DNA of 64,000 nucleotides from Candidatus Woesearchaeota archaeon. GTDB taxonomy: Archaea > Nanobdellota > Nanobdellia > Pacearchaeales > GW2011-AR1. The notes under the pieces are model-generated. The model did no database searches. It had not been told where the DNA came from and saw only the letters and a list, made by a program, of their open reading frames with translations. Numbering within the stretch: the stretch's first letter is position 1; each line of letters begins with the position of its first letter. Made by a program: the position numbers and the translations under genes. Shown in pieces: positions 1 through 64,000 of the stretch. The stretch is from the NCBI GenBank assembly GCA_964514585.1, contig CAZETU010000001.1:50523-114522 (forward strand), read 5' to 3'.

Positions 1-542
1 ACATTCTGACCCTGACGAACCTCATCTAAAGAAGCTTCAGAAACAGCAGCCTCAGTTTTCACATTCTCCATCACCACCCCACTTTTCTTAATCTCAGAAA
101 ACCCTGACAAATGAATCTCAGAGTCCCGCGTAGACCCGCTCTTAATCTCAACAACATCTCCTTCTTTAATAGTGCCATTCTCAATCAAAGCAATATGATT
201 AACATCCCACAAAACAACCCGAGTATTCCCAGTCTCATCCGCCAAAACAAAATTCGCAACCTTGCCCTCTCGCCCATTCTTAGAAAACTCCCGCACAGGA
301 AACAACCTAATCACCTTCCCAATAATATTAACTTTCTTCATCCCAGCCATCAACTCACTAATCTTCAAATCCTGGTCCTCAAAATTAATCCCAAGCTCAG
401 CTGCAATAATCTGCGCAGCACCCTCCTTAGAAATCAATCCAGACAACTTCGCCTTCTTAGCCTCAACACGACGCTCAACCTCTTCTTTATCAAGCTCCGA
501 AGACTTAGCAATCCTCTCTATAAGCAGCTCATAATTTTGCAT
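1..542 (-). CDS. RPA/SSB-like OB-fold protein (runs off the window start)
   Basis: Hand translation from ATG at 542: MQNYELLIERIAKSSELDKEEIERRVEAKK...KVNIIGKVIRLFPVREF...GKVANFVLADETGNTRVVLWD; the DETG-x-RVVLW OB-fold signature is typical of archaeal RPA. Not in the ORF track because it is open at the edge. Confidence 0.75.
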   Translation of the reverse strand, partial: MQNYELLIERIAKSSELDKEEVERRVEAKKAKLSGLISKEGAAQIIAAELGINFEDQDLKISELMAGMKKVNIIGKVIRLFPVREFSKNGREGKVANFVLADETGNTRVVLWDVNHIALIENGTIKEGDVVEIKSGSTRDSEIHLSGFSEIKKSGVVMENVKTEAAVSEASLDEVRQGQN

Positions 543-643
543 AAATAAAAAACTCAACGACCCTATTTAAGTATTATTGGGATTTACTATCATTTCAAAC
601 TACTACCCACAATCTTTATAAACCAAAAATCATCTCCATACCT

Positions 644-790
644 ATGAAATGCATAAGTTGCGACAAAGAAACGGCAAAAAGCGTAAAATTGCCTTGCGCG
701 AAATGCGGCAAAGAAATCCTTAGATGCGACAAATGCCGAAGTCTATCAATCGAATATAAATGTCCTAAGTGCGGATACGTAGGTCCATAA
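644..790 (+). CDS. Small double Zn-ribbon protein (DUF1610/HVO_2753-like)
   Basis: 48 aa MKCISCDKETAKSVKLPCAKCGKEILRCDKCRSLSIEYKCPKCGYVGP with four CxxC pairs, immediately upstream of EF-1beta, the usual archaeal arrangement. Confidence 0.75.
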   Translation: MKCISCDKETAKSVKLPCAKCGKEILRCDKCRSLSIEYKCPKCGYVGP

Positions 791-791
791 G

Positions 792-1067
792 ATGGCAACA
801 GCAGGAATCCAATTCAAAATAATGCCAGAAGGTCTTGATACAGATTTAGACGAACTCAAAACAAAAATCCAGACATCAGTAGAAACTTTCGAATCCGGAG
901 TTTTCAACGACGCGAAAGAAGAACCAATCGCATTCGGACTCAAAGCATTAATAGTAACAATAGCACTTTCTGAAGACGAAGAATCCGACGCCGTAGAAAA
1001 AGCTCTAAACGAAATCGAAGGAATCTCATCTGTTGAGCTAATCGATTACCGAAGAGTCGTAGGTTAA
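792..1067 (+). CDS. ef1b: Archaeal translation elongation factor 1-beta
   Basis: MPE..DLDEL...EEPIAFGLKALIV motif, 91 aa. Confidence 0.95.
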   Translation: MATAGIQFKIMPEGLDTDLDELKTKIQTSVETFESGVFNDAKEEPIAFGLKALIVTIALSEDEESDAVEKALNEIEGISSVELIDYRRVVG

Positions 1068-1302
1068 ATCCTAAAAATAATTCTAAAACAATGAAAAAAT
1101 TTTACAACATCTTGCTAGTGTATATCGTCCATCAAACACAGACGAAAACAGAGCAAGAAAAGAAACAGACAGGACAACAAGAGAAGAAGTAGCAATATAT
1201 AGGGGATGGGCATTAAGAAACATAAAACTTCAGCAATACAGACCCAGAAGAGATTACAGATCAGCCAGTTAAATTTATAATTAACAAACCACTCATTTAA
1301 CC

Positions 1303-1893
1303 ATGCCACTAACACAAGAAGAAACCCAAAAAATAAAAGAACACCTCCTAAAACAATTAGGAAACTTCCCAGAAGACAAAAGAACGCAAATAGAAGAACA
1401 GGTCAAATCCATGACAAACAAACAAGTTGAAAGCTTCGTCGAACAAAACAAGCTAACACATCTCGGTGGACAATGCATTTTCTGTTCAATCATTTCAGGA
1501 GAAATGCCTTCTTATAAAATCGCAGAAAGCGACCACGACATAGCAATTCTCGAAATAAACCCAATAAGCAAAGGACACGCTCTAATAGTCCCAAAAGAAC
1601 ACTCTCAAGAAATTCAAGAATCAACAAAAGCCCTCGCAACACAAATTTCAAACAAACTCAAAGAAAAATTTAGCCCAAAAGAAATACAAGTAAACCAAAT
1701 TAGCATAATGGATCACGCAATGCTCGAAGTCATCCCAATCTACGGTGACGAGACAGAAAGAAAGAAAGCTTCCGAAGAAGAACTACAAGAACTACAAAAA
1801 GAAATAACAAAACCAAAAGAAGAAATTATAATAAAAGAAGAACCAAAAGAACCAGAAATAGAACTCCCAAGACTTCCGCCAAGAATTCCTTAA
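1303..1893 (+). CDS. HIT-family protein with N-terminal extension and degenerate triad
   Basis: CIFCSII, LEINPISKGHALIVPKEH; the HxHxH position reads DHAMLEVIP. Confidence 0.8.
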   Translation: MPLTQEETQKIKEHLLKQLGNFPEDKRTQIEEQVKSMTNKQVESFVEQNKLTHLGGQCIFCSIISGEMPSYKIAESDHDIAILEINPISKGHALIVPKEHSQEIQESTKALATQISNKLKEKFSPKEIQVNQISIMDHAMLEVIPIYGDETERKKASEEELQELQKEITKPKEEIIIKEEPKEPEIELPRLPPRIP

Positions 1894-3035
1894 TCTCTAT
1901 ACTGTGCCTCATAAATTCCAAGCACTTCCTCGGCCGACAAGCTTCGATTAAAAACCATCAAATCGTCAATAGATCCATTAAAAAACCTCTGAGGAATCCC
2001 CACGTCATCAAACTGCCCTCCAATATAAACAGGATTGTCCATAAGAGCAACAGGACCACTACCTAAAGTCAAATTATCCAGAGTGCCGTTCACATATAAA
2101 AGATAATGCGTTTCGTTAAAAACCCCAACAAGATGATACCATGTATTATAGTCTTGAGTGGTCCAATTTCTTGAAGAAAGAACCTCGTGATTTGTTGCAT
2201 TTATCCAAACTCCGAAATTCACCTTTTCTTTATGGAATCTTAAAAAGGGTTGTGAGTTTTGATTAACATTATCCCAACTTGATCCAAAAACAGCATTCCA
2301 ATTATTATAATTTAAAGAACTTATTTTGGTCCAAACAGAAAAACTAAAAGAATTATTATTAACAAAACCATAGAGTTCTTTGTTAGATAAATTTGCATAA
2401 TCACCATCGCCATCTAAATTTAAACTGCCATTCACAATAGATGCATTCCCTTCCAAAACACCGTCGCCATAATCCCAACCATCTGCAGAGTCACCACTAA
2501 AAGTCCAAATAGAAATCAAATCATCGATAGGAATTTCCATAAAAGAATCTACCTCCATCCCATAGACAACCCCGTCAACACTAGACATAGAATTTTTGGG
2601 CATCTTAATATCGGCAGCGATATCTCCTTCTTTCTCAGTCCCCCTAGAAGAAACAAAAATCGGAACGATATTGACACTATCTGATTCTCCATATCCCGAT
2701 AAATCAAAAGTATAAACTTTAGTCTGCCCCGACGCAGGAGCTATTAAATTAGTACTAAAAGTATTTCCCCCAATCAAAAAAGAAATTTTAATTCTATCTA
2801 TATTCATCTCATCAGGCCTCCTTCTGACCTGAACCATAGCAATATTTCTAAAAGAATCATAAGAAGTATATCCCTCCGAAGTCACGATCATAATACTCAC
2901 CTCTAAATTTCTAAACTCTAGGCTATCATAAACCATCGGTATAATCATCATCCATAAAATAGTGATGGCCGCAATAGTAATTAAAATTATCAAAACCGTA
3001 GCAACAATCGCCGATATACCCTTTTTTAACATCAA
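1890..3035 (-). CDS. Class III signal (pilin-like) protein with C-terminal LamG/concanavalin-like domain
   Basis: KKG|ISAIVATVLIILITIAA leader; WYHLVGVF...LYVNG...FNGSIDDLMVFNRSLS LamG signature. Confidence 0.8.
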   Translation of the reverse strand: MMLKKGISAIVATVLIILITIAAITILWMMIIPMVYDSLEFRNLEVSIMIVTSEGYTSYDSFRNIAMVQVRRRPDEMNIDRIKISFLIGGNTFSTNLIAPASGQTKVYTFDLSGYGESDSVNIVPIFVSSRGTEKEGDIAADIKMPKNSMSSVDGVVYGMEVDSFMEIPIDDLISIWTFSGDSADGWDYGDGVLEGNASIVNGSLNLDGDGDYANLSNKELYGFVNNNSFSFSVWTKISSLNYNNWNAVFGSSWDNVNQNSQPFLRFHKEKVNFGVWINATNHEVLSSRNWTTQDYNTWYHLVGVFNETHYLLYVNGTLDNLTLGSGPVALMDNPVYIGGQFDDVGIPQRFFNGSIDDLMVFNRSLSAEEVLGIYEAQYRD

Positions 3036-3062
3036 CAGAAAAGGAAAATATATTATTTAAAA

Positions 3063-3890
3063 TTAAGTCAACCCCATTAAAACACCAATAAGCCAATCTG
3101 TAAAAAACATATACAAAGCAAAGGCAATCAAAAACGCTGGAACAAAGGGCAGCCCATCTTTTATCTTAACCTTCTTCCTAGACTTCAACAACTTAATGCT
3201 CTCCGCGCTCAAACCATCCCAATCCGCCTTAATCGTTTTCTTTCCAACCTTAATATCATCAACAAGCCAATCCCCCTCGCGAAGCTCCTTTCCAGAAATA
3301 ACCTTAATCATCGAAACATTTTCCAACCCCTTAGTAAAAACAAACAAAACAGGCAAAACAAAAGAAAATCCAGCAAACAAAAGAAAAAATAAATTATAAT
3401 AACTAAAAACTAAAAACAATAACCCGATAAAAACGGGATACCTAATCCACCACTCACGAAAACCCTTCCTAATTTCCCTATTCACTTTTTTATAATTTCT
3501 AAAATACAATATGAAAGAATAAAACAATCCATAAAAAGAACCGGCAACCATCAAAAACAAAAGAAAGACTCCAATATTAATCAACGTCTTAAAAAAATCA
3601 ACCCCGATAAAAAATGCCGTCATAGCAAATAACAAATTAGCATCACCCCCAGCAAAAACCCGACCATAATAAAAAACATTCATAAAAACAAACATCACGA
3701 CCAAAGCAAACCCAGCCTGAAAAACAATTCCTGCATTCTCCTCAAAAATAGCTCGATAAAAAATATAAGAAAAACTAATCAATAACAAAAACAGCGTCAA
3801 CCAATAATCAACCTCACGCCTCTTCAAATCCTGCAAACATGCAACAATAATCCCAATTAAAAACACCCAAGCAATAAAACCAAATATCAT
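3063..3890 (-). CDS. Prepilin peptidase (A24 family)
   Basis: QDLKRREV and GGDANLL aspartate motifs, multi-TM, C-terminal GLPFVPAF. Confidence 0.85.
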   Translation of the reverse strand: MIFGFIAWVFLIGIIVACLQDLKRREVDYWLTLFLLLISFSYIFYRAIFEENAGIVFQAGFALVVMFVFMNVFYYGRVFAGGDANLLFAMTAFFIGVDFFKTLINIGVFLLFLMVAGSFYGLFYSFILYFRNYKKVNREIRKGFREWWIRYPVFIGLLFLVFSYYNLFFLLFAGFSFVLPVLFVFTKGLENVSMIKVISGKELREGDWLVDDIKVGKKTIKADWDGLSAESIKLLKSRKKVKIKDGLPFVPAFLIAFALYMFFTDWLIGVLMGLT

Positions 3891-4051
3891 TTCTTCTTTC
3901 CCCTTTTTCCTTTCTTAACAACCTTCTCATCTTCACCCTTATCTTCTATCTCATGCGTTCTAAACTGACCCCCTCGCTTATAGCCCCGAGCAAGCCGCTT
4001 CCGCTTCAAATCCTTCTTCGTTCTTCTACGATCATTACCACCATAATCCAT
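3887..4051 (-). CDS. Small basic hypothetical protein (54 aa)
   Basis: Hand-translated MDYGGNDRRRTKKDLKRKRLARG...KKGKRGKKK; fills the operon gap, overlapping both neighbours. Confidence 0.5.
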   Translation of the reverse strand: MDYGGNDRRRTKKDLKRKRLARGYKRGGQFRTHEIEDKGEDEKVVKKGKRGKKK

Positions 4052-4611
4052 TATTCTATCGCCTCCACATCAAACTCACCGTTAATAAAACTTATTAAAT
4101 ATTTCCGACCAAACTCAAAACTAAAATCAACAGGAAAATTTATTTTAGTTCTATCATCCCCCTTCAAATAAATACTCTTCCCAACTTTCGCCCTCGAAAA
4201 AACAAAATAATCACCATCACAATCCTCAACCACAGGATAAACTACCTCGACAAAAAAATCCTCATTCTTATGTTCATCTAAAACATCAACACCACCCAAA
4301 GTTAAATCGCTAAAAATAAAATCTTTCATCTCAACACTAATCCCTTCCAAAAATTTCTCCCTAAATGAAACCAAAAATTCCTCACTACAAAATTCGTCCT
4401 CAATACCAACCAAAGATTCCTCAATCAACTCCTTTTCCTGCATTTCAAACTTCTCCAGATTATCCCTAACTTCCAAAACAACCTTCGGAGAAACCAAAGA
4501 ATTCTCAGCATTATCTTGTTGTTTCCCATAAAGCAAGATCACACTCAAACACAAGAACACAGTAATAACAACCAAAAATAAGCCAAAAAACTGGCCTCTT
4601 TTATTCCTCAT
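4051..4611 (-). CDS. Class III signal (minor pilin-like) protein
   Basis: Likely start MRNKRG|QFFGLFLVVITVFL at 4611. Confidence 0.65.
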   Translation of the reverse strand: MRNKRGQFFGLFLVVITVFLCLSVILLYGKQQDNAENSLVSPKVVLEVRDNLEKFEMQEKELIEESLVGIEDEFCSEEFLVSFREKFLEGISVEMKDFIFSDLTLGGVDVLDEHKNEDFFVEVVYPVVEDCDGDYFVFSRAKVGKSIYLKGDDRTKINFPVDFSFEFGRKYLISFINGEFDVEAIE

Positions 4612-4882
4612 AATAAACCTCCATCTTCGCCTCATCATAACTCATGCCACTCTCAACAAAAAACCGCAATTCAACCAACTTATGATAAACATTCATATAA
4701 CTAATCACACTACTAAGCCCAACATCGCTCTCATTCAAAACTCTAAGTCCAGCACTTGCGCCATCTATCCCCTTAACAATGCCAGAACCCAAAACAAAAA
4801 TCGCCAAAATCAAAACAATAACTATAGTAGCCACAAACATCAAAACCGTCCCTCCAAGAATTCCTCCCCTCTTAGAATTCAT
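4601..4882 (-). CDS. Class III signal (pilin-like) protein
   Basis: Likely start MNSKRG|GILGGTVLMFVATIVIVL at 4882. Confidence 0.6.
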   Translation of the reverse strand: MNSKRGGILGGTVLMFVATIVIVLILAIFVLGSGIVKGIDGASAGLRVLNESDVGLSSVISYMNVYHKLVELRFFVESGMSYDEAKMEVYYEE

Positions 4883-5378
4883 CGCCAACAAAGACCTCCA
4901 CTCTAATATTCCCCTCAACTTTCTCACCTTCACTTAAAATATACGTCGGATAAACTTCATCAAAATACCCAGGCTTATATTTCCCCAAATCCCCTTCAAA
5001 AAATTTCTCATCAGCAATCTGCAAAACCCAAAGAGCCCCTCTATCTCCTTGAGAAAATTTCGCGACTTCCTTTTCCGAATCACTAACCAAAACCTCGACA
5101 TAAAATCTCTCAACTTCACTTTCATCAAACCCACAATAAGAAAGAATCTTATTCTCGTCTCCCTCAACAAAATAACTCATATCTAAAAAACCCGAAGGAG
5201 AAACACAGTCCACCACATCTCTAGCCAAAATCCTAGCCTCAGCATTCCGAACATCAATATAATGCGAATAAAAAACCGAAGAAACACCTAAAATAACAAA
5301 CGCAACAAAACTAATAACCAAAAGCCGATAAATCATTATTATCCCCTCTCCAATAATTCCCTTTTTTTCAAATCTCAT
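4872..5378 (-). CDS. Class III signal (pilin-like) protein
   Basis: MRFEKKG|IIGEGIIMIYRLLVISFV. Confidence 0.65.
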   Translation of the reverse strand: MRFEKKGIIGEGIIMIYRLLVISFVAFVILGVSSVFYSHYIDVRNAEARILARDVVDCVSPSGFLDMSYFVEGDENKILSYCGFDESEVERFYVEVLVSDSEKEVAKFSQGDRGALWVLQIADEKFFEGDLGKYKPGYFDEVYPTYILSEGEKVEGNIRVEVFVGDEF

Positions 5379-5734
5379 TCAACAACAACCACAAATTTAT
5401 TTTCCTCTTCAGCAACGCTAACGCTATACCTAGAAAAATAAGGATATCCCTTGAATGAACCAAGTCCAGCAACACCAACAAAAACTTTACCATCCCTCAA
5501 CTCAAGCGCCTGAATAACGCCATTAGGATTATTTTTTCTAATTTCAAAACTCATCCCCGGGACAGCAGAATCAATCAACAACGCAATTTCCTTTTCCAAA
5601 ACCTGTTGTCTTACACCACGCGCATTAACCTTCCCCGCAGTCGCCAACAAAAAAATCGCAAACACTATACCTACTAAAATCAACTGAATAATTATCTGGT
5701 TCAAAATCCCCCCTTGCTTATTTAATCTTCTCAT
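5375..5734 (-). CDS. Class III signal (pilin-like) protein
   Basis: MRRLNKQG|GILNQIIIQLILVGIVF. Confidence 0.65.
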   Translation of the reverse strand: MRRLNKQGGILNQIIIQLILVGIVFAIFLLATAGKVNARGVRQQVLEKEIALLIDSAVPGMSFEIRKNNPNGVIQALELRDGKVFVGVAGLGSFKGYPYFSRYSVSVAEEENKFVVVVE

Positions 5735-5735
5735 C

Positions 5736-6617
5736 TTAAGCCGGTATCGTCAAAAATTTACATCCAAGAGAATCCAAAGAATCTGGATAAGCAATAACAA
5801 TTGATCTCTCCAGCCCAAAGGCTTCAATAAAATTCTCTTTAGCCGACTCCCCTAATTCTTCATCTCCAGTTAAATAACTGGCAATAAACTTAGACCAACC
5901 AGCAACATCAAGCCACTGCCTAGAAGTCCAACCGAAAAACCCCTGTTTCTTCTTATGCATTGTATAAACAAGAATCTGGTCTTCCTCTTGAGGATAGAAT
6001 TTAACATTAAGTGGCACAAAAGCAAACCCCAAATTTTCTTCCAAAGACACAATCATTGGCAAATAATCATCATAAGTCAAAGAATCTCTCGCCATTTTTG
6101 TATTCTCATAATAATTATAAAACCCAAGATTATACCTTCCCTTCTTCGTCCATCCAGACTCTCCATCGCCCATCGCCTCATTAAATTCGTTTAAAGCTTT
6201 ATCAGTATAATGAATTCTAGCAAAGGCCATACATACAACATCTTCCTCTAAAAAACTTGGTCCCACAAAATTAAACTTACCCTCACCAAACATATACCAC
6301 CCCCCAACAATAGCTCTAGAAATCTTCTCATAAACCTCATCTTGATCCGCAGTATCAATTGTAATCACCTCTGTTCTACATCTCAAAGGAGAAGAGCTTC
6401 GAACGTCCAAACCCAATCCATCCAATTTTTCACTAGATAACGTCGACCTCAACAAAATACTCTGTCGACATGCATGCCAATCCAATTCATCCTCAGTAAA
6501 ATACTCATTAAAAATAAAAAACAACGAAATCGCCAAAACCGCCAACCCCAAAATCAACGACATAATAATATAATATTTCTGATCACCCTTCTTATTCACC
6601 ATAGAAAACAAACTCAA
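5736..6617 (-). CDS. Class III signal (minor pilin-like) protein
   Basis: NKKG|DQKYYIIMSLILGLAVLAI plus Cys-containing soluble domain. Confidence 0.65.
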   Translation of the reverse strand: MSLFSMVNKKGDQKYYIIMSLILGLAVLAISLFFIFNEYFTEDELDWHACRQSILLRSTLSSEKLDGLGLDVRSSSPLRCRTEVITIDTADQDEVYEKISRAIVGGWYMFGEGKFNFVGPSFLEEDVVCMAFARIHYTDKALNEFNEAMGDGESGWTKKGRYNLGFYNYYENTKMARDSLTYDDYLPMIVSLEENLGFAFVPLNVKFYPQEEDQILVYTMHKKKQGFFGWTSRQWLDVAGWSKFIASYLTGDEELGESAKENFIEAFGLERSIVIAYPDSLDSLGCKFLTIPA

Positions 6618-6637
6618 ATTAACTTAATAAAATTAAC

Positions 6638-6748
6638 CTATCCACTAAACTTCCCAATAATCATTCTAACCGCAAGACCAGCCACAATCAAAATCGCCAA
6701 AGCAATTACCCACTTTATCACCTGATCAGTCGCCTGCCCCTTCTTCAT
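6638..6748 (-). CDS. 36-aa micro-pilin-like ORF
   Basis: Hand-translated MKKG|QATDQVIKWVIALAILIVAGLAVRMIIGKFSG; GAGGGGTG purine-rich element upstream. Below the ORF-track cutoff. Confidence 0.65.
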   Translation of the reverse strand: MKKGQATDQVIKWVIALAILIVAGLAVRMIIGKFSG

Positions 6749-6782
6749 AAAAAACAAAACCACCCTCACTTAATAATCCTTT

Positions 6783-7808
6783 CTAAGAGTTATAAATAGC
6801 CCTTAACGCATTATACATAGCACGCGCCTCACTATAGGATTTCCAAAATCTCTTCTCATCTGGATAGTCTTCTACCACCACTTTAACTTCAACACTATAA
6901 TAACCCTCAACCATCCCCCTAAGATAAGAATATTGATAACTATTCATTACAGCAGTTTGAATTTGCTGTTGTGCATATTCATCAAGAATATTATCATAAC
7001 CCCCTATATCATTCGTAGAAGCAGAATAAGAAGCCCCAAATTTAAACCCCGACTCATAATATCCATTATCTCTCTCTGCCTTCCTATATTGCTCATTCCA
7101 ATAAAACGTCAACCTACACCCATCATACTCCGCATCCTCAACCCTCAATCTCCGTCCCCAATCACTATCATCATCAAGCAAAATATGAAACCTAGAATAT
7201 TTCTTTGGATCCGGTTCAGGATAATCATAATTCTCAGCATATTCACCACATACCCCATCATTCACACTTTTTACAACACCCTCATCTAAACCCTCATTAA
7301 AACTATTATCACTTTCACTTTTGCCTTCGCTTCCACCCTCAATAGTAACTTCATAGACATCCCCCTTCAACTCAATAGTTATCTTATCACCTTGACCAAC
7401 AACCCAAATCTCATCCGTCCCCATAACCAAAGCATGATCCAATTTCCCACAAGCAGAACAATCCGCCTTACGCTCACCATCTTTCCGAGAACAAAAACAA
7501 AACTTATTCTCCGCACTATCAATAAAATAAAACATATCTGCAACACTCGTATGTGACCCAAAATAAACCAAAGAATATTTCAGACCCTCCTCCCTAGGCT
7601 GCCACATCTCAAAACTCCCAACACCACCGGAATCAGCAACAACGATCTCATCCAAAAAGCCATCGCGATAAGATTCCGTCGTCTCCTCTTCCACTCCAAA
7701 ATAAGGTGCAATCAAACTCCCAAGCAAAACCAACAAAACAAAAACCCCAGCAGCAGCTATAACCAATCCAATCACCTGCTCCACCGTCAATTCACCTTTC
7801 TTCAACAT
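6783..7808 (-). CDS. Class III signal (minor pilin-like) protein
   Basis: MLKKG|ELTVEQVIGLVIAAAGVFVLL. Confidence 0.7.
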   Translation of the reverse strand: MLKKGELTVEQVIGLVIAAAGVFVLLVLLGSLIAPYFGVEEETTESYRDGFLDEIVVADSGGVGSFEMWQPREEGLKYSLVYFGSHTSVADMFYFIDSAENKFCFCSRKDGERKADCSACGKLDHALVMGTDEIWVVGQGDKITIELKGDVYEVTIEGGSEGKSESDNSFNEGLDEGVVKSVNDGVCGEYAENYDYPEPDPKKYSRFHILLDDDSDWGRRLRVEDAEYDGCRLTFYWNEQYRKAERDNGYYESGFKFGASYSASTNDIGGYDNILDEYAQQQIQTAVMNSYQYSYLRGMVEGYYSVEVKVVVEDYPDEKRFWKSYSEARAMYNALRAIYNS

Positions 7809-9184
7809 CTCTTCCCCAAAAACTCATAAATTTTGGCTCGCTTATAATTTAAATCATGAAAATCAGATGGCAAATCATATTGAAACGACTCTGAAACACC
7901 TTCCCAAGATGCCCCGTTAAACTTCTGCAACTCCGAATAAATAAACCTAGAAAAATCACCTGGAGTTCCCGTTAACACCCACATGACATCAGAAACGGGA
8001 CCAATGCCAGCAAAATTCAATCTATATTTATTCTTATCAGAAACCATTTCAATCGCCACATTTTCATTATTATAATCCACCCCAAGAATATATTCTTCTC
8101 CTCCAACTTCAACAACCTCATCATCAATCATTTCCTTGATCTTATTATAATTAGAATATGCATCGTCGTCTGTAGAAAACATTTTAACCTGAGTCTTAGC
8201 CCAAGATTTCAACACACTTATTTCTTCTTTCTTATCAACTCTCGAATTCCTGCCATCATTCCCCACTATATCATTAATGGACATCCAAGAACCCTTACTG
8301 TAAGGGCCAGCTTTTCCTTTAAAATCGTCATAAGAAGCAATTAAATAATAAATACTATCTCCTTCTGTTAATTCCAAAAACCTATCAATAGCAACATCAC
8401 TAATATCACTACGACTTTCCACTCCAAGACTATCCTTTTCGTAAACATACCCTTCTCCAAAATCATCAAGATTGCCAGGATAAATCGTCACCCAACTCGT
8501 CGTTTTCCCTGCCGTTTCAATGGGTCCATGCTGCGTCCAAGCAATCTTGGCATCCTGTCCAATATCCTCCATTATCAACCAACCACCATTGCCCCAAACC
8601 GCATAAACCTCACGACCCTTGCCGTCCCCATCACCATATAAAATAATTTGCCTAGTAATCCTTTCATAAAAATAATTATCCACACCATAACCCCCTTCAC
8701 CATCAATCCCCCAAACAGAGTTATACAAACTAGAATAAAATCTAGCCAAAGATTCATCTTCATCAAGTAATAAAATAGGAACCCCCTCTTTCCCACTGTC
8801 ATCATATTTGAAAAACTTCCCCTTTAAAATAAAATAAGAATCAATTCCCTCAGCCAAATTATTCTTAAAACTACACACCCCAGAACGACAACTTTCCCAA
8901 TAAATCAAGGACCTATCGTCCCCTTCAATTTCCAAAATATCCAGTAACGACTCCCCACTTGAAGATTCGATTAAAAATTCTTTAACACAGTCAACCTCAC
9001 TCACTCCAATATCCCCATAACCAAACAAAAGAGCAACACTATCAAACATCCCCCCAGCCTTCTCAATCAAAGGATTCAGACCCCCAGTAGAAATACCCCA
9101 AATCACTAACGCCAACAAAACAACTAACAAAACAAGACTCAACAACTTCCCAACAGTCCACTCGGTAGATCCCTTCTTCCTCAC
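7802..9184 (-). CDS. Large class III signal protein (putative tip/adhesin pilin)
   Basis: GTG start, MRKKG|STEWTVGKLLSLVLLVVLLALV, 460 aa. Confidence 0.7.
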   Translation of the reverse strand: MRKKGSTEWTVGKLLSLVLLVVLLALVIWGISTGGLNPLIEKAGGMFDSVALLFGYGDIGVSEVDCVKEFLIESSSGESLLDILEIEGDDRSLIYWESCRSGVCSFKNNLAEGIDSYFILKGKFFKYDDSGKEGVPILLLDEDESLARFYSSLYNSVWGIDGEGGYGVDNYFYERITRQIILYGDGDGKGREVYAVWGNGGWLIMEDIGQDAKIAWTQHGPIETAGKTTSWVTIYPGNLDDFGEGYVYEKDSLGVESRSDISDVAIDRFLELTEGDSIYYLIASYDDFKGKAGPYSKGSWMSINDIVGNDGRNSRVDKKEEISVLKSWAKTQVKMFSTDDDAYSNYNKIKEMIDDEVVEVGGEEYILGVDYNNENVAIEMVSDKNKYRLNFAGIGPVSDVMWVLTGTPGDFSRFIYSELQKFNGASWEGVSESFQYDLPSDFHDLNYKRAKIYEFLGKRC

Positions 9185-9321
9185 TTTCCAAACCTCAAGA
9201 AATTTCTTATAGAATCCAAAAGTCCACCACCCTTACCTTTCAACAAAAAAACCACAGCACCAATCATAATCACAAGCACAACAACAACAATCAGAATCTT
9301 AACTATCTCCTCCATTTCCAT
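9181..9321 (-). CDS. 46-aa pilin-helix-like ORF without basic leader
   Basis: Hand-translated MEMEEIVKILIVVVVLVIMIGAVVFLLKGKGGGLLDSIRNFLRFGK; GTGA overlap with the next gene. Confidence 0.6.
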   Translation of the reverse strand: MEMEEIVKILIVVVVLVIMIGAVVFLLKGKGGGLLDSIRNFLRFGK

Positions 9322-9361
9322 AGATAAAATATACCAGACCAATTAATAAAGATTCCTAAAG

Positions 9362-9817
9362 CTAAGCAGCAGAACAAGTTATTCTTGAACAAGATTCTAT
9401 ATTAACACCAGGATATTTTGAGAGTATCTTTTCTTGAGCATCCGCCACTTCCCCAATAGTAACTGTTTGCTTCTCATTCTTAGCCAACTGATTACAAGTA
9501 GCAGAAGACGTCTTTACTTTATCAAGAACAAACTTAGAATCAGCTCCACTTCCTTCTACCTTCCAAGATTCTACGGTATCTCCATACTTCACAGTCATAA
9601 TATCAGTACAAAAAGCAGCTTGAGAATTCCCAGCACAAGCCAAAACACAAGCCTGTTTTATCGTATCAATATTAGATTTCCCAGAAAACGCAGTAACCCT
9701 GTCCCACAAATTCGTCCATCCAGTCGAAAACCCAAAAATCAGAAAAACCAAAACAGCTATACCTAACACTATCAAAATAATCGTGCCCAATGTCATCTGC
9801 TGCCCCTTCTTTTCCAT
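9362..9817 (-). CDS. Type IV pilin (candidate major pilin)
   Basis: MEKKG|QQMTLGTIILIVLGIAVLVFLIFGF; own TATA-like element about 25 nt upstream; several Cys. Confidence 0.8.
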   Translation of the reverse strand: MEKKGQQMTLGTIILIVLGIAVLVFLIFGFSTGWTNLWDRVTAFSGKSNIDTIKQACVLACAGNSQAAFCTDIMTVKYGDTVESWKVEGSGADSKFVLDKVKTSSATCNQLAKNEKQTVTIGEVADAQEKILSKYPGVNIESCSRITCSAA

Positions 9818-9852
9818 TATTATTACAATCCTCTTTTATTTATAAAGTTTTA

Positions 9853-10206
9853 CTACCCCGCACAACTAATCCCCGAACAATCCAACTCCCCAACTTTCCC
9901 TGAAGACCAAGCCGCCTTACCAACAGCACTACAATTCATCATCACATTCCTACGATTATCATCTCCAAAAACAATTTCCTTTTTCTCACAGCAATAAGCA
10001 TAAGTCGATTGACTCGTAGCCAAAGAATCACAAGCGCTAATCACAGCATCAACATTACTCTCAGTAGATTGAGTCTTAAAAAACCGCGAAAAAAATCCAG
10101 TCTGCGCATTAAAAAAAATCACAAGAACCGTCAAAACTGAAATCGACAAAACAATCATAATCACAGTTGTCAAAGCCATCTCCATCCCCTTCTTATTTCG
10201 CCTCAT
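9853..10206 (-). CDS. Type IV pilin
   Basis: MRRNKKG|MEMALTTVIMIVLSISVL; similar Cys pattern to 9362..9817. Confidence 0.75.
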   Translation of the reverse strand: MRRNKKGMEMALTTVIMIVLSISVLTVLVIFFNAQTGFFSRFFKTQSTESNVDAVISACDSLATSQSTYAYCCEKKEIVFGDDNRRNVMMNCSAVGKAAWSSGKVGELDCSGISCAG

Positions 10207-10260
10207 AAAAAACAAAACAAAACAATCTTTATAAAATTACTCACTCAAAGCAACAACTTA

Positions 10261-10419
10261 CATGAGAAACGCGGCGCTCGAAGAGTGCTGCAGTTTTTCA
10301 TGGGAGAAAGATACTCCAAAACCATATCGGTCGTTTCGGAATTTACTTCCGAAAAAGACCCAATCTAAATTTCTGCAGAAATTTTACAACGATTTTCTCA
10401 CCAGAGAAAATGTTGACTA
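10261..10419 (+). ncRNA. Structured five-hairpin element, copy 1 (unknown family)
   Basis: Hairpins with loops GAA, ATGG, TTTAC, TGCA, ACCA; the same architecture recurs at 57319-57479 with compensatory substitutions. Structure is seen; transcription is not demonstrated. Confidence 0.7.
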
Positions 10420-12588
10420 TCAAGTCAATCCCGACAACGCCGCAGCCCCGATAATAGTCAAACCAACGATTGCCCCGGTCGCAACAATTATATACAAAAC
10501 CATGGTCGATTTCAAATTCTTCCCAGTCTGCGCCGTCACTTGCAACTGATCCCGCCCAGACTTTATCGTCACCAACGTACTCGTCAAAATAAAAACAATC
10601 TCAATCAAATAAAGCCCAATCACAATCTGCAACCAGTACGTCGGAATCATCAAGGTAATATCAAAAATTGAAAGTATCCCCTGAATCCCCCCAGCGCCCA
10701 AAACTTCCTCGCCACCAGCACCATTCTCAAACATCGTCGACAAACTCCCCAAAATTGTCGTAATCATTCCAGCCAACCCAATAATAATCCCAGACAACAA
10801 CGGCGCCAAAAAAGTCATATTCGATTTCATGTCCGAAACAATATCCGCCAACAAATCATTCAGTCGCTCATTAATCTTTTTAATATTCTTAACATAATCA
10901 CTAATCGACATCAGACTCCTAGCCGCAACCTGCAACCCCTTTTTAGACGACTCAACCAAAATCCTCATCGAAGTAGCAATCAACTGCGACGGATAAAAAA
11001 TCACAGCCCCCCTCTTAGGATCAAACAAAGCCCTCTCCAAACTCATACCCAACTGCTGAATATTCTCATTCACAATTCTAAAAAAACCTTCAGTTGCCGT
11101 CCCCTTCGTAGAATCACTAACCTTCGCAAACGCCATCTCCGTCGGCAAACCATCCCCAATCCTATTCCCAAGTTGAAACAAAGACGAAGTAAACTCTTTT
11201 TCGACTTCCTTATATTTCGTCCTCTCAACCAAAATAACCTTCGTCTTATCTTTGTAGACAACAATAAATAAAAGTGCAATAGAAATAGGAATAAACAAAC
11301 TCAAAAGCAAAGACAAAGAACCAAATGGCCCAGTCAAATTTCCAGCAGCGTCGGGAATTATACCAAAAGCCCCACTATTCCCCAAAAATCCAAACCCAAG
11401 TTCCGTCCACGAATAATCCCTCGCAAATCCCATCATAATAGGAATATCCGTGTATCTCCAAAAAAACGGGATCAATCCAATAATAAACAACGGCAACGCC
11501 AAAATTATCCCCTTAAAATAAGCCGCATTACTTTTATACCGAGGATAAAGAGGATTCTGCTCCAACAAACTCGACTCCCCATAACCACCAGGTCGCTCCA
11601 TCATAACCTTACTCGTCATATAAATCACCAAAAACGGAATCATAATATTAAAAATCAAAAACACATGATACCACTTAATCGCCCCGCTAAGCATCGTCGA
11701 AGCCAAAGGCAAAATCGCCAAACTTAAAGTCGGCAAAACAATTCCCAACATATAAATATTCGTCAACGGCGCCTTCACCTCATGAGTATATTTCAACATC
11801 TTATCATAAACACCGTCAAGAATAACCTCCAAACTCTTCTCTAAAATATTAATTCTCCGCCCCTCACTAGGCTCATACAAACTCGACTCAATCAAATGAA
11901 ACGCCTCGACAAACTCAACACTATAACTTTTCCAACCCTTCAAATAATTATCCACACTATCCTTTATCGTCGAAAATCGCCCAACTTCAACATCCCAAAA
12001 AATCTTCCGAAAATCCAGACTCAAAGGCGGCTCTAAATGTTCGGCAGCAAAGGCAACGGCCTTCTCAAAATTACTCGTATGTTTCATATAAATTACAATA
12101 TACAAAATCGCGGGAACCATCTGAGAACTGGCCTTCAATCTCCACTTCATCGCCAAACGATCGGGAGCTCTCGAATAATAAAAAAACAAAAATATAGCCA
12201 ACACAAAAACCAAAAATAAAAACATCAAAGAAAAGGCTCCAGTTAATAACCAAATCCCAACAAAAAACATCGCACCACCAAAAAGAGTCATCAACAACAA
12301 CATCGTCGCAAAAACCACAACCTCACTTACCGAAACATTCAAATGAGCAACATCAATCCCTTGCTGAATCCGAACACTATCCTTATCTCCAACCTTAATC
12401 CGAAACATATTCCCAAAAGTCTTACACCACCTCTCATACCGCGAAAACTCCGGCAACATCGACGACCGAAACTGATCATAACTCTTAGAAAACTTTTTCT
12501 TCGACGGCGACCGCTTATTATAACCCTTCATCTGCGTCTCTATCTTCGCCCCATACTTCTTCAAAATATCATCAGTACTACTCATCAC
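10420..12588 (-). CDS. Type IV pilus membrane platform protein (T2SS-F/TadC/FlaJ-like)
   Basis: Two soluble domains alternating with TM bundles; GMSLERALF motif; linked to pilins and ATPase. Confidence 0.85.
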   Translation of the reverse strand: MMSSTDDILKKYGAKIETQMKGYNKRSPSKKKFSKSYDQFRSSMLPEFSRYERWCKTFGNMFRIKVGDKDSVRIQQGIDVAHLNVSVSEVVVFATMLLLMTLFGGAMFFVGIWLLTGAFSLMFLFLVFVLAIFLFFYYSRAPDRLAMKWRLKASSQMVPAILYIVIYMKHTSNFEKAVAFAAEHLEPPLSLDFRKIFWDVEVGRFSTIKDSVDNYLKGWKSYSVEFVEAFHLIESSLYEPSEGRRINILEKSLEVILDGVYDKMLKYTHEVKAPLTNIYMLGIVLPTLSLAILPLASTMLSGAIKWYHVFLIFNIMIPFLVIYMTSKVMMERPGGYGESSLLEQNPLYPRYKSNAAYFKGIILALPLFIIGLIPFFWRYTDIPIMMGFARDYSWTELGFGFLGNSGAFGIIPDAAGNLTGPFGSLSLLLSLFIPISIALLFIVVYKDKTKVILVERTKYKEVEKEFTSSLFQLGNRIGDGLPTEMAFAKVSDSTKGTATEGFFRIVNENIQQLGMSLERALFDPKRGAVIFYPSQLIATSMRILVESSKKGLQVAARSLMSISDYVKNIKKINERLNDLLADIVSDMKSNMTFLAPLLSGIIIGLAGMITTILGSLSTMFENGAGGEEVLGAGGIQGILSIFDITLMIPTYWLQIVIGLYLIEIVFILTSTLVTIKSGRDQLQVTAQTGKNLKSTMVLYIIVATGAIVGLTIIGAAALSGLT

Positions 12589-13052
12589 AACACCTTCAGC
12601 ATCGGTTGAATTTTAATTCCATGAATTTTTCTGATTCCCGTACTTTTTTTATATCCACAAGCAGAGTAAAAAGGAATCGCATAAATAGACGCCCTAATTT
12701 TTATCTTTTCAATACCAAGCCCCTTTGCCTTTTTCTCAAAATCACCAACCAATTTTTTGCCAACACCCTTACCATGATATTTTCCAGACACAAACAAATT
12801 CCCCATATGCCCACCAGAACCCTTAATCATGCCAATTATCTTATTCCCATCTAGGGCAACCAAAGACACCCTATTATTATAACTCTTCCACAGCTCCTCC
12901 TCGGCCTTACCCGCAGAATGATGACTCAAATAAAAAGCAAGACCTTTTTTAGTAGCATCACCAGAATTAAATTTTTCAAAAGTCATACCAATAAGCCGAG
13001 CAACATCTTTCACATCACCTTTTTTCATTCTCTTAATTACTATCATCCCCAC
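12585..13052 (-). CDS. GNAT-family acetyltransferase
   Basis: LFVSGKYHGKGVGKKLV and AIPFYSACGY motifs. Confidence 0.9.
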   Translation of the reverse strand: MGMIVIKRMKKGDVKDVARLIGMTFEKFNSGDATKKGLAFYLSHHSAGKAEEELWKSYNNRVSLVALDGNKIIGMIKGSGGHMGNLFVSGKYHGKGVGKKLVGDFEKKAKGLGIEKIKIRASIYAIPFYSACGYKKSTGIRKIHGIKIQPMLKVL

Positions 13053-13308
13053 ACCTCTTCAAATAATCCGCCACAGCAACGTCAATAAACTGCTTCCGAT
13101 TCACATATCTAAATTTATTCTCTTCCAAATTAATAAACTCTTCGACCTCAACCAACAAATCACTATTAATCTTCACAGCAGAATCCCGCGACGTCCGAAC
13201 AGTCGTTTTCTTCTTAGGGAAAATCGCCCGAACCGAAACCTTGTCAATTGACCCATCTTTCAAATTAATGTCCTCAAAATCTAATTTAGCGCCAGTTGCC
13301 TTCACCAT
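13033..13308 (-). CDS. Small protein with possible ribbon-helix-helix C-terminus
   Basis: Likely start MVKATG at 13308; AVKINSDLLVEVEEFI...RKQFIDVAV pattern. Confidence 0.5.
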   Translation of the reverse strand: MVKATGAKLDFEDINLKDGSIDKVSVRAIFPKKKTTVRTSRDSAVKINSDLLVEVEEFINLEENKFRYVNRKQFIDVAVADYLKRCGDDSN

Positions 13309-13373
13309 AGTTACTAAAAGTAACAAAAAGTAACTTAATAAATATAACGAAACATACCACAACTCAAGATACC

Positions 13374-13655
13374 TCACTCGCCAACAGAACCCCTTACAAC
13401 AAGTGATTCATAATCAGAAAGTACACCTCTAAAAAAATAAATTCCACAACTATTTTCCCACCCCATCGATTTCAATCGATCACGAACGGCCTCGCAGGCG
13501 AAAGTATAGCTAGGTCCTATTGCATCCCGCACAAGACAAAGAAGCTTACTAACAGCAACACAGGACACATCCCTTTCATAAATAGTATGCCCCCCTTCCT
13601 TCAAAATCTTCCTAGCCAATCGATCCGCCACATCATAAAACAGCTCATTCTCCAT
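13374..13655 (-). CDS. Hypothetical protein, paralogue of 13712..14080
   Basis: FYDVADR...GWE...Y.F.G..SDY shared with its neighbour. Confidence 0.6.
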   Translation of the reverse strand: MENELFYDVADRLARKILKEGGHTIYERDVSCVAVSKLLCLVRDAIGPSYTFACEAVRDRLKSMGWENSCGIYFFRGVLSDYESLVVRGSVGE

Positions 13656-13711
13656 ACAAAAGTAAAGACTCCAAAAGTTATAACAATTTGTATGCTCCAA
13701 AACTTAAGAAA

Positions 13712-14080
13712 TCAACACCCTAAACCAAGAGGATGAGCAGCTTCTTCTCGTCTCATTAAATGACTATCTCTAAAAAGCCTAGACACCCTCATCTCCTTTT
13801 GAACCTCCGTAGGCAGCCCAGAAACCGCAGCAACATAATCACTAATCTCTCCTCCAAAAACATAACCCCTATCAACCTTTTCCCAACCTGTCCACCCAAG
13901 CCAATCCCCTGCATCCGCATTTGCCGTCGCATAAGACACAGAGGTACACTCCTTCTCAAAATCAAGAAAAAACCTTCCAACATCAACCGCTAAAGTATCA
14001 TTATTAAGCAAATGCTCCCTGCCAGACAAAACCCTCTTTGCCGCCCGATCGGCCACATCATAAAAAAATCCCTTATCCAT
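13712..14080 (-). CDS. Hypothetical protein, paralogue of 13374..13655
   Basis: Same shared motifs. Confidence 0.6.
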   Translation of the reverse strand: MDKGFFYDVADRAAKRVLSGREHLLNNDTLAVDVGRFFLDFEKECTSVSYATANADAGDWLGWTGWEKVDRGYVFGGEISDYVAAVSGLPTEVQKEMRVSRLFRDSHLMRREEAAHPLGLGC

Positions 14081-14112
14081 AAAAAAAACACCAAAATCAA
14101 CTTTTTAAAAAT

Positions 14113-16383
14113 TTATATACCCAACTTCTCACTTTCCTTCTCCAGCCACCGTTTCCATTTCGGAAAAACTTGGGTCGAAACCGGCAACCCAACTTCCTCA
14201 GTCACCTCGTCACTAATCTGATGAAACGCATTATTAGACTTCACAGTAAACTCAGCCTCCAAAATCTCAGGCTTACCCACCTTATCAGAAAATTTCACAG
14301 TCTCCTCCTTAATCTTCTGCCTCAAAACAATATTATCCCAAACCGCATCCCAGTCCCCAGCCCAACCCTTAACATTCGACGCAATCTCCTTAATTATTTC
14401 AGAATCCCCATTAATCAAATCCTCCGTCGGCTTCATCTTATCTTCCTTAACATCATACTTCATCAAATCAACAAAGCCCCCCTCCTTCAACGGATCCTTC
14501 TCCCAATGCTTCCTAACCTCACTAATAGACAAAACCCTCCTCCAAGAATGCAACCCATCAGGCGACTTAATCGGATTAGCAACAATAACCAAATCAGTAG
14601 CCTTAAAACTCGTCACAGGAACGCCCAAATCATTACAAACCCTATCAAAAACAGAATAAGGACTCCCGCCGTGAATCGTGCCAGCGACGACATTTGCCAA
14701 AGCCCCAACCCTCATGGCCTCATAAAGCGCCTTAGCCTCATTAGAACGAATCTCACCAACAATCAAAGAAGAGTCCCCCAAACGAAGAGATGCCCGAATT
14801 CCCTCCTCAGCAGAAACCTCCGTCGACTCACCCGCCAAAGCAGACCGAACCTTCATCGACAAAATATCATAATCCAATTTTCTCATCGCACCGACAGGCA
14901 ACTCCAAAGTATCCTCGACGGTAATTATCCTATGACTTGGCATAATCTCCAAAAGTAACGCCCCTAAAAGCGAAGTCTTCCCAGACGACCGCGTCCCAGC
15001 AACCAAAAGCGTCCGCGCCCCATCAATCATAAAACTAAGCAACCCCGCTCCCAAAGAATCAATCATCCCATTCTTCACAAACAACGGCAAAGTCCAAGGC
15101 TTATTCCTATGTCGCCTCAAAGTATAAGCAAGCCCGCCCGACGACAAAGGCTGCTGAATTATCGCAACTCTCGCACTAATATTATTCAATTCCAAATTAG
15201 TATCCAAAATAGGATTCGCCTCATCGAGCGGCCGCCCCGACGACATTCTAAACTTCGCAGCCCAAGAATCCGCATCCTCCTGCGACGGAATCAAATTACT
15301 AACACATTCTCCAAACTCATTATGAATCATAAAAATCGGAGACAACGAAACCGGCGCATTAACCATAATATCCTGCAGATTCTCATCCTCCAATAAAACC
15401 TCCAAAACCCCAAACCCAATCGTATGTCGCACCAAAATATTCGCTAACTTCTGCAAATCCCCATAACTCAAAACCACATTCTTACTCCCCGCCAAGTCCG
15501 ACAACAAATCCCGCGCAACATTCAAAAAAACCTGCCGCGTCCTCTCAGCGTCGTTAAACTCTTCACTAGTAGGCCGATGTTCAATTAAAACATTCCGCGC
15601 CAAATTCAAAAGCATATGATGATCCTCTCCCAATAAATACTCCGGCGGCGACAAATGATAAACCAACTTCGCCTTATTCGGCCTCTTGAAAATCGTCACC
15701 AAACTCTTATCGTCCCCCTTAGCAATACTATACTGCTTCACAATCTCAGCATCATCAGGAATCCGCGCAACCATCCTGGTAAAAGTAAAATTAGGCATAA
15801 TGTCCGCCCTAAAAAATTCATTATAAATAGATCTATCCCCAGAAGCATAACCATCAAAAGAAATCTTAGAAATCTCAATCAATTTCAAACCCTCAAAATA
15901 ACCGACAACCTTCTCCAACAACTTAACATAAGAAGCAACATCTTTCCCAGATTCCAACAAAGCCCTCTTAGCAAAAAGCGCACCCTTCAACTCACGATAA
16001 GCCCGAATCGGGTCCGACTTCAAAACCTCATTAATCACATGATTCAAAAAAGCATAAGCCTCATAATACGACGCCCCCAAATGCGACATTTTTTCAACCG
16101 AAACAATTTTCTCCTGCTTCACTAAAAAATCATAAAGACTCGAAATCTCAACCAACATCCCAACCTGTGCAAAATTATGCGAATAATTCCTCTGCTGCAC
16201 AAAAACAATCCGAGTAATATTCGGATCCTCCTTCAAATTATCAATTGTCCGCGCCATCACTTCAGCCGAATCAATCAACGACGGTACAAACGCCGCACCA
16301 AGATAATTAATATACATCACATTCTCCCCAGATTCCCGAATAACCTCATAAGAATATAACGGAGTATCAGATTTGAACATCAT
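14113..16383 (-). CDS. Type II/IV secretion-system ATPase (FlaI/CpaF/VirB11 family)
   Basis: Walker A GTRSSGKT, TVEDTLEL Asp box, Walker B LIVGEIR, GTIHG His box; start probably 16383 or 16380. Confidence 0.95.
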   Translation of the reverse strand: MMFKSDTPLYSYEVIRESGENVMYINYLGAAFVPSLIDSAEVMARTIDNLKEDPNITRIVFVQQRNYSHNFAQVGMLVEISSLYDFLVKQEKIVSVEKMSHLGASYYEAYAFLNHVINEVLKSDPIRAYRELKGALFAKRALLESGKDVASYVKLLEKVVGYFEGLKLIEISKISFDGYASGDRSIYNEFFRADIMPNFTFTRMVARIPDDAEIVKQYSIAKGDDKSLVTIFKRPNKAKLVYHLSPPEYLLGEDHHMLLNLARNVLIEHRPTSEEFNDAERTRQVFLNVARDLLSDLAGSKNVVLSYGDLQKLANILVRHTIGFGVLEVLLEDENLQDIMVNAPVSLSPIFMIHNEFGECVSNLIPSQEDADSWAAKFRMSSGRPLDEANPILDTNLELNNISARVAIIQQPLSSGGLAYTLRRHRNKPWTLPLFVKNGMIDSLGAGLLSFMIDGARTLLVAGTRSSGKTSLLGALLLEIMPSHRIITVEDTLELPVGAMRKLDYDILSMKVRSALAGESTEVSAEEGIRASLRLGDSSLIVGEIRSNEAKALYEAMRVGALANVVAGTIHGGSPYSVFDRVCNDLGVPVTSFKATDLVIVANPIKSPDGLHSWRRVLSISEVRKHWEKDPLKEGGFVDLMKYDVKEDKMKPTEDLINGDSEIIKEIASNVKGWAGDWDAVWDNIVLRQKIKEETVKFSDKVGKPEILEAEFTVKSNNAFHQISDEVTEEVGLPVSTQVFPKWKRWLEKESEKLGI

Positions 16384-16475
16384 TGTATCACCACAATTAT
16401 TTACCAAAACGTATATTAAAATATATGTGTACCAAACATCACAACCTATAAAAACTTCACAAATCTTCTATCTAA

Positions 16476-16880
16476 ATGGTAGAGCAACAAGGCCAAGGCG
16501 ACCAAATTCAATTTCTTTTATCCGACTTCAACACGAGATTGAGGGACGTAGACGAAAGAAACCGGATAATCAGAGAAAGAGTCCTACTCCTAGGAAAAAA
16601 CCTAATCTCATCCCGACAAGACCTAGAAGATGACATCAAAGAACTCAAAAGAGAAAACCAAGAAATCACGCGCGACCTAGAAAAAATAAAAAAAATCGCC
16701 AGTTCCCTATTATCAGAATCAAACAAATTCGTCAAAAGAGAAGAAATGGTTTTAGTTGAAAGAATGCTAAAAGACTTTCAGCCCTTAGAATACCTAAGAA
16801 GACAAGACATAGAAGAATTAATAGAAGAAAAAATCAAAAATTCTAAGAAAGAAATAAAAACCACGGAAACCATAGAATAA
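16476..16880 (+). CDS. Coiled-coil hypothetical protein
   Basis: 134 aa heptad-rich ORF divergent from the ATPase; typical codon bias. Confidence 0.7.
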   Translation: MVEQQGQGDQIQFLLSDFNTRLRDVDERNRIIRERVLLLGKNLISSRQDLEDDIKELKRENQEITRDLEKIKKIASSLLSESNKFVKREEMVLVERMLKDFQPLEYLRRQDIEELIEEKIKNSKKEIKTTETIE

Positions 16881-16881
16881 T

Positions 16882-17622
16882 ATGGCAACACTTGACAAAA
16901 TAACAGAAATGCAAAAACAAGGCTTGCCTGATTCAGAAATCTCAACACAACTACAAAACGAAGGTGTTTCTCCTCAAGAAATTAACGATTCATTTAATCA
17001 GGCTAAAATAAAAAACGCAGTATCAGAAGACCCTACAGGACAACCCCCACAACAGCCAGAAATGCAACCTTCAATCGCACACGGCCCACAAGGAGAGGTC
17101 CCACAAGCACAAAACACACAACCAATGGCTCAAGAGGCCCCAGCAGCACCCCAGCCAGAAATGCAACCCCCAATGATGCAACCTCCAGTAATGCAAGCAC
17201 CCTCTCCAGAAGTGTACCCACCTCAAGAAGAACAACCCCAAGATTATTATCAAGAAACACCACAAGCATACTCAGGACAAGAATACTACCCACCTCAAGA
17301 AGGAATGTCCACCGAAACAATTTCAGAAATAGCCGAACAAGTCGTAATAGAAAAATTCAATGAATTCACAGAAAAAACAGGGGACATAGCTTCATTCAAA
17401 ATAACAATCCAAGATAAAGTCGTAGACATCGACGATAGATTAAAAAGAATTGAAGGAAACATCGATCGACTCCAACAAGCAATTATTGGAAAAATCGGGG
17501 AGTTTGGTGAAAGCTCAAACCTAATCCATAAAGACTTAGACAATCTCCACGGAACAGTCTCAAAGTTAGTAAACCCATTAGTAGACAACTACGAAAAGCT
17601 AAAAAAAATGGCTAAAAAATAA
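16882..17622 (+). CDS. Hypothetical protein with P/Q-rich linker and C-terminal coiled coil
   Basis: 246 aa, translationally coupled to 16476..16880. Confidence 0.75.
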   Translation: MATLDKITEMQKQGLPDSEISTQLQNEGVSPQEINDSFNQAKIKNAVSEDPTGQPPQQPEMQPSIAHGPQGEVPQAQNTQPMAQEAPAAPQPEMQPPMMQPPVMQAPSPEVYPPQEEQPQDYYQETPQAYSGQEYYPPQEGMSTETISEIAEQVVIEKFNEFTEKTGDIASFKITIQDKVVDIDDRLKRIEGNIDRLQQAIIGKIGEFGESSNLIHKDLDNLHGTVSKLVNPLVDNYEKLKKMAKK

Positions 17623-17624
17623 TT

Positions 17625-18113
17625 CTATGCCGCTTTGCCTTTAATCGTCCAAGAAACAATTCCCGCAACAATAAGAAGCAAAATCATTCCAAACCAATCC
17701 GTATTAAACCAAGACTGAACACTTCCCCAGTTAACTGCCCAATGAAAAGTATAAGCCGAAGAGATTATAAAAAACGCAACTATCAAAGCTAAAAGAACCC
17801 ATGAAAACCAACTACTCTTACTCATAAATTCAAAGGGCTCCTTCCATGGCATAAAAGCAAAAATCGCCAACACAAAGAAAACCATAATAATCAAAGTCCC
17901 AAACCAGGCACTACTAAACTGAACAAACTCAACCAAGGATGCCTCAACAATAAAAAAACTCGCCAAAATAAACGAAATAAAAAGCATCACAGCCTCGCCA
18001 CCACCCAAAATTTCAGTCTTCTTCAAAAGTGCATAAATAATAATAAACACCAACATAAATGCAAAGATAGGCATAAAATATCCAATAACCCCAACCGATG
18101 CTTCAACTGCCAT
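17625..18113 (-). CDS. Membrane protein, tandem paralogue 3
   Basis: FMLVFIIIYALLKKTEILG motif. Confidence 0.75.
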   Translation of the reverse strand: MAVEASVGVIGYFMPIFAFMLVFIIIYALLKKTEILGGGEAVMLFISFILASFFIVEASLVEFVQFSSAWFGTLIIMVFFVLAIFAFMPWKEPFEFMSKSSWFSWVLLALIVAFFIISSAYTFHWAVNWGSVQSWFNTDWFGMILLLIVAGIVSWTIKGKAA

Positions 18114-18115
18114 TT

Positions 18116-18637
18116 TTATACAGGTTTAGGAGCCTTGACTCCACCCCCACTTCCCTTAGACCCCCTAGCCATAACAATTATCAACGCAACCAAACCACCT
18201 AAAATAATCAACGCCCAAACATTCTGAGCAAACCAACCACCAAATCCAGTATAATATCCCCACTGATCCCATGCGCTAAGAGACCAAATTATAACACCAA
18301 TTCCAACAACCCATCCAATCCATTTAACAGTCCACCCAGGCTCTTCGCCCTTTTTAACAAAAAATCCAAGCGTTATCAATATAACCAAAAATATCGAAAG
18401 CCCAACTCCAAATCGAGGAAAAATTATAGCAAAAAATTCCGACACAAAATCAAACTGCAAGGCAAGAAGCCCAACCGAAACGCCAACAATACTTTTAATC
18501 GCATTATTATCACCTAAAATTCCCGACTTATCTAAAATAGCATAAACAACAGCGAATAACAACAAGAAAGGTATAACATAAGAAAACACACCCATCTCAT
18601 TCCAGATATTTAATATCTCAGTAACACTAACAGCCAT
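18116..18637 (-). CDS. Membrane protein, tandem paralogue 2
   Basis: PFLLLFAVVYAILDKSGILG motif. Confidence 0.75.
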   Translation of the reverse strand: MAVSVTEILNIWNEMGVFSYVIPFLLLFAVVYAILDKSGILGDNNAIKSIVGVSVGLLALQFDFVSEFFAIIFPRFGVGLSIFLVILITLGFFVKKGEEPGWTVKWIGWVVGIGVIIWSLSAWDQWGYYTGFGGWFAQNVWALIILGGLVALIIVMARGSKGSGGGVKAPKPV

Positions 18638-18676
18638 ACCTTCTAAAGAAAAATCTCATTTATATATGTTTTGAAA

Positions 18677-19198
18677 CTACTCAGAAGAATTTCTAGAACT
18701 ATCCCTACCACTAGGACTCTTTTTACTGCCCACCATAACCAAAGCGATAACTCCAATAACCAAAGCAATCATAACAACACTCATCCAAAAATCACTCTCA
18801 CCAGCCCCCTCAAACCAACCAATCATAATATTAGACAAACCACTAACATACAAAACAACACCAACAGTAAACACCGCAGCAATCACAGCAAAAACCGGCT
18901 TCACCCACTTATGCTTCTCCCCCATCTTCGACAAATCGCCAGCAACAAATCCATACAATATAAGAAACACCAAAATCACGGCAACGCCAACAGCTAACCA
19001 GGGCATTATACCAACAATAATCTCCCTAGGCTGTGGAACCCCAATCAAAAGCAAACCAATAACAAGACCAACCATAGCATCAACCCGAGCCATACCTTCC
19101 CCTAAAATCTTAGACTTCTGCAAAATCGCAAATATAACAACAAACACAAGCAAGAACGGCAAAAGCATTTCCGTAAAAAAAGCGTTTTCAAATATCAT
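18677..19198 (-). CDS. Membrane protein, tandem paralogue 1
   Basis: PFLLVFVVIFAILQKSKILG motif. Confidence 0.75.
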   Translation of the reverse strand: MIFENAFFTEMLLPFLLVFVVIFAILQKSKILGEGMARVDAMVGLVIGLLLIGVPQPREIIVGIMPWLAVGVAVILVFLILYGFVAGDLSKMGEKHKWVKPVFAVIAAVFTVGVVLYVSGLSNIMIGWFEGAGESDFWMSVVMIALVIGVIALVMVGSKKSPSGRDSSRNSSE

Positions 19199-19230
19199 AA
19201 ATTTAACAGACCAAAATCATATATAAACAT

Positions 19231-19345
19231 TTCCAAAACCCGCGAGTCTAATTTTGATTTATAGCAGACTTAGATGAGGCGAAAGGTTGCGTGGCGTACA
19301 AAGGTACGCGAGCGTTCTTTCAACGAAATATAAGGTGCTAGAAAT
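19231..19345 (+). other. GC-rich structured intergenic segment
   Basis: AGTCT/AGACT stem (19245-19270) and long imperfect hairpin GAAAGG...GCGTAC-aaag-GTACGC...TCTTTC (19281-19321) directly 3' of a stop codon. Confidence 0.5.
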
Positions 19346-19639
19346 CTAAATCAAATCCTCTTCTTCAAGGGGCATTTCATCTTCCTCTTGCTGAATAGGA
19401 ACAGCATTTCTGTTGATTATGATAATATCTCCAATCGCTTTAATAAACTGATGAGGCACAATAATCCCTCGAGCTCCGCCCAAAACTTGAATCATTCCAG
19501 ATTCACGAGCAACGACAATTCTCCATCCATCTATCTTATTGTCTATCAAATTAACCTCTTCAACCATACCAAACAAATCACCAGAATCAGTATACACTCG
19601 TCTCCCAACAACCTCGCTTATCCTTTTAATCTTTAACAT
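19346..19639 (-). CDS. PRC-barrel domain protein
   Basis: ISEVVGRRVYTDSGDLFGMVEEV...IKAIGDIIII. Confidence 0.85.
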   Translation of the reverse strand: MLKIKRISEVVGRRVYTDSGDLFGMVEEVNLIDNKIDGWRIVVARESGMIQVLGGARGIIVPHQFIKAIGDIIIINRNAVPIQQEEDEMPLEEEDLI

Positions 19640-19743
19640 AAACCAACTAAAAACTTTTCATTTAAATACATTTCTATGATACAATGATTACTATGCACAT
19701 GCATCCCCGTTAAGTTTATAAAAAATTGCCCATTCTCTACTAC

Positions 19744-20373
19744 ATGGGCACAAAGGAACTAGAGAAAGAAGTCTTCATAATAATTCTAGCAGCCGTAATT
19801 CTCGCCCTAACCGTCTCATTCAGACAAACACAAATGTTCGTTGCAAGCATAATCAGCTTCTTAATAATAATAACCGCAAACGTTCTAGTAAAAAAATTGG
19901 TCGGATATCATTTCGAAACAAAAGTCAGAACAAAATTCTGGACATGGTACCAATTCGGATTCCGAAAAGATGCCCATTTCAAAAAGCCAGTTCCAATGGC
20001 ATGGCTCCCCCTTCTATTAACACTCTTCACAAAAGGAATTTTTTGGTGGTTAGCAATTCTCGAGTTTGACGTAGAAGCCAAAACCGAAAGAGTCTCCAGA
20101 AGACATGGGCTATACAGGTATACACAAGTAACAGAATGGCACATGGCATGGATCGCGGTCTGGGGAATCATCGTAAATATTCTTTTAGCAATCGTCGGAT
20201 ACGGAGCCGGCTTCGAACTCTTCGCAAAACTCAACATCTATTTCGCAGTCTGGTCAATCATCCCACTCTCAAGATTAGACGGAGCAAAAATATTCTTCTC
20301 AAGCCGAGGACTCTGGGCAACAATAGCAACAGTAGTAGGAATAATGTTAATTTGGGGCTTAACAGTCGTTTAA
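19744..20373 (+). CDS. Site-2-protease (M50)-like membrane protein lacking HExxH
   Basis: IIPLSRLDG (NxxPxxxLDG-like) retained; the HExxH position reads NVLVK. Confidence 0.65.
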   Translation: MGTKELEKEVFIIILAAVILALTVSFRQTQMFVASIISFLIIITANVLVKKLVGYHFETKVRTKFWTWYQFGFRKDAHFKKPVPMAWLPLLLTLFTKGIFWWLAILEFDVEAKTERVSRRHGLYRYTQVTEWHMAWIAVWGIIVNILLAIVGYGAGFELFAKLNIYFAVWSIIPLSRLDGAKIFFSSRGLWATIATVVGIMLIWGLTVV

Positions 20374-20621
20374 GTTAAAGCAGGCATTTTCTTAAATTTT
20401 TTCTTAAATTTATGAACAGATTTCTCACTCTTCTTTTTAGGTCGCTGAAAAAAGACCAAATAAATTATAGGCAAAAATCCAAAAGTATTCAAAACCCAAA
20501 ACAGAATAAACCAAACCAAATGACCATTACGAGCAGCCCTCCAAGAAGCAATCATCTTCCAAACTAAAGTCCACAAAAGCGCAGGAATAAGCCACATCGG
20601 TATCATCTCCATTAATGCCAT
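20370..20621 (-). CDS. Small membrane protein (DUF5652-like)
   Basis: WKMIASWRAARNGHLVWFI...NTFGFLPIIY. Confidence 0.7.
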   Translation of the reverse strand: MALMEMIPMWLIPALLWTLVWKMIASWRAARNGHLVWFILFWVLNTFGFLPIIYLVFFQRPKKKSEKSVHKFKKKFKKMPALT

Positions 20622-20671
20622 ATAACACAAACCAATTCAAAACTTATAAACTTACCCCAACTAATCAAAAC

Positions 20672-22207
20672 ATGAAAGAATTAAAAATAACCCCGAGAGA
20701 ATATCAAGAAAAAATATTCGAAACCTGCAAAGAAAAAGACTGTCTTGTGGTCTTACCAACAGGAACAGGAAAAACACTAATCGCCCTAATGGCAACAATA
20801 GACAGATTCAAAAAATTCCCCCTAGAAAAAATTGTAATCCTCGCCCCGACAAAACCCCTAATCGAACAACACTTCGAAACCTTTAAAAAAAATCTCCCAG
20901 AAGGCTGGGCTGACATGCAACTCTTCACAGGGAAAACTCAAGCAGACAAAAGAAAAGAAATTTGGCAAACTGCAGAATTTATTTTTTCAACTCCTCAATG
21001 TATCGCAAACGACCTAGACAAAATGCTCTACAAACTAGATCAGGTCAGTCTCTTAATCGTAGATGAATGCCATCGATGCCTAAAAAATTACGCCTATAAT
21101 AGAGTCGCACAAAAATACAAAATGCAATCCACAAACGGAAGAGTTCTAGCATTAACCGCCTCGCCAGGAGGAGACAAAGAAACAATTCAACAAGTTTGCA
21201 AAAACCTAGGAATCGAAGCCGTAGAAATCAGAACCAGAGAAAGCCCCGACGTTAAGCCCTACCTCCAAGAACTAGAATTCGAAAAAATAGAAGTAGACTT
21301 CCCTCCAGAATTCCTTGAAATCAAACTCCTACTAGAAGAGATATACAACAAAAAAATATCAGAACTAAAACATCGACGAGTCCTCTTCGGATACGCAAGT
21401 AAAACAATGCTTTTGAAAACTCAATCTAGACTAATGACAAAGAAAGGCAAAAAAGATATGAACGACTTCCTCGCAATATCCGCCTGCGCAACCGCACTAA
21501 AAATCTCACACGCCCTAACACTTCTCGAAACCCAAACAATGTCATCATTCATCGCATACCTAAAAGATTTATTCAAACAAGCAGCTGAACAAAAATCAAA
21601 AGGAGTACAAAAACTAGTAAAAAACCCCGCCTTCGCAAAAGCATACACCCTGGCAACAACCCTAAACAAAGAACACCCAAAAGTCGAACTCCTAAAAGAA
21701 ATAGTCAAAGAACAATTTCAAATAGACCCTAACTCAAGAATAATTGTCTTCGCACAATTTAGAGAAACCGTTAGAAAAATTTCTGAAACTCTAAATCAAA
21801 TCCCAGGAATCCATGCAGATAATTTCGTAGGCCAAGCAATCAAGGATCATGGAAAAGGAAAAATAACAGGACTTAAACAAAAAGAACAAAAAGAAATGAT
21901 TGAAAAATTCAAACTCGGAGAAATAAACATCCTCGTCGCAACATCCATAGCCGAAGAAGGACTAGACATCCCAGAAGTAAATGAAGTAATTTTCTACGAA
22001 CCAATCCCCTCAGCAATCCGCTCAATCCAAAGAAGAGGACGAACCGCAAGACTTTCCAAAGGAGCACTAAAAATTCTAGTAACAAAAAAAACACTCGATG
22101 AAATTTTCCACTACGCCGCACATCATAAAGAAAAAAGGATGCACACCGCAATCGAGCAAATCAAAAAAGACTTCGAATCAAAAGAAACCCAAAGTGAATT
22201 ACTTTAA
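20672..22207 (+). CDS. hef: Hef/FANCM-like SF2 helicase domain
   Basis: PTGTGKT, DECH, TAS, SIAEEGLDIP, QRRGRTAR motifs. Confidence 0.9.
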   Translation: MKELKITPREYQEKIFETCKEKDCLVVLPTGTGKTLIALMATIDRFKKFPLEKIVILAPTKPLIEQHFETFKKNLPEGWADMQLFTGKTQADKRKEIWQTAEFIFSTPQCIANDLDKMLYKLDQVSLLIVDECHRCLKNYAYNRVAQKYKMQSTNGRVLALTASPGGDKETIQQVCKNLGIEAVEIRTRESPDVKPYLQELEFEKIEVDFPPEFLEIKLLLEEIYNKKISELKHRRVLFGYASKTMLLKTQSRLMTKKGKKDMNDFLAISACATALKISHALTLLETQTMSSFIAYLKDLFKQAAEQKSKGVQKLVKNPAFAKAYTLATTLNKEHPKVELLKEIVKEQFQIDPNSRIIVFAQFRETVRKISETLNQIPGIHADNFVGQAIKDHGKGKITGLKQKEQKEMIEKFKLGEINILVATSIAEEGLDIPEVNEVIFYEPIPSAIRSIQRRGRTARLSKGALKILVTKKTLDEIFHYAAHHKEKRMHTAIEQIKKDFESKETQSELL

Positions 22208-22231
22208 ATAAATACGTTCCTAAATAAAAAA

Positions 22232-22948
22232 ATGAAAACCGTCCACAACATTTTCTCAAATACCAAAACAGAAAAAGAACAACCTTGCCCAAACCCAAAA
22301 ACCCCAATCATCGTAGACACCAGAGAAAAGCAATCCCTAATCTCAGCAAACCTACTTGAGAAAAAGGCAAACATCGAATTCGAAAAATTAGACATCGGCG
22401 ACTATCTAATCCACGACATAATAATCGAACGAAAAACTTTCTCTGACTTCGTCAGCTCGATATTAAACAAGCGACTTTTCGAACAATTAACCAACATAAA
22501 AAAATATCCAAAACAATTTCTAATAATAGAAGGCTTCGACTACGAATACAATAAATTCAATGTTCATGAAAACGCAATTCGCGGGATGATGCTATCAATC
22601 GCAATAGATTTTCAAGTCCCAGTAATTTTCACAAAAAACGAAACTGATACCGCAAATTTCCTAATCCTAACCGCAAAAAGATATGAAAAACCACGACCCA
22701 TCGACTCGATAAGACAAACAAAAACCTGTAAAACCCCAGAAGAACAAAAGCAATTTATTCTAGAAGGATTCGCGGGAATCGGTCCAACGATTTCTAAAAA
22801 ACTCTTAGAAGAATTCTCAACCCTTCAAAATATTTTCAACACAACTGAAAAAGAACTTAATAAAATTCTGAACAAAAAAACTACCGACGCATTTCAGCAA
22901 TTACTAACTAACCCAAATCAACCTCATAACAATCACATCGGGGCCTAA
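22232..22948 (+). CDS. ERCC4 (XPF/Mus81) nuclease with HhH, the nuclease half of Hef
   Basis: VDTRE, GDY, IERKT..DF motifs; GFAGIGP HhH. Confidence 0.9.
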   Translation: MKTVHNIFSNTKTEKEQPCPNPKTPIIVDTREKQSLISANLLEKKANIEFEKLDIGDYLIHDIIIERKTFSDFVSSILNKRLFEQLTNIKKYPKQFLIIEGFDYEYNKFNVHENAIRGMMLSIAIDFQVPVIFTKNETDTANFLILTAKRYEKPRPIDSIRQTKTCKTPEEQKQFILEGFAGIGPTISKKLLEEFSTLQNIFNTTEKELNKILNKKTTDAFQQLLTNPNQPHNNHIGA

Positions 22949-23150
22949 CGTCAACAACCAGAGAACTTGTCTCCCGACGAATCAAATCAACAAAATCATT
23001 ATGATTACCTCCTCCTCCATAAACATAAACACAATACGGAAATGGCTTTGGCATCCCAGAAACAATCTCTTTAACAAGCCCCGAAATATCTACTCCTTCC
23101 ATTAAAATAAAGACAATCAATCTCATTTTATAAAAAATTCCGTGATACAA
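22908..23150 (-). CDS. Hypothetical protein
   Basis: ORF with host-like codon bias; start uncertain. Confidence 0.4.
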   Translation of the reverse strand: MYHGIFYKMRLIVFILMEGVDISGLVKEIVSGMPKPFPYCVYVYGGGGNHNDFVDLIRRETSSLVVDVRPRCDCYEVDLG

Positions 23151-23236
23151 AATATATATTCACAACCAACAATCATATAAAGTTAGATTCACTTTATTTA
23201 CTATATTTTTCTTACCGACATAATATATCCAAAAAA

Positions 23237-24427
23237 TCAAGGTCCCAAACTAAAACTAGAAAACTCAGACATCGAAGCCAAATTTTTAATCTGATCCAAC
23301 GTCACACTCTTAATCTTATTCTCATAATTATAATACTCCTCACCATTACCAGCTGCCTCTTCCAAAACCAAATTTACAGCAGTCTCACTCGACCCTTCAC
23401 TTTCAACATATCTACTCCCAATAATCTGAATCTTAGCAGCCTCCAACTCCTCCTCACTAATCTCACCCATCTTAGAATATTCCTCCAAACAAACGCTCTT
23501 CACCTCTTCAACTTTCCCAGGATCAGTCCCAGCCCAAATAATCATATATCCATAATTTTTACCCATATCCAAATCCGACTTAATCCCATATGCAAGCCCT
23601 CTATTCTCACGAACCTCACTAAATAACTTCGAAGACATCCCCTCCCCAAGTATTGTTGAAAAAACTTCTGCCGTATATCTATCCGTATCATTCAAGCTAG
23701 GAAAATGAAACCCAAGAACAAGGTTGGATTGGGTAATCCCCTCCCTCTTTTCATCATTCTTCAATAGCTGAAAATTTAACTCTGGAATCTCAATTTTTCT
23801 CCCCTCTTTGTCAACACTCATCTCTTCGGCCATTTTAACAACATCGTCAAAATTATTATTACCAACAACACAAAGAATCGAATTCGAAGGAACGTAAACT
23901 TCGCCATGTCTTTTCATCAACTGCTCACGACTCATCCCCCGGACATTTTCCTCAGTCCCACCAATAAACATTCCAAACGGCTTCTTATATAACAACGCCT
24001 TCACGCTATCAACAGCATGTGCCCTCGGGTTATCTTTATACATTTTTATTTCCTCACAAATCACATTTCCTTCTTTCTCAACCTCATCCTCAGGGAAACT
24101 CGCATTGAAAAAAATATCAAAAACAACATCCATTGCCACATTCAAATGCTCACTTGGTAACTTCACATGATAAGCCGTAATTTCCTCATGAGTAAACGCA
24201 TTCAAATCCCCACCAAGACTCTCAATCTCCTGAGCAATCTGCTTAACCGTCCTCTTTTCGGTCCCCTTAAAACAAAGATGTTCAATAAAATGAGCTATCC
24301 CCTTTTCCGACTCATTCTCATAAATCGCTCCATACTTCGCGGCCAACATCACAGTTGTAACGGGAACATCCCTCTTCTCATGAATCACCGTCAACCCATT
24401 TGTCAAGACTTTTCTATTAAATTTCAT
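23237..24427 (-). CDS. M16 (pitrilysin/insulinase) zinc peptidase
   Basis: HFIEH inverted zinc motif; LNAFT; VRENRGLAY. Confidence 0.95.
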   Translation of the reverse strand: MKFNRKVLTNGLTVIHEKRDVPVTTVMLAAKYGAIYENESEKGIAHFIEHLCFKGTEKRTVKQIAQEIESLGGDLNAFTHEEITAYHVKLPSEHLNVAMDVVFDIFFNASFPEDEVEKEGNVICEEIKMYKDNPRAHAVDSVKALLYKKPFGMFIGGTEENVRGMSREQLMKRHGEVYVPSNSILCVVGNNNFDDVVKMAEEMSVDKEGRKIEIPELNFQLLKNDEKREGITQSNLVLGFHFPSLNDTDRYTAEVFSTILGEGMSSKLFSEVRENRGLAYGIKSDLDMGKNYGYMIIWAGTDPGKVEEVKSVCLEEYSKMGEISEEELEAAKIQIIGSRYVESEGSSETAVNLVLEEAAGNGEEYYNYENKIKSVTLDQIKNLASMSEFSSFSLGP

Positions 24428-24494
24428 AAAACCCAAAAACAAAATTTATTTAAATACCTTTCTCCTTATTTTCACAACTAAAAAGAGGTATAAT

Positions 24495-24836
24495 ATGGAA
24501 TTAGATTTAATTGGAAAGTGGGCATTCATCATTGGCTTAATCGTTGCTATACTAGCAGCCTTCATAACCACAATTGACACAAATGTAATACTGTTAATCC
24601 TATTCATCTTAGGGCTGATTGTAGGCTTCATTAATGTGAATAAGAAGAACACCACTGACTTTCTAATTGCTGTAATCGCGCTTGTCGGAGTCGGAACTCT
24701 AGGCGCATTAGCTATCGAACAACTCGCAAAACCCGTTGTATACTTACAAATTATTTTGAATAATTTTACAGTATTCATAATGGCGGCGGCACTAGTTGTA
24801 TCAATAAAAACGATACTAACAACAGCAAAGAAATAA
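24495..24836 (+). CDS. Small multi-pass membrane protein
   Basis: 113 aa hydrophobic ORF. Confidence 0.7.
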   Translation: MELDLIGKWAFIIGLIVAILAAFITTIDTNVILLILFILGLIVGFINVNKKNTTDFLIAVIALVGVGTLGALAIEQLAKPVVYLQIILNNFTVFIMAAALVVSIKTILTTAKK

Positions 24837-24846
24837 ACACAAAAAA

Positions 24847-25566
24847 TTATTTTTTATTTTTTAATATTATTATCCGTTCCCCTTCCCTCTTAACATCTTT
24901 TTCTATATTAAAATTCTCCTCTAAAAAATCAACAATCCACTTTCTCTGAGCCGAAAACTTCTTGCGCCCACCCAAACTTTCAGTAGGTAAACTCAAAACA
25001 ATCCACTCACACTCTTTCGAAATCTCTAAAATAAATTTCTTAGAAAAATCTCTCTCTAAATTTTCCAAAGCATCAACAACTTGAAATAAAAAAACAACTC
25101 TCGGTTTTTTCTGTTCCCTCAATAATTCAACAACTTCCTTAACATCAAATAAATCACCACAAATAGCTTTAGCACTAAAATCATTCTCCCTAAAATAATC
25201 ATTCATATGAGAAACAACCTGCCCAGCCGCTTCGACCCCAACATAGCTAACTCCCTTAGACAAATATTCATAACTAAAACCGTTAACGCCACACCCCAAA
25301 TCAATCACAGACTCAACTCTACCAACGCAAGAAAAAATCTCATCATAAAATTTCTCATAATCTCTTTTTTTAGAAGACATATGCGCCTTCAGCAAATCCC
25401 CCTTCCCCTTTAAAATCTTATTCGTCAAAAACACCCCAAAATACTTCCGGAGCAAAGCCCGGGCTTCTTTAACATCCCCTTTAGTCAATTCAGCAGCCCG
25501 CTCAACAATCGAATTCGGCAAGCCAGAAAATTCCTTCTTCTTCTTTATCTCCTCAATTACTTTCAT
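24847..25566 (-). CDS. SAM-dependent methyltransferase resembling 16S rRNA m7G1405 FmrO/ArmA/Rmt family
   Basis: HMSSKKR, VIDLGCGVN, and SLPTESLGGRKK, matching H-x-S-T-x-E-R, DLxCGxNP and SFPTxSLGGR of that family. Confidence 0.7.
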   Translation of the reverse strand: MKVIEEIKKKKEFSGLPNSIVERAAELTKGDVKEARALLRKYFGVFLTNKILKGKGDLLKAHMSSKKRDYEKFYDEIFSCVGRVESVIDLGCGVNGFSYEYLSKGVSYVGVEAAGQVVSHMNDYFRENDFSAKAICGDLFDVKEVVELLREQKKPRVVFLFQVVDALENLERDFSKKFILEISKECEWIVLSLPTESLGGRKKFSAQRKWIVDFLEENFNIEKDVKREGERIIILKNKK

Positions 25567-26234
25567 TCTACTTCAATTTCCCGCCGCCAAGAATATTCCC
25601 CACTAGAAGAATCTTCAAACGATTTAACCCTTAACCCCCGAGAAAACAAAGGACAATCCAAAACAAAAGTCTCGAACTCACCTCCCTCCCCAGCTGGATG
25701 AATTTTATATTTCTCCTTCAACTCACTAACCTCTTCAATAAATTTCCCATCTATCTTCCTCCCTAACCAGGAACTGTCCAGTGGATAAGCCGCGACTCCA
25801 GTAACCACAATATCAAAATCATTCTCAATCAACTCATTCAGATAAGAAATCTCCTCCTTATGCCAAAGTGGATTAATACTCTCCAACCCAAGATCCTCAC
25901 AAATTTTCCCAATCCTTGACGCCTGATATTCAGAATGCAACGCCCCAGTCACAACGCCTTCAATTCCATATTTCTCCTTAGCAATCTTAATCGCGTCAGA
26001 CAAGTCCATCAACTCCTCTTCTTTATTCCCTTTAGTCCCATGAACCAAAAGCGAAACCCCCATAACCTCAACCTGCCGTTCAGCCTTTTCAATAGAGGGA
26101 GTATGAAACATATAACTCTCCTGATTTTCAGATTTAATTACAATCGCACAAGCTAGCTCATTCCCAGCCTGCTTAGCTAAATAAGCCGCATAAACACTAT
26201 CCTTGCCACCAGAAAACAAAACTCCAAGCTTCAT
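25563..26234 (-). CDS. dph6: Diphthine--ammonia ligase
   Basis: LFSGGKDS, SYMFH, GALHSEYQ, GEGGEFETFV. Confidence 0.9.
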   Translation of the reverse strand: MKLGVLFSGGKDSVYAAYLAKQAGNELACAIVIKSENQESYMFHTPSIEKAERQVEVMGVSLLVHGTKGNKEEELMDLSDAIKIAKEKYGIEGVVTGALHSEYQASRIGKICEDLGLESINPLWHKEEISYLNELIENDFDIVVTGVAAYPLDSSWLGRKIDGKFIEEVSELKEKYKIHPAGEGGEFETFVLDCPLFSRGLRVKSFEDSSSGEYSWRREIEVE

Positions 26235-26268
26235 AAAAAACAAAATAATTCACACTTTAACAAACTTA

Positions 26269-26970
26269 CTACTTCCCTTTCTTCCTAGTCTTATAATATT
26301 CTACAAAAAAAGAAGTAACAAAAATATTAATAATCATGGAAACAATCATGCTAACAATAGTTCCAAGAGAAACAAATATCCCAGATTCTAAAGAAGAACT
26401 AAAAATACTTGACGCAATCCAATTAATAATACCCATAAAGAATACAATAATAATCCCATACCAAAGCGTTCTCCACCAATTATCTCTAACTAAATCAAAA
26501 CTAGCCCCAAGAGATTCCACAATCCCTTTATCTTCAAGCACAAAAATATAAAATCCAAAAACCCAGAAAACTAAAAATACGACACCAGGAATAATCAATA
26601 ATAAAAATAGTAAAGAAACAAAAATAGCAAAAACTAAATAAAACAGAAATGAAGACCAAACTTTCCCCTTAGAAACACTCAGAATATTTTTTTTCTTCCC
26701 AGCAAAATAAAGAACCAAATACACCTCAACAAATATATACAAAAAAACAGAAACAATAATAAAAAATAGCAAAAACAACAATGCACCAAAACCTAGTGTT
26801 TTTTCAAACCCAATCCTATACACGCCAAAAACAAATGTCATAATTAAGGAAAGAATAAATGTAGGAATAATATAATATTTTAACCCGACAGAAAAACAAT
26901 CCTTAAATCCTTTTTTAAAATTATTAACGGCCGAAGAAAATAAATCTCCAAACCCAACCTTGTTTTCCAT
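26269..26970 (-). CDS. Multi-pass membrane protein
   Basis: LLIIPGVV...ESLGASFDLVRDNWW pattern; likely start MENKVG at 26970. Confidence 0.7.
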   Translation of the reverse strand: MENKVGFGDLFSSAVNNFKKGFKDCFSVGLKYYIIPTFILSLIMTFVFGVYRIGFEKTLGFGALLFLLFFIIVSVFLYIFVEVYLVLYFAGKKKNILSVSKGKVWSSFLFYLVFAIFVSLLFLLLIIPGVVFLVFWVFGFYIFVLEDKGIVESLGASFDLVRDNWWRTLWYGIIIVFFMGIINWIASSIFSSSLESGIFVSLGTIVSMIVSMIINIFVTSFFVEYYKTRKKGK

Positions 26971-27043
26971 AAAAACATTAGTAAAAACCGTATTATAAAA
27001 CTTACTAATTGTAAACAAATTCAGAATCGTCAACCTTGATTGC

Positions 27044-27385
27044 TTAAGATAATGGCTCAGGAACTTTCTTAACGGGAACCTTCCACTTTTCCTTCGGCCC
27101 ACGAAAAAAGAAATAGGCAACAATTAAAATAATCAGGATAAAAACACCCATTGCTGCTAAAGCATAATAAAAATTATCCGTATACCTTGTAGAGACAACC
27201 TCACCCTTAACATCATCAATATACTCAGAATCAGAATTATCAGCAGGAAGATCTACATTATTCGGCTCTTCATATAAAACAGACTCACCTTCAGAATCAT
27301 TGCCAAAACTATCCCAATCATCAGTCGCATAAACCAGACCAACAGCCAAAACTAACACCAATAAAACTCCCCATCCTTTTTTCAT
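27044..27385 (-). CDS. Secreted/anchored hypothetical protein
   Basis: Signal peptide, acidic linker, C-terminal TM. Confidence 0.65.
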   Translation of the reverse strand: MKKGWGVLLVLVLAVGLVYATDDWDSFGNDSEGESVLYEEPNNVDLPADNSDSEYIDDVKGEVVSTRYTDNFYYALAAMGVFILIILIVAYFFFRGPKEKWKVPVKKVPEPLS

Positions 27386-27418
27386 AAATTTCTTAAACCT
27401 ACTTTATTTAATAACTTT

Positions 27419-28336
27419 ATGGCATCCACTAACCAATCCCCATTTTACCAAAGAGCGGAACAAGAATTTCACGAAGCAACAAGCGACTGCGAAAGAATAG
27501 CATGCTTAGAGATAATGATGAAGGAAGTCCCAAAACACAAATCATCTGAAAACATGAGAAAAAATCTAACAAACCGTTATAAAAAATTAAAAAACAATGT
27601 CGAAAAACAGAAAAAATCTGGCAAAGGCGGACAGGCTGGAATAAAAAAAGCAGATATGCAATGCGTTGTCACGGGGTTCCCCAACGTCGGCAAATCAACA
27701 ATATTCAATCTCCTAAGCGAAAAAAACAAATCCGAAGTCTCACCCCACCAATTCACGACATTCAAACCAAACCTCGGAACATTCAAGTTCGAAGACGCTC
27801 AAATCCAAATCATCGACGACGCGCCATTCCCAAATCAAGACAAATCCCTAATTAACTCAACCGACACTCTTCTAATAATTATCGACTCTCTTAATCAAAT
27901 AAAAGAATCCGATAAATACCTATGGAAATCAAAAGCAAAAAAAATATACATCTACAACAAGATAGAAGAATTAAATCCGACAGAGCTTCGAAAATTAAAA
28001 GCAACTCTAAAATCAAAATACAAAAACCTCAAAACATGGTTCATTAACAAAAATTCAAACAAAATCGAGATAAATTTACTTAAAAAAGAAATCTTCGAAA
28101 CATTCCCCATTATCAGGGTCTACACAAAAGAACCAAGAAAACAAGCGAGTAAAGACCCAATGATTCTAAAAGAAAAATCCACATTCAAAGACGCCGCAGA
28201 AAAAATCCTCAAAGGAATGTCATCGAAAATAAAACGGGCAAGAGTATGGGGACCATCATCAAAATTCGGAGGACAAGTAATCGGACTCGAACACAAACTC
28301 AAAGACAAAGATATAATTGAATTCCAAACAAAATGA
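27419..28336 (+). CDS. Short DRG/Obg-family GTPase with TGS domain
   Basis: KHKSSE N-terminus, GFPNVGKS P-loop, FTT, NKIE, C-terminal IRVYTK...LKDKDIIE TGS. Confidence 0.85.
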   Translation: MASTNQSPFYQRAEQEFHEATSDCERIACLEIMMKEVPKHKSSENMRKNLTNRYKKLKNNVEKQKKSGKGGQAGIKKADMQCVVTGFPNVGKSTIFNLLSEKNKSEVSPHQFTTFKPNLGTFKFEDAQIQIIDDAPFPNQDKSLINSTDTLLIIIDSLNQIKESDKYLWKSKAKKIYIYNKIEELNPTELRKLKATLKSKYKNLKTWFINKNSNKIEINLLKKEIFETFPIIRVYTKEPRKQASKDPMILKEKSTFKDAAEKILKGMSSKIKRARVWGPSSKFGGQVIGLEHKLKDKDIIEFQTK

Positions 28337-28611
28337 AATTTGCAAAAATTACACTCATCCTAACCCTCATCGGCATCCTGCTCCTAATTATAATTACTCA
28401 AAACCCACAAACAATAACAGGCAAAATCAAAACAATAAAATACAACAACGAATTAACCGAGCTCACCCTAAACAACACCAACACAAGCATAATAATTTTC
28501 ACAAACGACTTTATAGACTTAAAAAAAGATGACAAAGTCTTACTAGAAGGAAAAGAAAGTATATACAAAAATCAAAAACAATTCACCGTCAATAAAATTT
28601 ACAAAATATAG
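28333..28611 (+). CDS. Small membrane-anchored OB-fold-like protein
   Basis: N-terminal TM followed by a beta-rich domain. Confidence 0.55.
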   Translation: MKFAKITLILTLIGILLLIIITQNPQTITGKIKTIKYNNELTELTLNNTNTSIIIFTNDFIDLKKDDKVLLEGKESIYKNQKQFTVNKIYKI

Positions 28612-28618
28612 AATAAAA

Positions 28619-30349
28619 CTATTTCTTAGGTTTTTTTGATTTCTCCGTCTTTTTTGATTTTTTTGGTTTGTCTGACTCCCTTATTCTATGCAACACAAAC
28701 CATAGAATAAGCAACAAAATAATCACAAACACAACAGCTAACGTCCAAAGGATATCCCCCATTAAAGGAAATTCCTCTTCAGATAAAACGACAAAAAACC
28801 AAGCACTCGAACTCGCTACCTCACCCTCATAAGTCACCTTCACATAAAACATATAATTCCCAGGTTTTATATTTCCTGGAAGCCGAAAATTTTTCACAAA
28901 ACTCGCCTGCGTTTCCACAGCCATAGTTTCTTGCTCGCTAATTACAACATTACCATCCTCATCCATTATCACACACACAACATCAACATCAACCCTCTCC
29001 GTGCCCCCCATATTATACAAAGATACTTCCGCAGCAAATTCATCACTAGGAACAACATACAAAAACTGACTTGGTATTTTTGCCTTAACATCAAATAATG
29101 GCGCCTTGCTTTCAATCTCTATTGCAATCAAAAGTTCTTTCTCAACCCCCTCAGTCCTCACAATAATTTTGCCAATATACAAATCGGGAAATGCGTCCTC
29201 CCTCGCTATAAAATCCAAAATAATCTCCCTAACCTCTCCTCTCTTCAAATAAAAATCCGCGTTAACTACTCTTATAAAATCGGCAAGTTCATTATTTTCA
29301 ACCTCCACCCAAAAATCACGATTCCCCGTATTTACTATCACTATCTTTTGTTGCTTTGTTTCTCCCTGTTTAAAAGAAACTTTTATTTTTTCTTCATTTA
29401 AATCAAAATCTCGGAAGAGCACACCTCCCACAATTCCACTAGAAGAAGAGGGCGGGGAAGGTATATTAGGAATCTCAACAACCGGAGTCTCCTCTACGGT
29501 ATAAATCGAAGAACTACTAACATTAAACTTTAACGTACCTCCAGAATAACTCTCAGCAACACATTCAGACGAAGAACACACAACACCATTCTTCAATATC
29601 CTAGGATTAGAAAAACTCAAACCATAAATCCACAACGTAGCCGCCTTATCAAAATTCGGTAAAGCGATAGGATTTATCTCAATCCTATTAGACGAAATAT
29701 CAGTATTAACATTCAAATCAAGAATACCGTCACTAGAATTCTCATCATCTGTCAAGTTGATAGCTTCATTAAATGAAATCTTTCCGTAAATTGGCTGATG
29801 CAATATAACCCCGTCTAAATTCTGCAATTCCTCATAAGAATAGTCAAAAAAATCGGTCGACTCCCCCTTCTTTTCATTCCTTCGCATTTCAAATACATCC
29901 TCTCCCAAATCCTCACTCGTTTCATACTCATCGTCTATTATAACAAAAAGTCCCGAGTCAACAAAAAAACTCACACTCTTTGAAGTTATGTTACCAAAAC
30001 TACCATTAGCATACAAATAGAGAGTGTGAGCGCCCTGAGAGACGTTAAAATAGACATTAGAAGTTATCGTTATATTAGACAAATCATCCAAATTATACCA
30101 AACAGCATCTTCCCCTCCCACAAAATAACTTAACAAAAGAGACTCATTAAACAAGTAAGTTGCATTCTGAGGAGAAAATATTGTCAAAGTAGGAGAATAA
30201 GCTGTCACAGAAATATTTAAACCAACCGAACGGGTTGCATCACCAGTTATAGACTCACCAGTAATAAGATCAACATCTGACCCCTCCACAAAATTTACAA
30301 ACAATAAAAATAATAACAGTAAAATAAAAAATCCTCTTCTCATAAACAA
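28619..30349 (-). CDS. Cell-surface protein with Ig-like domains and C-terminal TM
   Basis: Signal peptide, many NxS/T sequons, C-terminal TM plus basic tail. Confidence 0.75.
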   Translation of the reverse strand: MFMRRGFFILLLLFLLFVNFVEGSDVDLITGESITGDATRSVGLNISVTAYSPTLTIFSPQNATYLFNESLLLSYFVGGEDAVWYNLDDLSNITITSNVYFNVSQGAHTLYLYANGSFGNITSKSVSFFVDSGLFVIIDDEYETSEDLGEDVFEMRRNEKKGESTDFFDYSYEELQNLDGVILHQPIYGKISFNEAINLTDDENSSDGILDLNVNTDISSNRIEINPIALPNFDKAATLWIYGLSFSNPRILKNGVVCSSSECVAESYSGGTLKFNVSSSSIYTVEETPVVEIPNIPSPPSSSSGIVGGVLFRDFDLNEEKIKVSFKQGETKQQKIVIVNTGNRDFWVEVENNELADFIRVVNADFYLKRGEVREIILDFIAREDAFPDLYIGKIIVRTEGVEKELLIAIEIESKAPLFDVKAKIPSQFLYVVPSDEFAAEVSLYNMGGTERVDVDVVCVIMDEDGNVVISEQETMAVETQASFVKNFRLPGNIKPGNYMFYVKVTYEGEVASSSAWFFVVLSEEEFPLMGDILWTLAVVFVIILLLILWFVLHRIRESDKPKKSKKTEKSKKPKK

Positions 30350-30392
30350 AGAATATAAATCATCTATTTAAAATTAATTACTTCTCAAAAAT

Positions 30393-30971
30393 TTATTTCT
30401 TCTTAAACTTAAACCAAATTATCAATATTGCCAAAATTGCTATTCCTGCTATCAAATAAATCACCCAAGAACTTGAACTTTCCGGCGCAGGCATATTCAT
30501 TGCAGCTAATTCCTCAGCTGATGGAACAACAACAACATCAAAACCCTTCCCAACGCTACTACCAAGACCAAAAGTTCCAGACTCGCCTTCCGTTACAGTA
30601 TTAAATGTTATTTCCACAGAATAAATATCCCCTATCTCGGCATCACCCGGAACAGTTACTTTTGCCATCACATCTACAGAACCACCGACAACCACAAGAA
30701 CATCACTTGAATCAATTAATTTCATAACCTCCGATCCCTTTCCTATACTTGGCCTAACAGTAATATCCTCAGGCCCTGGTCCATTTTGCAAATTAAAACT
30801 TATATCTCTTGTCTCTCCCGCAGAAAGTTGTAACGGATGATCCTGATGATAAGCAGAACCAATACCAAAAGCAGAGACATAGCTAGCAAACAAAACAACA
30901 GACATTATCAATACTAAAACTGACAACCCTGTCTTTTTCACCTTCATTTTTCCCTCAATTTGTTTTTTCAT
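30393..30971 (-). CDS. Cell-surface protein with C-terminal TM
   Basis: Signal peptide, beta-rich domain, TM plus KKK tail. Confidence 0.75.
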   Translation of the reverse strand: MKKQIEGKMKVKKTGLSVLVLIMSVVLFASYVSAFGIGSAYHQDHPLQLSAGETRDISFNLQNGPGPEDITVRPSIGKGSEVMKLIDSSDVLVVVGGSVDVMAKVTVPGDAEIGDIYSVEITFNTVTEGESGTFGLGSSVGKGFDVVVVPSAEELAAMNMPAPESSSSWVIYLIAGIAILAILIIWFKFKKK

Positions 30972-30977
30972 CTTTTA

Positions 30978-32540
30978 TTATAATATTTGAACTACCCAAT
31001 TCCACTCAGTTTCATTCGCAGTTGAATATGCCTGCGTTGAAAGTTCACTTCCAGCCAACTTTAAACAAAAATACAATTCCTCTTGTCCTGTACTACCATC
31101 ATTTAAAGTATAATTACCTTTTGATAAATTTGCTATAGCGATTCCCTCATAAGAATTCCTATCCATTGCAGTTCCCGCACATTCTATTGAACTTCCAGTT
31201 GCATGACTAACTGAAAAATTATTCGCCCATAATGCCTCTGCCGAAGTAGTCTCGCCTCTTAGATTAGAAGAATTTATTGATATACTCGTCGCAACTATAT
31301 CATCATTCCCAGTATTATTCAAAACCAAAGGATCATTATTTGATGTCTGATTCGTAGCGCCAGGAGTTATACCATCCCAAGTTAAACCAGAAGGGCTCAT
31401 AACAAACGCCGTCCTTTCACCAACATAAAAATTAGTCGAAGTATTTGTAGCAGAGTTAGATTGATTATCTTCAACGTAAGCAATTATATCCCACGAACCA
31501 GTACCGTCAAACCACCACATCGTTACATTACAAGTGTAGTTCGCATAATCCCCTGAAGATTCATACATTTCACAAGAAGCATTTTCTCTAGTTGTTTCGC
31601 CACCACTCGAAAAATTTATCAATGCTGTACTATGATTCAAATTTCCAGCACCAGAAATAGAATAGGCCGTAAAATTAATAATTACACTCGACAAAGCCGG
31701 AGCTTCATTAGGACCCGAATTTAAATAACCAGCAACCGTCTTCAAAACAGCATGCCCCATATTCTTATCAGCCTCATTTGTATGTAAATTTCGCCGTAAA
31801 GTCGACTTAAATTCCAAATTGTCTTGCTCACCCCTCTCACACAATCGAAGAATCATATCCGAAGAATATTCAAGATATCTCTTAGACCTCAATCTCCTAA
31901 AACTGTTCAGCATAAAATTCTTAGTAAAAAAATTAGAAAAACTTTTCTCACCAGATCTTAAATACAAAAACCCAAAAACAGAAACAGCAACGCCACCAAA
32001 TATATTAACAATCAAATCGTTCATTGTATCTCTTAAGCTTCCCTGTAATCCAAAACCAAAACCAATATTCAAAAGAAATTCAAAAACCTCCCACAAGACT
32101 CCAAGAGCAAGGGCAAAACAAAAAACAAAAAAAGCAATTATCGCAGGGCTAGCCTTAATCACATCTTCATCATTCAAAACACAAAGCACGGTCAGACCAA
32201 CAAAACCAAGAACAACGGAGGCGCCAAAATTCAATAAAACGCCCCACCACCAAAATTCAGAAAAAAATCCCATGGCTCCAATATAAATAAAAACACCGAA
32301 GATAAACATTAAAATAATTACCTCTATCCCTGCAGGAAATTTAACGTTAAAAAAAGTCCTTAATGTCACAGGAAGGAAAGTAAAAAATAAACCAATAAGA
32401 GAAATAACCAAAACCAAATCCCTCTCTACAAAAACAGAAATAAAAATCGAGATCAATAACATCAGACGAATGAAATCTACAATTACCAATCGGACTAAAC
32501 TTGAAGATCCGTGCATTCTTTTTTTATAAAAATTTCTCAT
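30978..32540 (-). CDS. Chimeric ORF: membrane domain + truncated AlbA_2/Schlafen-like domain + surface-protein C-terminus
   Basis: LEFKSTLR...VLKTVAGYLNS stops abruptly and continues as a sequon-rich beta domain similar to 60348..61337. Confidence 0.6.
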   Translation of the reverse strand: MRNFYKKRMHGSSSLVRLVIVDFIRLMLLISIFISVFVERDLVLVISLIGLFFTFLPVTLRTFFNVKFPAGIEVIILMFIFGVFIYIGAMGFFSEFWWWGVLLNFGASVVLGFVGLTVLCVLNDEDVIKASPAIIAFFVFCFALALGVLWEVFEFLLNIGFGFGLQGSLRDTMNDLIVNIFGGVAVSVFGFLYLRSGEKSFSNFFTKNFMLNSFRRLRSKRYLEYSSDMILRLCERGEQDNLEFKSTLRRNLHTNEADKNMGHAVLKTVAGYLNSGPNEAPALSSVIINFTAYSISGAGNLNHSTALINFSSGGETTRENASCEMYESSGDYANYTCNVTMWWFDGTGSWDIIAYVEDNQSNSATNTSTNFYVGERTAFVMSPSGLTWDGITPGATNQTSNNDPLVLNNTGNDDIVATSISINSSNLRGETTSAEALWANNFSVSHATGSSIECAGTAMDRNSYEGIAIANLSKGNYTLNDGSTGQEELYFCLKLAGSELSTQAYSTANETEWNWVVQIL

Positions 32541-32590
32541 ATAAATAAAATCCTAATCAACTATAAAAAGATTATAGCGTTATAACATGA

Positions 32591-33778
32591 ATGTTCGCGC
32601 TAGTTACCCCACTCCTTCTAGGCCTCCTCTCTGGAATTTTCACCGGACTAATCCCGGGCATCCACATAAACCTCATCGCAACAACCTTCCTAATCCTAAT
32701 CCCAGCAACATTATTCCCAATAACATCTATTTTAATTTTCATAACATCAATGGCAATCACCCACACATTTATCGACTTCATACCATCAATTTTCTTAGGC
32801 GCCCCCGACGACGATACTACACTTGGAGTTTTACCAGGACACGAACTCTTATTAAAAGGGCAAGGACACTACGCCCTAAAATTAACCCTCATCGGCTCAA
32901 CCCTAGCAATCTTATCACTAATTTTCATCATACCAATTTTCATCTTCACCGTTCCAAAAATATATCCTTTCCTCCAAAAAATGATGGGCTTCTTTCTAAT
33001 TTGGGCAAGCATTCTATTAATCTCCCAAGACAAACAAAAAACAAAAGCTATAATGACTTTCCTACTAGCCGGCTTCTTAGGGATGTCGACACTAAACCTT
33101 AACATCAACCAACCAATCCTCCCACTCTTGACTGGACTCTTCGGAGCTTCAACAATTATTCACTCAATAAAATCCAAAACAAATATCCCTCCTCAAATAA
33201 TAGAAAAAAATAAATTCACAAAAAAAGAATTAGTTAAACCAGCCCTCGCAACAATAATCGTTTCTCCAATCTGCTCCCTCCTCCCAGGACTCGGAAGTAG
33301 TCAGGCCGCAATCATTGGATCAAAAATAACAGGCAAACTAAACAGAGAACAATTCCTAATTCTCCTCGGCTCTATAAACACACTAGTAATTTCAATCTCA
33401 TTCATCACACTTTTCCTAATCCAAAAATCACGAACCGGCGTCGCTGCAGCAATGTCGCAAATAACACAACTAACAAACACAAACCTTACAACAATTCTAA
33501 TTACAATTTTAATAACATCCATTCTCATAATCCCAATCACTCTCCAAATCTCAAAACTCTTCGCAAAAAACATCCACAAAATTTCCTACACAAAAATATC
33601 TGTTATACTAATAATTTTTCTAACAACAATTATAACAATCTTCTCCGGGTTCCTAGGCCTCCTGGTATTCGTAATCTCAACCACCCTCGGGTTAACCTGC
33701 ATCGAATTCAAAACAAACAAATCTCTCCTTATGGGATGCCTCCTAATCCCCACAATAATTTTCTATCTCCCTTTCTAA
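32591..33778 (+). CDS. Tripartite tricarboxylate transporter TctA-like permease (DUF112)
   Basis: GLIPGIHIN, FIPSIFLGAP, LPGHELL..G.G, LPGLGSSQA. Confidence 0.85.
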   Translation: MFALVTPLLLGLLSGIFTGLIPGIHINLIATTFLILIPATLFPITSILIFITSMAITHTFIDFIPSIFLGAPDDDTTLGVLPGHELLLKGQGHYALKLTLIGSTLAILSLIFIIPIFIFTVPKIYPFLQKMMGFFLIWASILLISQDKQKTKAIMTFLLAGFLGMSTLNLNINQPILPLLTGLFGASTIIHSIKSKTNIPPQIIEKNKFTKKELVKPALATIIVSPICSLLPGLGSSQAAIIGSKITGKLNREQFLILLGSINTLVISISFITLFLIQKSRTGVAAAMSQITQLTNTNLTTILITILITSILIIPITLQISKLFAKNIHKISYTKISVILIIFLTTIITIFSGFLGLLVFVISTTLGLTCIEFKTNKSLLMGCLLIPTIIFYLPF

Positions 33779-33810
33779 ACATTTATTAATCAAAACCACT
33801 ATATACAAAC

Positions 33811-33978
33811 ATGGGAAAAGAGAGCGTCATCATCGGAGCCATAGGAATTCTAATAGGCGCAGCAATCTACATCAAAACAGGAGCCATCTCTTCGGCGCTA
33901 GTCCCAACAATTCTCGGAATCCTCCTAATTATTTTCTCAAAAGAAGAAGACAAAATAGAGAAAAGGAGGGATAAATAA
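33811..33978 (+). CDS. Small two-TM membrane protein (55 aa)
   Basis: Hand-translated MGKESVIIGAIGILIGAAIY...FSKEEDKIEKRRDK; TAATG coupling and GGAGG upstream of the next gene. Confidence 0.6.
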   Translation: MGKESVIIGAIGILIGAAIYIKTGAISSALVPTILGILLIIFSKEEDKIEKRRDK

Positions 33979-34301
33979 TGGCAGAAATAATCACAACAAC
34001 AACCGATTCACTTCCGGGAAAAAAAGTAACACAAGTCTTAGGAATTGTAAAAGGGAGCACAATCAGGGCACGACACGTCGGACGAGATATTGCAGCCGGA
34101 TTAAAAAACCTCGTCGGAGGAGAAATAAAATCCTACACTCAAATGATTTCACAATCCAGAGAAGAAGCATTTAACAGAATGGTTAACGACGCAAATGACA
34201 GAAAAGCAGACGCAATCATAAACGTAAGATTCGTAACTGCAATGGTAATGCAAGGCGCAGCAGAAATCTTAGCTTACGGAACCGCAGTCAAGCTGAAATA
34301 A
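33978..34301 (+). CDS. YbjQ/UPF0145 family protein
   Basis: LGIVKGSTIRARHVGRDI...GGEIKSYT...REEA...GTAVK. Confidence 0.95.
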   Translation: MAEIITTTTDSLPGKKVTQVLGIVKGSTIRARHVGRDIAAGLKNLVGGEIKSYTQMISQSREEAFNRMVNDANDRKADAIINVRFVTAMVMQGAAEILAYGTAVKLK

Positions 34302-35604
34302 TCACAACCCCCAGCAATCTAAACAAAGTTTTTCACGAGGCAGACCTATAGCCTTTTCAAGAATCTCAACGTCAGCGAAATGCAAACCATCAAGCCCCCG
34401 AGTATCTCTAATCTCCTCAAGACTCATACATTTCGCAATACAATCCTCATCATTCTTAATTGATTTACCATACTTACAAGCAGCAACCAAAGGCGGGCAA
34501 GCAATAATAGCATGAACCTCCTTAGCCCCCAAATTCTTCAATCTCTGCGTCTGCTTCCGAGTCTGATTCCCCTTAACAATCGAATCATCAACAATAATAA
34601 TTTTCTTATCTTTAATCAATTCCTTAACGGGAATCAACTTTTCATCAGCAACCTGATGCTGTTCTTCAAGAGTACTTGGAGTAAAACTCCTTCCACTATA
34701 ATCAAATTTCTTAAAAACCTCTAAATAAGGAATCCCCGACGCATTAGCAAACCCAGTGGCATGACATCTCCCTGAATTCGGAATCGGAGAAACCAAATCA
34801 GCATCAATCTTGTATTTCTCCGCCATTAAAGCCCCAATTTTATTTCTAACAAGTTCAACACTTTTACCGTCAATAATAGATGCTGGATGTGCCGTATAAA
34901 TCCACTCAAAAGTACCATACCTAATATTTTTCAAATCAAACTGAGCAACAAAATTAATCCCATCCTCATTCAATAAAACAACCTCTCCAGGCCTAACATC
35001 TCTAACAATTTCAAACCCAGTATTAATAAAAGAAACACTCTCAGAAGACACCGCGTAACTCCCATCTTTCTTACCCAAAATCAAGGGCTTCCTCCCCCAT
35101 CCTCGCGCCGCATAAATTCCCTCAGGAGTAAGCGCAACCAAAGCAAAATCTCCCTTCACCTGCTCAAACAAACTCTCAATACCATTCTCAAAATTAAACT
35201 CTTTAGATATTATTTTAGAAATCAAAACAGCGTCACTAATTTCCTCAGGATTATGATACCCAGAAAAACTCGCCCCACCCTTCAATAGATTATTCTTCAC
35301 CTCAAAATAATTAAATATATTCCCATCAACACAAAGAATCATACCCCCCCCTCCTGGCTAATTCCGAAACAGGCTCTCTACTCCCAGAAACACAGGCTAT
35401 AGCATAGCTCCCCTTCATCCAATCTTCCTTCCTTGAAAAGTTTTCACGGAAAAGCCCTTTGTGTGTAGTATTCTTCAACTTTCCATTAGAATTTTTCCAT
35501 GCCAACCCACAATAGTCCTCACAACGATTCTGTAAATAAAAAACTCCAGAAAGAGCATCTCGAATACAATCTTTCTTAGAAACCACCCCAAAAATTCCTG
35601 ACAT
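34302..35604 (-). pseudogene. purF: Amidophosphoribosyltransferase (PurF)-like gene split by a frameshift in a G8 run
   Basis: ORFs 35326..35604 and 34302..35342 join if one G is removed from G8 (35344-35351); IVDDSIVKG PRPP motif and Fe-S Cys ligands are present. Confidence 0.8.
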
Positions 35605-35695
35605 AAAAGAAAAACGAGGAAACCCTATTTAAATAAAATTATCCTCCACTATCTACTTAAAAATAAAAAAATAAAAAAAATTAATTTGGTTTGGT

Positions 35696-36274
35696 TTAGT
35701 CCTTCCAAGCAGCAACGCCGATCAAAACTAAATGAGCAATTATTGACAACAAGTAAATAATTATACCAATTCCAGAGCCAGCAAGAAGAATCAAAAAGCC
35801 CAAAACAGAACCAATAATCGGAACAAGTATCCACCATCCTGGCTTACCTACTACCTCATATGTTTTCCAGTGCCAAATAATCGTCATTACTCCAAAAAGA
35901 ATAAATCCAACAATCATAATAGCCGGAGCTACAAAAAGAAACGCCCCTGAACCAGAAATACCCAATAATAGCAATATATAAGCAAGAACCGTTGATCCAG
36001 CAAGTGCCAAAAACGGCCACCATTTAGCTTTCGCAGCCTCAAAAATCACAGCCAAGGGTCCACCATAAGGCATCCACGCAATACCCGGACTTCCAATACT
36101 AGCTTTCTCTCCTATCTTAGAATAAGCAAGAGCAATATAAACATATATACCAAACCCGACCAAAATCATCAAAATTCCAAGACCCAACATAGGACCAAGA
36201 AGATTCAATGTCATACCGTCACCACCAGGAATCATGCTAGTCGCAAAACCTGTTAATCCATTAACAACATCCAT
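35696..36274 (-). CDS. Multi-pass membrane protein
   Basis: Hydrophobic ORF, GKPGWWILVP motif. Confidence 0.7.
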   Translation of the reverse strand: MDVVNGLTGFATSMIPGGDGMTLNLLGPMLGLGILMILVGFGIYVYIALAYSKIGEKASIGSPGIAWMPYGGPLAVIFEAAKAKWWPFLALAGSTVLAYILLLLGISGSGAFLFVAPAIMIVGFILFGVMTIIWHWKTYEVVGKPGWWILVPIIGSVLGFLILLAGSGIGIIIYLLSIIAHLVLIGVAAWKD

Positions 36275-36340
36275 AAAATATACCCCCTTTCACAGAATTA
36301 AGTATAAATCACATTATAAAAAACTATCCAATTCTTACAC

Positions 36341-37297
36341 TTACTTAAAATTCTTAGAAGCACTAAATAAAGCTAAAGTTTCAAACAAAAACACAGAGAG
36401 CCACCCCAAAGAAATCCCCCTACTAATCCAAATTAAAGAATTAAACCCACCCGTAAAAAACATTGTAATAATTTCCATAGGATTAGATAGTAAATAGAAA
36501 ATATATCCCAAAAACAATAAAGCAAATAGCCCAAAAATAATTCCCAAAATCGAAGAGACAAAAGAAAATTTAACTTTAGATTTAATAGACATAAGAGTAA
36601 CAGAGAAAAACCCACGAACCAAAATCATAAGAGCGAAAAATCCAAAAACAAGTATCATCTTCCAACCAATCAAAGAGGGTACTGCTGTGTTAGCAAAAAT
36701 GGAATCCACTCCCCCACCAATATCATCGGAAATCCCACCTAGGTTAACGGGCTCATAAGTTACAAGTCCAGTCATAGATGGATTAAGCCCAAACCCACTA
36801 ACAAGATTTTGTACATAAAAAACAAGCACTATAAATATAATCGCAGCCAAAGCAATAAAAATAATATTAATAATAGAGGAAACTCTCACCCACTTAGACT
36901 CTACCTTCTGCCCAATTTTAAAAAACCCAAAAAAGTAAAAGCCCAAAAGCACCATAAAAAACAAAGTAAGTAAAATCTGAACCCATATATTAATAGAACC
37001 CAAAGAAGGAGAAATATCAAACAGTTCAGCAATAAAACCAAGAGCCATTAACCCAACAAAAACACATCCAATAATAGCCGCAAACTTAATCCACTTAACA
37101 CCCTCAATTTTTCCACCCTTAGACTCCAAATGAGGAACTAAATCTTCAGACTCAGAATCCAATTTTTTAATAGCCTCATTACAATCAGCCTCAGAATAAC
37201 CCCTAGAAATAACCTGCTTCTTTAATTCCTCTAGGCCATATTTCTCTCTATTATCTTTCAAATAATTAAAAACAATATCATTCACCACACTAAACAC
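36341..37297 (-). CDS. Multi-pass membrane protein with N-terminal soluble domain
   Basis: 318 aa, about 6 TM segments. Confidence 0.7.
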   Translation of the reverse strand: MFSVVNDIVFNYLKDNREKYGLEELKKQVISRGYSEADCNEAIKKLDSESEDLVPHLESKGGKIEGVKWIKFAAIIGCVFVGLMALGFIAELFDISPSLGSINIWVQILLTLFFMVLLGFYFFGFFKIGQKVESKWVRVSSIINIIFIALAAIIFIVLVFYVQNLVSGFGLNPSMTGLVTYEPVNLGGISDDIGGGVDSIFANTAVPSLIGWKMILVFGFFALMILVRGFFSVTLMSIKSKVKFSFVSSILGIIFGLFALLFLGYIFYLLSNPMEIITMFFTGGFNSLIWISRGISLGWLSVFLFETLALFSASKNFK

Positions 37298-37325
37298 AAT
37301 AAAACATTAATTATAAATTTACCTA

Positions 37326-40300
37326 TCACTTAGCATCACAAGTCATCACATTCTTCGCGATAAACGAATTCCCATATTCCTCATCCTCAACATACTTCCC
37401 AGAAAGTTTAACCGCATCCCCTTCCTTAATCCGTCTATCACTCAACGCCTCACGAAAATCATTAGGGAAAACCGTCACCTTCAACTCACTCGATTTAGAA
37501 CTTATATCCATAAACGCCATATCATCCCCATTCTTCGTCACAATCTGCGTGTACCTTTTAACAATCCCAAAAATATCCGCCTCCATATCATGCTTCAAAC
37601 TTTCAAAAGAAGTAAAATCCCCATTCTTCGCCTCATGATAAGCATCAATCTGATGACCACTAACACAAGCACCCAAAAGTTCACATTCTAAATCCAATTT
37701 AACCTTCAATTTCATCGGCGGCAAATCCGGATATTCAACAACATTCGCAACCCCACCAAACAAAGTCATCTGTTTCTCGGCAGCGTTACTATGCTTCTCA
37801 ACCCTATCATAAACTTCCAATAAGCTCGCCCGATTAATCCCCATATCATCAAAACACCCAACACTAATCAAAGAATGGCAAACCCGCTTATTCACCTTCG
37901 ACAAATCAACCCTATTCACAAAATCCTGATAACTCTTATATGGTCGACCCTCCATAATCTTCACCATCGCTTCACCCCCTACATTCTTAATCCCAGACAA
38001 CCCAACACGAATCAATTTGCCCGTTTTAGATGGAGATTCGTCAGAATCTCCTATAGGGGGTACGCCCGTGCGTGTCTCACCATCGACTTCGGGCTCACCA
38101 GAGTCATGTCCGCCGAGGACCTCAACGCTAAAATCCTCCCGAGAAGTATTAATATCAGGATGCAAAATCTTAATCCCCTCACTTCTAGCCGACTCTAAAT
38201 AAAAGGCCAACTTATCAGGATCACGAATCGCCGACGAAATTGTAGCCGCAAAAAATTCAACAGGATAATATTTCTTCAAATAAGCAGTTCGATATGAAAT
38301 CAAAGCATAAGCGGCCGCATGACTTTTATTAAAACTATAAGCCGCAAACTTCACAATATCATCCCACAACTTATCAACAGCAACCCTCTCCATCCCCGAA
38401 TGATTTATACAACCATCCTTAAACTGAACCTCCATCTTATGCATCAAATCAATCTTCTTCTTCCCAATTGCCTTCCTCAAAACATCAGAATCCCCAGCAC
38501 TAAAACCAGCCAACGCCCTCGACAACTGCATCACCTGTTCCTGATAAACCATAATGCCATAAGTCGGCGCCAAAATTTTCTCAGCATTAGGATGAACATA
38601 AACAACCTCCTCTTTCCCTGCCTTTCGATTTGCATAAGCAGGAATATACTGCATTGGACCCGGACGATACAAAGCACCAATAGCAATAAGATCATCAAAA
38701 CGATCAGGCTGCACCTGTCTCAATGTCTTTCTCATTCCCTCACTTTCAAATTGAAAAACTCCAATACTTTTCTCTTCTCGCAACATCTTATAAACCGAAT
38801 CATCATCCATCGGCAAATTTTCCAACCACTTATCATCCTTACCAATCGCATCCAAAACTTTCTTAATAACATTCAAAGTCTCTAAGCCCAACATATCAAA
38901 CTTCACCAAACCATAAGTCTCAATATCGGGCCCCTCAACCTGAGTAATCACATCCCCATGCTTAGCATACGTCGGAATATATTCATTAATCCCTTCCTTC
39001 CCCCAAACAACACCACAAGCATGAACGCCCTTATGCCGGACACACCCCTCAAGCCTAGAAGCAATCTCAAAAATTTGCTTATACTTTTCTTTAAAATTAT
39101 TTAGCTGTGCAGCGTCATCAGTTGGCTTTCCATCCTCACGGCAAGCTTCCAAGCTTTTCTTAATCGTTTTCTCATTAACCAACTTGGTAATCGCATTAGC
39201 CTCTTCAAACGGAACCCGAAAAACCCTCATGACATCTTTCAAAACCGACTTCGCACTCATTGTTCCAAAAGTCCCAATCATCGCAATCTTTTCCTTACCA
39301 TACTTCTTCCGAACATAATCCAAAACAACATCCTTATCCCCAAAGTCAACATCAAAGTCTGGTAAAGAAATCCTATCAGGATTCAAAAAACGCTCAAACA
39401 ACAAACCCAACACCAACGGATCCAACTGCGTAATCCCAAGACTATAGGCAACAATCGAACCAGCACCACTCCCCCGACCAGGACCAACTTGACAAAATTT
39501 CTTAGCCTCCCGAATAAAATCCGCAACAATCAAAAAATAAGTCTCAAACCCCATCTTCCCAATAACGTCCAACTCAAAATTCATCCGGTCAATAGCCTCC
39601 TTGTAATTCTCCTTATCTTTATATCTTTCATCAAGTCCTTCTTTACACAACTTATACAAATAATCTTTATGGCTCATTCCATCGGGCGCGTCAAAATGTG
39701 GAAAAATAGGCTCACCCATATCCAACTCAACATTACACTTATCCGCGACCTCACAAGTATTCGAAATCCACTCCTGGTTATCTCCAAACTTCTCCAACAT
39801 CTCATCCTCGCTCTTCACCCAATAACCCTCTCCACTAAACCGAAACCGTTTCTCATCATCCATATTCCCATTCGTCCCAACCGCCAACATAACCTCGTGT
39901 GCATAAGCATCATCTTTTTTCAAAAAATGAGAATCAACCGTCGCAACAACCTTCAAACCATACTCCCCACCCATCCTCTTATAAAAATCAACGACCTTCG
40001 CCTCCTCGGCAATCCCATGATTCTGAACCTCTAAATAAAAATCCTCCTTCCCAAAAACATTAATATAATCTTCAATCAACTTTTTAGCCTTTTCTTCATC
40101 GTTATTATTAACCGCCCTAGCAATATCATTCGCAATACAAGCACTCATACAAATCAACCCCTTAGAATGTTTCCTCAAAAAATCCATATCAATCCGCGCC
40201 CGATAATAAAACCCCTCGTTATTAGCAGTCGAAACAAGCCGAACCAAATTCTTATATCCCTCTAAATCCTTAGCCAACAAAATCAAATGATAATTAGGCA

Positions 40301-40538
40301 TGTCCTTATCCCGCGACTTCATATCCTTAGTAACATAAGCCTCAAAACCAAAAATCAACTTCACTCCAGCCTTCTTAGCCAACTGATACTTCTTAACAAC
40401 CGCCCCCATATTCCCATGCTCAGTAATAGCAACCGCACTCTGACCCAACTCCTTAACCCGATCAAATAACTCAGAAATCTTCGTAGCCCCATCTAAAAGA
40501 GAATACTCAGTATGCAAATGCAAATGCGTAAATCCCAT
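37326..40538 (-). CDS. dnaE: DNA polymerase III alpha subunit (family C, DnaE type)
   Basis: PHP HLHLHTEYSLLDG; GRGSGAGS; PDFDVDF and KFDMLGL catalytic Asp motifs; YSFNKSHA; C-terminal OB fold. Confidence 0.97.
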   Translation of the reverse strand: MGFTHLHLHTEYSLLDGATKISELFDRVKELGQSAVAITEHGNMGAVVKKYQLAKKAGVKLIFGFEAYVTKDMKSRDKDMPNYHLILLAKDLEGYKNLVRLVSTANNEGFYYRARIDMDFLRKHSKGLICMSACIANDIARAVNNNDEEKAKKLIEDYINVFGKEDFYLEVQNHGIAEEAKVVDFYKRMGGEYGLKVVATVDSHFLKKDDAYAHEVMLAVGTNGNMDDEKRFRFSGEGYWVKSEDEMLEKFGDNQEWISNTCEVADKCNVELDMGEPIFPHFDAPDGMSHKDYLYKLCKEGLDERYKDKENYKEAIDRMNFELDVIGKMGFETYFLIVADFIREAKKFCQVGPGRGSGAGSIVAYSLGITQLDPLVLGLLFERFLNPDRISLPDFDVDFGDKDVVLDYVRKKYGKEKIAMIGTFGTMSAKSVLKDVMRVFRVPFEEANAITKLVNEKTIKKSLEACREDGKPTDDAAQLNNFKEKYKQIFEIASRLEGCVRHKGVHACGVVWGKEGINEYIPTYAKHGDVITQVEGPDIETYGLVKFDMLGLETLNVIKKVLDAIGKDDKWLENLPMDDDSVYKMLREEKSIGVFQFESEGMRKTLRQVQPDRFDDLIAIGALYRPGPMQYIPAYANRKAGKEEVVYVHPNAEKILAPTYGIMVYQEQVMQLSRALAGFSAGDSDVLRKAIGKKKIDLMHKMEVQFKDGCINHSGMERVAVDKLWDDIVKFAAYSFNKSHAAAYALISYRTAYLKKYYPVEFFAATISSAIRDPDKLAFYLESARSEGIKILHPDINTSREDFSVEVLGGHDSGEPEVDGETRTGVPPIGDSDESPSKTGKLIRVGLSGIKNVGGEAMVKIMEGRPYKSYQDFVNRVDLSKVNKRVCHSLISVGCFDDMGINRASLLEVYDRVEKHSNAAEKQMTLFGGVANVVEYPDLPPMKLKVKLDLECELLGACVSGHQIDAYHEAKNGDFTSFESLKHDMEADIFGIVKRYTQIVTKNGDDMAFMDISSKSSELKVTVFPNDFREALSDRRIKEGDAVKLSGKYVEDEEYGNSFIAKNVMTCDAK
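38022..38120 (+). repeat. 99-nt in-frame, hairpin-rich insertion within dnaE
   Basis: Adds 33 aa between FSVE and GKLIRVG; three consecutive hairpins with loops GTCA, CCGT and ACCA. Confidence 0.6.
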
Positions 40539-40639
40539 CCTAAAAAAAACAAAAGACCCTTTAAATTTATTATCGTGCTACTAAATAATTACAAACAAAA
40601 AATATTATACAAAAAATTAATCTTTAAAAATTCACTTCA

Positions 40640-41134
40640 CTAATAACTAGAATCCCACTTACCAATACTATATTTCCTTTCAAAAAATTCCATAAACTCT
40701 TTATTGCTCGCTATATTTTGGAATATTTCATCTACGTCCATAGACCCTAATTTAGGATGATTTTTATATTTACTAGAAACAACCCTAAGGGGGTAGTTTG
40801 GATAAATTAACTTCAATAAATCAAATAATAGCTCAGTATCATGTAATTCATCACCATCTCCTTCGCCCAATAAATCTGCCTCCTCAACCCAATTTTCAAA
40901 TTCAGCTATTACTTTTGTTTGAGTTAAGGTATCCTTTCCTATGGTTTCTTTTTTAATCCAATCAATAATTTTTTTATGTAGTGATGGAATCATATGAGCA
41001 TGCTTACAACAACACCAAGAGCTCAAATAATTAAAAAATATTTCTGATCTATAATAATTTTCTTCATTTAAAAATTCTTCAACAATCTCCTCATCAACAA
41101 TAAAAATTTCCTTACTCTCTTTAGGAAATTCCAT
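40640..41134 (-). CDS. Hypothetical protein, possibly PIN-like
   Basis: N-terminal FIVD, later GDGDELHD..LL and LRVVS, the spacing of PIN acidic motifs; AT-rich. Confidence 0.4.
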   Translation of the reverse strand: MEFPKESKEIFIVDEEIVEEFLNEENYYRSEIFFNYLSSWCCCKHAHMIPSLHKKIIDWIKKETIGKDTLTQTKVIAEFENWVEEADLLGEGDGDELHDTELLFDLLKLIYPNYPLRVVSSKYKNHPKLGSMDVDEIFQNIASNKEFMEFFERKYSIGKWDSSY

Positions 41135-41140
41135 TATTAT

Positions 41141-41392
41141 TTAGAAATCAAACTTCTTATTAAGAAGCCCAGCACTTGAAATTGCATCTCTAAAACCATC
41201 TGTGGGTTTCTGTGCTCCTTTAATCTCTCTAGTAATCATTCTAAGTGGGGAATTCTTCACAACCATTATTTCTAAAAAATCCTCCATACCCATCTTTCTT
41301 GCAATTCTCTCCGCAGGAGAGATAGAACTACCTTTAACAATAGTAATACTCTTAACTTCCGAATCTTTATTTAATTCCATAAGATTTTCCAT
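41141..41392 (-). CDS. Small hypothetical protein (possible partner of 40640..41134)
   Basis: 83 aa, 6-nt gap to the downstream gene. Confidence 0.45.
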   Translation of the reverse strand: MENLMELNKDSEVKSITIVKGSSISPAERIARKMGMEDFLEIMVVKNSPLRMITREIKGAQKPTDGFRDAISSAGLLNKKFDF

Positions 41393-41551
41393 AGAATTTA
41401 TGATATAAACCTTTCGGTCACCCCTTTTATTAAATCACTACAAATATCTAACTTTAAAAAACTTATGATGAAATAATTTTTATTGTTAGAATTCATACTA
41501 TTTTCAGGTAACACGTGTATTTATATTTTTCTTTTTTATAGTACTATACAC

Positions 41552-44500
41552 TCAAAACTCCCCCAACTTCGCGTCCTTCTCACCCTTCCCAAAAATCGAT
41601 TCAATATACATCCGCGTTAACTCAACCCCTTCCTTAGTATAAGACGACAAATTATAATTCTTAGTCAAGCTCATTGCCGAATCCAAATACTTCTTTATCG
41701 ACCCCTCACTAATCGTAAAAATAATTCGGCCCCCACACTTCGTACAAACCCCACTCAAAGGCGGCCTCCGAAATTTCTCATTACAACTACTACACCTAAA
41801 CTGCTGCCGCGCAAACTTCCTCAAATTCCCACGAATATCCCTCAAAAAATGCCTCTCCAAAATAAGTCTCGCAACATCATCAGTATCAACCGCCCGAATC
41901 TTCTTAACCAAATCCATCTGCGCATCAACCTTCTCCTTCATCGTCGGCAAAATCTTATACGCCCCATTATTATAACCCAAATTTAAATCACTAGTATCAT
42001 GCGTAAACCCTGCTCCAATAAACGGTTCGCCTTCCTTCATCTTATCCCGAACCAACTCAACGTCTTCTGCCATCACAGAATGCACCCCTTTCTCAGCCAA
42101 CCTATAAAAATCCAAACTATACCCACTCCCCGTATCAAGAAACAAAATCTGATCATCAACTTCACTAGCCCGAATCCTAGAATTCAAAACCAACGGCGCA
42201 TCCTGACTACCTCCACGATGCCCAGGTAAAAACTTCCTAGAAAAATTCAACAAAACATCCATCAACAACATCACAGCAGCCTCGTCCCCATCACAATCCC
42301 GCCGAATCGCCGCATGCATATAAGGACTAGCAACAATCCCCTGCATCTCGCTCCACCCAATAATCCGACCAATAACTCCCGCGCAATTATGCGGCGCCAT
42401 ACAAACAACCAACCGCCCAACCAAATCCTCCTTCGACTTCAAATTATAATATTTATCCATCTTGTAAAACCGCGCCAACTCCTCATCAACAAAATTCGCA
42501 ATATTCAAAAAAACATCATCCGCCTTCTCGTCCTTAGTCACAGAACACGACGGCATCACAATATCATGCGGCTTCAACTCCAAAACCTGATCATCCTTCA
42601 ACAACTCCTCCCCATGAATATCCTTATCATAACCAAGACTCTTCAATTTCTCAATACTAACCCGAATCTCAAACGGCTTAAAATGCGTCAACGGAATCTC
42701 AGTCCCATCATACCGAACCGTCCCATCCTTATTTACAGACAAATTAAACTTCGCCCTCAAAATCCCCTTCGCTAAATTCTCCGGGACATAACTATTATTA
42801 TTCAAAGACTTAACCCCTTTAACCATCGGCGGCACCTCAAAATCCTCATACCCAAGCAAAGCCCGCGCCGTCGCAAAATAATATTTAACGTCAATTTTCC
42901 TATTTGAAAAATCAAAACAATTATCATGCAATTTACAAATATCATCCTTATTCTCAAAACAGCCCCGACAATGATAAGATTTCAAAACACTCCCCCCACA
43001 TTTTTCACAAGAAGGATAAATCGTCTCATCTCCACATTTTTCACATTTACGAAGCGGCCAATTAGACTTCACAAACCCAGCTTCAACAGCATCTTGCACA
43101 CTCCTCAGCCGACCACCCTGATCACTAACAGGGAACAAAACATTCGGACTCCCAGTCAAATGCCGAGGCTTCGCCTTCTCCGGCCGACCCATCCGCGCCC
43201 CAATAAAACTCCCAGCCTTATCTTTAATCTTAAACTTCGACAACCCATTAACAACTTTCAAAACATCACCATCAAAATCCCCCTCCAACTTAAACATCTC
43301 CCCATCCATCATAAAATCCCGGCCCAAATTAACCAACAGAGCCTTCGCATCGTCACTAATCACAACATTATCCAAAACAATAGAATGTTCAATTCCTAAA
43401 ATTTCCAAGGCCCGTTTCGCCTTACCATAATTCTCCCGATTAGATTTCTCCCACGGCAAAACCAACTTACCATTCTCACCACCTCGCCAAACACCCTTAT
43501 TCAACCATTCGGCCAAAGCCAAAAAATCCTCATTCATAATCTGCGTCCAATAAAAAATATAACGCGGATGAAGTGGAATAGAATATTTCAAACTAACCCT
43601 CATCGCCTCCTCGGGTGAAACAAAAAACTCGGGAGCCTCACCAGTCACATCCAATTTCTCCTTCAATTCCAAATCCCACCACTCTTCAACATAGCCAGGC
43701 CGCAACAAATCAGAATTTCTGTCCATTACATCCCCTACTGGAAACAACATATCCCCAAGATAAATAATCTCATCGACCTCTCCATAAATTTTCTTCGCCT
43801 CCTCAAAATTACTAATTCTCTTCACCGACCCATCCTTCATCTTCACAATCGGTCCATCAATACCATCATTCGAAGTAATAATACAGCCCTTCGTTGGCTT
43901 CTCAATTTTCAACTGCGTTCCATTAGACAAAAACCCATTACTAATCCCCATCGTCGCAGGATGAACAGACACCGCGCTAAACCCACTCGTTCGCCCTCGA
44001 CCATATCGAATCCGAAAACCACCACTCCTCGACGGATGCCCATAAACCGGACGCCCCGCAACTAAATCCTTAATATAAGTCGCAACAACTTCCTCGTCGC
44101 CTCCCTCCCGTTTCTTATGTAACTCCAAATACCCAACCAACCAATCCCAACCAGTACAAACCAACTCATTATCCTTAACACTCTTCAAACGACCAAGCGC
44201 CTTCCCAGCCTTCTGCGCCAACCCCTCACTAAAAGCCAGACACATCCCACCCCGAATAAAATTAGTATGCACCCGCGGCAAATCCTTATAATTCGAAACT
44301 TCTAATCTACTAGTAGGATCCCCATCAATTTGAAATGGCAAATGACTCGCCAAAAAAGCCATCTCCTCTTCCGTCGGAAAATACTGCAAGTTAGTAACCC
44401 TCTCATGAAAATCAGTATTCTCGGTCACATACCTCTTAACCTCCTCTCCACTCGGATCAAACTTAGCATAACCAAAATGCTCCCGCAAATAATCAATCAA

Positions 44501-45007
44501 CATCAAAACAACACAAACCGAAGTCGTCCCAGCCGAACGAATCGGCCCACTAAAACTCGCGATAAAATAATCCTTACCTTCTCGGGTTTTCCCCAATCTC
44601 AAACCCGTATAACCCTCAATCGGCGGAACCACAACCCCCAAAGTCATATAAGCAAAACCAACCCGAATCCCAGCATCAATCGCCTCCAACTGATCCTTAA
44701 ACTTACCAAACTTACCCTCGGCAATCTCCCGCGCAATCACAAAACTAACGGTCGTATCCAACTGTCCATACATCCCTTCCAGCTCCCCCATCCTTTTAGA
44801 AATCCTCTCAATAGGTAAATCAGGATAAACAACCGCAACCAAACGAACAGCCTTCTCAGTCATAGTCACAGCCAACGGCGATTCAACTTCTTTAACAGGA
44901 TCCAACCCCTTGCTCCGAGCCTCACTAGCAACTTCATACTCCTTAATCACTTGAGCCTCTAAATCCGCAAAATATTTCTCACTATCCCACTTATACAAAT
45001 CATTCAT
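41552..45007 (-). CDS. polC: DNA polymerase D large subunit (DP2)
   Basis: GPIRSAGTT, DLVAGRP, FIGARMGRPEKAK, RRDCDGDE catalytic motif, C-terminal Zn finger; start probably 45007. Confidence 0.98.
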   Translation of the reverse strand: MNDLYKWDSEKYFADLEAQVIKEYEVASEARSKGLDPVKEVESPLAVTMTEKAVRLVAVVYPDLPIERISKRMGELEGMYGQLDTTVSFVIAREIAEGKFGKFKDQLEAIDAGIRVGFAYMTLGVVVPPIEGYTGLRLGKTREGKDYFIASFSGPIRSAGTTSVCVVLMLIDYLREHFGYAKFDPSGEEVKRYVTENTDFHERVTNLQYFPTEEEMAFLASHLPFQIDGDPTSRLEVSNYKDLPRVHTNFIRGGMCLAFSEGLAQKAGKALGRLKSVKDNELVCTGWDWLVGYLELHKKREGGDEEVVATYIKDLVAGRPVYGHPSRSGGFRIRYGRGRTSGFSAVSVHPATMGISNGFLSNGTQLKIEKPTKGCIITSNDGIDGPIVKMKDGSVKRISNFEEAKKIYGEVDEIIYLGDMLFPVGDVMDRNSDLLRPGYVEEWWDLELKEKLDVTGEAPEFFVSPEEAMRVSLKYSIPLHPRYIFYWTQIMNEDFLALAEWLNKGVWRGGENGKLVLPWEKSNRENYGKAKRALEILGIEHSIVLDNVVISDDAKALLVNLGRDFMMDGEMFKLEGDFDGDVLKVVNGLSKFKIKDKAGSFIGARMGRPEKAKPRHLTGSPNVLFPVSDQGGRLRSVQDAVEAGFVKSNWPLRKCEKCGDETIYPSCEKCGGSVLKSYHCRGCFENKDDICKLHDNCFDFSNRKIDVKYYFATARALLGYEDFEVPPMVKGVKSLNNNSYVPENLAKGILRAKFNLSVNKDGTVRYDGTEIPLTHFKPFEIRVSIEKLKSLGYDKDIHGEELLKDDQVLELKPHDIVMPSCSVTKDEKADDVFLNIANFVDEELARFYKMDKYYNLKSKEDLVGRLVVCMAPHNCAGVIGRIIGWSEMQGIVASPYMHAAIRRDCDGDEAAVMLLMDVLLNFSRKFLPGHRGGSQDAPLVLNSRIRASEVDDQILFLDTGSGYSLDFYRLAEKGVHSVMAEDVELVRDKMKEGEPFIGAGFTHDTSDLNLGYNNGAYKILPTMKEKVDAQMDLVKKIRAVDTDDVARLILERHFLRDIRGNLRKFARQQFRCSSCNEKFRRPPLSGVCTKCGGRIIFTISEGSIKKYLDSAMSLTKNYNLSSYTKEGVELTRMYIESIFGKGEKDAKLGEF

Positions 45008-46514
45008 CTTTAACCCCCACTTTACAGTCACTAAGCTCACAAATCAAATCCTCACCAGTCTCCCACTTCACATCATCATCCCCAGAAAAATCAACAATCT
45101 TAACTTCCCTAGTCTTCAAATTAACCAACGGCACCTTACAAGGATCCGGCACATTCCCAACCTTTTCCTCAAACGGAGTCATCGACTGCCAACACGAACT
45201 CGAAACCAACAAAATATTATTATAACTACAAATCTCCGCCCGATGCTGATCCGCCGTCGCAACAATATCCGGCACAACATCAATCACCAAAGGATCCTTC
45301 TCCTCACAAGGAATATAATCCATCACCCCATGCATCGGAGCCAAATGCCGCCGCTTCAACATCTCCTTCACAACCCTCGTCGGATTCCCGTGCCCGCTCT
45401 CGACCCGAATATCATCCATCTGATTAATAAAACGATTTATACTCGCCCCGTGATACATCAAAACCTTAAACCCGCCCCCAATCTCAACCAAAGCCGGATT
45501 AGTAACTAAATGCAAATTCTCCATCTCATACAACCCCGGCGCCCACTTCCGCGAAATCATAGGCTGCGGCTCACCCAACCAAACCGAATCGTGCTGCCCC
45601 GGACACATAATAATCTCAACATCCTTCCGAATCAACTTCAACAACTCCTCAACCTTCCGATACTGCCCCAAAGACGTCTTAATATTCAACCACTTATCCT
45701 GATCCGCAAAAATCCCAACCCCATCAATATTATCCCCAGTCAAAAACAAATACTTAACCTTCATCGCAATCGCCCTCTGCCTATCATCCCCAACCCCACC
45801 ATTCAACCACTTAATAAATTTCAACAAATTCTTCTCTAAAAACATCGTCGACCCAGTATGAAAATCCCCACTAAAAGCAACATACTCATCAACATTCCCG
45901 TGCCGCTCCTTCTCCAGCCCCGCATCAGGATAAATAATATCACTCACAAACAACATCTTCCCCGTCCCCGAAACCCGAAACGCAACAATATCGTCAACCA
46001 ACAAATTCTTCGCCTTCTCAAAAACCTCCCGCCGATCCTGGTTAACCAAGACAACACTATTCCCCGTCAAATCCTCAACCTCAAAAAGCATATTCTTATT
46101 CTTAGTAATCCTCTTATCCGTCACCGCTGCAATAATCGTACAAACAATATTATTAGAATCAATTTTCCGAAGCGAACTCAAATTATCAAACCCCCTCTCC
46201 TCTAAAATCCCCTTCAACACCCCATAACGATACCTAAAATGATTAATAAAATCCTTAACCTCAATCTTCCGCTGCGAAAAACTAACCGACGAAATCAACT
46301 TCACAGACCCCTCATTATCAACCTTCACACCCCCAAACTTATCAGAATAACTCAAAAACAAACTCCTAGTCACCAAACCCCTATTAATACCCATCTTCTC
46401 AAACGAATCAATAACCTTCTCAGCGACCCCCTCATCCATCCCAGAAAAATATTCCAACATCTCTTTATCTAAAAGATATCCCATTTCCCTGCAAAGCTTC
46501 AATATTTCTACCAT
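45000..46514 (-). CDS. polB: DNA polymerase D small subunit (DP1, proofreading exonuclease)
   Basis: OB fold plus calcineurin-like motifs GDFH, GDNIDG, PGQHD, YHG, HLAP. Confidence 0.95.
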   Translation of the reverse strand: MVEILKLCREMGYLLDKEMLEYFSGMDEGVAEKVIDSFEKMGINRGLVTRSLFLSYSDKFGGVKVDNEGSVKLISSVSFSQRKIEVKDFINHFRYRYGVLKGILEERGFDNLSSLRKIDSNNIVCTIIAAVTDKRITKNKNMLFEVEDLTGNSVVLVNQDRREVFEKAKNLLVDDIVAFRVSGTGKMLFVSDIIYPDAGLEKERHGNVDEYVAFSGDFHTGSTMFLEKNLLKFIKWLNGGVGDDRQRAIAMKVKYLFLTGDNIDGVGIFADQDKWLNIKTSLGQYRKVEELLKLIRKDVEIIMCPGQHDSVWLGEPQPMISRKWAPGLYEMENLHLVTNPALVEIGGGFKVLMYHGASINRFINQMDDIRVESGHGNPTRVVKEMLKRRHLAPMHGVMDYIPCEEKDPLVIDVVPDIVATADQHRAEICSYNNILLVSSSCWQSMTPFEEKVGNVPDPCKVPLVNLKTREVKIVDFSGDDDVKWETGEDLICELSDCKVGVKDE

Positions 46515-46578
46515 CCAAAATCGAGGAATCTACAACTCAATGGAGTTTGTCCTCAGTATTACCTTATTTTACTTATTT

Positions 46579-47793
46579 TTAAAGCCCCAACGACTCAATA
46601 AGAATCGCCTCAACTTTATCAAACAAATTCGACGGAACTGACAACCTAATTTCACGCGTCCTACCATGCCGTCCCTTCGAAATGACCTTCGCATTAATTA
46701 AACCCAACATATCAATCTCAGCCAAAATATCACTAATCCTCCGCTGAGTCAAAGAATCCGTCTTCGTATCATCACAAAGCCCCTGATAATAATTATAAAC
46801 ATCCCCAGTAAAAAACCTATCAACACCCTGGTCCTTAAATTGCTTCGTCAATTGCAATATAGAATACAAAACCAGCTGAAACTGCTTCGGCTCCCCTTCA
46901 ACAATATCCAAAATCTTATCCCGTTCCATTTTCATATTCGCCAAATCAATATAATCCTCCCCAATCAACTCCTTACCTTCCCTCTCACTAAGCTCCCCAG
47001 CAATCCTAAGCAAATCTAACGCTCTCCTGGCATCACCATGTTCCCTCGCCGCATAAGCCGCACACTTCGCAATAACACCGTCAGCAACAGTATTCTCCTT
47101 AAACGCCTCCTCACATCGATCTTTCAAAATATCTTGCAACTGAATCGCATTATAAGGATGAAAAACAAACTCTTCCTCACCCAAACTCGACCGAACCCTA
47201 GGGTCAATATTCTCCAAAAAAGTCACCTCATTAGAAATCCCAATAATCGAAATCTGAGCCAAACTCAATTCCTGATTCAACCTCGTCAAAGAATAAAGAA
47301 AATTATCACTCATCTTCTTAATCGCCTGATCAATCTCATCAAAAATAAAAACAATCAACTGCTTCTTACTATCAACCAACTCAATAAACTTAGACCAGAC
47401 CTGATCCGTCGGCAATCCCGTTGCGGGAACTGAGCCCCCAAGCTGATGAATCAAAGCCGCCAAAATTCTATACTCAGTATCAGCAACCTTCTTCAACTTA
47501 CAATTCAAATATTCAAATCTCACATTAACATCCAACTCAATTGATTTCTTAACCAACTCATTTCTAACATACTCAACAGAAAGCGTTTTTCCAGTTCCCG
47601 TTTTCCCATAAACAAACAAATTACTGGGCCTCTCTCCTCGAAGCGCCGAAGCTAAAATTTCAGCAATTGATTTAATCTGCTCATCCCTATGGGGTATCGA
47701 CTCGGGTGTATAACGAACCTGTAACACACTTTTATTCTTAAAAAGACTATTATTAACAGCCGAATCAAAAATCTCACCCAACTCAACACCCAT
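46579..47793 (-). CDS. cdc6: Orc1/Cdc6 replication initiator
   Basis: YGKTGTGKT, FDEID, GDARRALDLLR, C-terminal wHTH GRHGRTR. Confidence 0.97.
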   Translation of the reverse strand: MGVELGEIFDSAVNNSLFKNKSVLQVRYTPESIPHRDEQIKSIAEILASALRGERPSNLFVYGKTGTGKTLSVEYVRNELVKKSIELDVNVRFEYLNCKLKKVADTEYRILAALIHQLGGSVPATGLPTDQVWSKFIELVDSKKQLIVFIFDEIDQAIKKMSDNFLYSLTRLNQELSLAQISIIGISNEVTFLENIDPRVRSSLGEEEFVFHPYNAIQLQDILKDRCEEAFKENTVADGVIAKCAAYAAREHGDARRALDLLRIAGELSEREGKELIGEDYIDLANMKMERDKILDIVEGEPKQFQLVLYSILQLTKQFKDQGVDRFFTGDVYNYYQGLCDDTKTDSLTQRRISDILAEIDMLGLINAKVISKGRHGRTREIRLSVPSNLFDKVEAILIESLGL

Positions 47794-47865
47794 TCTTCAC
47801 CACCATAAAACAAAACCACATCTAAACTATTTAAACTTTCATATACTAGAAGACATAACCCCAAC

Positions 47866-48187
47866 ACCCCTACTTCTCTTGGAATTAAAACTCTACTTCT
47901 TTATTAATATTAAGACAAAAATAATCAAAATCTCCTCGATAAATCAATTTTATTAATAATTAACCCTCACCCCCCTATTTCCTCTCCAAGAGAAATCTAA
48001 AATTCAAATTTTTTTAATAGAATCCAAAGTATATACTACAATATATCCATCATAACATACTATATTTAATAATATATAATATAATATATATAATATATAA
48101 TATAAATATTTATAAATAAAAATTAAAAAACAAAAACAAAAAAGTCCCCAAAAACTTTAAAAAACTTTCTATGAGAAACCAAGGGGT
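47866..48187. promoter_or_regulatory. Putative oriC with ORB-like boxes flanking an AT-rich unwinding element
   Basis: Minus-strand TTCCAAGAGAAGTAGGGGT (47866-47884) and TTGGAGAGGAAATAGGGGG (about 47970-47989); plus-strand CTCCAAGAGAAAT (47984-47996) and TTCTATGAGAAACCAAGGGGT (48167-48187); near-pure A/T tract about 48060-48130; directly upstream of cdc6. Confidence 0.8.
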
Positions 48188-48326
48188 CACAGGTAAAATC
48201 ATAAATTAATACATAAATATCAAAATATCAACCATTTTTAATAAAAATAAAACAAATTACTTCACTACTTCTTTTTAATAAAAATTCGAAAGAAAGATTT
48301 ATAAACAATTTACATTTAAACAAACT

Positions 48327-48581
48327 ATGGAGAAAAAACCATTCAAAGCTCTTCTTGGAAAACAAGTTGTAACAAAAGAGGGTAAAAAATTAGGTATTGT
48401 TAAAGATATAACATTTGAAGCCAGAACAGGCGAATTAATACACATTGTCCTTAGGGATTTAACAACATACACAGCAAATTTATCTTTAGAAAGGACAAAA
48501 GAAAGAGAAGCGTTGGTTCCATATAATTCAGTTATAGCAGTTGGTGATTTTATTGTAGTTTCAGAAGAAGATCTATTATAA
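48327..48581 (+). CDS. PRC-barrel domain protein
   Basis: LLGKQVVTKEGKKLGIVKDI...VIAVGDFIVV. Confidence 0.9.
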   Translation: MEKKPFKALLGKQVVTKEGKKLGIVKDITFEARTGELIHIVLRDLTTYTANLSLERTKEREALVPYNSVIAVGDFIVVSEEDLL

Positions 48582-48615
48582 TAAAACTTATAAACCACTT
48601 TTATCAAAACCTAAT

Positions 48616-49017
48616 ATGGCAAATATGAAATTAATTGGAGCAAAATTCACAAAAGTGAACGCAGAGAGAAACCCCGATTTTAGCGGCAAACTATCTATGG
48701 ATACAAATATCAAAATCACAGAATTAGATAGAGTTAAAGACTCCAAAGACGCCGTAAAAATCTCATATTTATTCGGAATAGACTATGGAGAATTAGGAAA
48801 AATATCAATAGAAGGTAGTCTTTTTGTAACAACTGACTCAAAAACAGTAAAAGAATTAATCAAATTATGGAAAGATAAAAAAGTAGATACTCCAGAAATG
48901 ATTGCAATAACAAACCTAATCATACAAAAAGCCTCAATAAGGGCTTTTGAATTAGAAGAAGAATTAGGTCTACCAATCCACATCAAACTCCCCTCTTTAT
49001 CGATCAAAAAAGATTAA
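48616..49017 (+). CDS. Conserved-looking hypothetical protein
   Basis: 133 aa beta-rich ORF ending ELGLPIHIKLP. Confidence 0.7.
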   Translation: MANMKLIGAKFTKVNAERNPDFSGKLSMDTNIKITELDRVKDSKDAVKISYLFGIDYGELGKISIEGSLFVTTDSKTVKELIKLWKDKKVDTPEMIAITNLIIQKASIRAFELEEELGLPIHIKLPSLSIKKD

Positions 49018-49059
49018 TCAATCATTTTATATATGATAATTTTTCTATAGTATATTATT

Positions 49060-49140
49060 GCCCATATCGCATAATGGTATTGCACGCGGCTCGAACCCGC
49101 GGCCGTTCTCGGCGTCCCCGTTCGATTCGGGGTATGGGCG
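49060..49140 (+). tRNA. tRNA-Ser(CGA)
   Basis: Acceptor GCCCATA/TATGGGC + G73; anticodon stem CGCGG/CCGCG with loop CT-CGA-AC; long variable arm GCCG/CGGC; T-arm CCCCG-TTCGATT-CGGGG; no encoded CCA. Confidence 0.95.
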
Positions 49141-49141
49141 T

Positions 49142-50764
49142 CTATAAACCACTCATTTTTTTATTACCACTAACACCAGCCTTCACACCAAAATTACTAC
49201 CAACCTTTTTCACACCATCAACCTTCTTAGTATTCAAATTTTTAATATAATTTTGAACAGGGGAAACACCACCTGGACCCACAGGAATATTATTAGTAGG
49301 ATTAGACTCATTAACACCCCTTCTTAAAATCAAAAAATAAAATAAAACCAAAATGATAGCCAAAAAAACAATAATCATAATAACCCAAAAAATCCAATTC
49401 ACAGTCATATCATCTAACTGGCTCTCACTATTATTAACTAAGTCACCACTACCAACCCCATCATTAACAACACTACCATTTAAACCACCCCCAACAGAGG
49501 CATTTTCATTACCAGAAGTATCACTAGCCCCACCACTACTAGACACAGTATCATCCAGAAAAACATAAATAGTATTACTAGACTTCTCATTTTCCCCATC
49601 ACTAGCATAAATCTTAAACTCATCAGACCCATTAAAACTACTCTTCACACCAACACTCATAATAACACCAACAAAACTCACATCTAAATTAACCCCGCCA
49701 GTAATACGAAAACTCAAATCATCCCCATCATTATCATTAAAATACTCACTTAAATCAACCTTTTCAACCCCACCACTAGGAACAAAAACAAACCCAATCT
49801 GCTTAACTAACTTAGGCGCAATATTAATATCACTAATATTCACACTAAAAAGATTAGAAGTAATATTATTAAACAAACTCTCAACCCGAATCCCAAAATC
49901 CCGAGTTCCAGTAAAATTCTCAGCCGGCATAAACAAAACATTATCCCCATCAATATCATAATCAACCCACTCACCACCACTATTATTATTCCCAGTAAAC
50001 GAAAAACTATAACTTAAACTATAGGGTGAGCTAAAATAACTCAAAATATCAAAAGCATTATTCCAATCAGTATTCATACCAAACTCAAAGTCAGGAATTT
50101 CACCCAAAACCACAATCGGCGCGACAAAAGCCCCATCATCAATAGAATAATACCTAATATAATCAATCGTCTCACCCTTGTAAGCCCGAACCTCCAAGCT
50201 CTCATTCCCATTAACTAAAAGATCAACCTCAGAAAACTCAAAATAAGACCCACTATCACTAAAAGAAGGCGACCCAATATCAAAAATTCCAGCAACAGAC
50301 CCAGAACTCAAAATCCGATCATCAATTTCACTATCAAAATTAGATAAAAGACTATCAAAATAAAGAATAGTACTAGATTCAATAAAAGTATCGTGTGAAT
50401 TCACACCATCAACAAGCACCTGAGTCCCATTTAAGTAAAAAACATCAATAAATTTCTCAATCTGTCCAGAATAATCAACTAAATAATTACTAATAGCCCA
50501 AACTTCACCACCCCCATTCGTTTTATACGCAACATAATCAGTGCAATCACCACCACTCTCCTTCAAAATCACAACATCAGAATTATTTTCAAAAAAAACC
50601 GAATCCCAAACAGCTAAAATCTCAGAATCACTACAACCACTAACCTCACTAGGTGTCCAAATAACTTCTCCAGTTAAATTATCTCCTAAAAAACTCCAAC
50701 CAACAAACAAAATCAACAACCCAACAACCCAGGTCGCCAAACCTACACACCTTTTCATTATCAA
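49142..50764 (-). CDS. Cell-surface protein with cadherin/Ig-like repeats and C-terminal TM
   Basis: DLSEYFNDNDGDDLSF and NIAP motifs, N-terminal hydrophobic segment, TM near the C-terminus. Confidence 0.75.
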   Translation of the reverse strand: MIMKRCVGLATWVVGLLILFVGWSFLGDNLTGEVIWTPSEVSGCSDSEILAVWDSVFFENNSDVVILKESGGDCTDYVAYKTNGGGEVWAISNYLVDYSGQIEKFIDVFYLNGTQVLVDGVNSHDTFIESSTILYFDSLLSNFDSEIDDRILSSGSVAGIFDIGSPSFSDSGSYFEFSEVDLLVNGNESLEVRAYKGETIDYIRYYSIDDGAFVAPIVVLGEIPDFEFGMNTDWNNAFDILSYFSSPYSLSYSFSFTGNNNSGGEWVDYDIDGDNVLFMPAENFTGTRDFGIRVESLFNNITSNLFSVNISDINIAPKLVKQIGFVFVPSGGVEKVDLSEYFNDNDGDDLSFRITGGVNLDVSFVGVIMSVGVKSSFNGSDEFKIYASDGENEKSSNTIYVFLDDTVSSSGGASDTSGNENASVGGGLNGSVVNDGVGSGDLVNNSESQLDDMTVNWIFWVIMIIVFLAIILVLFYFLILRRGVNESNPTNNIPVGPGGVSPVQNYIKNLNTKKVDGVKKVGSNFGVKAGVSGNKKMSGL

Positions 50765-50835
50765 TACAACCCAAATCTAAATATAAACCTTTCGAGAAAC
50801 CAAAAACATATAAAACAAATAAACCTAAATCAACT

Positions 50836-51105
50836 ATGCCAAAAATCTCCGAACAAAAAATCGAAAAAATCTCCGAACAAATAATATCACACCTATTTTC
50901 TATATTCCCAAAACAAATTTTTACAGCAGATATAGCAAAAGAACTAGCAAGAGACGAAGAATTCATGAAAAACTTATTATTAGAATTAGAAAAAAAAGAA
51001 TTAGTTATAAAAATAAACAAAAATCCAAAAGGATTCCAATATTCCAGAAGACTTAGGTGGAGAATTTCAAATAAAGCCTATGAAATTTACAAAAAACATC
51101 AATAA
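50836..51105 (+). CDS. Small winged-helix DNA-binding protein
   Basis: FTADIAKELARDEEF...LLELEKKELV wHTH pattern. Confidence 0.65.
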   Translation: MPKISEQKIEKISEQIISHLFSIFPKQIFTADIAKELARDEEFMKNLLLELEKKELVIKINKNPKGFQYSRRLRWRISNKAYEIYKKHQ

Positions 51106-51236
51106 CTCCCAAAAACTATTCTAAAAAATACCCCAACAAACCAACAATTAAAACTACTACTCAAACCCAATACAAAATCTAAAAATATATTTCTCAAGAC
51201 AACTATAATTATAAACCAAGACAACCTATTTTTTAA

Positions 51237-51968
51237 ATGGATCCAATAAAAGAGGCCTTTTCTAAAATAAAAGAAGATATACTCTCTCTAAAAAACGAAA
51301 TCTACAATCTAAAAGAGCAAATATCTAAAATAAACATCCCAACACTCCAACAAACAAACCAACAGACACGTATTCAGACAATTCCAACACATAATCAAAC
51401 ACAGACACCCCAACAAACAGACATCCCAACACATAATTCAGGCATTCCAACACATAATTACCAATTAGAGAGCCCATATAGCCCGAATTTGGATAGTTCC
51501 ATAGGAAATAAAGGGGTTCCAACAAACAAACCAACAAACACACAAACAAACCAACAGACACAATATACACAGGGGAATGCCCCAACACACAAACAAACCA
51601 ACACTTATTCAAACAATCCCAACTCACCCCTTGACTTCAAGCAGGCTAATGAAATTCTGGAGTCATTGGATAATATCAAAAAAGGAATTAGGCTTAAGTT
51701 TAAGCGTCTAACCCCCCAGGAAATGCTTGTTTTTAGCACTTTATACACCCTAGAAGAGCAGAAAATGGACCAAATCACATATAGGGCCATAGCTACAAAA
51801 CTTAATCTCAGCGAGTCTTCTATACGAGATTATACCAATAAACTCATAAAAAAGGGCATTCCTATCGAAAAAATCAGGCAGAACAATAAAATAATCATTT
51901 TAAAAACTTCACAAGATCTAAAAAATGTAGCTACTTTAGGTACAATTCATCAATTAAGAGAATTATAG
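51237..51968 (+). CDS. Coiled coil + Q/T-rich linker + C-terminal winged-helix protein
   Basis: LTPQEMLVF...ITYRAIATKLNLSESSIRDYTNKLIKKG. Confidence 0.75.
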   Translation: MDPIKEAFSKIKEDILSLKNEIYNLKEQISKINIPTLQQTNQQTRIQTIPTHNQTQTPQQTDIPTHNSGIPTHNYQLESPYSPNLDSSIGNKGVPTNKPTNTQTNQQTQYTQGNAPTHKQTNTYSNNPNSPLDFKQANEILESLDNIKKGIRLKFKRLTPQEMLVFSTLYTLEEQKMDQITYRAIATKLNLSESSIRDYTNKLIKKGIPIEKIRQNNKIIILKTSQDLKNVATLGTIHQLREL

Positions 51969-51999
51969 GGCCAATTTATAGCAATTTTGGCCCTATAAT
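51962..51999. terminator. 13-bp perfect inverted repeat overlapping the stop codon
   Basis: ATTATAGGGCCAA-N12-TTGGCCCTATAAT; terminator or protein-binding role is unproven. Confidence 0.45.
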
Positions 52000-52028
52000 C
52001 CGAGATGTTACTTTTTAAGAGAATATGA

Positions 52029-52325
52029 TTTTATCGTCGACGAATTTCAATTTTATCTAAATTTTTAGTAAACTTTTTACTTCCAATTTTTCAAAATATC
52101 AAGATATTCGTTTAAACGAATATTAATTTATGTCTAACTACTCACTTTTTCTCTGAATTTTTACTCTTTACTGACCCTAAATCTTCATCATTTAGGTATG
52201 TCATTTTTTTCTATTATTTAACTCACCTTTTCGTCCAAAACACCTAGTTTCTTAGCTTTGTCTCACTTTTCGTCCAAAAAAGCTGTTTTTTTGACCAAAA
52301 AACTAACATCCTAACTCTCACTTTT
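52029..52325. repeat. Non-coding motif array (left copy)
   Basis: CTCAC(T/C)TTTT-type x4, ATGTCATTTTTT, CTAACTCTCACTTTT, TTTTATCGTCG, and a 20-bp palindrome at 52104-52123. Confidence 0.65.
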
Positions 52326-52923
52326 CGCGTTTTGACCGTTTTATCTTAACCTTTACACTCTTAATTACCATGTTTTTAACATTTTCAGGCACAAATAGCC
52401 TCTTTTTACCGTTTACTTCCCTAGATTCCTCTATTAGCCCCCCATTTTTTTGTTTTATAGTGTTAATCTGACCTCTAATAGTGCTCTTATCCTTCCCTAG
52501 AAGAGCGGCAAGATCCTCATAACTCAATTTCATATCAGAATTCAATAAAGCCCACACAATAGCCCTCTCCATCACTGTAAGGTTCTTTAAAACGTCTGTT
52601 TGAACATCCGTTTGCCCACCTGTTTGGACATCAGCAGCCATTGTTTGTTTTGCCGCACTCGTTTGTGGTTGTTTGGACATAGCAGCCGAAGCCTGTGGCC
52701 CAAAGAAAGAAACAAAATCTTTTAGCTCCATAAGATCCTCATGAATAGTCAAAAGTTGATCTTTTATATTAGTAATTTCATCCTCATGAGAACCATGTTT
52801 ATCGTCGAGATGCTTAATCCATTCCCCAACTTTATTAAAATCTTTCTTGACATGATTAAAAGAATCTTGAACCTCTTCTCTTAACTTTTCAACCCTCTTT
52901 TTATGTCTAAATAAGCCCAACAT
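52318..52923 (-). CDS. Coiled coil + Q/T-rich linker + C-terminal winged-helix protein
   Basis: Likely start MLGLF at 52923; LTVMERAIV...LSYEDLAALLGKDKSTIRGQINTIKQK. Confidence 0.75.
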   Translation of the reverse strand: MLGLFRHKKRVEKLREEVQDSFNHVKKDFNKVGEWIKHLDDKHGSHEDEITNIKDQLLTIHEDLMELKDFVSFFGPQASAAMSKQPQTSAAKQTMAADVQTGGQTDVQTDVLKNLTVMERAIVWALLNSDMKLSYEDLAALLGKDKSTIRGQINTIKQKNGGLIEESREVNGKKRLFVPENVKNMVIKSVKVKIKRSKREK

Positions 52924-53255
52924 CTTACTGTTTCTTAAACAACATTCTTTATAAATGTTTCGTGCTGTTTGAACAACCACTCCCCCAAAACACCCATTTA
53001 AACACCAAAACACCCCTTTGCCCAATTAAAAAACACCCATCGTCCAATCCTTAAACATTAACTTTTATCGACGGCAACAACACTTAAACACCCACTTAAA
53101 CACTAAATAAATTAAACATAAATTTAAACAGCCGTTTAGGGCCCGTTTGAACAACTTTAAGCATCGATCCCGTCCAAACACCCAGTAAAATCCAATCCAA
53201 TTCGCGCCCAATTCAAGGCCAAAAAAGTTATAAACTTCAAAACCATCGTTTAAAC

Positions 53256-53549
53256 ATGCAGTTAAAAAAAAAGTTGATATACTCGGCAATCGCCGCTTCA
53301 GCGGCGCTAATCACATCAATTTTGATCCCCATCGTGCCATGTAGGCTTGCCCCAGCTGTCCCAAACCCAACATACAAATGGACCCTCTGCTCTCTTAATC
53401 CAGACATTCAAACTTACTCCAATTCAATCAAAGAATTCTTCGGCTACACTTCTTCATTAACTGACTCATATTTCATAGTTCTCCTATTAGCATTTGGAAT
53501 AGCAATGGCATTTTTCCACTACACGACAAGGAGAAAAAAAGACAAATAA
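53256..53549 (+). CDS. Small membrane protein
   Basis: Two TM segments, two Cys in the loop. Confidence 0.6.
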   Translation: MQLKKKLIYSAIAASAALITSILIPIVPCRLAPAVPNPTYKWTLCSLNPDIQTYSNSIKEFFGYTSSLTDSYFIVLLLAFGIAMAFFHYTTRRKKDK

Positions 53550-53558
53550 GGAGGCAAA

Positions 53559-53750
53559 ATGGAAGATAATAGCTTAATAGGAATCTTAGTTTGGATTGTT
53601 GGAATCTTAGTTTCTCTTGCGGTCGGCGCAGGCATGATTGACAAAACATTAACAGTTCCCGCAATCCCAGAAATCATCACAATTGGCGCAGGCTGGGTGG
53701 TTGTAGTGGGTTCAATTATCAGCGTAATCTTAACGATTTTCAAAAAATAA
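53559..53750 (+). CDS. Small two-TM membrane protein
   Basis: GGAGG upstream; 63 aa. Confidence 0.7.
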   Translation: MEDNSLIGILVWIVGILVSLAVGAGMIDKTLTVPAIPEIITIGAGWVVVVGSIISVILTIFKK

Positions 53751-53822
53751 ACCTTCTTTTTTATCCAAATGTTTGTTGGATATAATCCTTCTTTTGGCCC
53801 CAAATTTCAATAAAAAATCAGC

Positions 53823-53862
53823 ATTATTCACAAAGCACACCTAAGTGCACAACCGCCAAGCA
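53823..53862 (+). repeat. 40-bp perfect direct repeat, copy 1
   Basis: ATTATTCACAAAGCACACCTAAGTGCACAACCGCCAAGCA, identical at 54160-54199. Confidence 0.9.
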
Positions 53863-53892
53863 CCGAGACAGATTTTAGCAAAAACACCGTCC

Positions 53893-54120
53893 TTAAAAAT
53901 CACCTTTATATGGGGCAGCAGCATCGTCTCTTAGAGACAAAATAAGCGCAACCATCAGCAAAACAAAACCAGGAAACCCAAAAACCAAAGTGTTTCCCAT
54001 GGCCTCACTAAAAGTAATCTCAGACGAACTACTAACAAGAGGCATGCTAATCATCGACAAAGTTATACCAAGAACCCAACCAATACCGACGCTAAGTGTC
54101 ACAATCAGCCCTCTTTTCAT
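53893..54120 (-). CDS. Small two-TM membrane protein between the 40-bp repeats
   Basis: 75 aa hydrophobic ORF. Confidence 0.6.
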   Translation of the reverse strand: MKRGLIVTLSVGIGWVLGITLSMISMPLVSSSSEITFSEAMGNTLVFGFPGFVLLMVALILSLRDDAAAPYKGDF

Positions 54121-54159
54121 TCAACCTAAAGACAACAATAGTTTTTATACTTATCCAAT

Positions 54160-54199
54160 ATTATTCACAAAGCACACCTAAGTGCACAACCGCCAAGCA
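54160..54199 (+). repeat. 40-bp perfect direct repeat, copy 2
   Basis: Identical to 53823-53862. Confidence 0.9.
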
Positions 54200-54263
54200 A
54201 GGACAAAATCATCAAGCACACGACCACCAAAATCCTTAAAAATTTACACCCCAACTAACCAAA

Positions 54264-54503
54264 ATGACACCCGAAAATAAATGTTACAAAGAATGTTATT
54301 ACAGACGCCGCCACGACAAATTCTCCGAAGATGTTTGCGTATATGGAAGAATCCCCATTCCTTCTCCATTCGCGGGTAAAATCTGTCTCTACTATCAAGA
54401 TGAACAAGGCAAACCTCCAACCTTTCTAAAGCTTCATGTTCCAAGCTCATCCGAAACACCGCCCCACACTAAAAATCTTATTGAAACCATCAACGCCATT
54501 TAA
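54264..54503 (+). CDS. Small Cys-containing hypothetical protein
   Basis: CYKEC...C...C pattern. Confidence 0.5.
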   Translation: MTPENKCYKECYYRRRHDKFSEDVCVYGRIPIPSPFAGKICLYYQDEQGKPPTFLKLHVPSSSETPPHTKNLIETINAI

Positions 54504-54504
54504 T

Positions 54505-54704
54505 AGTTCGCACAATCCACAATTTACCCTCAATAACCGCAAAAGTTCGCCCCAGCAGATTGTACGATCTTGAAAAGTTTGTATAATCTGCGCGTATTGT
54601 GCGCTCTTTCTACAAAAGTTCGCACAATACAGATTGTATGACGTTCTTCCATTACAAAACGAACGGAATTAGCCCGTTTGCACAAACTTTTTAATATGCG
54701 AACG
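54505..54704. repeat. Cluster of dif/XerC-arm-like sites
   Basis: AGTTCGCACAA at 54505 and 54617; best full site AGTTCGCACAA-TACAGA-TTGTATGACGT (54617-54644, 11-6-11); variants at 54544, 54576 and 54675. Confidence 0.6.
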
Positions 54705-54718
54705 TCTTCAAAACGAAC

Positions 54719-55201
54719 ATGATAAAAAAGTGCGTCAATTGTGCAGAAGAGAAAGAACATCACGCCAAAGGCCTCTGTTACACCTGTTACAAAAAGCTCA
54801 AATGGCAACCAAAATTTGCCACATGCAAACGATGCAAACGAAAGATGCCCCTCCACGCCAAAGGCCTCTGCGCCGGCTGCTACAACTACATCTTCCACCT
54901 AGACAAAAATAAAGCCTACAACCAACGAAAATCAAACAACGTCGACCTCAAAACCTTCAGAAAAGTCACCAAAGAATGCGCCATCTGCGGCTTCGACAAA
55001 ATCGTAGATCTCCACCATATCGACAAAAATAAACAAAACAAATCCCCAAAAAACCTAATCGGCCTCTGTCCAAATCACCACAGGATGATCAACAACTTCA
55101 ACTTCCGAAACGAAATCTTCCAATCTCTAAAAGAAAAAGGCTACGACCTCCCCATCGACGAGAAATTAACCTTCCACAAAACCACTTCACCCCAAAACTA
55201 G
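54719..55201 (+). CDS. HNH endonuclease-like protein with N-terminal Zn-finger repeats
   Basis: HAKGLC..CY twice; CAICG...DLHHID.N..N..P.NL..LCPNHH. Confidence 0.8.
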   Translation: MIKKCVNCAEEKEHHAKGLCYTCYKKLKWQPKFATCKRCKRKMPLHAKGLCAGCYNYIFHLDKNKAYNQRKSNNVDLKTFRKVTKECAICGFDKIVDLHHIDKNKQNKSPKNLIGLCPNHHRMINNFNFRNEIFQSLKEKGYDLPIDEKLTFHKTTSPQN

Positions 55202-55444
55202 AATCCACCCCCAACAAATTTTAACCACCCCCCAACAAATTTTTCACCCCAATCCCAACACTTTACTCGTTTTCAAATAAAAAATCAATTCTAGGCCCCT
55301 CAAAACGCGAAATCCCCCAAAATCCCCTCACTTCCAAAAATCTAAAAATCCATTTTGTCAAAAATTTCCACAAAAATCAAACAAAATCCAAAAATCCATC
55401 AAAATAGTTCGCACAACCCCCAAAAATAAAATTTTTTTAAGTGA

Positions 55445-55586
55445 AAAAGTGAGAGTTAGCAAAAATAAAAAATGACATTTTTAACAAGAAAAGTGAGCTT
55501 CAAAAAACAGATCAAAAAAACAAGGGTTTTAGTAGTAAAGTGAGTATCAAATTTAAGCACAAAATTCCATTTTACCGTCGATAAAA
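55445..55586. repeat. Non-coding motif array (right copy, inverted relative to 52029-52325)
   Basis: AAAAGTGAGAGTTAG (55445-59), AAAAAATGACAT (55467-78), AAAGTGAG twice more, TTTTACCGTCGATAAAA (55570-86). Confidence 0.65.
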
Positions 55587-55984
55587 CCAATTTTTACACA
55601 CAGTGTCGTCATTCTAAAGTTCGCACAATCCACAAGCTCCTCTAAACATAACCCAACCAATTTACACACAAAACCCACACAAATAAACTAAAACTAAAAC
55701 TAATCGTTAAACCGAATATCGAAAATTCCCAAAACCTTACTTACAACTTCATCCCCAAAAGAAAAGCATCAAAATCATCAAAATCAATTTCACCATTATT
55801 AACATATTCCCTAAACACTTCCCGAACGCCGTCCTCTTGCCCAGGCTCATAACCAAAAACAAACTCCTCCCCGCCCTTATACAAAGTAAGACTCCTTCTC
55901 ATAAATCCCCCAAAAAACCAACTCTTTTAAATTTTCCCAATCACACACAAAACTCTAAATACCAACCAACCCTCAAAATCCCGA

Positions 55985-55995
55985 GGTGCGCACAA
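55985..55995 (+). promoter_or_regulatory. XerC-arm-like half-site just upstream of the xer start
   Basis: GGTGCGCACAA, 10/11 identical to the E. coli dif XerC arm GGTGCGCATAA; further AGTTCGCACAA copies at 55406 and 55618. Confidence 0.5.
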
Positions 55996-56008
55996 TCCAG
56001 TGCAAAAT

Positions 56009-56827
56009 ATGGAAAAAGAAGAATTTCTAAAAAAACTAGAGGTAGAATTGAAAATTTCAAAGAACTCAAATTACACCGTTCGTAACTACGTCCAAGCAAA
56101 CCAAACCCTAATCAATTCCTCAAACAAATCCCCAGACGAACTAACAACCGACGACGTCAAACTCTACATGTCCGAAAACCTAACCGACCGCGCCGCAACC
56201 TCAATCATCCTCTTCCTAGCCGCAATCAAATATGCCCACTCTAACATCCTAAACCAAGACATCACCGCCTCAATCAAACGTCCCAAAAAAGAAAAACGCC
56301 TCCCAATAACATTATCAAAAGAAGAAGTAAAAAAACTCCTAGACAACCTCCACACCCAAAAATCAAAACTAATGATCAGCCTAATGTACGCCTGCGGATT
56401 CCGAGTCTCCGAGCTAGTCAATCTAAAAATACAAAACCTAAACTTCCAAGAAAAAATCGGCCACATCCGCCAAGCCAAAGGAAACAAAGACAGAATCTTC
56501 AATATCCCAGACTTCCTAATAGACGACCTCCAAGACCACATCAAAAAACAAGGAAACGAAGAATTCGTCTTTACAGGAAAATCAAAAAACCTCTCAACCA
56601 GAAACCTCCAAAAAATCGTTTCATCCGCCGCCAAAAGAGCAGGTCTCCAAAACATCCACTGTCACACCCTCCGCCACTCATTCGCAACCCACCTCCTAGA
56701 AGACGGCGTCGACATCAGAAAAATCCAAGAACTCCTAGGCCACGCCGATCTCTCAACAACCCAAATCTACACCCACGTCTCCACTGAAGAACTCAAAAAA
56801 ATCAAAAGTCCAATAGATTCACTCTAA
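56009..56827 (+). CDS. xerA: Xer-family tyrosine recombinase
   Basis: Catalytic R (RVSE), K (KGNK), HxxR (HTLRH), H (LGH) and Y (TQIY) all present; no IntI-specific insertion. Confidence 0.9.
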   Translation: MEKEEFLKKLEVELKISKNSNYTVRNYVQANQTLINSSNKSPDELTTDDVKLYMSENLTDRAATSIILFLAAIKYAHSNILNQDITASIKRPKKEKRLPITLSKEEVKKLLDNLHTQKSKLMISLMYACGFRVSELVNLKIQNLNFQEKIGHIRQAKGNKDRIFNIPDFLIDDLQDHIKKQGNEEFVFTGKSKNLSTRNLQKIVSSAAKRAGLQNIHCHTLRHSFATHLLEDGVDIRKIQELLGHADLSTTQIYTHVSTEELKKIKSPIDSL

Positions 56828-56839
56828 ATAATTAACTTA

Positions 56840-57271
56840 TTATTTTTTATGTAACATATATATCCAAATTATAAAAATAAAAAATAAAATTCCAGTAAAA
56901 TAAAAAATAGATTTTAAATTTCTAGTTGCAGATAAAAATATGGGCGCGTTATAATAAATAGATCGAATGCGCTCATCTTCAATTAACTCTAAAAATATTT
57001 TTTTATTTACTTTCGCAGAAAACTTACTTTTTGAAATATTTCTAGTCACAATATCAACAACATTTTTCTCAAGCAATTCCAAAATCAAATTATCATGGTC
57101 AGTCTCATTATTAAGATAAATTATTAAATTAACACGTTTGTTAAAAATTCCATATTCATCCAAGACTCTCTTTTCGTAAATTACTCCAACATCACTTACA
57201 AATAAATTGGCGCTGACAAAATTTATCATCAACCCAAAAATTAAAATTAAAATTAAAATATTGATTTTCAT
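56840..57271 (-). CDS. Secreted, C-terminally anchored small protein
   Basis: Signal peptide, about 90-aa alpha/beta domain, C-terminal TM. Confidence 0.6.
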   Translation of the reverse strand: MKINILILILIFGLMINFVSANLFVSDVGVIYEKRVLDEYGIFNKRVNLIIYLNNETDHDNLILELLEKNVVDIVTRNISKSKFSAKVNKKIFLELIEDERIRSIYYNAPIFLSATRNLKSIFYFTGILFFIFIIWIYMLHKK

Positions 57272-57318
57272 GCATATCTAAAACATAATAGAAATTAATA
57301 CTTATCTATTTCCTTCTC

Positions 57319-57479
57319 CATGAGAAGACGTGCGCGTTGAAAACGCCACGGCTTATTATGGAAGTAACCTAGCCCAACCCCAAAAATCAAAACGGCGCAA
57401 TTCACTTGCGCAGGCTTTGGAATCTAATCCTTTGCAGAGGATTCCCTAACGATTTTTTCACCAGAAAAAATGTTAACTA
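57319..57479 (+). ncRNA. Structured five-hairpin element, copy 2 (unknown family)
   Basis: Loops GAA, ATGG, TTCAC, TGCA, ACCA; stems covary with copy 1 at 10261-10419. Confidence 0.7.
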
Positions 57480-59200
57480 CCTTACCTCCCGCTTCACAAT
57501 CCTCTGATAAATCTTATCCTGAAACTTCTTCGGCAACTTCTTGTAAATATCATTTATCTTCGCGTGCAACCTAACCGCGTCCTCTTTTCTGAATTCATCC
57601 TTCGCCTTCTCATACTCCTTAACCAAATTCATAACATCCCTCTTATTTATCACCAACCGCACCCGACCAATCTCCTTATAAAAATACGGCTTACACTTCT
57701 CAGGCAAAACCTTGTAAATCTCACCCATCTTATGATAATTATCCCGCGCCGCCTCAACATTATTCTCCCGAACAAACATCTTACTCTGACTAATCAAATC
57801 CAAAATCCGAACAACATTAGGCTCCTTCTTCCAAGTCTCCATCTTCACCTTCCCAAAAATAAAAAACCCGACATACCCCAAGAATAAAAATCCAACCAAA
57901 AAGAAAAACGAGAAGAAACTAAGCCCCTCGCCAACCCCAATAAAAAACCCAGTCATCATATTACCATCTCCACCTTCATCCTTAAATAAAATACTTTCGG
58001 TCGCCTCAATATTCGTCAATTTAAAATCATCCTCAAAATAATAAACAATATTATCCCCATCCAAGTCCCCAGTATTCAACTCCCAAATCCCCTCGCCAAG
58101 ATCCTCACCTTCAGAAACAAAAACAACATCCCCAGAAATACCCTCAGGAATCACCTCCAAAATAATCCCATCAAAATTCAAATCATCAAAGTCCATATTC
58201 TTACTAACCAAAACAATATCCTTAGTACTATCCAAATATTCAATACTCAACTTCAAAGCCTCGACATTCATCCTCAAATTATTCTGCAACTCCTCATTAA
58301 AATCAACCAACCCATAAAGCGCGCTCTTCTTAATACTAAGCCCCTTAGCCGCCATATAATCCGAAATCACTTCCTCAAGCGAAACACCAAGGCTACTCTT
58401 CGAATACTCATAACTGTCCTCAACACTAATCCCCAAAACAATATCATCCTTCATCACATCAATCTCATCATAAATCTCCCCAATCCTAACAGTCCTCTTT
58501 CCCTCCTCCATAAACTTCAAATTAAACTTCAAATCCTGATCCATCTGCACCAACTGCTTCTTATAAAAATTCATATTCTCGCCCAACCCAAGAATCTCCA
58601 AAGCCCGTTGTTCATCGGCTCCCAAATTATCCATATCTTCCAAAAAATCATTAATACCATCAATCAAATCCTGCACCAAATCTTCCTTATCATAACTATC
58701 GGGCTTATCAGTAGCCCTCAACACAACATTTTCCTCTCCATCAGTCTCAACCTCAAACCCATTAAAATCCTCACCTTCATTCCCAGCCGCATCATAACAA
58801 TTAACCTGCCAAATATAATAACCATCATCAAAGTCAACCAAAAGAAGATTCTCTTCCCCATTATTATTAAGATTATCCTCAAAAGCCAAATTCTTATTAG
58901 AACTACCAAGAGGGAAAAGCAACTCCTTTTGAGCATAAGACCCACCAGAACTCTTGGTCGCATTATACAACTCAAAACTACAATTCACAACATCAACATC
59001 ATCATCAAACTCATACTCAAACTCAATAGTCGAATTATCAACAACCTCATCCCAAGCAGGATAAATCAAATCAACATCAGGACTCTCATCGTCACCATCA
59101 TCATCCACAACAGTCAGTTTACCAAAATAAATATCAGAATAAGGTTTACTATTGATCATAATGCCCCTTAACCACACATCATGAGTTCCCTCATTAAATA
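57477..59200 (-). pseudogene. Large surface/membrane protein, apparently N-terminally truncated
   Basis: Ig-like and coiled-coil regions plus TM; no signal peptide, and its 5' end runs into antisense sequence of the opposite-strand fragment at about 59200. Confidence 0.55.
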
Positions 59201-59551
59201 TCAGACGATAATGATGGGGTTGATGAAACATTTACACTAGATGGTTCTCATGAAGCAGGTGAAAGTTACGTCCACGATATGTTTTATACAAACAACTTAC
59301 AATTTACAACAGGTGAGTGCTTAAGTACGACAATTTTCGATAGCACAGGAAGCGCTGGAGAAGACAATTTCGAAGAAGTTCTTTTATATGAGCCAGTAAG
59401 TGAATCGGTAATATTTGCAGCAATACTAGATGAGGCAGATACTTCAGGTTTCGATAGCAGGTTTCACGATTTCGAGATGCTTGTTTTAGAAGACGGTCAC
59501 GGAACAAATATAGCAACTACTACCTACTACTTTTACGTAGAGCTAGAGTAA
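59198..59551 (+). pseudogene. 3' fragment of a paralogue of 59577..60341
   Basis: Frame open from 59198 (ISDDNDGVDETF...) to FEEVLLYE...FAAIL...DFEMLV...TYYFYVELE; no N-terminus. Confidence 0.7.
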
Positions 59552-59576
59552 TTTTATTTTTTTATTTTTTTATTTT

Positions 59577-60341
59577 TTGAAAGAGAAAGCACAAAAAAAG
59601 ATGGAAACAAAAAACCAAAACCAAAAACTAGAAGAAAGACTAATAGTCTTTACATTACTTCTTCTATGTCTAACATTATCTTCTATCTTTGTTATGGCAA
59701 CACCAACAGGACCATCATCCATTAATATTACAGCCAACGAAACTGGAACAACGACTGCTGCCGAAATGGTTAATATTTCCGGAGGATATATCTCAACGAT
59801 AAACATTACCGCATCAACGCAAAATCCTCATTGGAAAGCCTTTGTTGGTTGGATCGATGGAAAATTTACTTTAGATGATTCAAGCGGATCAACCATTTAC
59901 GATTGGACTTTAAGTACTGTAAGTGGCGAGGTTTATGCAACAAGAGAATCAACCGCAGTTGAATGGACTACGGTCAATTGTGCAAACGAAACTCACATAA
60001 CAACAGAAGATACAGCACTTGAGCATACAGGAGAAGATGATATCAATGCAACATTCTCAGGAAACAACAGTAATACTTTTGTAGTCGCAGGAACAACGAT
60101 AGCAGCCCAAAATTGTTCCGCAATTAATACATATGTAGACAATGAATCACAAACGTCAACATTTGAAGAAGCAATATTATATGATTCTACAGGCTCAGAT
60201 TTAATTTTCGCAACAATTTTAGAAGAAGATGAAGACGGATTCGATGAAAATGATTATGATTTTCAAATGATTGTTCCAGAAAACGGAAATGAAACATTTA
60301 CTGGGGCAACAGCATATTACCTATATGTAGAATTAAGCTAA
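59577..60341 (+). CDS. Secreted sequon-rich surface protein
   Basis: Signal peptide; FEEAILYD...DFQMIVPE...AYYLYVELS; start possibly 59601. Confidence 0.8.
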   Translation: MKEKAQKKMETKNQNQKLEERLIVFTLLLLCLTLSSIFVMATPTGPSSINITANETGTTTAAEMVNISGGYISTINITASTQNPHWKAFVGWIDGKFTLDDSSGSTIYDWTLSTVSGEVYATRESTAVEWTTVNCANETHITTEDTALEHTGEDDINATFSGNNSNTFVVAGTTIAAQNCSAINTYVDNESQTSTFEEAILYDSTGSDLIFATILEEDEDGFDENDYDFQMIVPENGNETFTGATAYYLYVELS

Positions 60342-60347
60342 TGAAAG

Positions 60348-61337
60348 ATGACAAAAAAAAATGAAGTAGTAATTGGTATTGGATTAATTTTCTTAGAAGT
60401 TTCACTTCTTTTCGCACTATTTTCCTTTATACCATCAAATGTAATCGCAGGAATTGGGAACCCAAATACAACAGTAATTACACTATTAGAGATAGGAAAC
60501 GTTTATCCCGATGTTATATATGTAGATATTGACGGCGGAGCAGCCTCCGTAACATTAACTCCAAATGACACAACAACCGTCACTTGCACAGGGGTCGTAA
60601 GAGACTATAATGGAGACGCAGATGTAACGTCGGCCAATGCAACATTATATGGGTTAACAAGTTCATCTTTCGGCGATTCAAATGATAATAATTATCATTA
60701 TCAAAACACATCATGCGAACTAATAGCAGATACAGGGGATTATGCAGGATTTACAGACGATCCTTACCACTCTCTAGCCAATTGTACATTTGAAGTGGAA
60801 TACTACGCAAACCCAGAAACATGGGTGTGTAATATAACAGCCAATGATACAATGTATTGGACAGATACTAACGAAAGCACAATAATAATTTCCCAATTAT
60901 TAGCACTAGGTTTACCAGATACAATAAACTATGGAAGAGTAAACGCAACATTTGTATCGAATGAGAATGTCACAAATATCACAAATTATGGAAATGTAGA
61001 AATCAATATATCTTTAGAAGGTTATGGCGTAACCCAAGGAGACGGTCTCGCAATGAATTGCACTTTGGGAAATATTGGGACAATAGATATTATGTACGAA
61101 AAATACAATTTATCAACAACAACAGCAGGAGACATATCTCTTTCAGTATTTGAATCAACTTATACAAATTTATCAACAACTCCAGAAATAAAAGAATTTA
61201 ACTTAAACTACAGAACAAACGATACGGTAAACAAAGCGATAAACGCATCATACTGGAGAATTTATGTTCCAATAGGCGTCGCAGGAACATGTAACGGTTC
61301 GATTATATTCGGCGCAACAACAGCAGCCGGAAGTTAG
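60348..61337 (+). CDS. Secreted sequon-rich surface protein
   Basis: Signal peptide, many NxS/T sequons, paired Cys. Confidence 0.8.
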   Translation: MTKKNEVVIGIGLIFLEVSLLFALFSFIPSNVIAGIGNPNTTVITLLEIGNVYPDVIYVDIDGGAASVTLTPNDTTTVTCTGVVRDYNGDADVTSANATLYGLTSSSFGDSNDNNYHYQNTSCELIADTGDYAGFTDDPYHSLANCTFEVEYYANPETWVCNITANDTMYWTDTNESTIIISQLLALGLPDTINYGRVNATFVSNENVTNITNYGNVEINISLEGYGVTQGDGLAMNCTLGNIGTIDIMYEKYNLSTTTAGDISLSVFESTYTNLSTTPEIKEFNLNYRTNDTVNKAINASYWRIYVPIGVAGTCNGSIIFGATTAAGS

Positions 61338-61349
61338 TATTATTTAAAA

Positions 61350-62267
61350 TTATTTTTTAAAATGCATTCTTTTAGATAATGTGCCCTTGTCTCCAAACAC
61401 ATTATAAATTTTAGTTAATTCAGTACTATGGGCTATTGTCGCAGCTTCTCCTTCTAATGGAGACAACCCCCTTGGGGAGCATGTAGCTCTTAAGTCAATC
61501 ATTTCACGATTATAAACCGCCTTAGCCACATCTCGCTCCTTTCCTCTTAGGTAGTTAGCAAATCTTCTTCTAAGTCTGATTGGCATAGAAGTTCTATTCC
61601 GATAATCACCATCTGCAAAATAAGTATTATCACAAAAACCCATAACATGTACATGATCAACCGGCGAAAATTCTCCCCCATCTCTTCCAAAATGCAACTT
61701 AAATAAAACTTCCCTCCCCCTCCATCTAATTGAACATAACTTAGAGTGATTCTTCTCATTTATAACATATGCATCATTCAGTCGATCAGAATTCCACCTA
61801 TGCCATAATCTATAATGAGGACATCCTGTGGTATCTCCCATCGGGAAAGGTCCCCTGCACACAATTTTGTCCTCCATACCATTATCTCCACTAAGGGCAC
61901 AAGCCCCAAGTATTTCATGCGGATCTTCTACATTAGGAGAAACATAAGACAGCCTAATATATTCACAGGTAAGAGGATATTCTAAACCATTATCATTTAC
62001 ACCCCTATCTAAATCCCCCCTCGGCCTTGAAGCCTGTTTTCGTATATGCTCATAAAGAAGTCGTTCACCAAGCGGCTTCCCCTTCATTCTTATTTGATGA
62101 GGAGAATTATTATCTGCATTCATCATAAGTAAACCAAACAAATCCAGTCTTCTTCTTCTGTTCTCATCACGAATTTTCTTCTTTCTCGCACGCGTTGCAC
62201 GTTTTCTAAAATTAGGCCCACCTCTTCGTTTTTTAAGATTGGATCCACCTCTCATCTCCAAAAACAT
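61350..62267 (-). CDS. Hypothetical protein with Arg/Lys-rich N-terminus
   Basis: 305-aa ORF, no recognised motif. Confidence 0.6.
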   Translation of the reverse strand: MFLEMRGGSNLKKRRGGPNFRKRATRARKKKIRDENRRRRLDLFGLLMMNADNNSPHQIRMKGKPLGERLLYEHIRKQASRPRGDLDRGVNDNGLEYPLTCEYIRLSYVSPNVEDPHEILGACALSGDNGMEDKIVCRGPFPMGDTTGCPHYRLWHRWNSDRLNDAYVINEKNHSKLCSIRWRGREVLFKLHFGRDGGEFSPVDHVHVMGFCDNTYFADGDYRNRTSMPIRLRRRFANYLRGKERDVAKAVYNREMIDLRATCSPRGLSPLEGEAATIAHSTELTKIYNVFGDKGTLSKRMHFKK

Positions 62268-62314
62268 CCAAATCTCTATTTAAGTATTTATATCCCAAAA
62301 AGCATAATATTATC

Positions 62315-62752
62315 CTAGATACTTCCTTGCTCTTTCAAAAACTTATAAATCTCCAATCCCTCTTTCCCTCGAATCTCAATAACAAACTCTTTCTCGCCAG
62401 CCTCGCAAGAATCCAATTCCTCAAGCTCACGAGTCTCCTGATTAATCCCCCTAATCCTCTTAACATGACAAGTCGCCTCACAATAAACCGACTCATCCAA
62501 AATATCCTCAAAAGTTTCCCTCACAAAAACAGGCACACTCTCCATCTCAATCAAATTATTAGCATGCAGCAAATCCCTACACTCCTGCGTCGACTCACAC
62601 GGAATAAAAGCATCTTCACCCTCGCCAACACAAACTCTAATCGTCTTAAAAACATAAAAATTATAAAAATAAATCGCAGCACCGACGGCCAAAATTACCA
62701 AAACTAAAAGTACAATCCCAATAATCAACAACACGCCACCTTTTTTATTCAT
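62315..62752 (-). CDS. Possible class III signal protein
   Basis: MNKKG|GVLLIIGIVLLVLVIL; Cys-rich soluble part. Confidence 0.6.
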   Translation of the reverse strand: MNKKGGVLLIIGIVLLVLVILAVGAAIYFYNFYVFKTIRVCVGEGEDAFIPCESTQECRDLLHANNLIEMESVPVFVRETFEDILDESVYCEATCHVKRIRGINQETRELEELDSCEAGEKEFVIEIRGKEGLEIYKFLKEQGSI

Positions 62753-62790
62753 ATAACCAAAAACAATCAAGCCTTTTTAATTTTTACCTA

Positions 62791-63057
62791 TCATCTAAAA
62801 GAAATTCTCACATTCGCGTAAGGATTAACCCTTACATCTTCTCCGTTTCTCTTTGTAGTCTCATGCACTCCTCTCAAATAAGCCCTGCAATTTTTCTCCC
62901 AGTCCCTTCTCGGCAATCCTGAAACTATTGCCCCAAGACCATGCTCATATAATCTAACAGTCAAGTCTATTATATCTAACTCTTGACCCTTCACCCTTTT
63001 GCCTTTTCTCCATCTATGAATTCGAGTAACATAATTTTTTTTAGCCATCGAATACAC
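62791..63057 (-). CDS. Small basic hypothetical protein
   Basis: 88-aa ORF. Confidence 0.45.
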   Translation of the reverse strand: MYSMAKKNYVTRIHRWRKGKRVKGQELDIIDLTVRLYEHGLGAIVSGLPRRDWEKNCRAYLRGVHETTKRNGEDVRVNPYANVRISFR

Positions 63058-63170
63058 AAGTCAATTCTTTTTTTAAGTTAGTATATACTAGAACATATCT
63101 TTCCCACCACAACCATCTGTTATCACTCAAAATCAACTAATTTTATAAGCCACACCTCCCTCTAATTATT

Positions 63171-63704
63171 ATGGTCTGTAAAAAATGCGGCTACCAAGAA
63201 AAAAAAGAAGTAAAATTTTTCGGAAGTCCTCTTTGTAAAATCTGCGCAACGTTCGCCCCAGATAAAATTCAAGATTTTCAAAACTACATCTCAGAAAAAA
63301 TAGATTGGAAAACTCTAGACACATTCAGAAAATATGGCAAAACTTCAACAATAAAACAAAAATCAGGAATGACTAAAAAAGCAACCACGGGAGAAATCGT
63401 AACCCGTCCCCCATTAGGATACACCGTCCACGACGGAAAACTCATCCAAAACGAAGACGCCGCAAGAGTCCACTCCCTCTTCAAAACTTTTTTAGCAAGA
63501 AACTACTCACTGAATTCCCTATCCAAAAATTTCTCACTTTCTGTCAACGGTCTAAAAAAAGTCTTAACAAACAGAACATACCTAGGCGAAATAAAATTCG
63601 ACGGCCAAATCCACAAAGGTCACCACCAAGCCCTAATCTCTCCAGAAATATTCTACGCAACACAAAGAAAATTGAAAGATTATTTGAGACCAAGAAAAAA
63701 ATAA
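63171..63704 (+). CDS. Zn finger + serine-recombinase DNA-binding (Recombinase) domain, no catalytic domain
   Basis: CKKC...CKIC; PPLGY...LTNRTYLG...HQALISPEIF. Confidence 0.7.
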   Translation: MVCKKCGYQEKKEVKFFGSPLCKICATFAPDKIQDFQNYISEKIDWKTLDTFRKYGKTSTIKQKSGMTKKATTGEIVTRPPLGYTVHDGKLIQNEDAARVHSLFKTFLARNYSLNSLSKNFSLSVNGLKKVLTNRTYLGEIKFDGQIHKGHHQALISPEIFYATQRKLKDYLRPRKK

Positions 63705-64000
63705 TTAACGGAAACTAGTCTGTCTCATTGCCCGAGCCTTAGAATCCCCAGGCTTACAAGCTTCCTTCCTTCGAGTATCAGCAATCAACAAATTCCTATC
63801 ATATGCCAAGAAAGCAGCCCTTAAATTATCATCCTTAGTAAACTTAACAATAGCTTTAGCAATCGCCAAACGACCAGCCTCAACCTGAGAAGCAATCCCG
63901 CCGCCCTTAACATTCAAAGCAATATCAAATTTCAACTCACCTAAAACATCCTTAGCAATAACCAACGGCTCACTAATTTCCAACTGCTGCAAATTCGACA
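63705..64000 (-). CDS. rps9: 30S ribosomal protein S9 (5' end outside the window)
   Basis: NVKGGG...Q.EA.RLAIAKA...YDRNLLIADTRRKE.CKPG.SKARA.RQ.SFR. Confidence 0.95.
   Translation of the reverse strand, partial: SNLQQLEISEPLVIAKDVLGELKFDIALNVKGGGIASQVEAGRLAIAKAIVKFTKDDNLRAAFLAYDRNLLIADTRRKEACKPGDSKARAMRQTSFR

What the first reader, a model, noticed from the sequence alone, without database searches (positions are those of the whole stretch)
10261..10419. Covarying ~160-nt five-hairpin element, repeated at 57319-57479 and abutting stop codons
Seen: two intergenic segments 47 kb apart (159 and 161 nt) share CATGAGAA - P1(loop GAA) - P2(loop ATGG) - CCAAAA linker - P3(loop TTYAC) - AATCTAA - P4(loop TGCA) - P5(bulged G, loop ACCA) - GTTRACTA. 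Loops and linkers are conserved while stems change compensatorily: P5 C-G to T-A at two pairs; P4 AAATTTC/GAAATTT versus AATCCTT/GAGGATT (three double substitutions); P1 and P3 differ in sequence but still pair. Wobble pairs read G.T on the + strand, antisense to the host genes and against the local C/A-rich bias. Both copies end in CTA: a TAG directly after the TGA stop of the pilus platform gene, and the TAG stop itself of the 57477 gene. Both lie between a stop codon and the next gene's TATA-like box. Inference: a selected structured RNA or ssDNA element (antisense ncRNA, 3' cis-element, or non-autonomous palindromic mobile element targeting TAG). I recognise no family.
Basis: partly seen in the sequence, partly recalled or inferred. 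Interest (0 to 1): 0.85.

Follow-up and report, generated by a model that had tools for sequence, protein, structure and literature searches.

The report
Mobile hairpin-train repeat capping gene ends
The two look-alike segments are the full-length copies, in this window, of an uncatalogued family of small non-coding multi-hairpin elements that has spread through a few tiny Pacearchaeota (DPANN) genomes. The copies land directly behind the ends of genes; what moves them, and whether the cell uses them as terminators, is still open.

Summary
Both segments exist as described and covary, and no Rfam family matches them. They are not a two-copy curiosity. A covariance model of the shared 3' core (P3-P5) finds 12 copies in this genome and about 43 in one congener (Ca. 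Pacearchaeota RS_8_59). It finds 1-2 copies in four others, none in 43 further genomes of the genus, and more in metagenomes.

The family is mobile. Orthologous sites in relatives are empty, and one shared site holds copies in opposite orientations. Nine recent copies are flanked by 20-129 nt direct duplications of the target, usually the last codons plus stop of a gene.

The 3' end of the element is sharp (GTYRAY); the 5' part is modular. In 29 of 56 copies this 3' end lies -5 to +8 nt from a convergent stop codon (about 3% expected). Three more copies abut 5S rRNA or tRNA 3' ends, so TAG is not the target.

P3-P5 show no strand preference and carry T-runs on both strands.

No partner transposase, TnpB or reverse transcriptase was found. 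The scan had already met this family elsewhere in this genome (e1-5860587, e1-2516343).

The parts
10261..10419 (+). Copy A, full-length element (P1-P2-P3-P4-P5). It lies antisense to the flanking genes, between the platform-gene stop and the next gene's TATA box.
   Evidence: model R1 scores 89.9 bits on 10326-10417
10261..10302 (+). Copy A, hairpin P1: 19 pairs with one bulge and a GAA loop. Its 5' arm is A-rich and its 3' arm U-rich, and it has 3 G.U pairs on the + strand.
10303..10317 (+). Copy A, small hairpin P2 (a variable module)
10329..10360 (+). Copy A, hairpin P3 with loop UUUAC
10367..10384 (+). Copy A, hairpin P4 with the CTGCAG apex
10387..10415 (+). Copy A, hairpin P5: bulged G, C-ACCA-G apex and A/T stem, giving a T-run on both strands. 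The family's conserved end GTYRAY stops at 10417.
10420..12588 (-). Pilus platform-type gene (722 aa). Its TGA stop (10420-10422) lies 2 nt from the element's conserved end.
10228..10235 (.). Palindromic TATA box (TTTATAAA) of the next, leaderless gene (ATG at 10206, - strand). It lies 26 nt left of P1.
   Evidence: homologous TATA boxes sit right after the stop in relatives with an empty site
57319..57479 (+). Copy B, full-length element, antisense to the flanking genes
   Evidence: R1 scores 72.1 bits on 57385-57477
57319..57360 (+). Copy B, hairpin P1
57395..57411 (+). Copy B, P3 inner hairpin with loop AUUCAC. An outer helix of about 57371-57416 is predicted.
57426..57443 (+). Copy B, hairpin P4
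57447..57475 (+). Copy B, hairpin P5. The conserved end stops at 57477.
57477..59231 (-). 584-aa gene. Its TAG stop (57477-57479) overlaps the last base of the element's conserved end.

Best explanation
Copies A and B belong to a family of modular, non-coding, non-autonomous mobile elements. Each is a 'hairpin train' made of an invariant 3' core (P3-P4-P5, ending sharply in GTYRAY) and interchangeable 5' modules (P1, P2 and others). SHOWN: the family has inserted repeatedly and independently at the 3' boundaries of transcription units in a few species of one Pacearchaeota genus. Recent insertions duplicate 20-129 nt of the target. Stems evolve by compensatory change while loops and linkers stay fixed. 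INFERRED: (i) propagation passes through a single-stranded form of the + strand, either RNA or ssDNA. This is inferred because P1 pairs only on that strand, the 3' end is precise, and the 5' end varies. (ii) The copies that persist are those with P5 directly behind a gene end. P5 puts a run of 4-7 T on either strand within about 20 nt of the stop. There the element most likely acts as a compact two-way transcription stop or insulator between tightly packed genes, so it is tolerated or mildly useful. The enzyme that moves it is not identified.
For: Family size and patchiness: 12 copies in G000, 42-43 in G030, 1-2 in G003, G005, G015 and G061, none in 43 other genomes of the genus or in 24 genomes of other genera of the order. 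Further copies occur in metagenome contigs. Insertion: at site A about 28 congeners have the stop codon followed within 0-15 nt by the next gene's TATA box, while G000 carries the 159-nt element there. At site B four congeners are empty. G015 and G030 hold the element at the same intergenic site in opposite orientations. G000 and G030 share at least four occupied sites, but with different subtypes and different junctions. Target duplications: nine copies have flanking direct repeats of 20-129 nt at 86-100% identity. Two of them were re-checked, and the same structure is present in independent assemblies from other samples. Sharp 3' end: conservation stops at the Y of GTYRAY. Position: in 29 of 56 copies the 3' end lies -5 to +8 nt from a convergent stop, against 2.9% expected for random intergenic placement. 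Three more copies abut 5S rRNA or tRNA 3' ends. Structure under selection. Strand: P1 has 44 G.U pairs on + and 1 on -, with mean folding energy -21.3 against -11.9 kcal/mol. This runs against the flanks, which fold better on the - strand. T-runs: 58 of 62 distinct P5 have at least 4 T on the gene-sense strand and 42 of 62 have at least 5; the + strand is similar. U-tracts are the archaeal terminator signal (PMC8716108 abstract).
Against: No transcript data exist, so neither termination nor any RNA product is shown. No mobilising enzyme was found. Y1 (IS200-type) transposases occur in G000 and G030, but their element ends are unrelated, and 9 element-free genomes also carry them. No TnpB or IS4-type DDE transposase was found in G000 or G030. 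The only reverse transcriptase in G000 belongs to a DGR, and none was seen in G030. The DR boundary falls 0-2 nt after the stop codon even in recent insertions, which suggests targeting rather than mere survival, and I cannot explain how. Loops are sequence-conserved (C-ACCA-G, CTGCAG, GAA), which a plain terminator would not need. Shared occupied sites could partly reflect old insertions homogenised within each genome. The model-fitted alignment leans towards the structure.
Confidence: 0.6

Rival explanations
1. A retroposon-like element (SINE-like). The + strand RNA is reverse-transcribed from its precise 3' end (the P5 hairpin) and joined to nicked DNA or to the 3' ends of other transcripts by target priming or template switching. 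This would give variable 5' ends, short filler nucleotides and variable-length target duplications.
For: The 3' end is precise and the 5' end is variable or modular. There are 1-5 nt of A/T filler between the element and the downstream repeat. Target duplications vary from 20 to 129 nt. P1 is strand-specific and G.U-rich, as expected for RNA. Junctions lie at the 3' ends of protein, 5S rRNA and tRNA genes, which would be RNA 3' ends.
Against: No reverse transcriptase was detected in G030, the genome with the most and the youngest copies, although it is only about 87% complete. The RT of G000 is a DGR enzyme with its own TR/VR pair. The 5' variation looks like module exchange rather than simple truncation. 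At least one bounded insert includes AT-rich sequence upstream of P1. No such retroposon is known in archaea (own knowledge).
Confidence: 0.13
2. A hairpin element moved as single-stranded DNA by an HUH (Y1) transposase, like IS200/IS605-derived PATEs or REP/REPIN elements moved by RAYTs.
For: The folding is strand-specific, there are subterminal hairpins and no terminal inverted repeats. All 12 copies in G000 have the same strand relation to an extreme, contig-wide GC skew. The two high-copy genomes both carry IS200-type Y1 genes.
Against: The ends of the IS200-like elements in G000 and G030 do not resemble P1 or P5. Four element-bearing genomes lack Y1, and nine element-free genomes have it, one with ten matches. 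This family inserts without target duplication (own knowledge), yet long duplications are seen. P1 and P5 are unlike each other, whereas IS608 ends share one hairpin (own knowledge). The folding strand is the C-rich strand; by the usual skew convention that is not the lagging-strand template (inference).
Confidence: 0.1
3. A family of genuine small-RNA genes whose 3' tails run antisense into the end of the convergent gene and regulate it (cis-antisense), or whose conserved loops bind a protein.
For: Loops and linkers are conserved while stems covary. P1 folds only on the + strand. In A and B a palindromic TATA box lies about 26 nt upstream of P1. Most copies face a convergent gene.
Against: The family is absent from 43 of 49 genomes of the genus, and copy number ranges from 1 to 43, unlike a housekeeping RNA. 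The capped genes are unrelated and include rRNA and tRNA genes. Most copies lack P1. AT-rich boxes upstream of P1 lie at inconsistent distances in other copies. About ten copies face a promoter instead of a gene end, and several sit in the sense orientation.
Confidence: 0.1
4. A guide-RNA scaffold (TnpB/IscB omega-RNA-like or crRNA-like) whose guide is the flanking sequence 3' of P5.
For: A multi-hairpin scaffold with a sharp 3' boundary is followed by variable sequence.
Against: No OrfB_IS605 match was found in five element-bearing genomes, and there were only weak zinc-ribbon hits in G000. No Rfam omega-RNA or HEARO match was found. No conserved protein lies next to the copies. Target duplications are not a feature of these systems (own knowledge).
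Confidence: 0.03
5. Integron-type attC recombination sites, folded on the bottom strand directly after the cassette ORF.
For: The elements sit just after stop codons, fold on the strand antisense to the ORF, have a bulged G in P5, and end in GTY..., which recalls GTTRRRY.
Against: The copies are single and dispersed among core genes with their own promoters, and gene order in relatives is the same without them. The two ends do not pair with each other. The end motif is GTYRAY, not GTTRRRY. Several independent hairpins replace the single R/L-box stem.
Confidence: 0.02

Closest known systems
REP / BIME / REPIN elements of Proteobacteria (moved by RAYT, a Y1 HUH transposase)
   Same: Both are dispersed extragenic hairpin repeats that sit just after stop codons. 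Both show compensatory stem changes and patchy copy number, and both are proposed to end or stabilise transcripts.
   Different: This element is 90-220 nt with three to five different hairpins, not a roughly 35-nt palindrome or an inverted doublet. It has no GTAG-type head and no flanked RAYT gene. It makes long target duplications, and it is archaeal.
BOX elements of Streptococcus pneumoniae and bcr1-type repeats of the Bacillus cereus group (own knowledge)
   Same: All are modular trains of hairpin modules with conserved RNA-like structure, lie in intergenic regions near gene ends, and have no known mobiliser.
   Different: There is no sequence relation. The module order here is fixed at the 3' end only. 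These elements are strongly flush with gene ends, and their duplications are long and variable rather than short or absent.
IS1634 / IS1549 (IS1634 family, DDE transposons)
   Same: They are the known prokaryotic elements that make long, variable-length direct repeats on insertion (8-514 bp; PMC2266710).
   Different: Those are 1.5-2 kb elements with terminal inverted repeats and a DDE transposase. No DDE_Tnp_1 gene was found in G000 or G030, and the element has no inverted termini.
SINEs and other non-autonomous retroposons that share a 3' stem-loop with their partner (own knowledge)
   Same: They have a precise 3' end carrying a hairpin, a variable 5' end, variable target duplications, filler nucleotides and a strand-specific RNA-like structure.
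   Different: No partner reverse transcriptase was found and no internal promoter is shown. The kind is not known in archaea.
IS200/IS605-derived PATEs
   Same: They have subterminal hairpins, no inverted termini, single-strand specificity and a strand-biased orientation.
   Different: Target duplications are present here. The element's ends are unlike those of the resident IS200 copies, and there is no conserved target tetranucleotide.

Membership tests
Any Rfam 15 RNA family | Score at or above the family's gathering threshold | tested here: not met
   No hit was found on the window. Only chance-level hits (E above 1) fell on the two copies under permissive settings. On 21 related loci the only hits were tRNA and 5S rRNA neighbours.
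MITE (classical) | Terminal inverted repeats matching a resident transposon | tested here: not met
   Inserts bounded by direct repeats begin with unrelated sequences and end in GTYRAY plus 1-5 nt. The termini are not inverted copies of each other.
MITE (classical) | Short target-site duplication of fixed length | tested here: not met
   The duplications are 20, 26, 46, 51, 55, 74, 108, 122 and 129 nt. No duplication was found around the 12 G000 copies.
REP/REPIN with RAYT | A Y1 (RAYT) gene flanked by the repeat and co-occurring with it | tested here: not met
   Y1_Tnp is present in 11 of 49 genomes, but in only 2 of the 6 that carry the element. The IS200-like ends are unrelated to it.
REP/REPIN with RAYT | A short single palindrome, often in inverted pairs | tested here: not met
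   The core has three different hairpins in a fixed order, and no inverted doublets were seen.
IS200/IS605 PATE | Insertion without target duplication, 3' of a conserved tetra- or pentanucleotide | tested here: not met
   Long duplications are present, and there is no conserved base beyond either end.
TnpB/IscB omega-RNA | A partner RuvC nuclease gene (OrfB_IS605 with zinc ribbon) in the genome, normally overlapping the RNA | tested here: not met
   PF01385 gave no match in G000, G030, G003, G005 or G015. PF07282 gave only weak hits in G000. No shared neighbouring protein was found.
Non-LTR retroposon / SINE | Precise 3' end, variable 5' end and variable-length target duplications | tested here: met
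Non-LTR retroposon / SINE | A partner reverse transcriptase in the same genome | tested here: not met
   RVT_1 is absent from G030, G005 and G015, which are incomplete genomes. The G000 RT is a DGR enzyme.
Integron attC | R''/R' core sites (RYYYAAC ... GTTRRRY) at the two ends that pair with each other, in cassette arrays beside an integrase | tested here: not met
   The end motif is GTYRAY. The ends do not pair. The copies are single and lie among core genes that keep their order in relatives.
Archaeal U-tract terminator | A run of T on the transcribed sense strand shortly after the gene end | tested here: met
   On the gene-sense strand, 58 of 62 distinct P5 have at least 4 T and 42 of 62 have at least 5 T within 22 nt of the element's end.
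Archaeal U-tract terminator | Transcript 3' ends mapped at the site | not testable with these tools
   No RNA data are available.

The most novel reading that the evidence does not exclude
The element is an RNA-mediated mobile non-coding gene of DPANN archaea. In this reading its + strand RNA is copied from the P5 end and joined to the 3' ends of other transcripts or to nicks at gene ends, by target priming or end-to-end template switching. That would explain four things at once: the precise 3' end, the filler bases, the variable 20-129 nt duplications, and the junctions lying exactly at the ends of protein, tRNA and 5S rRNA genes. It would be the first SINE-like retroposon described in Archaea.
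Probability: 0.12. Interest if true: 0.85.

Novelty: new variant of a known kind. Interest (0 to 1): 0.5.

Why it matters
DPANN archaea have about 1 Mb genomes with almost no spare DNA, yet this family reaches dozens of copies and keeps its fold by compensatory change. It shows that small structured repeats of the REP/BOX kind also exist in archaea. Its traits are not reported together for any prokaryotic repeat I could find: a sharp 3' end, swappable 5' modules, long variable target duplications, and junctions at the exact ends of genes. It gives a concrete test case for how gene boundaries, meaning termination and insulation between genes a few bases apart, are set in ultra-compact archaeal genomes. 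It also points to a mobilisation mechanism with no identified enzyme. For annotation, a covariance model of the core would mask these sites. It would also explain one-codon changes at C-termini, where the element supplies the stop codon.

Tried and rejected
- **Protein-coding reading.** The + strand ORF 10262-10549 starts at the ATG of the element's first bases. In copy B the same frame stops after six codons, so it is not a gene.
- **Decayed duplication.** Rejected by the 12 + 43 further copies and by the covariation.
- **Rfam.** No family matched, even at permissive thresholds.
- **TnpB/omega-RNA, DDE transposase (PF01609) and RT.** No suitable partner was found.
- **Y1 transposase as mobiliser.** The ends of three IS200-like elements were compared with the element and do not match. 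Presence across 49 genomes does not track the element.
- **An autonomous master copy.** No protein family recurs next to the copies. P1 does not occur outside the element in G000.
- **Viral origin.** The P5 pattern is absent from 2.9 million viral contigs.
- **Own promoter.** AT-rich boxes upstream of P1 lie at inconsistent distances, so this was left open rather than claimed.
- **Replication-strand test in G030.** Its skew is weak and follows gene direction (23 of 30), so the test was inconclusive.
- **Empty alleles of young insertions.** A search of other assemblies found only filled alleles.
- **The in-frame hairpin insertion in dnaE (window 38022-38120).** The core model does not match it.

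Full report
**1. The observation**

Each lies between the stop codon of a - strand gene and the promoter region of the next - strand gene. The genes are 10420-12588 and 57477-59231.

As RNA, the + strand folds far better than shuffles (z -7.3 and -3.1). It also folds better than the - strand (z -4.0 and -1.2). Rfam 15 has no match at gathering or permissive thresholds.

The ORF that starts at the element's ATG (10262-10549) is not conserved in copy B, so the element is non-coding.

**2. It is a family, not a pair**

An nhmmer profile of the two copies found nine more copies in the same 1.04-Mb, 18-contig genome. They share the 3' two-thirds, P3-P4-P5. A covariance model of that core (R1) added one more. 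The result:

- 12 copies in the genome;
- only two of them in this window.

Across 49 genomes of the genus, six carry the element:

| Genome | Copies |
|---|---|
| G000 | 12 |
| G030 | 42-43 |
| G003 | 2 |
| G015 | 2 |
| G005 | 1 |
| G061 | 1 |

None of the 24 genomes sampled from other genera of the order has it. A pattern scan names G030 as Candidatus Pacearchaeota archaeon RS_8_59 and G005 as an unnamed archaeal MAG. Seventeen further matches lie on metagenome contigs, and none on viral contigs.

**3. Structure**

Two alignments support the fold:

- In a MAFFT alignment of the 11 copies then known in this genome, 19 of 29 pairs show changes on both sides. 88.5% of cells pair, against 75.3% after shuffling and at most 55% when partners are slid.
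- In the model-fitted alignment of 48 distinct copies, 28 of 29 pairs covary and 94% of cells pair, against 71.6%. This alignment leans towards the structure.

Loops and linkers are conserved in sequence: C-ACCA-G on P5, CTGCAG on P4, and the bulged G of P5.

P3 exists in at least two forms, and the 5' part is modular. P1 is a 19-20-pair hairpin with a GAA loop. It occurs in only three G000 copies (A, B and the one ending at C1:127066) and in 15 copies elsewhere. Other copies carry a short GC hairpin (P2) or a different 5' block.

**4. Which strand folds**

P1 gives a clear answer. Over 17 copies it has 44 G.U pairs on the + strand and one on the - strand. Its mean folding energy is -21.3 against -11.9 kcal/mol. 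This is against the local trend, because flanking DNA folds better on the G-rich - strand.

The core gives no answer:

- G.U against A.C is 6:11 in P4 and 9:5 in P5.
- The overall excess (56:31) comes from P3, mostly from two wobble-rich pairs of its outer helix.
- Core energies are equal on both strands.

So a single-stranded form of the + strand matters for P1. P3-P5 would work on either strand or as DNA.

**5. Position**

In 29 of 56 copies from five genomes, the 3' end lies -5 to +8 nt from the stop codon of a convergent ORF. In G000 this holds for 10 of 12 copies. Random placement in G000 intergenic DNA would give 2.9% (with a crude ORF-based gene model).

All three stop codons occur. In several copies the stop is formed by the element's own last bases.

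Three more copies abut the 3' end of a convergent RNA gene:

- 5S rRNA in G000;
- 5S rRNA, independently, in G003;
- a tRNA in G030.

About ten copies instead end just upstream of the TATA box of a co-directional gene. The target is therefore a gene boundary, not TAG.

**6. Mobility**

*Site A.* About 28 congeners have the platform-gene stop followed directly by the next gene's TATA box and a start codon 30-75 nt away. G000 has the element between the stop (+2 nt) and a spacer that is still alignable with the closest relatives. G030 has an element of another subtype at the same site, with a different junction.

*Site B.* Four congeners are empty. G000 and G030 are filled, again with different junction codons.

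*Orientation.* G015 and G030 carry the element between the same two orthologous genes in opposite orientations.

*Shared sites.* G000 and G030 share at least four occupied sites. Copies resemble others in their own genome more than their positional counterparts. This means either recurrent insertion into a limited set of permissive sites or within-genome homogenisation. The opposite-orientation case shows that at least some insertions are independent.

**7. Target duplications**

Nine copies are flanked by direct repeats of 20-129 nt at 86-100% identity. Seven of these copies are in G030 and two are on metagenome contigs.

Where a gene is involved, the repeat is the last N nucleotides of that gene including its stop codon. 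The repeat's boundary lies 0-2 nt beyond the stop. The gene stays intact on one side, and a redundant copy of its end lies on the other side of the element.

Between GTYRAY and the downstream repeat there are 1-5 A/T-rich filler bases. The 5' ends of the bounded inserts share no sequence. Conservation stops exactly at the Y of GTYRAY.

Two of these structures were re-checked. Each is identical in independent assemblies from other samples, which argues against an assembly artefact. I found no empty allele.

The 12 G000 copies have no such repeats and look older. Among duplication-flanked (young) copies the sense orientation is common. Among copies without repeats the antisense, P5-first orientation dominates. 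This pattern suggests that selection after insertion shapes the orientation bias (inference).

**8. What moves it**

Nothing convincing was found:

- **IS200-type Y1 transposases.** They are present in G000 (two identical 666-bp copies) and G030 (five matches), but their ends are unrelated to the element. The gene does not track the element across 49 genomes.
- **TnpB and IS4/IS1634-type DDE genes.** They are absent from G000 and G030.
- **Reverse transcriptase.** The RT of G000 sits in a classic DGR whose template repeat differs from the variable repeat at adenines. G030 shows no RT.
- **Neighbouring proteins.** No protein family recurs beside the copies.

Long variable duplications are known for IS1634 and IS1549 (8-514 bp; PMC2266710). 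They are also known for target-primed retroposition (own knowledge). The element fits the retroposon pattern in form but lacks the enzyme.

**9. What it may do**

P5 is an A/T stem that places a run of T on both strands. On the gene-sense strand, within 22 nt of the element's end, 58 of 62 distinct copies have at least 4 T and 42 of 62 have at least 5 T.

P1 looks like a hairpin followed by a U-run on the + strand. U-tracts are the archaeal terminator signal (PMC8716108).

At empty sites the stop codon runs straight into the next promoter with no T-run. A copy placed P5-first behind a stop would therefore give that gene a terminator within about 20 nt and shield the next promoter. This is inference, and no RNA data exist. 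The conserved loops hint at an additional binding partner.

**10. Orientation and strand composition**

G000 has an extreme GC skew of constant sign along whole contigs (about ±0.3-0.45), independent of gene direction. All 12 copies have their folding strand on the C-rich strand.

With 62% of genes on the G-rich strand, gene-relative orientation alone would give 12 of 12 with a probability of about 0.003 (own arithmetic). G030 has only a weak, gene-driven skew, so the test there is uninformative (23 of 30).

**11. Relation to earlier notes of this scan**

Two follow-ups on other parts of this genome (e1-5860587 and e1-2516343) described the same family as a hairpin repeat capping gene ends, and read it as a likely terminator or RNA-end protector. 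I agree on family and position.

- the strand-specific P1;
- the long target duplications with a sharp 3' end;
- the empty-site and opposite-orientation evidence for repeated insertion;
- the negative tests for candidate mobilisers.

**12. Verdict**

The element is an uncatalogued, mobile, modular hairpin repeat of a Pacearchaeota subclade. It is a new variant of the REP/BOX/MITE kind, with an unexplained insertion mechanism and a plausible but untested role as a portable terminator.

Noticed in passing
whole genome G000 (window = C1:50523-114522): GC skew is extreme and keeps the same sign along whole contigs: C1 -0.32, C4 -0.37, C2 +0.30, C6 +0.33, with 20-kb bins down to -0.45. It is largely independent of local gene direction. 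The congener G030 shows only about ±0.1.
   Followed up: partly
G000 C5:30963-31628 and C5:59408-60073: Two 99.85%-identical copies of a 666-bp IS200-like element. Both carry the same in-frame TGA inside the Y1 transposase ORF. This is either a shared inactivation or a read-through codon.
   Followed up: partly
L145 (G000 C7:1-7000), 1376-3313: A diversity-generating retroelement. The variable repeat lies at 1963-2042, at the 3' end of a 263-aa gene. The template repeat lies at 2338-2417 and differs at adenines, inside or just before the 337-aa reverse transcriptase ORF.
   Followed up: partly
orthologues of the window 10216-10419 site in relatives (L119, L120, L136, L140, L134): The same stop-to-promoter gap after the platform gene holds other inserts in other species. 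G031 has four tandem 15-nt repeats. G023, G026 and G068 carry a different long A/T hairpin with a CTGGT apex. G027 and G024 have GC-rich repeats. The site is a hot spot for small insertions.
   Followed up: no
L048:1015-1180 and L050 (G030): In one G030 copy the apex of P1 is interrupted by a roughly 100-nt block. The same block also occurs upstream of another copy. It may be a second small structured element nested in the first.
   Followed up: no
It has a C-ACCA-G-like apex, but the core model does not recognise it, even with filters off.
   Followed up: partly
L026 (G000 C1:125476-128566): Two element copies bracket a 5S rRNA plus two-tRNA cluster. One abuts the 5S 3' end. The other lies just upstream of the cluster's promoter side.
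   Followed up: partly

Follow-up and report, generated by a model that had tools for sequence, protein, structure and literature searches.

A bacterial-type C-family DNA polymerase gene adjoins the PolD genes in a Pacearchaeota lineage

We analyzed a 64,000-nucleotide stretch (the window) of contig CAZETU010000001.1, positions 50,523 to 114,522, from a Candidatus Woesearchaeota archaeon (Pacearchaeales; GCA_964514585.1). The host genome, a MAG in 18 contigs, is 89.65% complete. The contig is 344 kb long, and archaeal genes lie on either side of the locus described here. The following features were located in the window:

37326..40538, minus strand: dnaE, C-family DNA polymerase (Pol III alpha), 1070 aa (ORF call with Pfam, NCBIfam and structure matches)
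37758..37772, minus strand: QMTLF, predicted internal clamp-binding motif of the bacterial type (QxxLF), residues 923-927
38019..38117, minus strand: low-complexity insert of 33 aa, residues 808-840, peculiar to the host genome (the relatives' alignments break at 810-841)
38883..38903, minus strand: KFDMLGL, with the third catalytic Asp, D548
39342..39362, minus strand: PDFDVDF, with catalytic D394 and D396
39927..40526, minus strand: PHP domain region with invariant metal ligands, predicted intrinsic 3'-5' proofreader
40539..41551, minus strand: DP2-dnaE spacer of 1 kb with two ORFs absent in relatives (40640-41134, 164 aa; 41141-41392, 83 aa)
41552..45040, minus strand: DP2, PolD large subunit, 1162 aa, catalytic loop RRDCDGDE intact
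45000..46514, minus strand: DP1, PolD small subunit, 504 aa, phosphoesterase motifs GDFH / GDNIDG / PGQHD / YHG / DQH
46579..47793, minus strand: Orc1/Cdc6, 404 aa, sole copy in the assembled genome
47794..48298, no strand: AT-rich spacer upstream of cdc6, GC 19-24%, candidate origin

A preliminary description of the window had reported a full-length dnaE with three catalytic Asp residues, co-oriented with PolD and about 1 kb downstream of it. Both points were borne out: the 1070-aa ORF contains PDFDVDF and KFDMLGL, all genes of the block are on the minus strand, and DP2 and dnaE are 1013 bp apart.

DnaE contains PHP, palm/thumb/fingers, HhH and OB domains, and the C-terminal tau-binding domain (CTD) is absent. 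Pfam matched PHP (PF02811; residues 5-174, 5e-52), DNA_pol3_alpha (PF07733; residues 292-551, 1e-80), the fingers (PF17657; residues 554-712, 3e-58) and HHH_6 (PF14579; residues 788-906, 9e-24). The OB match was weak (residues 989-1054; 19.6 bits vs. a cut-off of 27), and the AF2 model has a beta-barrel in this region (residues 985-1067). The NCBIfam DnaE equivalog NF004226 scored 1139.8 bits (cut-off 1002), with an alignment spanning model positions 5-1063 of 1146; the protein stops after the OB domain. The closest solved relative was Thermus aquaticus Pol III alpha (E 6e-217), and the AF2 model (pLDDT 80.2) gave Foldseek TM-scores of 0.69-0.72 to 2HPI, 3E0D and 7PU7. The host-specific insert is predicted to be disordered (pLDDT < 50 at 809-839). 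No other gene in the host genome matched PF07733. These data identify dnaE as an intact gene for a bacterial-type C-family polymerase, the activity of which is predicted.

The C family is recognized by a Pol-beta-like palm and three catalytic Asp residues (E. coli D401, D403 and D555). The PDFDVDF and KFDMLGL motifs align to PDIDTDF and KMDFLGL of the Taq enzyme. We observed that D394, D396 and D548 were invariant in an alignment of archaeal and bacterial rows, in an alignment of 48 archaeal rows, and in every complete DnaE row from 31 genomes. The nine PHP metal ligands (H7, H9, D16, H41, E66, H84, C134, D202 and H204) were invariant in both alignments and in the 31 genomes. The QMTLF motif sits in a flexible loop between HhH and OB (pLDDT < 50 at 914-940). 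Among the 48 archaeal DnaEs, Q923 and L926 were invariant and F927 was present in at least 90%. All genomes with DnaE at the cdc6-DP1-DP2 locus (31/31) retained KQxTLF.

We also assessed the family to which DnaE belongs. The DnaE1 group is defined by a conserved PHP metal site, and 91% of its members have the CTD, whereas DnaE2 and DnaE3 are typically without the PHP proofreading ligands (Timinskas et al. 2014, PMC3919608). The window DnaE has the nine-residue PHP metal site of DnaE1 without the tau-binding CTD. The error-prone DnaE2 identity was rejected: NF004225 scored 552.5 bits vs. a cut-off of 939, the PHP site is intact, and the neighbors are PolD, YbjQ and TctA, not imuA/imuB. The missing CTD is the only feature shared with DnaE2. 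We likewise rejected DnaE3 (PHP site intact; no second PF07733 gene in the genome) and PolC (PolC models, 171-186 bits vs. cut-offs of 873-1043).

The host genome encodes a PolB of 802 aa that is of the Thermococcales type. PolB was present in 48/49 genus genomes, with and without DnaE alike, and the earlier suggestion that DnaE might act in place of PolB was not upheld. Assignment of this PolB to the bacterial Pol II-like "B7" group (PMC7544198) was rejected on its best solved relatives (Thermococcales PolB, 1e-125, vs. E. coli Pol II, 1e-34). A search for the beta clamp DnaN (TIGR00663) gave no match in the host genome, at 89.65% completeness, and 0/49 genus genomes had a match over the cut-off. 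No DnaX (TIGR02397) was over the cut-off in the host genome, where the matches were RFC subunits (84 bits vs. 250), and DnaB_C stayed below its cut-off in the same incomplete assembly. The archaeal parts PCNA, RFC-S, RFC-L and MCM were all found. DnaE is accordingly encoded without the bacterial Pol III holoenzyme partners searched for, and its QxxLF pentapeptide is present. A DEDDh (epsilon-like) exonuclease (C2:130110-130658) was rejected as a co-transferred proofreader because 30/49 genus genomes carry one, many of them without DnaE.

The remainder of the block is archaeal PolD and Cdc6. The N-terminal, central and catalytic Pfam domains of DP2 matched at 1e-69 to 4e-109. DP1 retains DxH, GDxxDG, the His of PGQHD, HG and xQH. 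It departs at two ligand positions, as does the whole lineage (N to Q, and GH to (A/G)D, here AD). The DGD loop of DP2 and the Mre11-like phosphoesterase motifs of DP1 mark these genes as a PolD operon. The spacer upstream of cdc6 contains an A/T palindromic run (48061-48114) and two 15-nt direct repeats (at 47784 and 47862). The preliminary description had called this an oriC; an AT-rich spacer at 47.8-48.3 kb is a plausible candidate, although no switch in GC skew is seen at that point.

A TATA-like run, ATAAATTTAAAG, lies ~20-30 nt upstream of the dnaE ATG. This element and the 1-kb gap count against presuming that dnaE and DP2 are co-transcribed in the host genome. We weighed five ORFs in the spacer and just downstream of dnaE (164, 83, 318, 192 and 92 aa) as possible accessory subunits and rejected them because they are absent from relatives and have no family, PHROG or Atlas relatives.

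The cdc6-DP1-DP2-dnaE order was found in 31 species-level genomes. In these, which represent at least 4 genera, dnaE directly follows DP2, as a separate gene in 26 and as part of a fusion in 5. The downstream neighbors of dnaE in relatives are YbjQ and TctA, and no accessory or mobile-element genes were conserved beside dnaE in the 31 syntenic genomes. In a sister clade, DP2 and DnaE form one reading frame of 2153-2367 aa, with a complete DP2, an acidic or Lys-rich linker of 40-150 aa and a complete DnaE. These fusions fell into 8 protein clusters (NCBI, JGI, ENA and Logan) on contigs of up to 382 kb, and we found no description of them in the open-access literature. Because the two proteins are fused in some relatives, PolD and DnaE probably work together. 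The RRDCDGDE loop of DP2 was conserved in every genome, fused ones included.

Across 17 genomes, median identity to the window proteins was 74% for DnaE, 67% for DP2 and 59% for DP1. DP1 diverges fastest, falling to 36-41% identity in the fused clade. DnaE was gone without remnants from a nested clade of ~12 genomes, one of them 100% complete, and a second small clade was also without it. PolD was never lost. The clean absence from two clades shows that DnaE is dispensable.

To assess the origin of dnaE, we compared gene and host trees. The archaeal DnaEs were monophyletic (support 100) and fell outside all sampled bacteria, and the DnaE tree shared all major clades with a Cdc6+DP1+DP2 tree. 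Because the DnaE tree mirrors the host tree, we read the history of dnaE from these sequences as a single old gain, followed by loss on two occasions and by DP2::DnaE fusion in one clade. The bacterial relatives among the matches listed came from many phyla at 37-46% identity, phage records reached at most 40%, and a search of 50% representatives returned only the archaeal clade above 47%. None of these three sets allowed a donor to be named. We did not see nesting of DnaE among recent bacterial or phage sequences. The sister branch to the archaeal clade (P0122 and P0123) carries inteins and HNH, and its contigs have a virus-like look, being made up of small ORFans that all point the same way. 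Inteins are also present in some members of the archaeal clade.

We observed a strong GC skew at fourfold sites in both dnaE (0.70) and DP2 (0.85). dnaE was at the 52nd percentile of the host genes on its strand, and its composition is fully adapted to the host. The skew had been described earlier as a G/T-rich codon bias common to dnaE and DP2. The skew is real; it belongs to the DNA strand and does not reflect codon preference, as the opposite strand's genes show the mirror image. It tracks the DNA strand and not gene direction, without a switch at the sole cdc6 locus. Unfused DnaE carriers had a median fourfold GC skew of 0.63, compared to 0.32 for the DnaE-loss clade and 0.09 for DnaE-less sister families, and AT skew in the lineage was likewise strong. 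The link between DnaE and GC skew across the lineage is weak, with 2 independent contrasts on the tree. We found no open-access paper that links Pacearchaeota and GC skew.

The essential His of DP1 corresponds to P. abyssi H451 (PMC4996933). This residue or the motif-IV His was lost in 5/5 fused genomes and in 6 unfused DnaE carriers, compared to 0/19 genomes without detected DnaE. In fused species a change of His to Arg was seen. DP1 decay thus occurs in unfused lineages too; the window DP1 retains the essential His. The association comprises 3 events and has no statistical power because the tree offers only 2 phylogenetically independent contrasts. A rather improbable extension is that PolD and DnaE split the strands of the fork. 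This split, or a replication mode associated with DnaE, would cause the strand mutation bias, free the DP1 proofreader to decay and be a step toward replacement of one replicase family by another.

The data support an old transfer kept in the replication neighborhood, as first proposed; the monophyletic clade, host-like tree, host composition and a position fixed in 31 genomes all agree with this part of the earlier interpretation, and replacement of PolB is the part that did not stand. The C-family gene probably entered an ancestor of the Pacearchaeota lineage once, long ago, settled last in the cdc6-DP1-DP2 block and was then inherited vertically. We put at about even the chance that DnaE is a self-proofreading second DNA polymerase, coupled to PolD, for chromosomal synthesis in an otherwise archaeal replisome. 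DnaE would synthesize chromosomal DNA with PolD amid MCM, RFC and PCNA and proofread its own synthesis via the PHP site, and the retained QxTLF would probably tether it to PCNA. Fork activity, physical coupling to PolD in unfused species, use of PCNA and a share in synthesis are what we infer. The operon position and the fusions in relatives favor a role alongside PolD. Nothing requires DnaE at the fork, because every genome keeps the PolD catalytic loop and almost all encode PolB; together with the clean DnaE losses, this counts against its necessity there.

The preliminary wording, a second replicative or repair polymerase, would also cover a different role. DnaE may be a repair, gap-filling or damage-tolerance polymerase that merely sits next to PolD, outside bulk replication; this is unlikely overall, and it is the most credible alternative. 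At least two clean losses of DnaE while PolD and PolB stay, a missing tau-binding CTD as in DnaE2, and a TATA-like element of its own in the host would all suit such an enzyme. However, the nine PHP ligands are kept, in contrast to typical DnaE2 and DnaE3 (PMC3919608), the error-prone model fell far short of its cut-off, and the neighbors in relatives are YbjQ and TctA with no conserved accessory genes. A whole clade has DnaE fused to the replicative DP2, and DnaE is more conserved than either PolD subunit. The same fusion could be read in the opposite direction, with DnaE as the main synthesizing enzyme and PolD becoming a scaffold, parallel to the eukaryotic replicases. In support, the DP1 active-site His is lost only alongside DnaE, in all fused lineages among others, DP1 is the fastest-diverging protein, and a eukaryotic scenario of this kind is on record (PMC7544198). 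We consider this role distinctly unlikely, as RRDCDGDE is kept in DP2 of every genome, the host DP1 keeps its His, and two clades lost DnaE whereas none lost PolD.

The viral-looking sister branch and the inteins raise the question of whether dnaE was left behind by a virus or mobile element, domesticated or still selfish, and serves that element and not the chromosome; phage genes nearby were noted previously (Castelle et al. 2021, PMC8204110). This is very unlikely given that dnaE occupies a single chromosomal site, flanked by DP2 and YbjQ/TctA, in 31 genomes without conserved mobile genes, and has a host-matched composition and a gene tree congruent with the host tree. The probability of an assembly chimera or bacterial contamination is close to nil. 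We found no support for it beyond the genome being a MAG of 18 contigs. A chimeric join around dnaE was looked for and none was seen: the identical gene order recurs in dozens of independent assemblies, host-type strand skew is continuous through dnaE, and the 344-kb contig has archaeal genes flanking on both sides.

In textbooks, C-family polymerases belong to bacteria, and archaea have the D and B families. The Pacearchaeota lineage has long held all three together, with a bacterial enzyme in the PolD operon, without its bacterial partners and fused to PolD in some relatives. This is a natural test of whether the replicase of one domain can join the replisome and clamp of another.

The pairing of DnaE with PolD is already in print. 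Castelle et al. (2021, Front Microbiol, PMC8204110) reported a DNA polymerase III (fam03494) adjoining both PolD subunit genes in two Pacearchaeota. Their account, a single paragraph with a tree, describes the sequences as highly divergent and proposes phage-borne transfer. The window is a further instance with the same gene, neighbors and lineage. That paper is without the lineage-wide synteny, losses, fusions, active-site conservation, missing bacterial partners and DP1 decay described here.

Compared to bacterial DnaE1 (Taq 2HPI/3E0D/4IQJ; M. tuberculosis DnaE1 5LEW/7PU7), DnaE showed 36-44% identity and a TM-score of ~0.7. It shares the nine PHP ligands, three catalytic Asp, internal QxxLF and OB domain of the PHP-proofreading enzymes. 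It differs in its archaeal host and lack of a tau-binding domain, in a genome where beta clamp, DnaX and DnaB were not detected. Bacillota with PolC and DnaE3/DnaE1 (PMC3919608, PMC3814617) similarly have two replicative-type polymerases per cell, together with a strong strand asymmetry and a gene-strand bias. Here, DnaE is paired with PolD, an unrelated polymerase of the D family; the PHP site of DnaE is intact, unlike in DnaE3, and a division of labor is hypothetical.

The one-sign GC skew resembles the whole-chromosome skew of the Microgenomates (CPR) bacterium Ch65 and its relatives (Kadnikov et al. 2020, PMC7143001), with no switch over hundreds of kb and a similar size of strand disparity (Ch65, C 29.8% vs. 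G 15.0%; contig means ~0.3 here). Ch65 has a closed genome, whereas the archaeal genomes are fragmented, so that a switch may lie at contig ends, and their AT skew is strong too.

The locus also offers a present-day counterpart to the exchange of polymerases by which the eukaryotic replicases have been proposed to arise. In those replicases, a B-family catalytic module is attached to a C-terminal domain derived from DP2, and the DP1-like B subunit is inactivated (PMC7544198, PMC4996933). In both cases a foreign catalytic polymerase is joined to PolD parts, and DP1 loses catalytic residues beside the newcomer. Unlike in eukaryotes, the newcomer is of the C family and not B, the DP2 active site is kept, and in the window the genes are separate and the DP1 His is retained.

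The preliminary description had placed a bacterial-type dnaE (Pol III alpha) beside cdc6 and the PolD genes, and this was correct. Four minus-strand genes lie in the order listed below, and both motifs it had quoted were located.

46579-47793, minus strand, Orc1/Cdc6
45000-46514, minus strand, DP1, small subunit of PolD
41552-45040, minus strand, DP2, large subunit of PolD
37326-40538, minus strand, DnaE, 1070 aa, after a 1013-bp spacer following DP2
39342-39362, minus strand, PDFDVDF motif
38883-38903, minus strand, KFDMLGL motif

The window spans 50523-114522 of contig C1 of an assembly (1.04 Mb, 18 contigs) with an estimated completeness of 89.65% and contamination of 0.54%. The closest proteins come from sources named Candidatus Pacearchaeota or Nanoarchaeota, both DPANN archaea. 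We observed the order (133-aa ORF)-(102-aa ORF)-cdc6-DP1-DP2-dnaE-(YbjQ)-(TctA) again in independent assemblies. dnaE directly follows DP2 in 26 genomes with separate genes (unfused) and in 5 where DP2 and DnaE form one protein (fused), among them members of three or more other genera in the family. This recurrence across independent assemblies shows that dnaE at the PolD locus is not an artefact. The basic fact, a DNA polymerase III by the PolD genes in Pacearchaeota, had been published before (Castelle et al. 2021, PMC8204110). The ~3 kb between YbjQ and dnaE (34302-37297) contain a truncated PurF-like gene plus three ORFs (92, 192 and 318 aa) with no recognisable family. This block is missing from most relatives; a weak PurF-like match occurs only in genome G012.

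Pfam analysis showed PHP, DNA_pol3_alpha, fingers and HhH domains in DnaE and a weak OB domain; all domains of bacterial Pol III alpha are present save the last. DnaE scored 1139.8 bits against the NCBI DnaE equivalog model (cut-off 1002). This alignment stops at model position 1063 of 1146, so DnaE lacks the tau-binding tail. Among solved structures the best match is Thermus aquaticus Pol III alpha (E 6e-217), and an AlphaFold2 model with 48 archaeal sequences as input (pLDDT 80.2) superposes on the Taq, M. tuberculosis and E. coli alpha subunits at TM ~0.7. Residue conservation was assessed both in 48 aligned archaeal DnaEs, which are 60-80% identical, and in the 31 genomes where the locus was read. 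The three catalytic Asp, the nine PHP metal ligands (H7, H9, D16, H41, E66, H84, C134, D202 and H204) and a clamp-type pentapeptide, KQxTLF, were invariant or nearly so. The pentapeptide is QMTLF here (37758-37772) and falls in a loop left disordered by the model, as expected for a short linear motif. A Gly/Asp/Glu/Pro-rich insert of 33 aa between the fingers and HhH regions (38019-38117) is absent from relatives and predicted to be disordered.

PF07733 was detected in 23 of 301 genomes of the order, nearly all within the same family. In a DnaE tree of 155 rows, including 123 bacterial DnaEs, the archaeal sequences formed one clade (19 unfused, 8 fused and 2 intein-bearing rows; support 100, stem length 0.46) outside all 123 sampled bacterial DnaEs. 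Within the lineage, this tree and a Cdc6+DP1+DP2 tree have all major clades in common, with 13 of 25 splits identical. Genomes lacking DnaE fell on the host tree into one nested clade and a second, small group; dnaE is present in the outgroup genera. A single gain followed by two losses explains this distribution most economically. Where DnaE is missing, YbjQ or TctA comes 139-722 bp after DP2, and no remnant of DnaE could be detected.

Median identity to the window across 17 genomes of the genus was 83% for Cdc6, 74% for DnaE, 67% for DP2 and 59% for DP1; DnaE thus evolves more slowly than both native replicase subunits. Its 4-fold-site GC skew (0.70) lies at the 52nd percentile of same-strand host genes, so its composition is fully host-adapted. 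The single archaeal clade, the host-congruent tree, the recurrent synteny and this composition bear out the earlier reading of an ancient transfer retained beside the replication genes.

No donor could be named from bacterial matches (best identities 37-46% among the matches listed, scattered across many phyla) or phage records (at most 40%). Two proteins, P0122 and P0123, branch beside the archaeal clade. Since their contigs, made up of small co-oriented ORFans, look viral, a viral route of dnaE into the lineage is possible but unproven. Two metagenomic contigs of 10-15 kb (L202 and L203), with small co-oriented ORFans and intein-bearing DnaEs sister to the archaeal clade, may represent viruses that infect DPANN archaea. 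Inteins also occur in several of the clade's DnaEs (P0020, P0070, P0122 and P0123). G020 encodes a second, divergent DnaE-like protein (L066, G020:C9; 1144 aa) with 31-44% identity to the window's DnaE in a three-piece alignment. The G305 copy (L108, G305:C119) nests among CPR/Parcubacteria sequences, a placement that suggests a separate transfer or contamination.

The proposal that DnaE might stand in place of PolB, the archaeal B-family polymerase, proved wrong: this genome encodes an 802-aa PolB, most similar to that of Thermococcales (E 1e-125), and PolB is present in 48 of 49 genomes of the genus, with or without DnaE. DnaE did not arrive with a bacterial replisome. DnaN was over the cut-off in 0 of 49 genus genomes, the sole weak match (70 bits) being an ORF on a 3.3-kb contig of DnaE-less G017 (L110, G017:C32). 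No DnaX was found, its matches being RFC, and no DnaB in the searched genome; PCNA, RFC-S, RFC-L and MCM are all present. A DEDDh exonuclease elsewhere in the genome was ruled out as DnaE-linked, being unrelated to DnaE distribution.

In five species-level genomes (G006, G073, G139, G200 and G285) a single reading frame of 2153-2367 aa encodes DP2 and DnaE together, and fused proteins also occur in eight 90%-identity clusters drawn from four data sources, with contigs as long as 382 kb. Each comprises a complete DP2, an acidic or lysine-rich linker of 40-150 aa and DnaE from its normal N-terminus. Both trees recover the fused forms as a monophyletic group.

The GNHD-motif His of DP1, essential for nuclease activity in P. 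abyssi (H451; PMC4996933), is Arg in 5 of 5 fused genomes; in unfused G001, G314, G317 and G287 it is replaced by Tyr or Asn. At the position of the motif-IV His, G001, G003, G004 and G314 have Tyr or Ser. Neither His is lost in any of the 19 genomes without detected DnaE. These losses need at least three events, and because the tree gives only two independent contrasts between carriers and non-carriers, the association with DnaE carriage is suggestive only. Throughout the genus, with or without DnaE (window and 50 relatives), DP1 has Gln for the metal-binding Asn (PGQHD) and (A/G)D for GH in the last motif; the way the DP1 nuclease works may already differ from the Pyrococcus enzyme. In three DP2 genes (L093 in G315, L094 in G241 and L095 in G013) a ~1.4 kb insert interrupts the catalytic loop at a site known to hold an intein in P. 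abyssi DP2.

The most likely function of DnaE, which we hold at about even confidence, is that of a self-proofreading polymerase cooperating with PolD on the archaeal replisome. A role in repair ranks next and seems doubtful: self-proofreading DnaE1 and PolC are recognised by an intact PHP site, which DnaE3 and most DnaE2 have characteristically lost (Timinskas et al., PMC3919608), and the site is intact here. It is improbable that DnaE has displaced PolD as the main synthesiser, since the DP2 catalytic loop RRDCDGDE, matching P. abyssi D956 and D958 (PMC4996933), is preserved in all genomes, including the fused ones, and the window's own DP1 keeps both His residues.

This genome also shows an extreme strand asymmetry, with contig means of +/-0.3 on all large contigs and a 4-fold-site GC skew of ~0.6-0.7 with opposite AT skew. 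The sign follows the DNA strand for genes of either orientation, so the skew is not tied to transcription. The G+T-rich strand holds ~68% of coding bases, and it carries the cdc6-polD-dnaE block in all genomes with clear skew. Other families of the order did not show such extreme skew.

Absolute 4-fold skew over sampled 10-20 kb stretches, by group
Unfused DnaE carriers: median 0.63 (n = 26)
Clade that lost DnaE: median 0.32 (n = 9)
Fused genomes: median 0.24 (n = 3)
Other families of the order, no DnaE: median 0.09 (n = 13)

Exceptions were G020, with DnaE at 0.10, and G008, without DnaE at 0.67. These contrasts are non-independent, and the link between DnaE and skew is a lead, not a finding; we found no paper making it in the literature that could be searched. 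Small contigs of this genome (C8-C18; C15 has 52% GC) lack the host skew, as does a 60-kb stretch of lower GC in G314 (G314:C3:120000-180000); both probably represent foreign DNA or recent acquisitions.

Upstream of the only cdc6 lies an AT-rich spacer (47794-48298) with 19-24% GC (median 18% in 31 relatives). Just before the cdc6 start (~47800-47830), 13-16 of 31 relatives share a conserved element, AGTATATGAAAGTTTAAATAG, which probably represents the cdc6 promoter (TATA/BRE) and not an origin-recognition box. Neither at this spacer nor elsewhere along the 344-kb contig C1 does the skew change sign. G314 (4 contigs, 809 kb), with cdc6 in the middle of a 222-kb contig, had no sustained sign reversal in any contig and one near-zero island in C3. 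Either the origin lies elsewhere than the cdc6 spacer, or replication effectively runs in one direction. Among published cases the nearest is a CPR bacterium whose skew has a single sign and a similar size; its replication was proposed to be unidirectional (PMC7143001).
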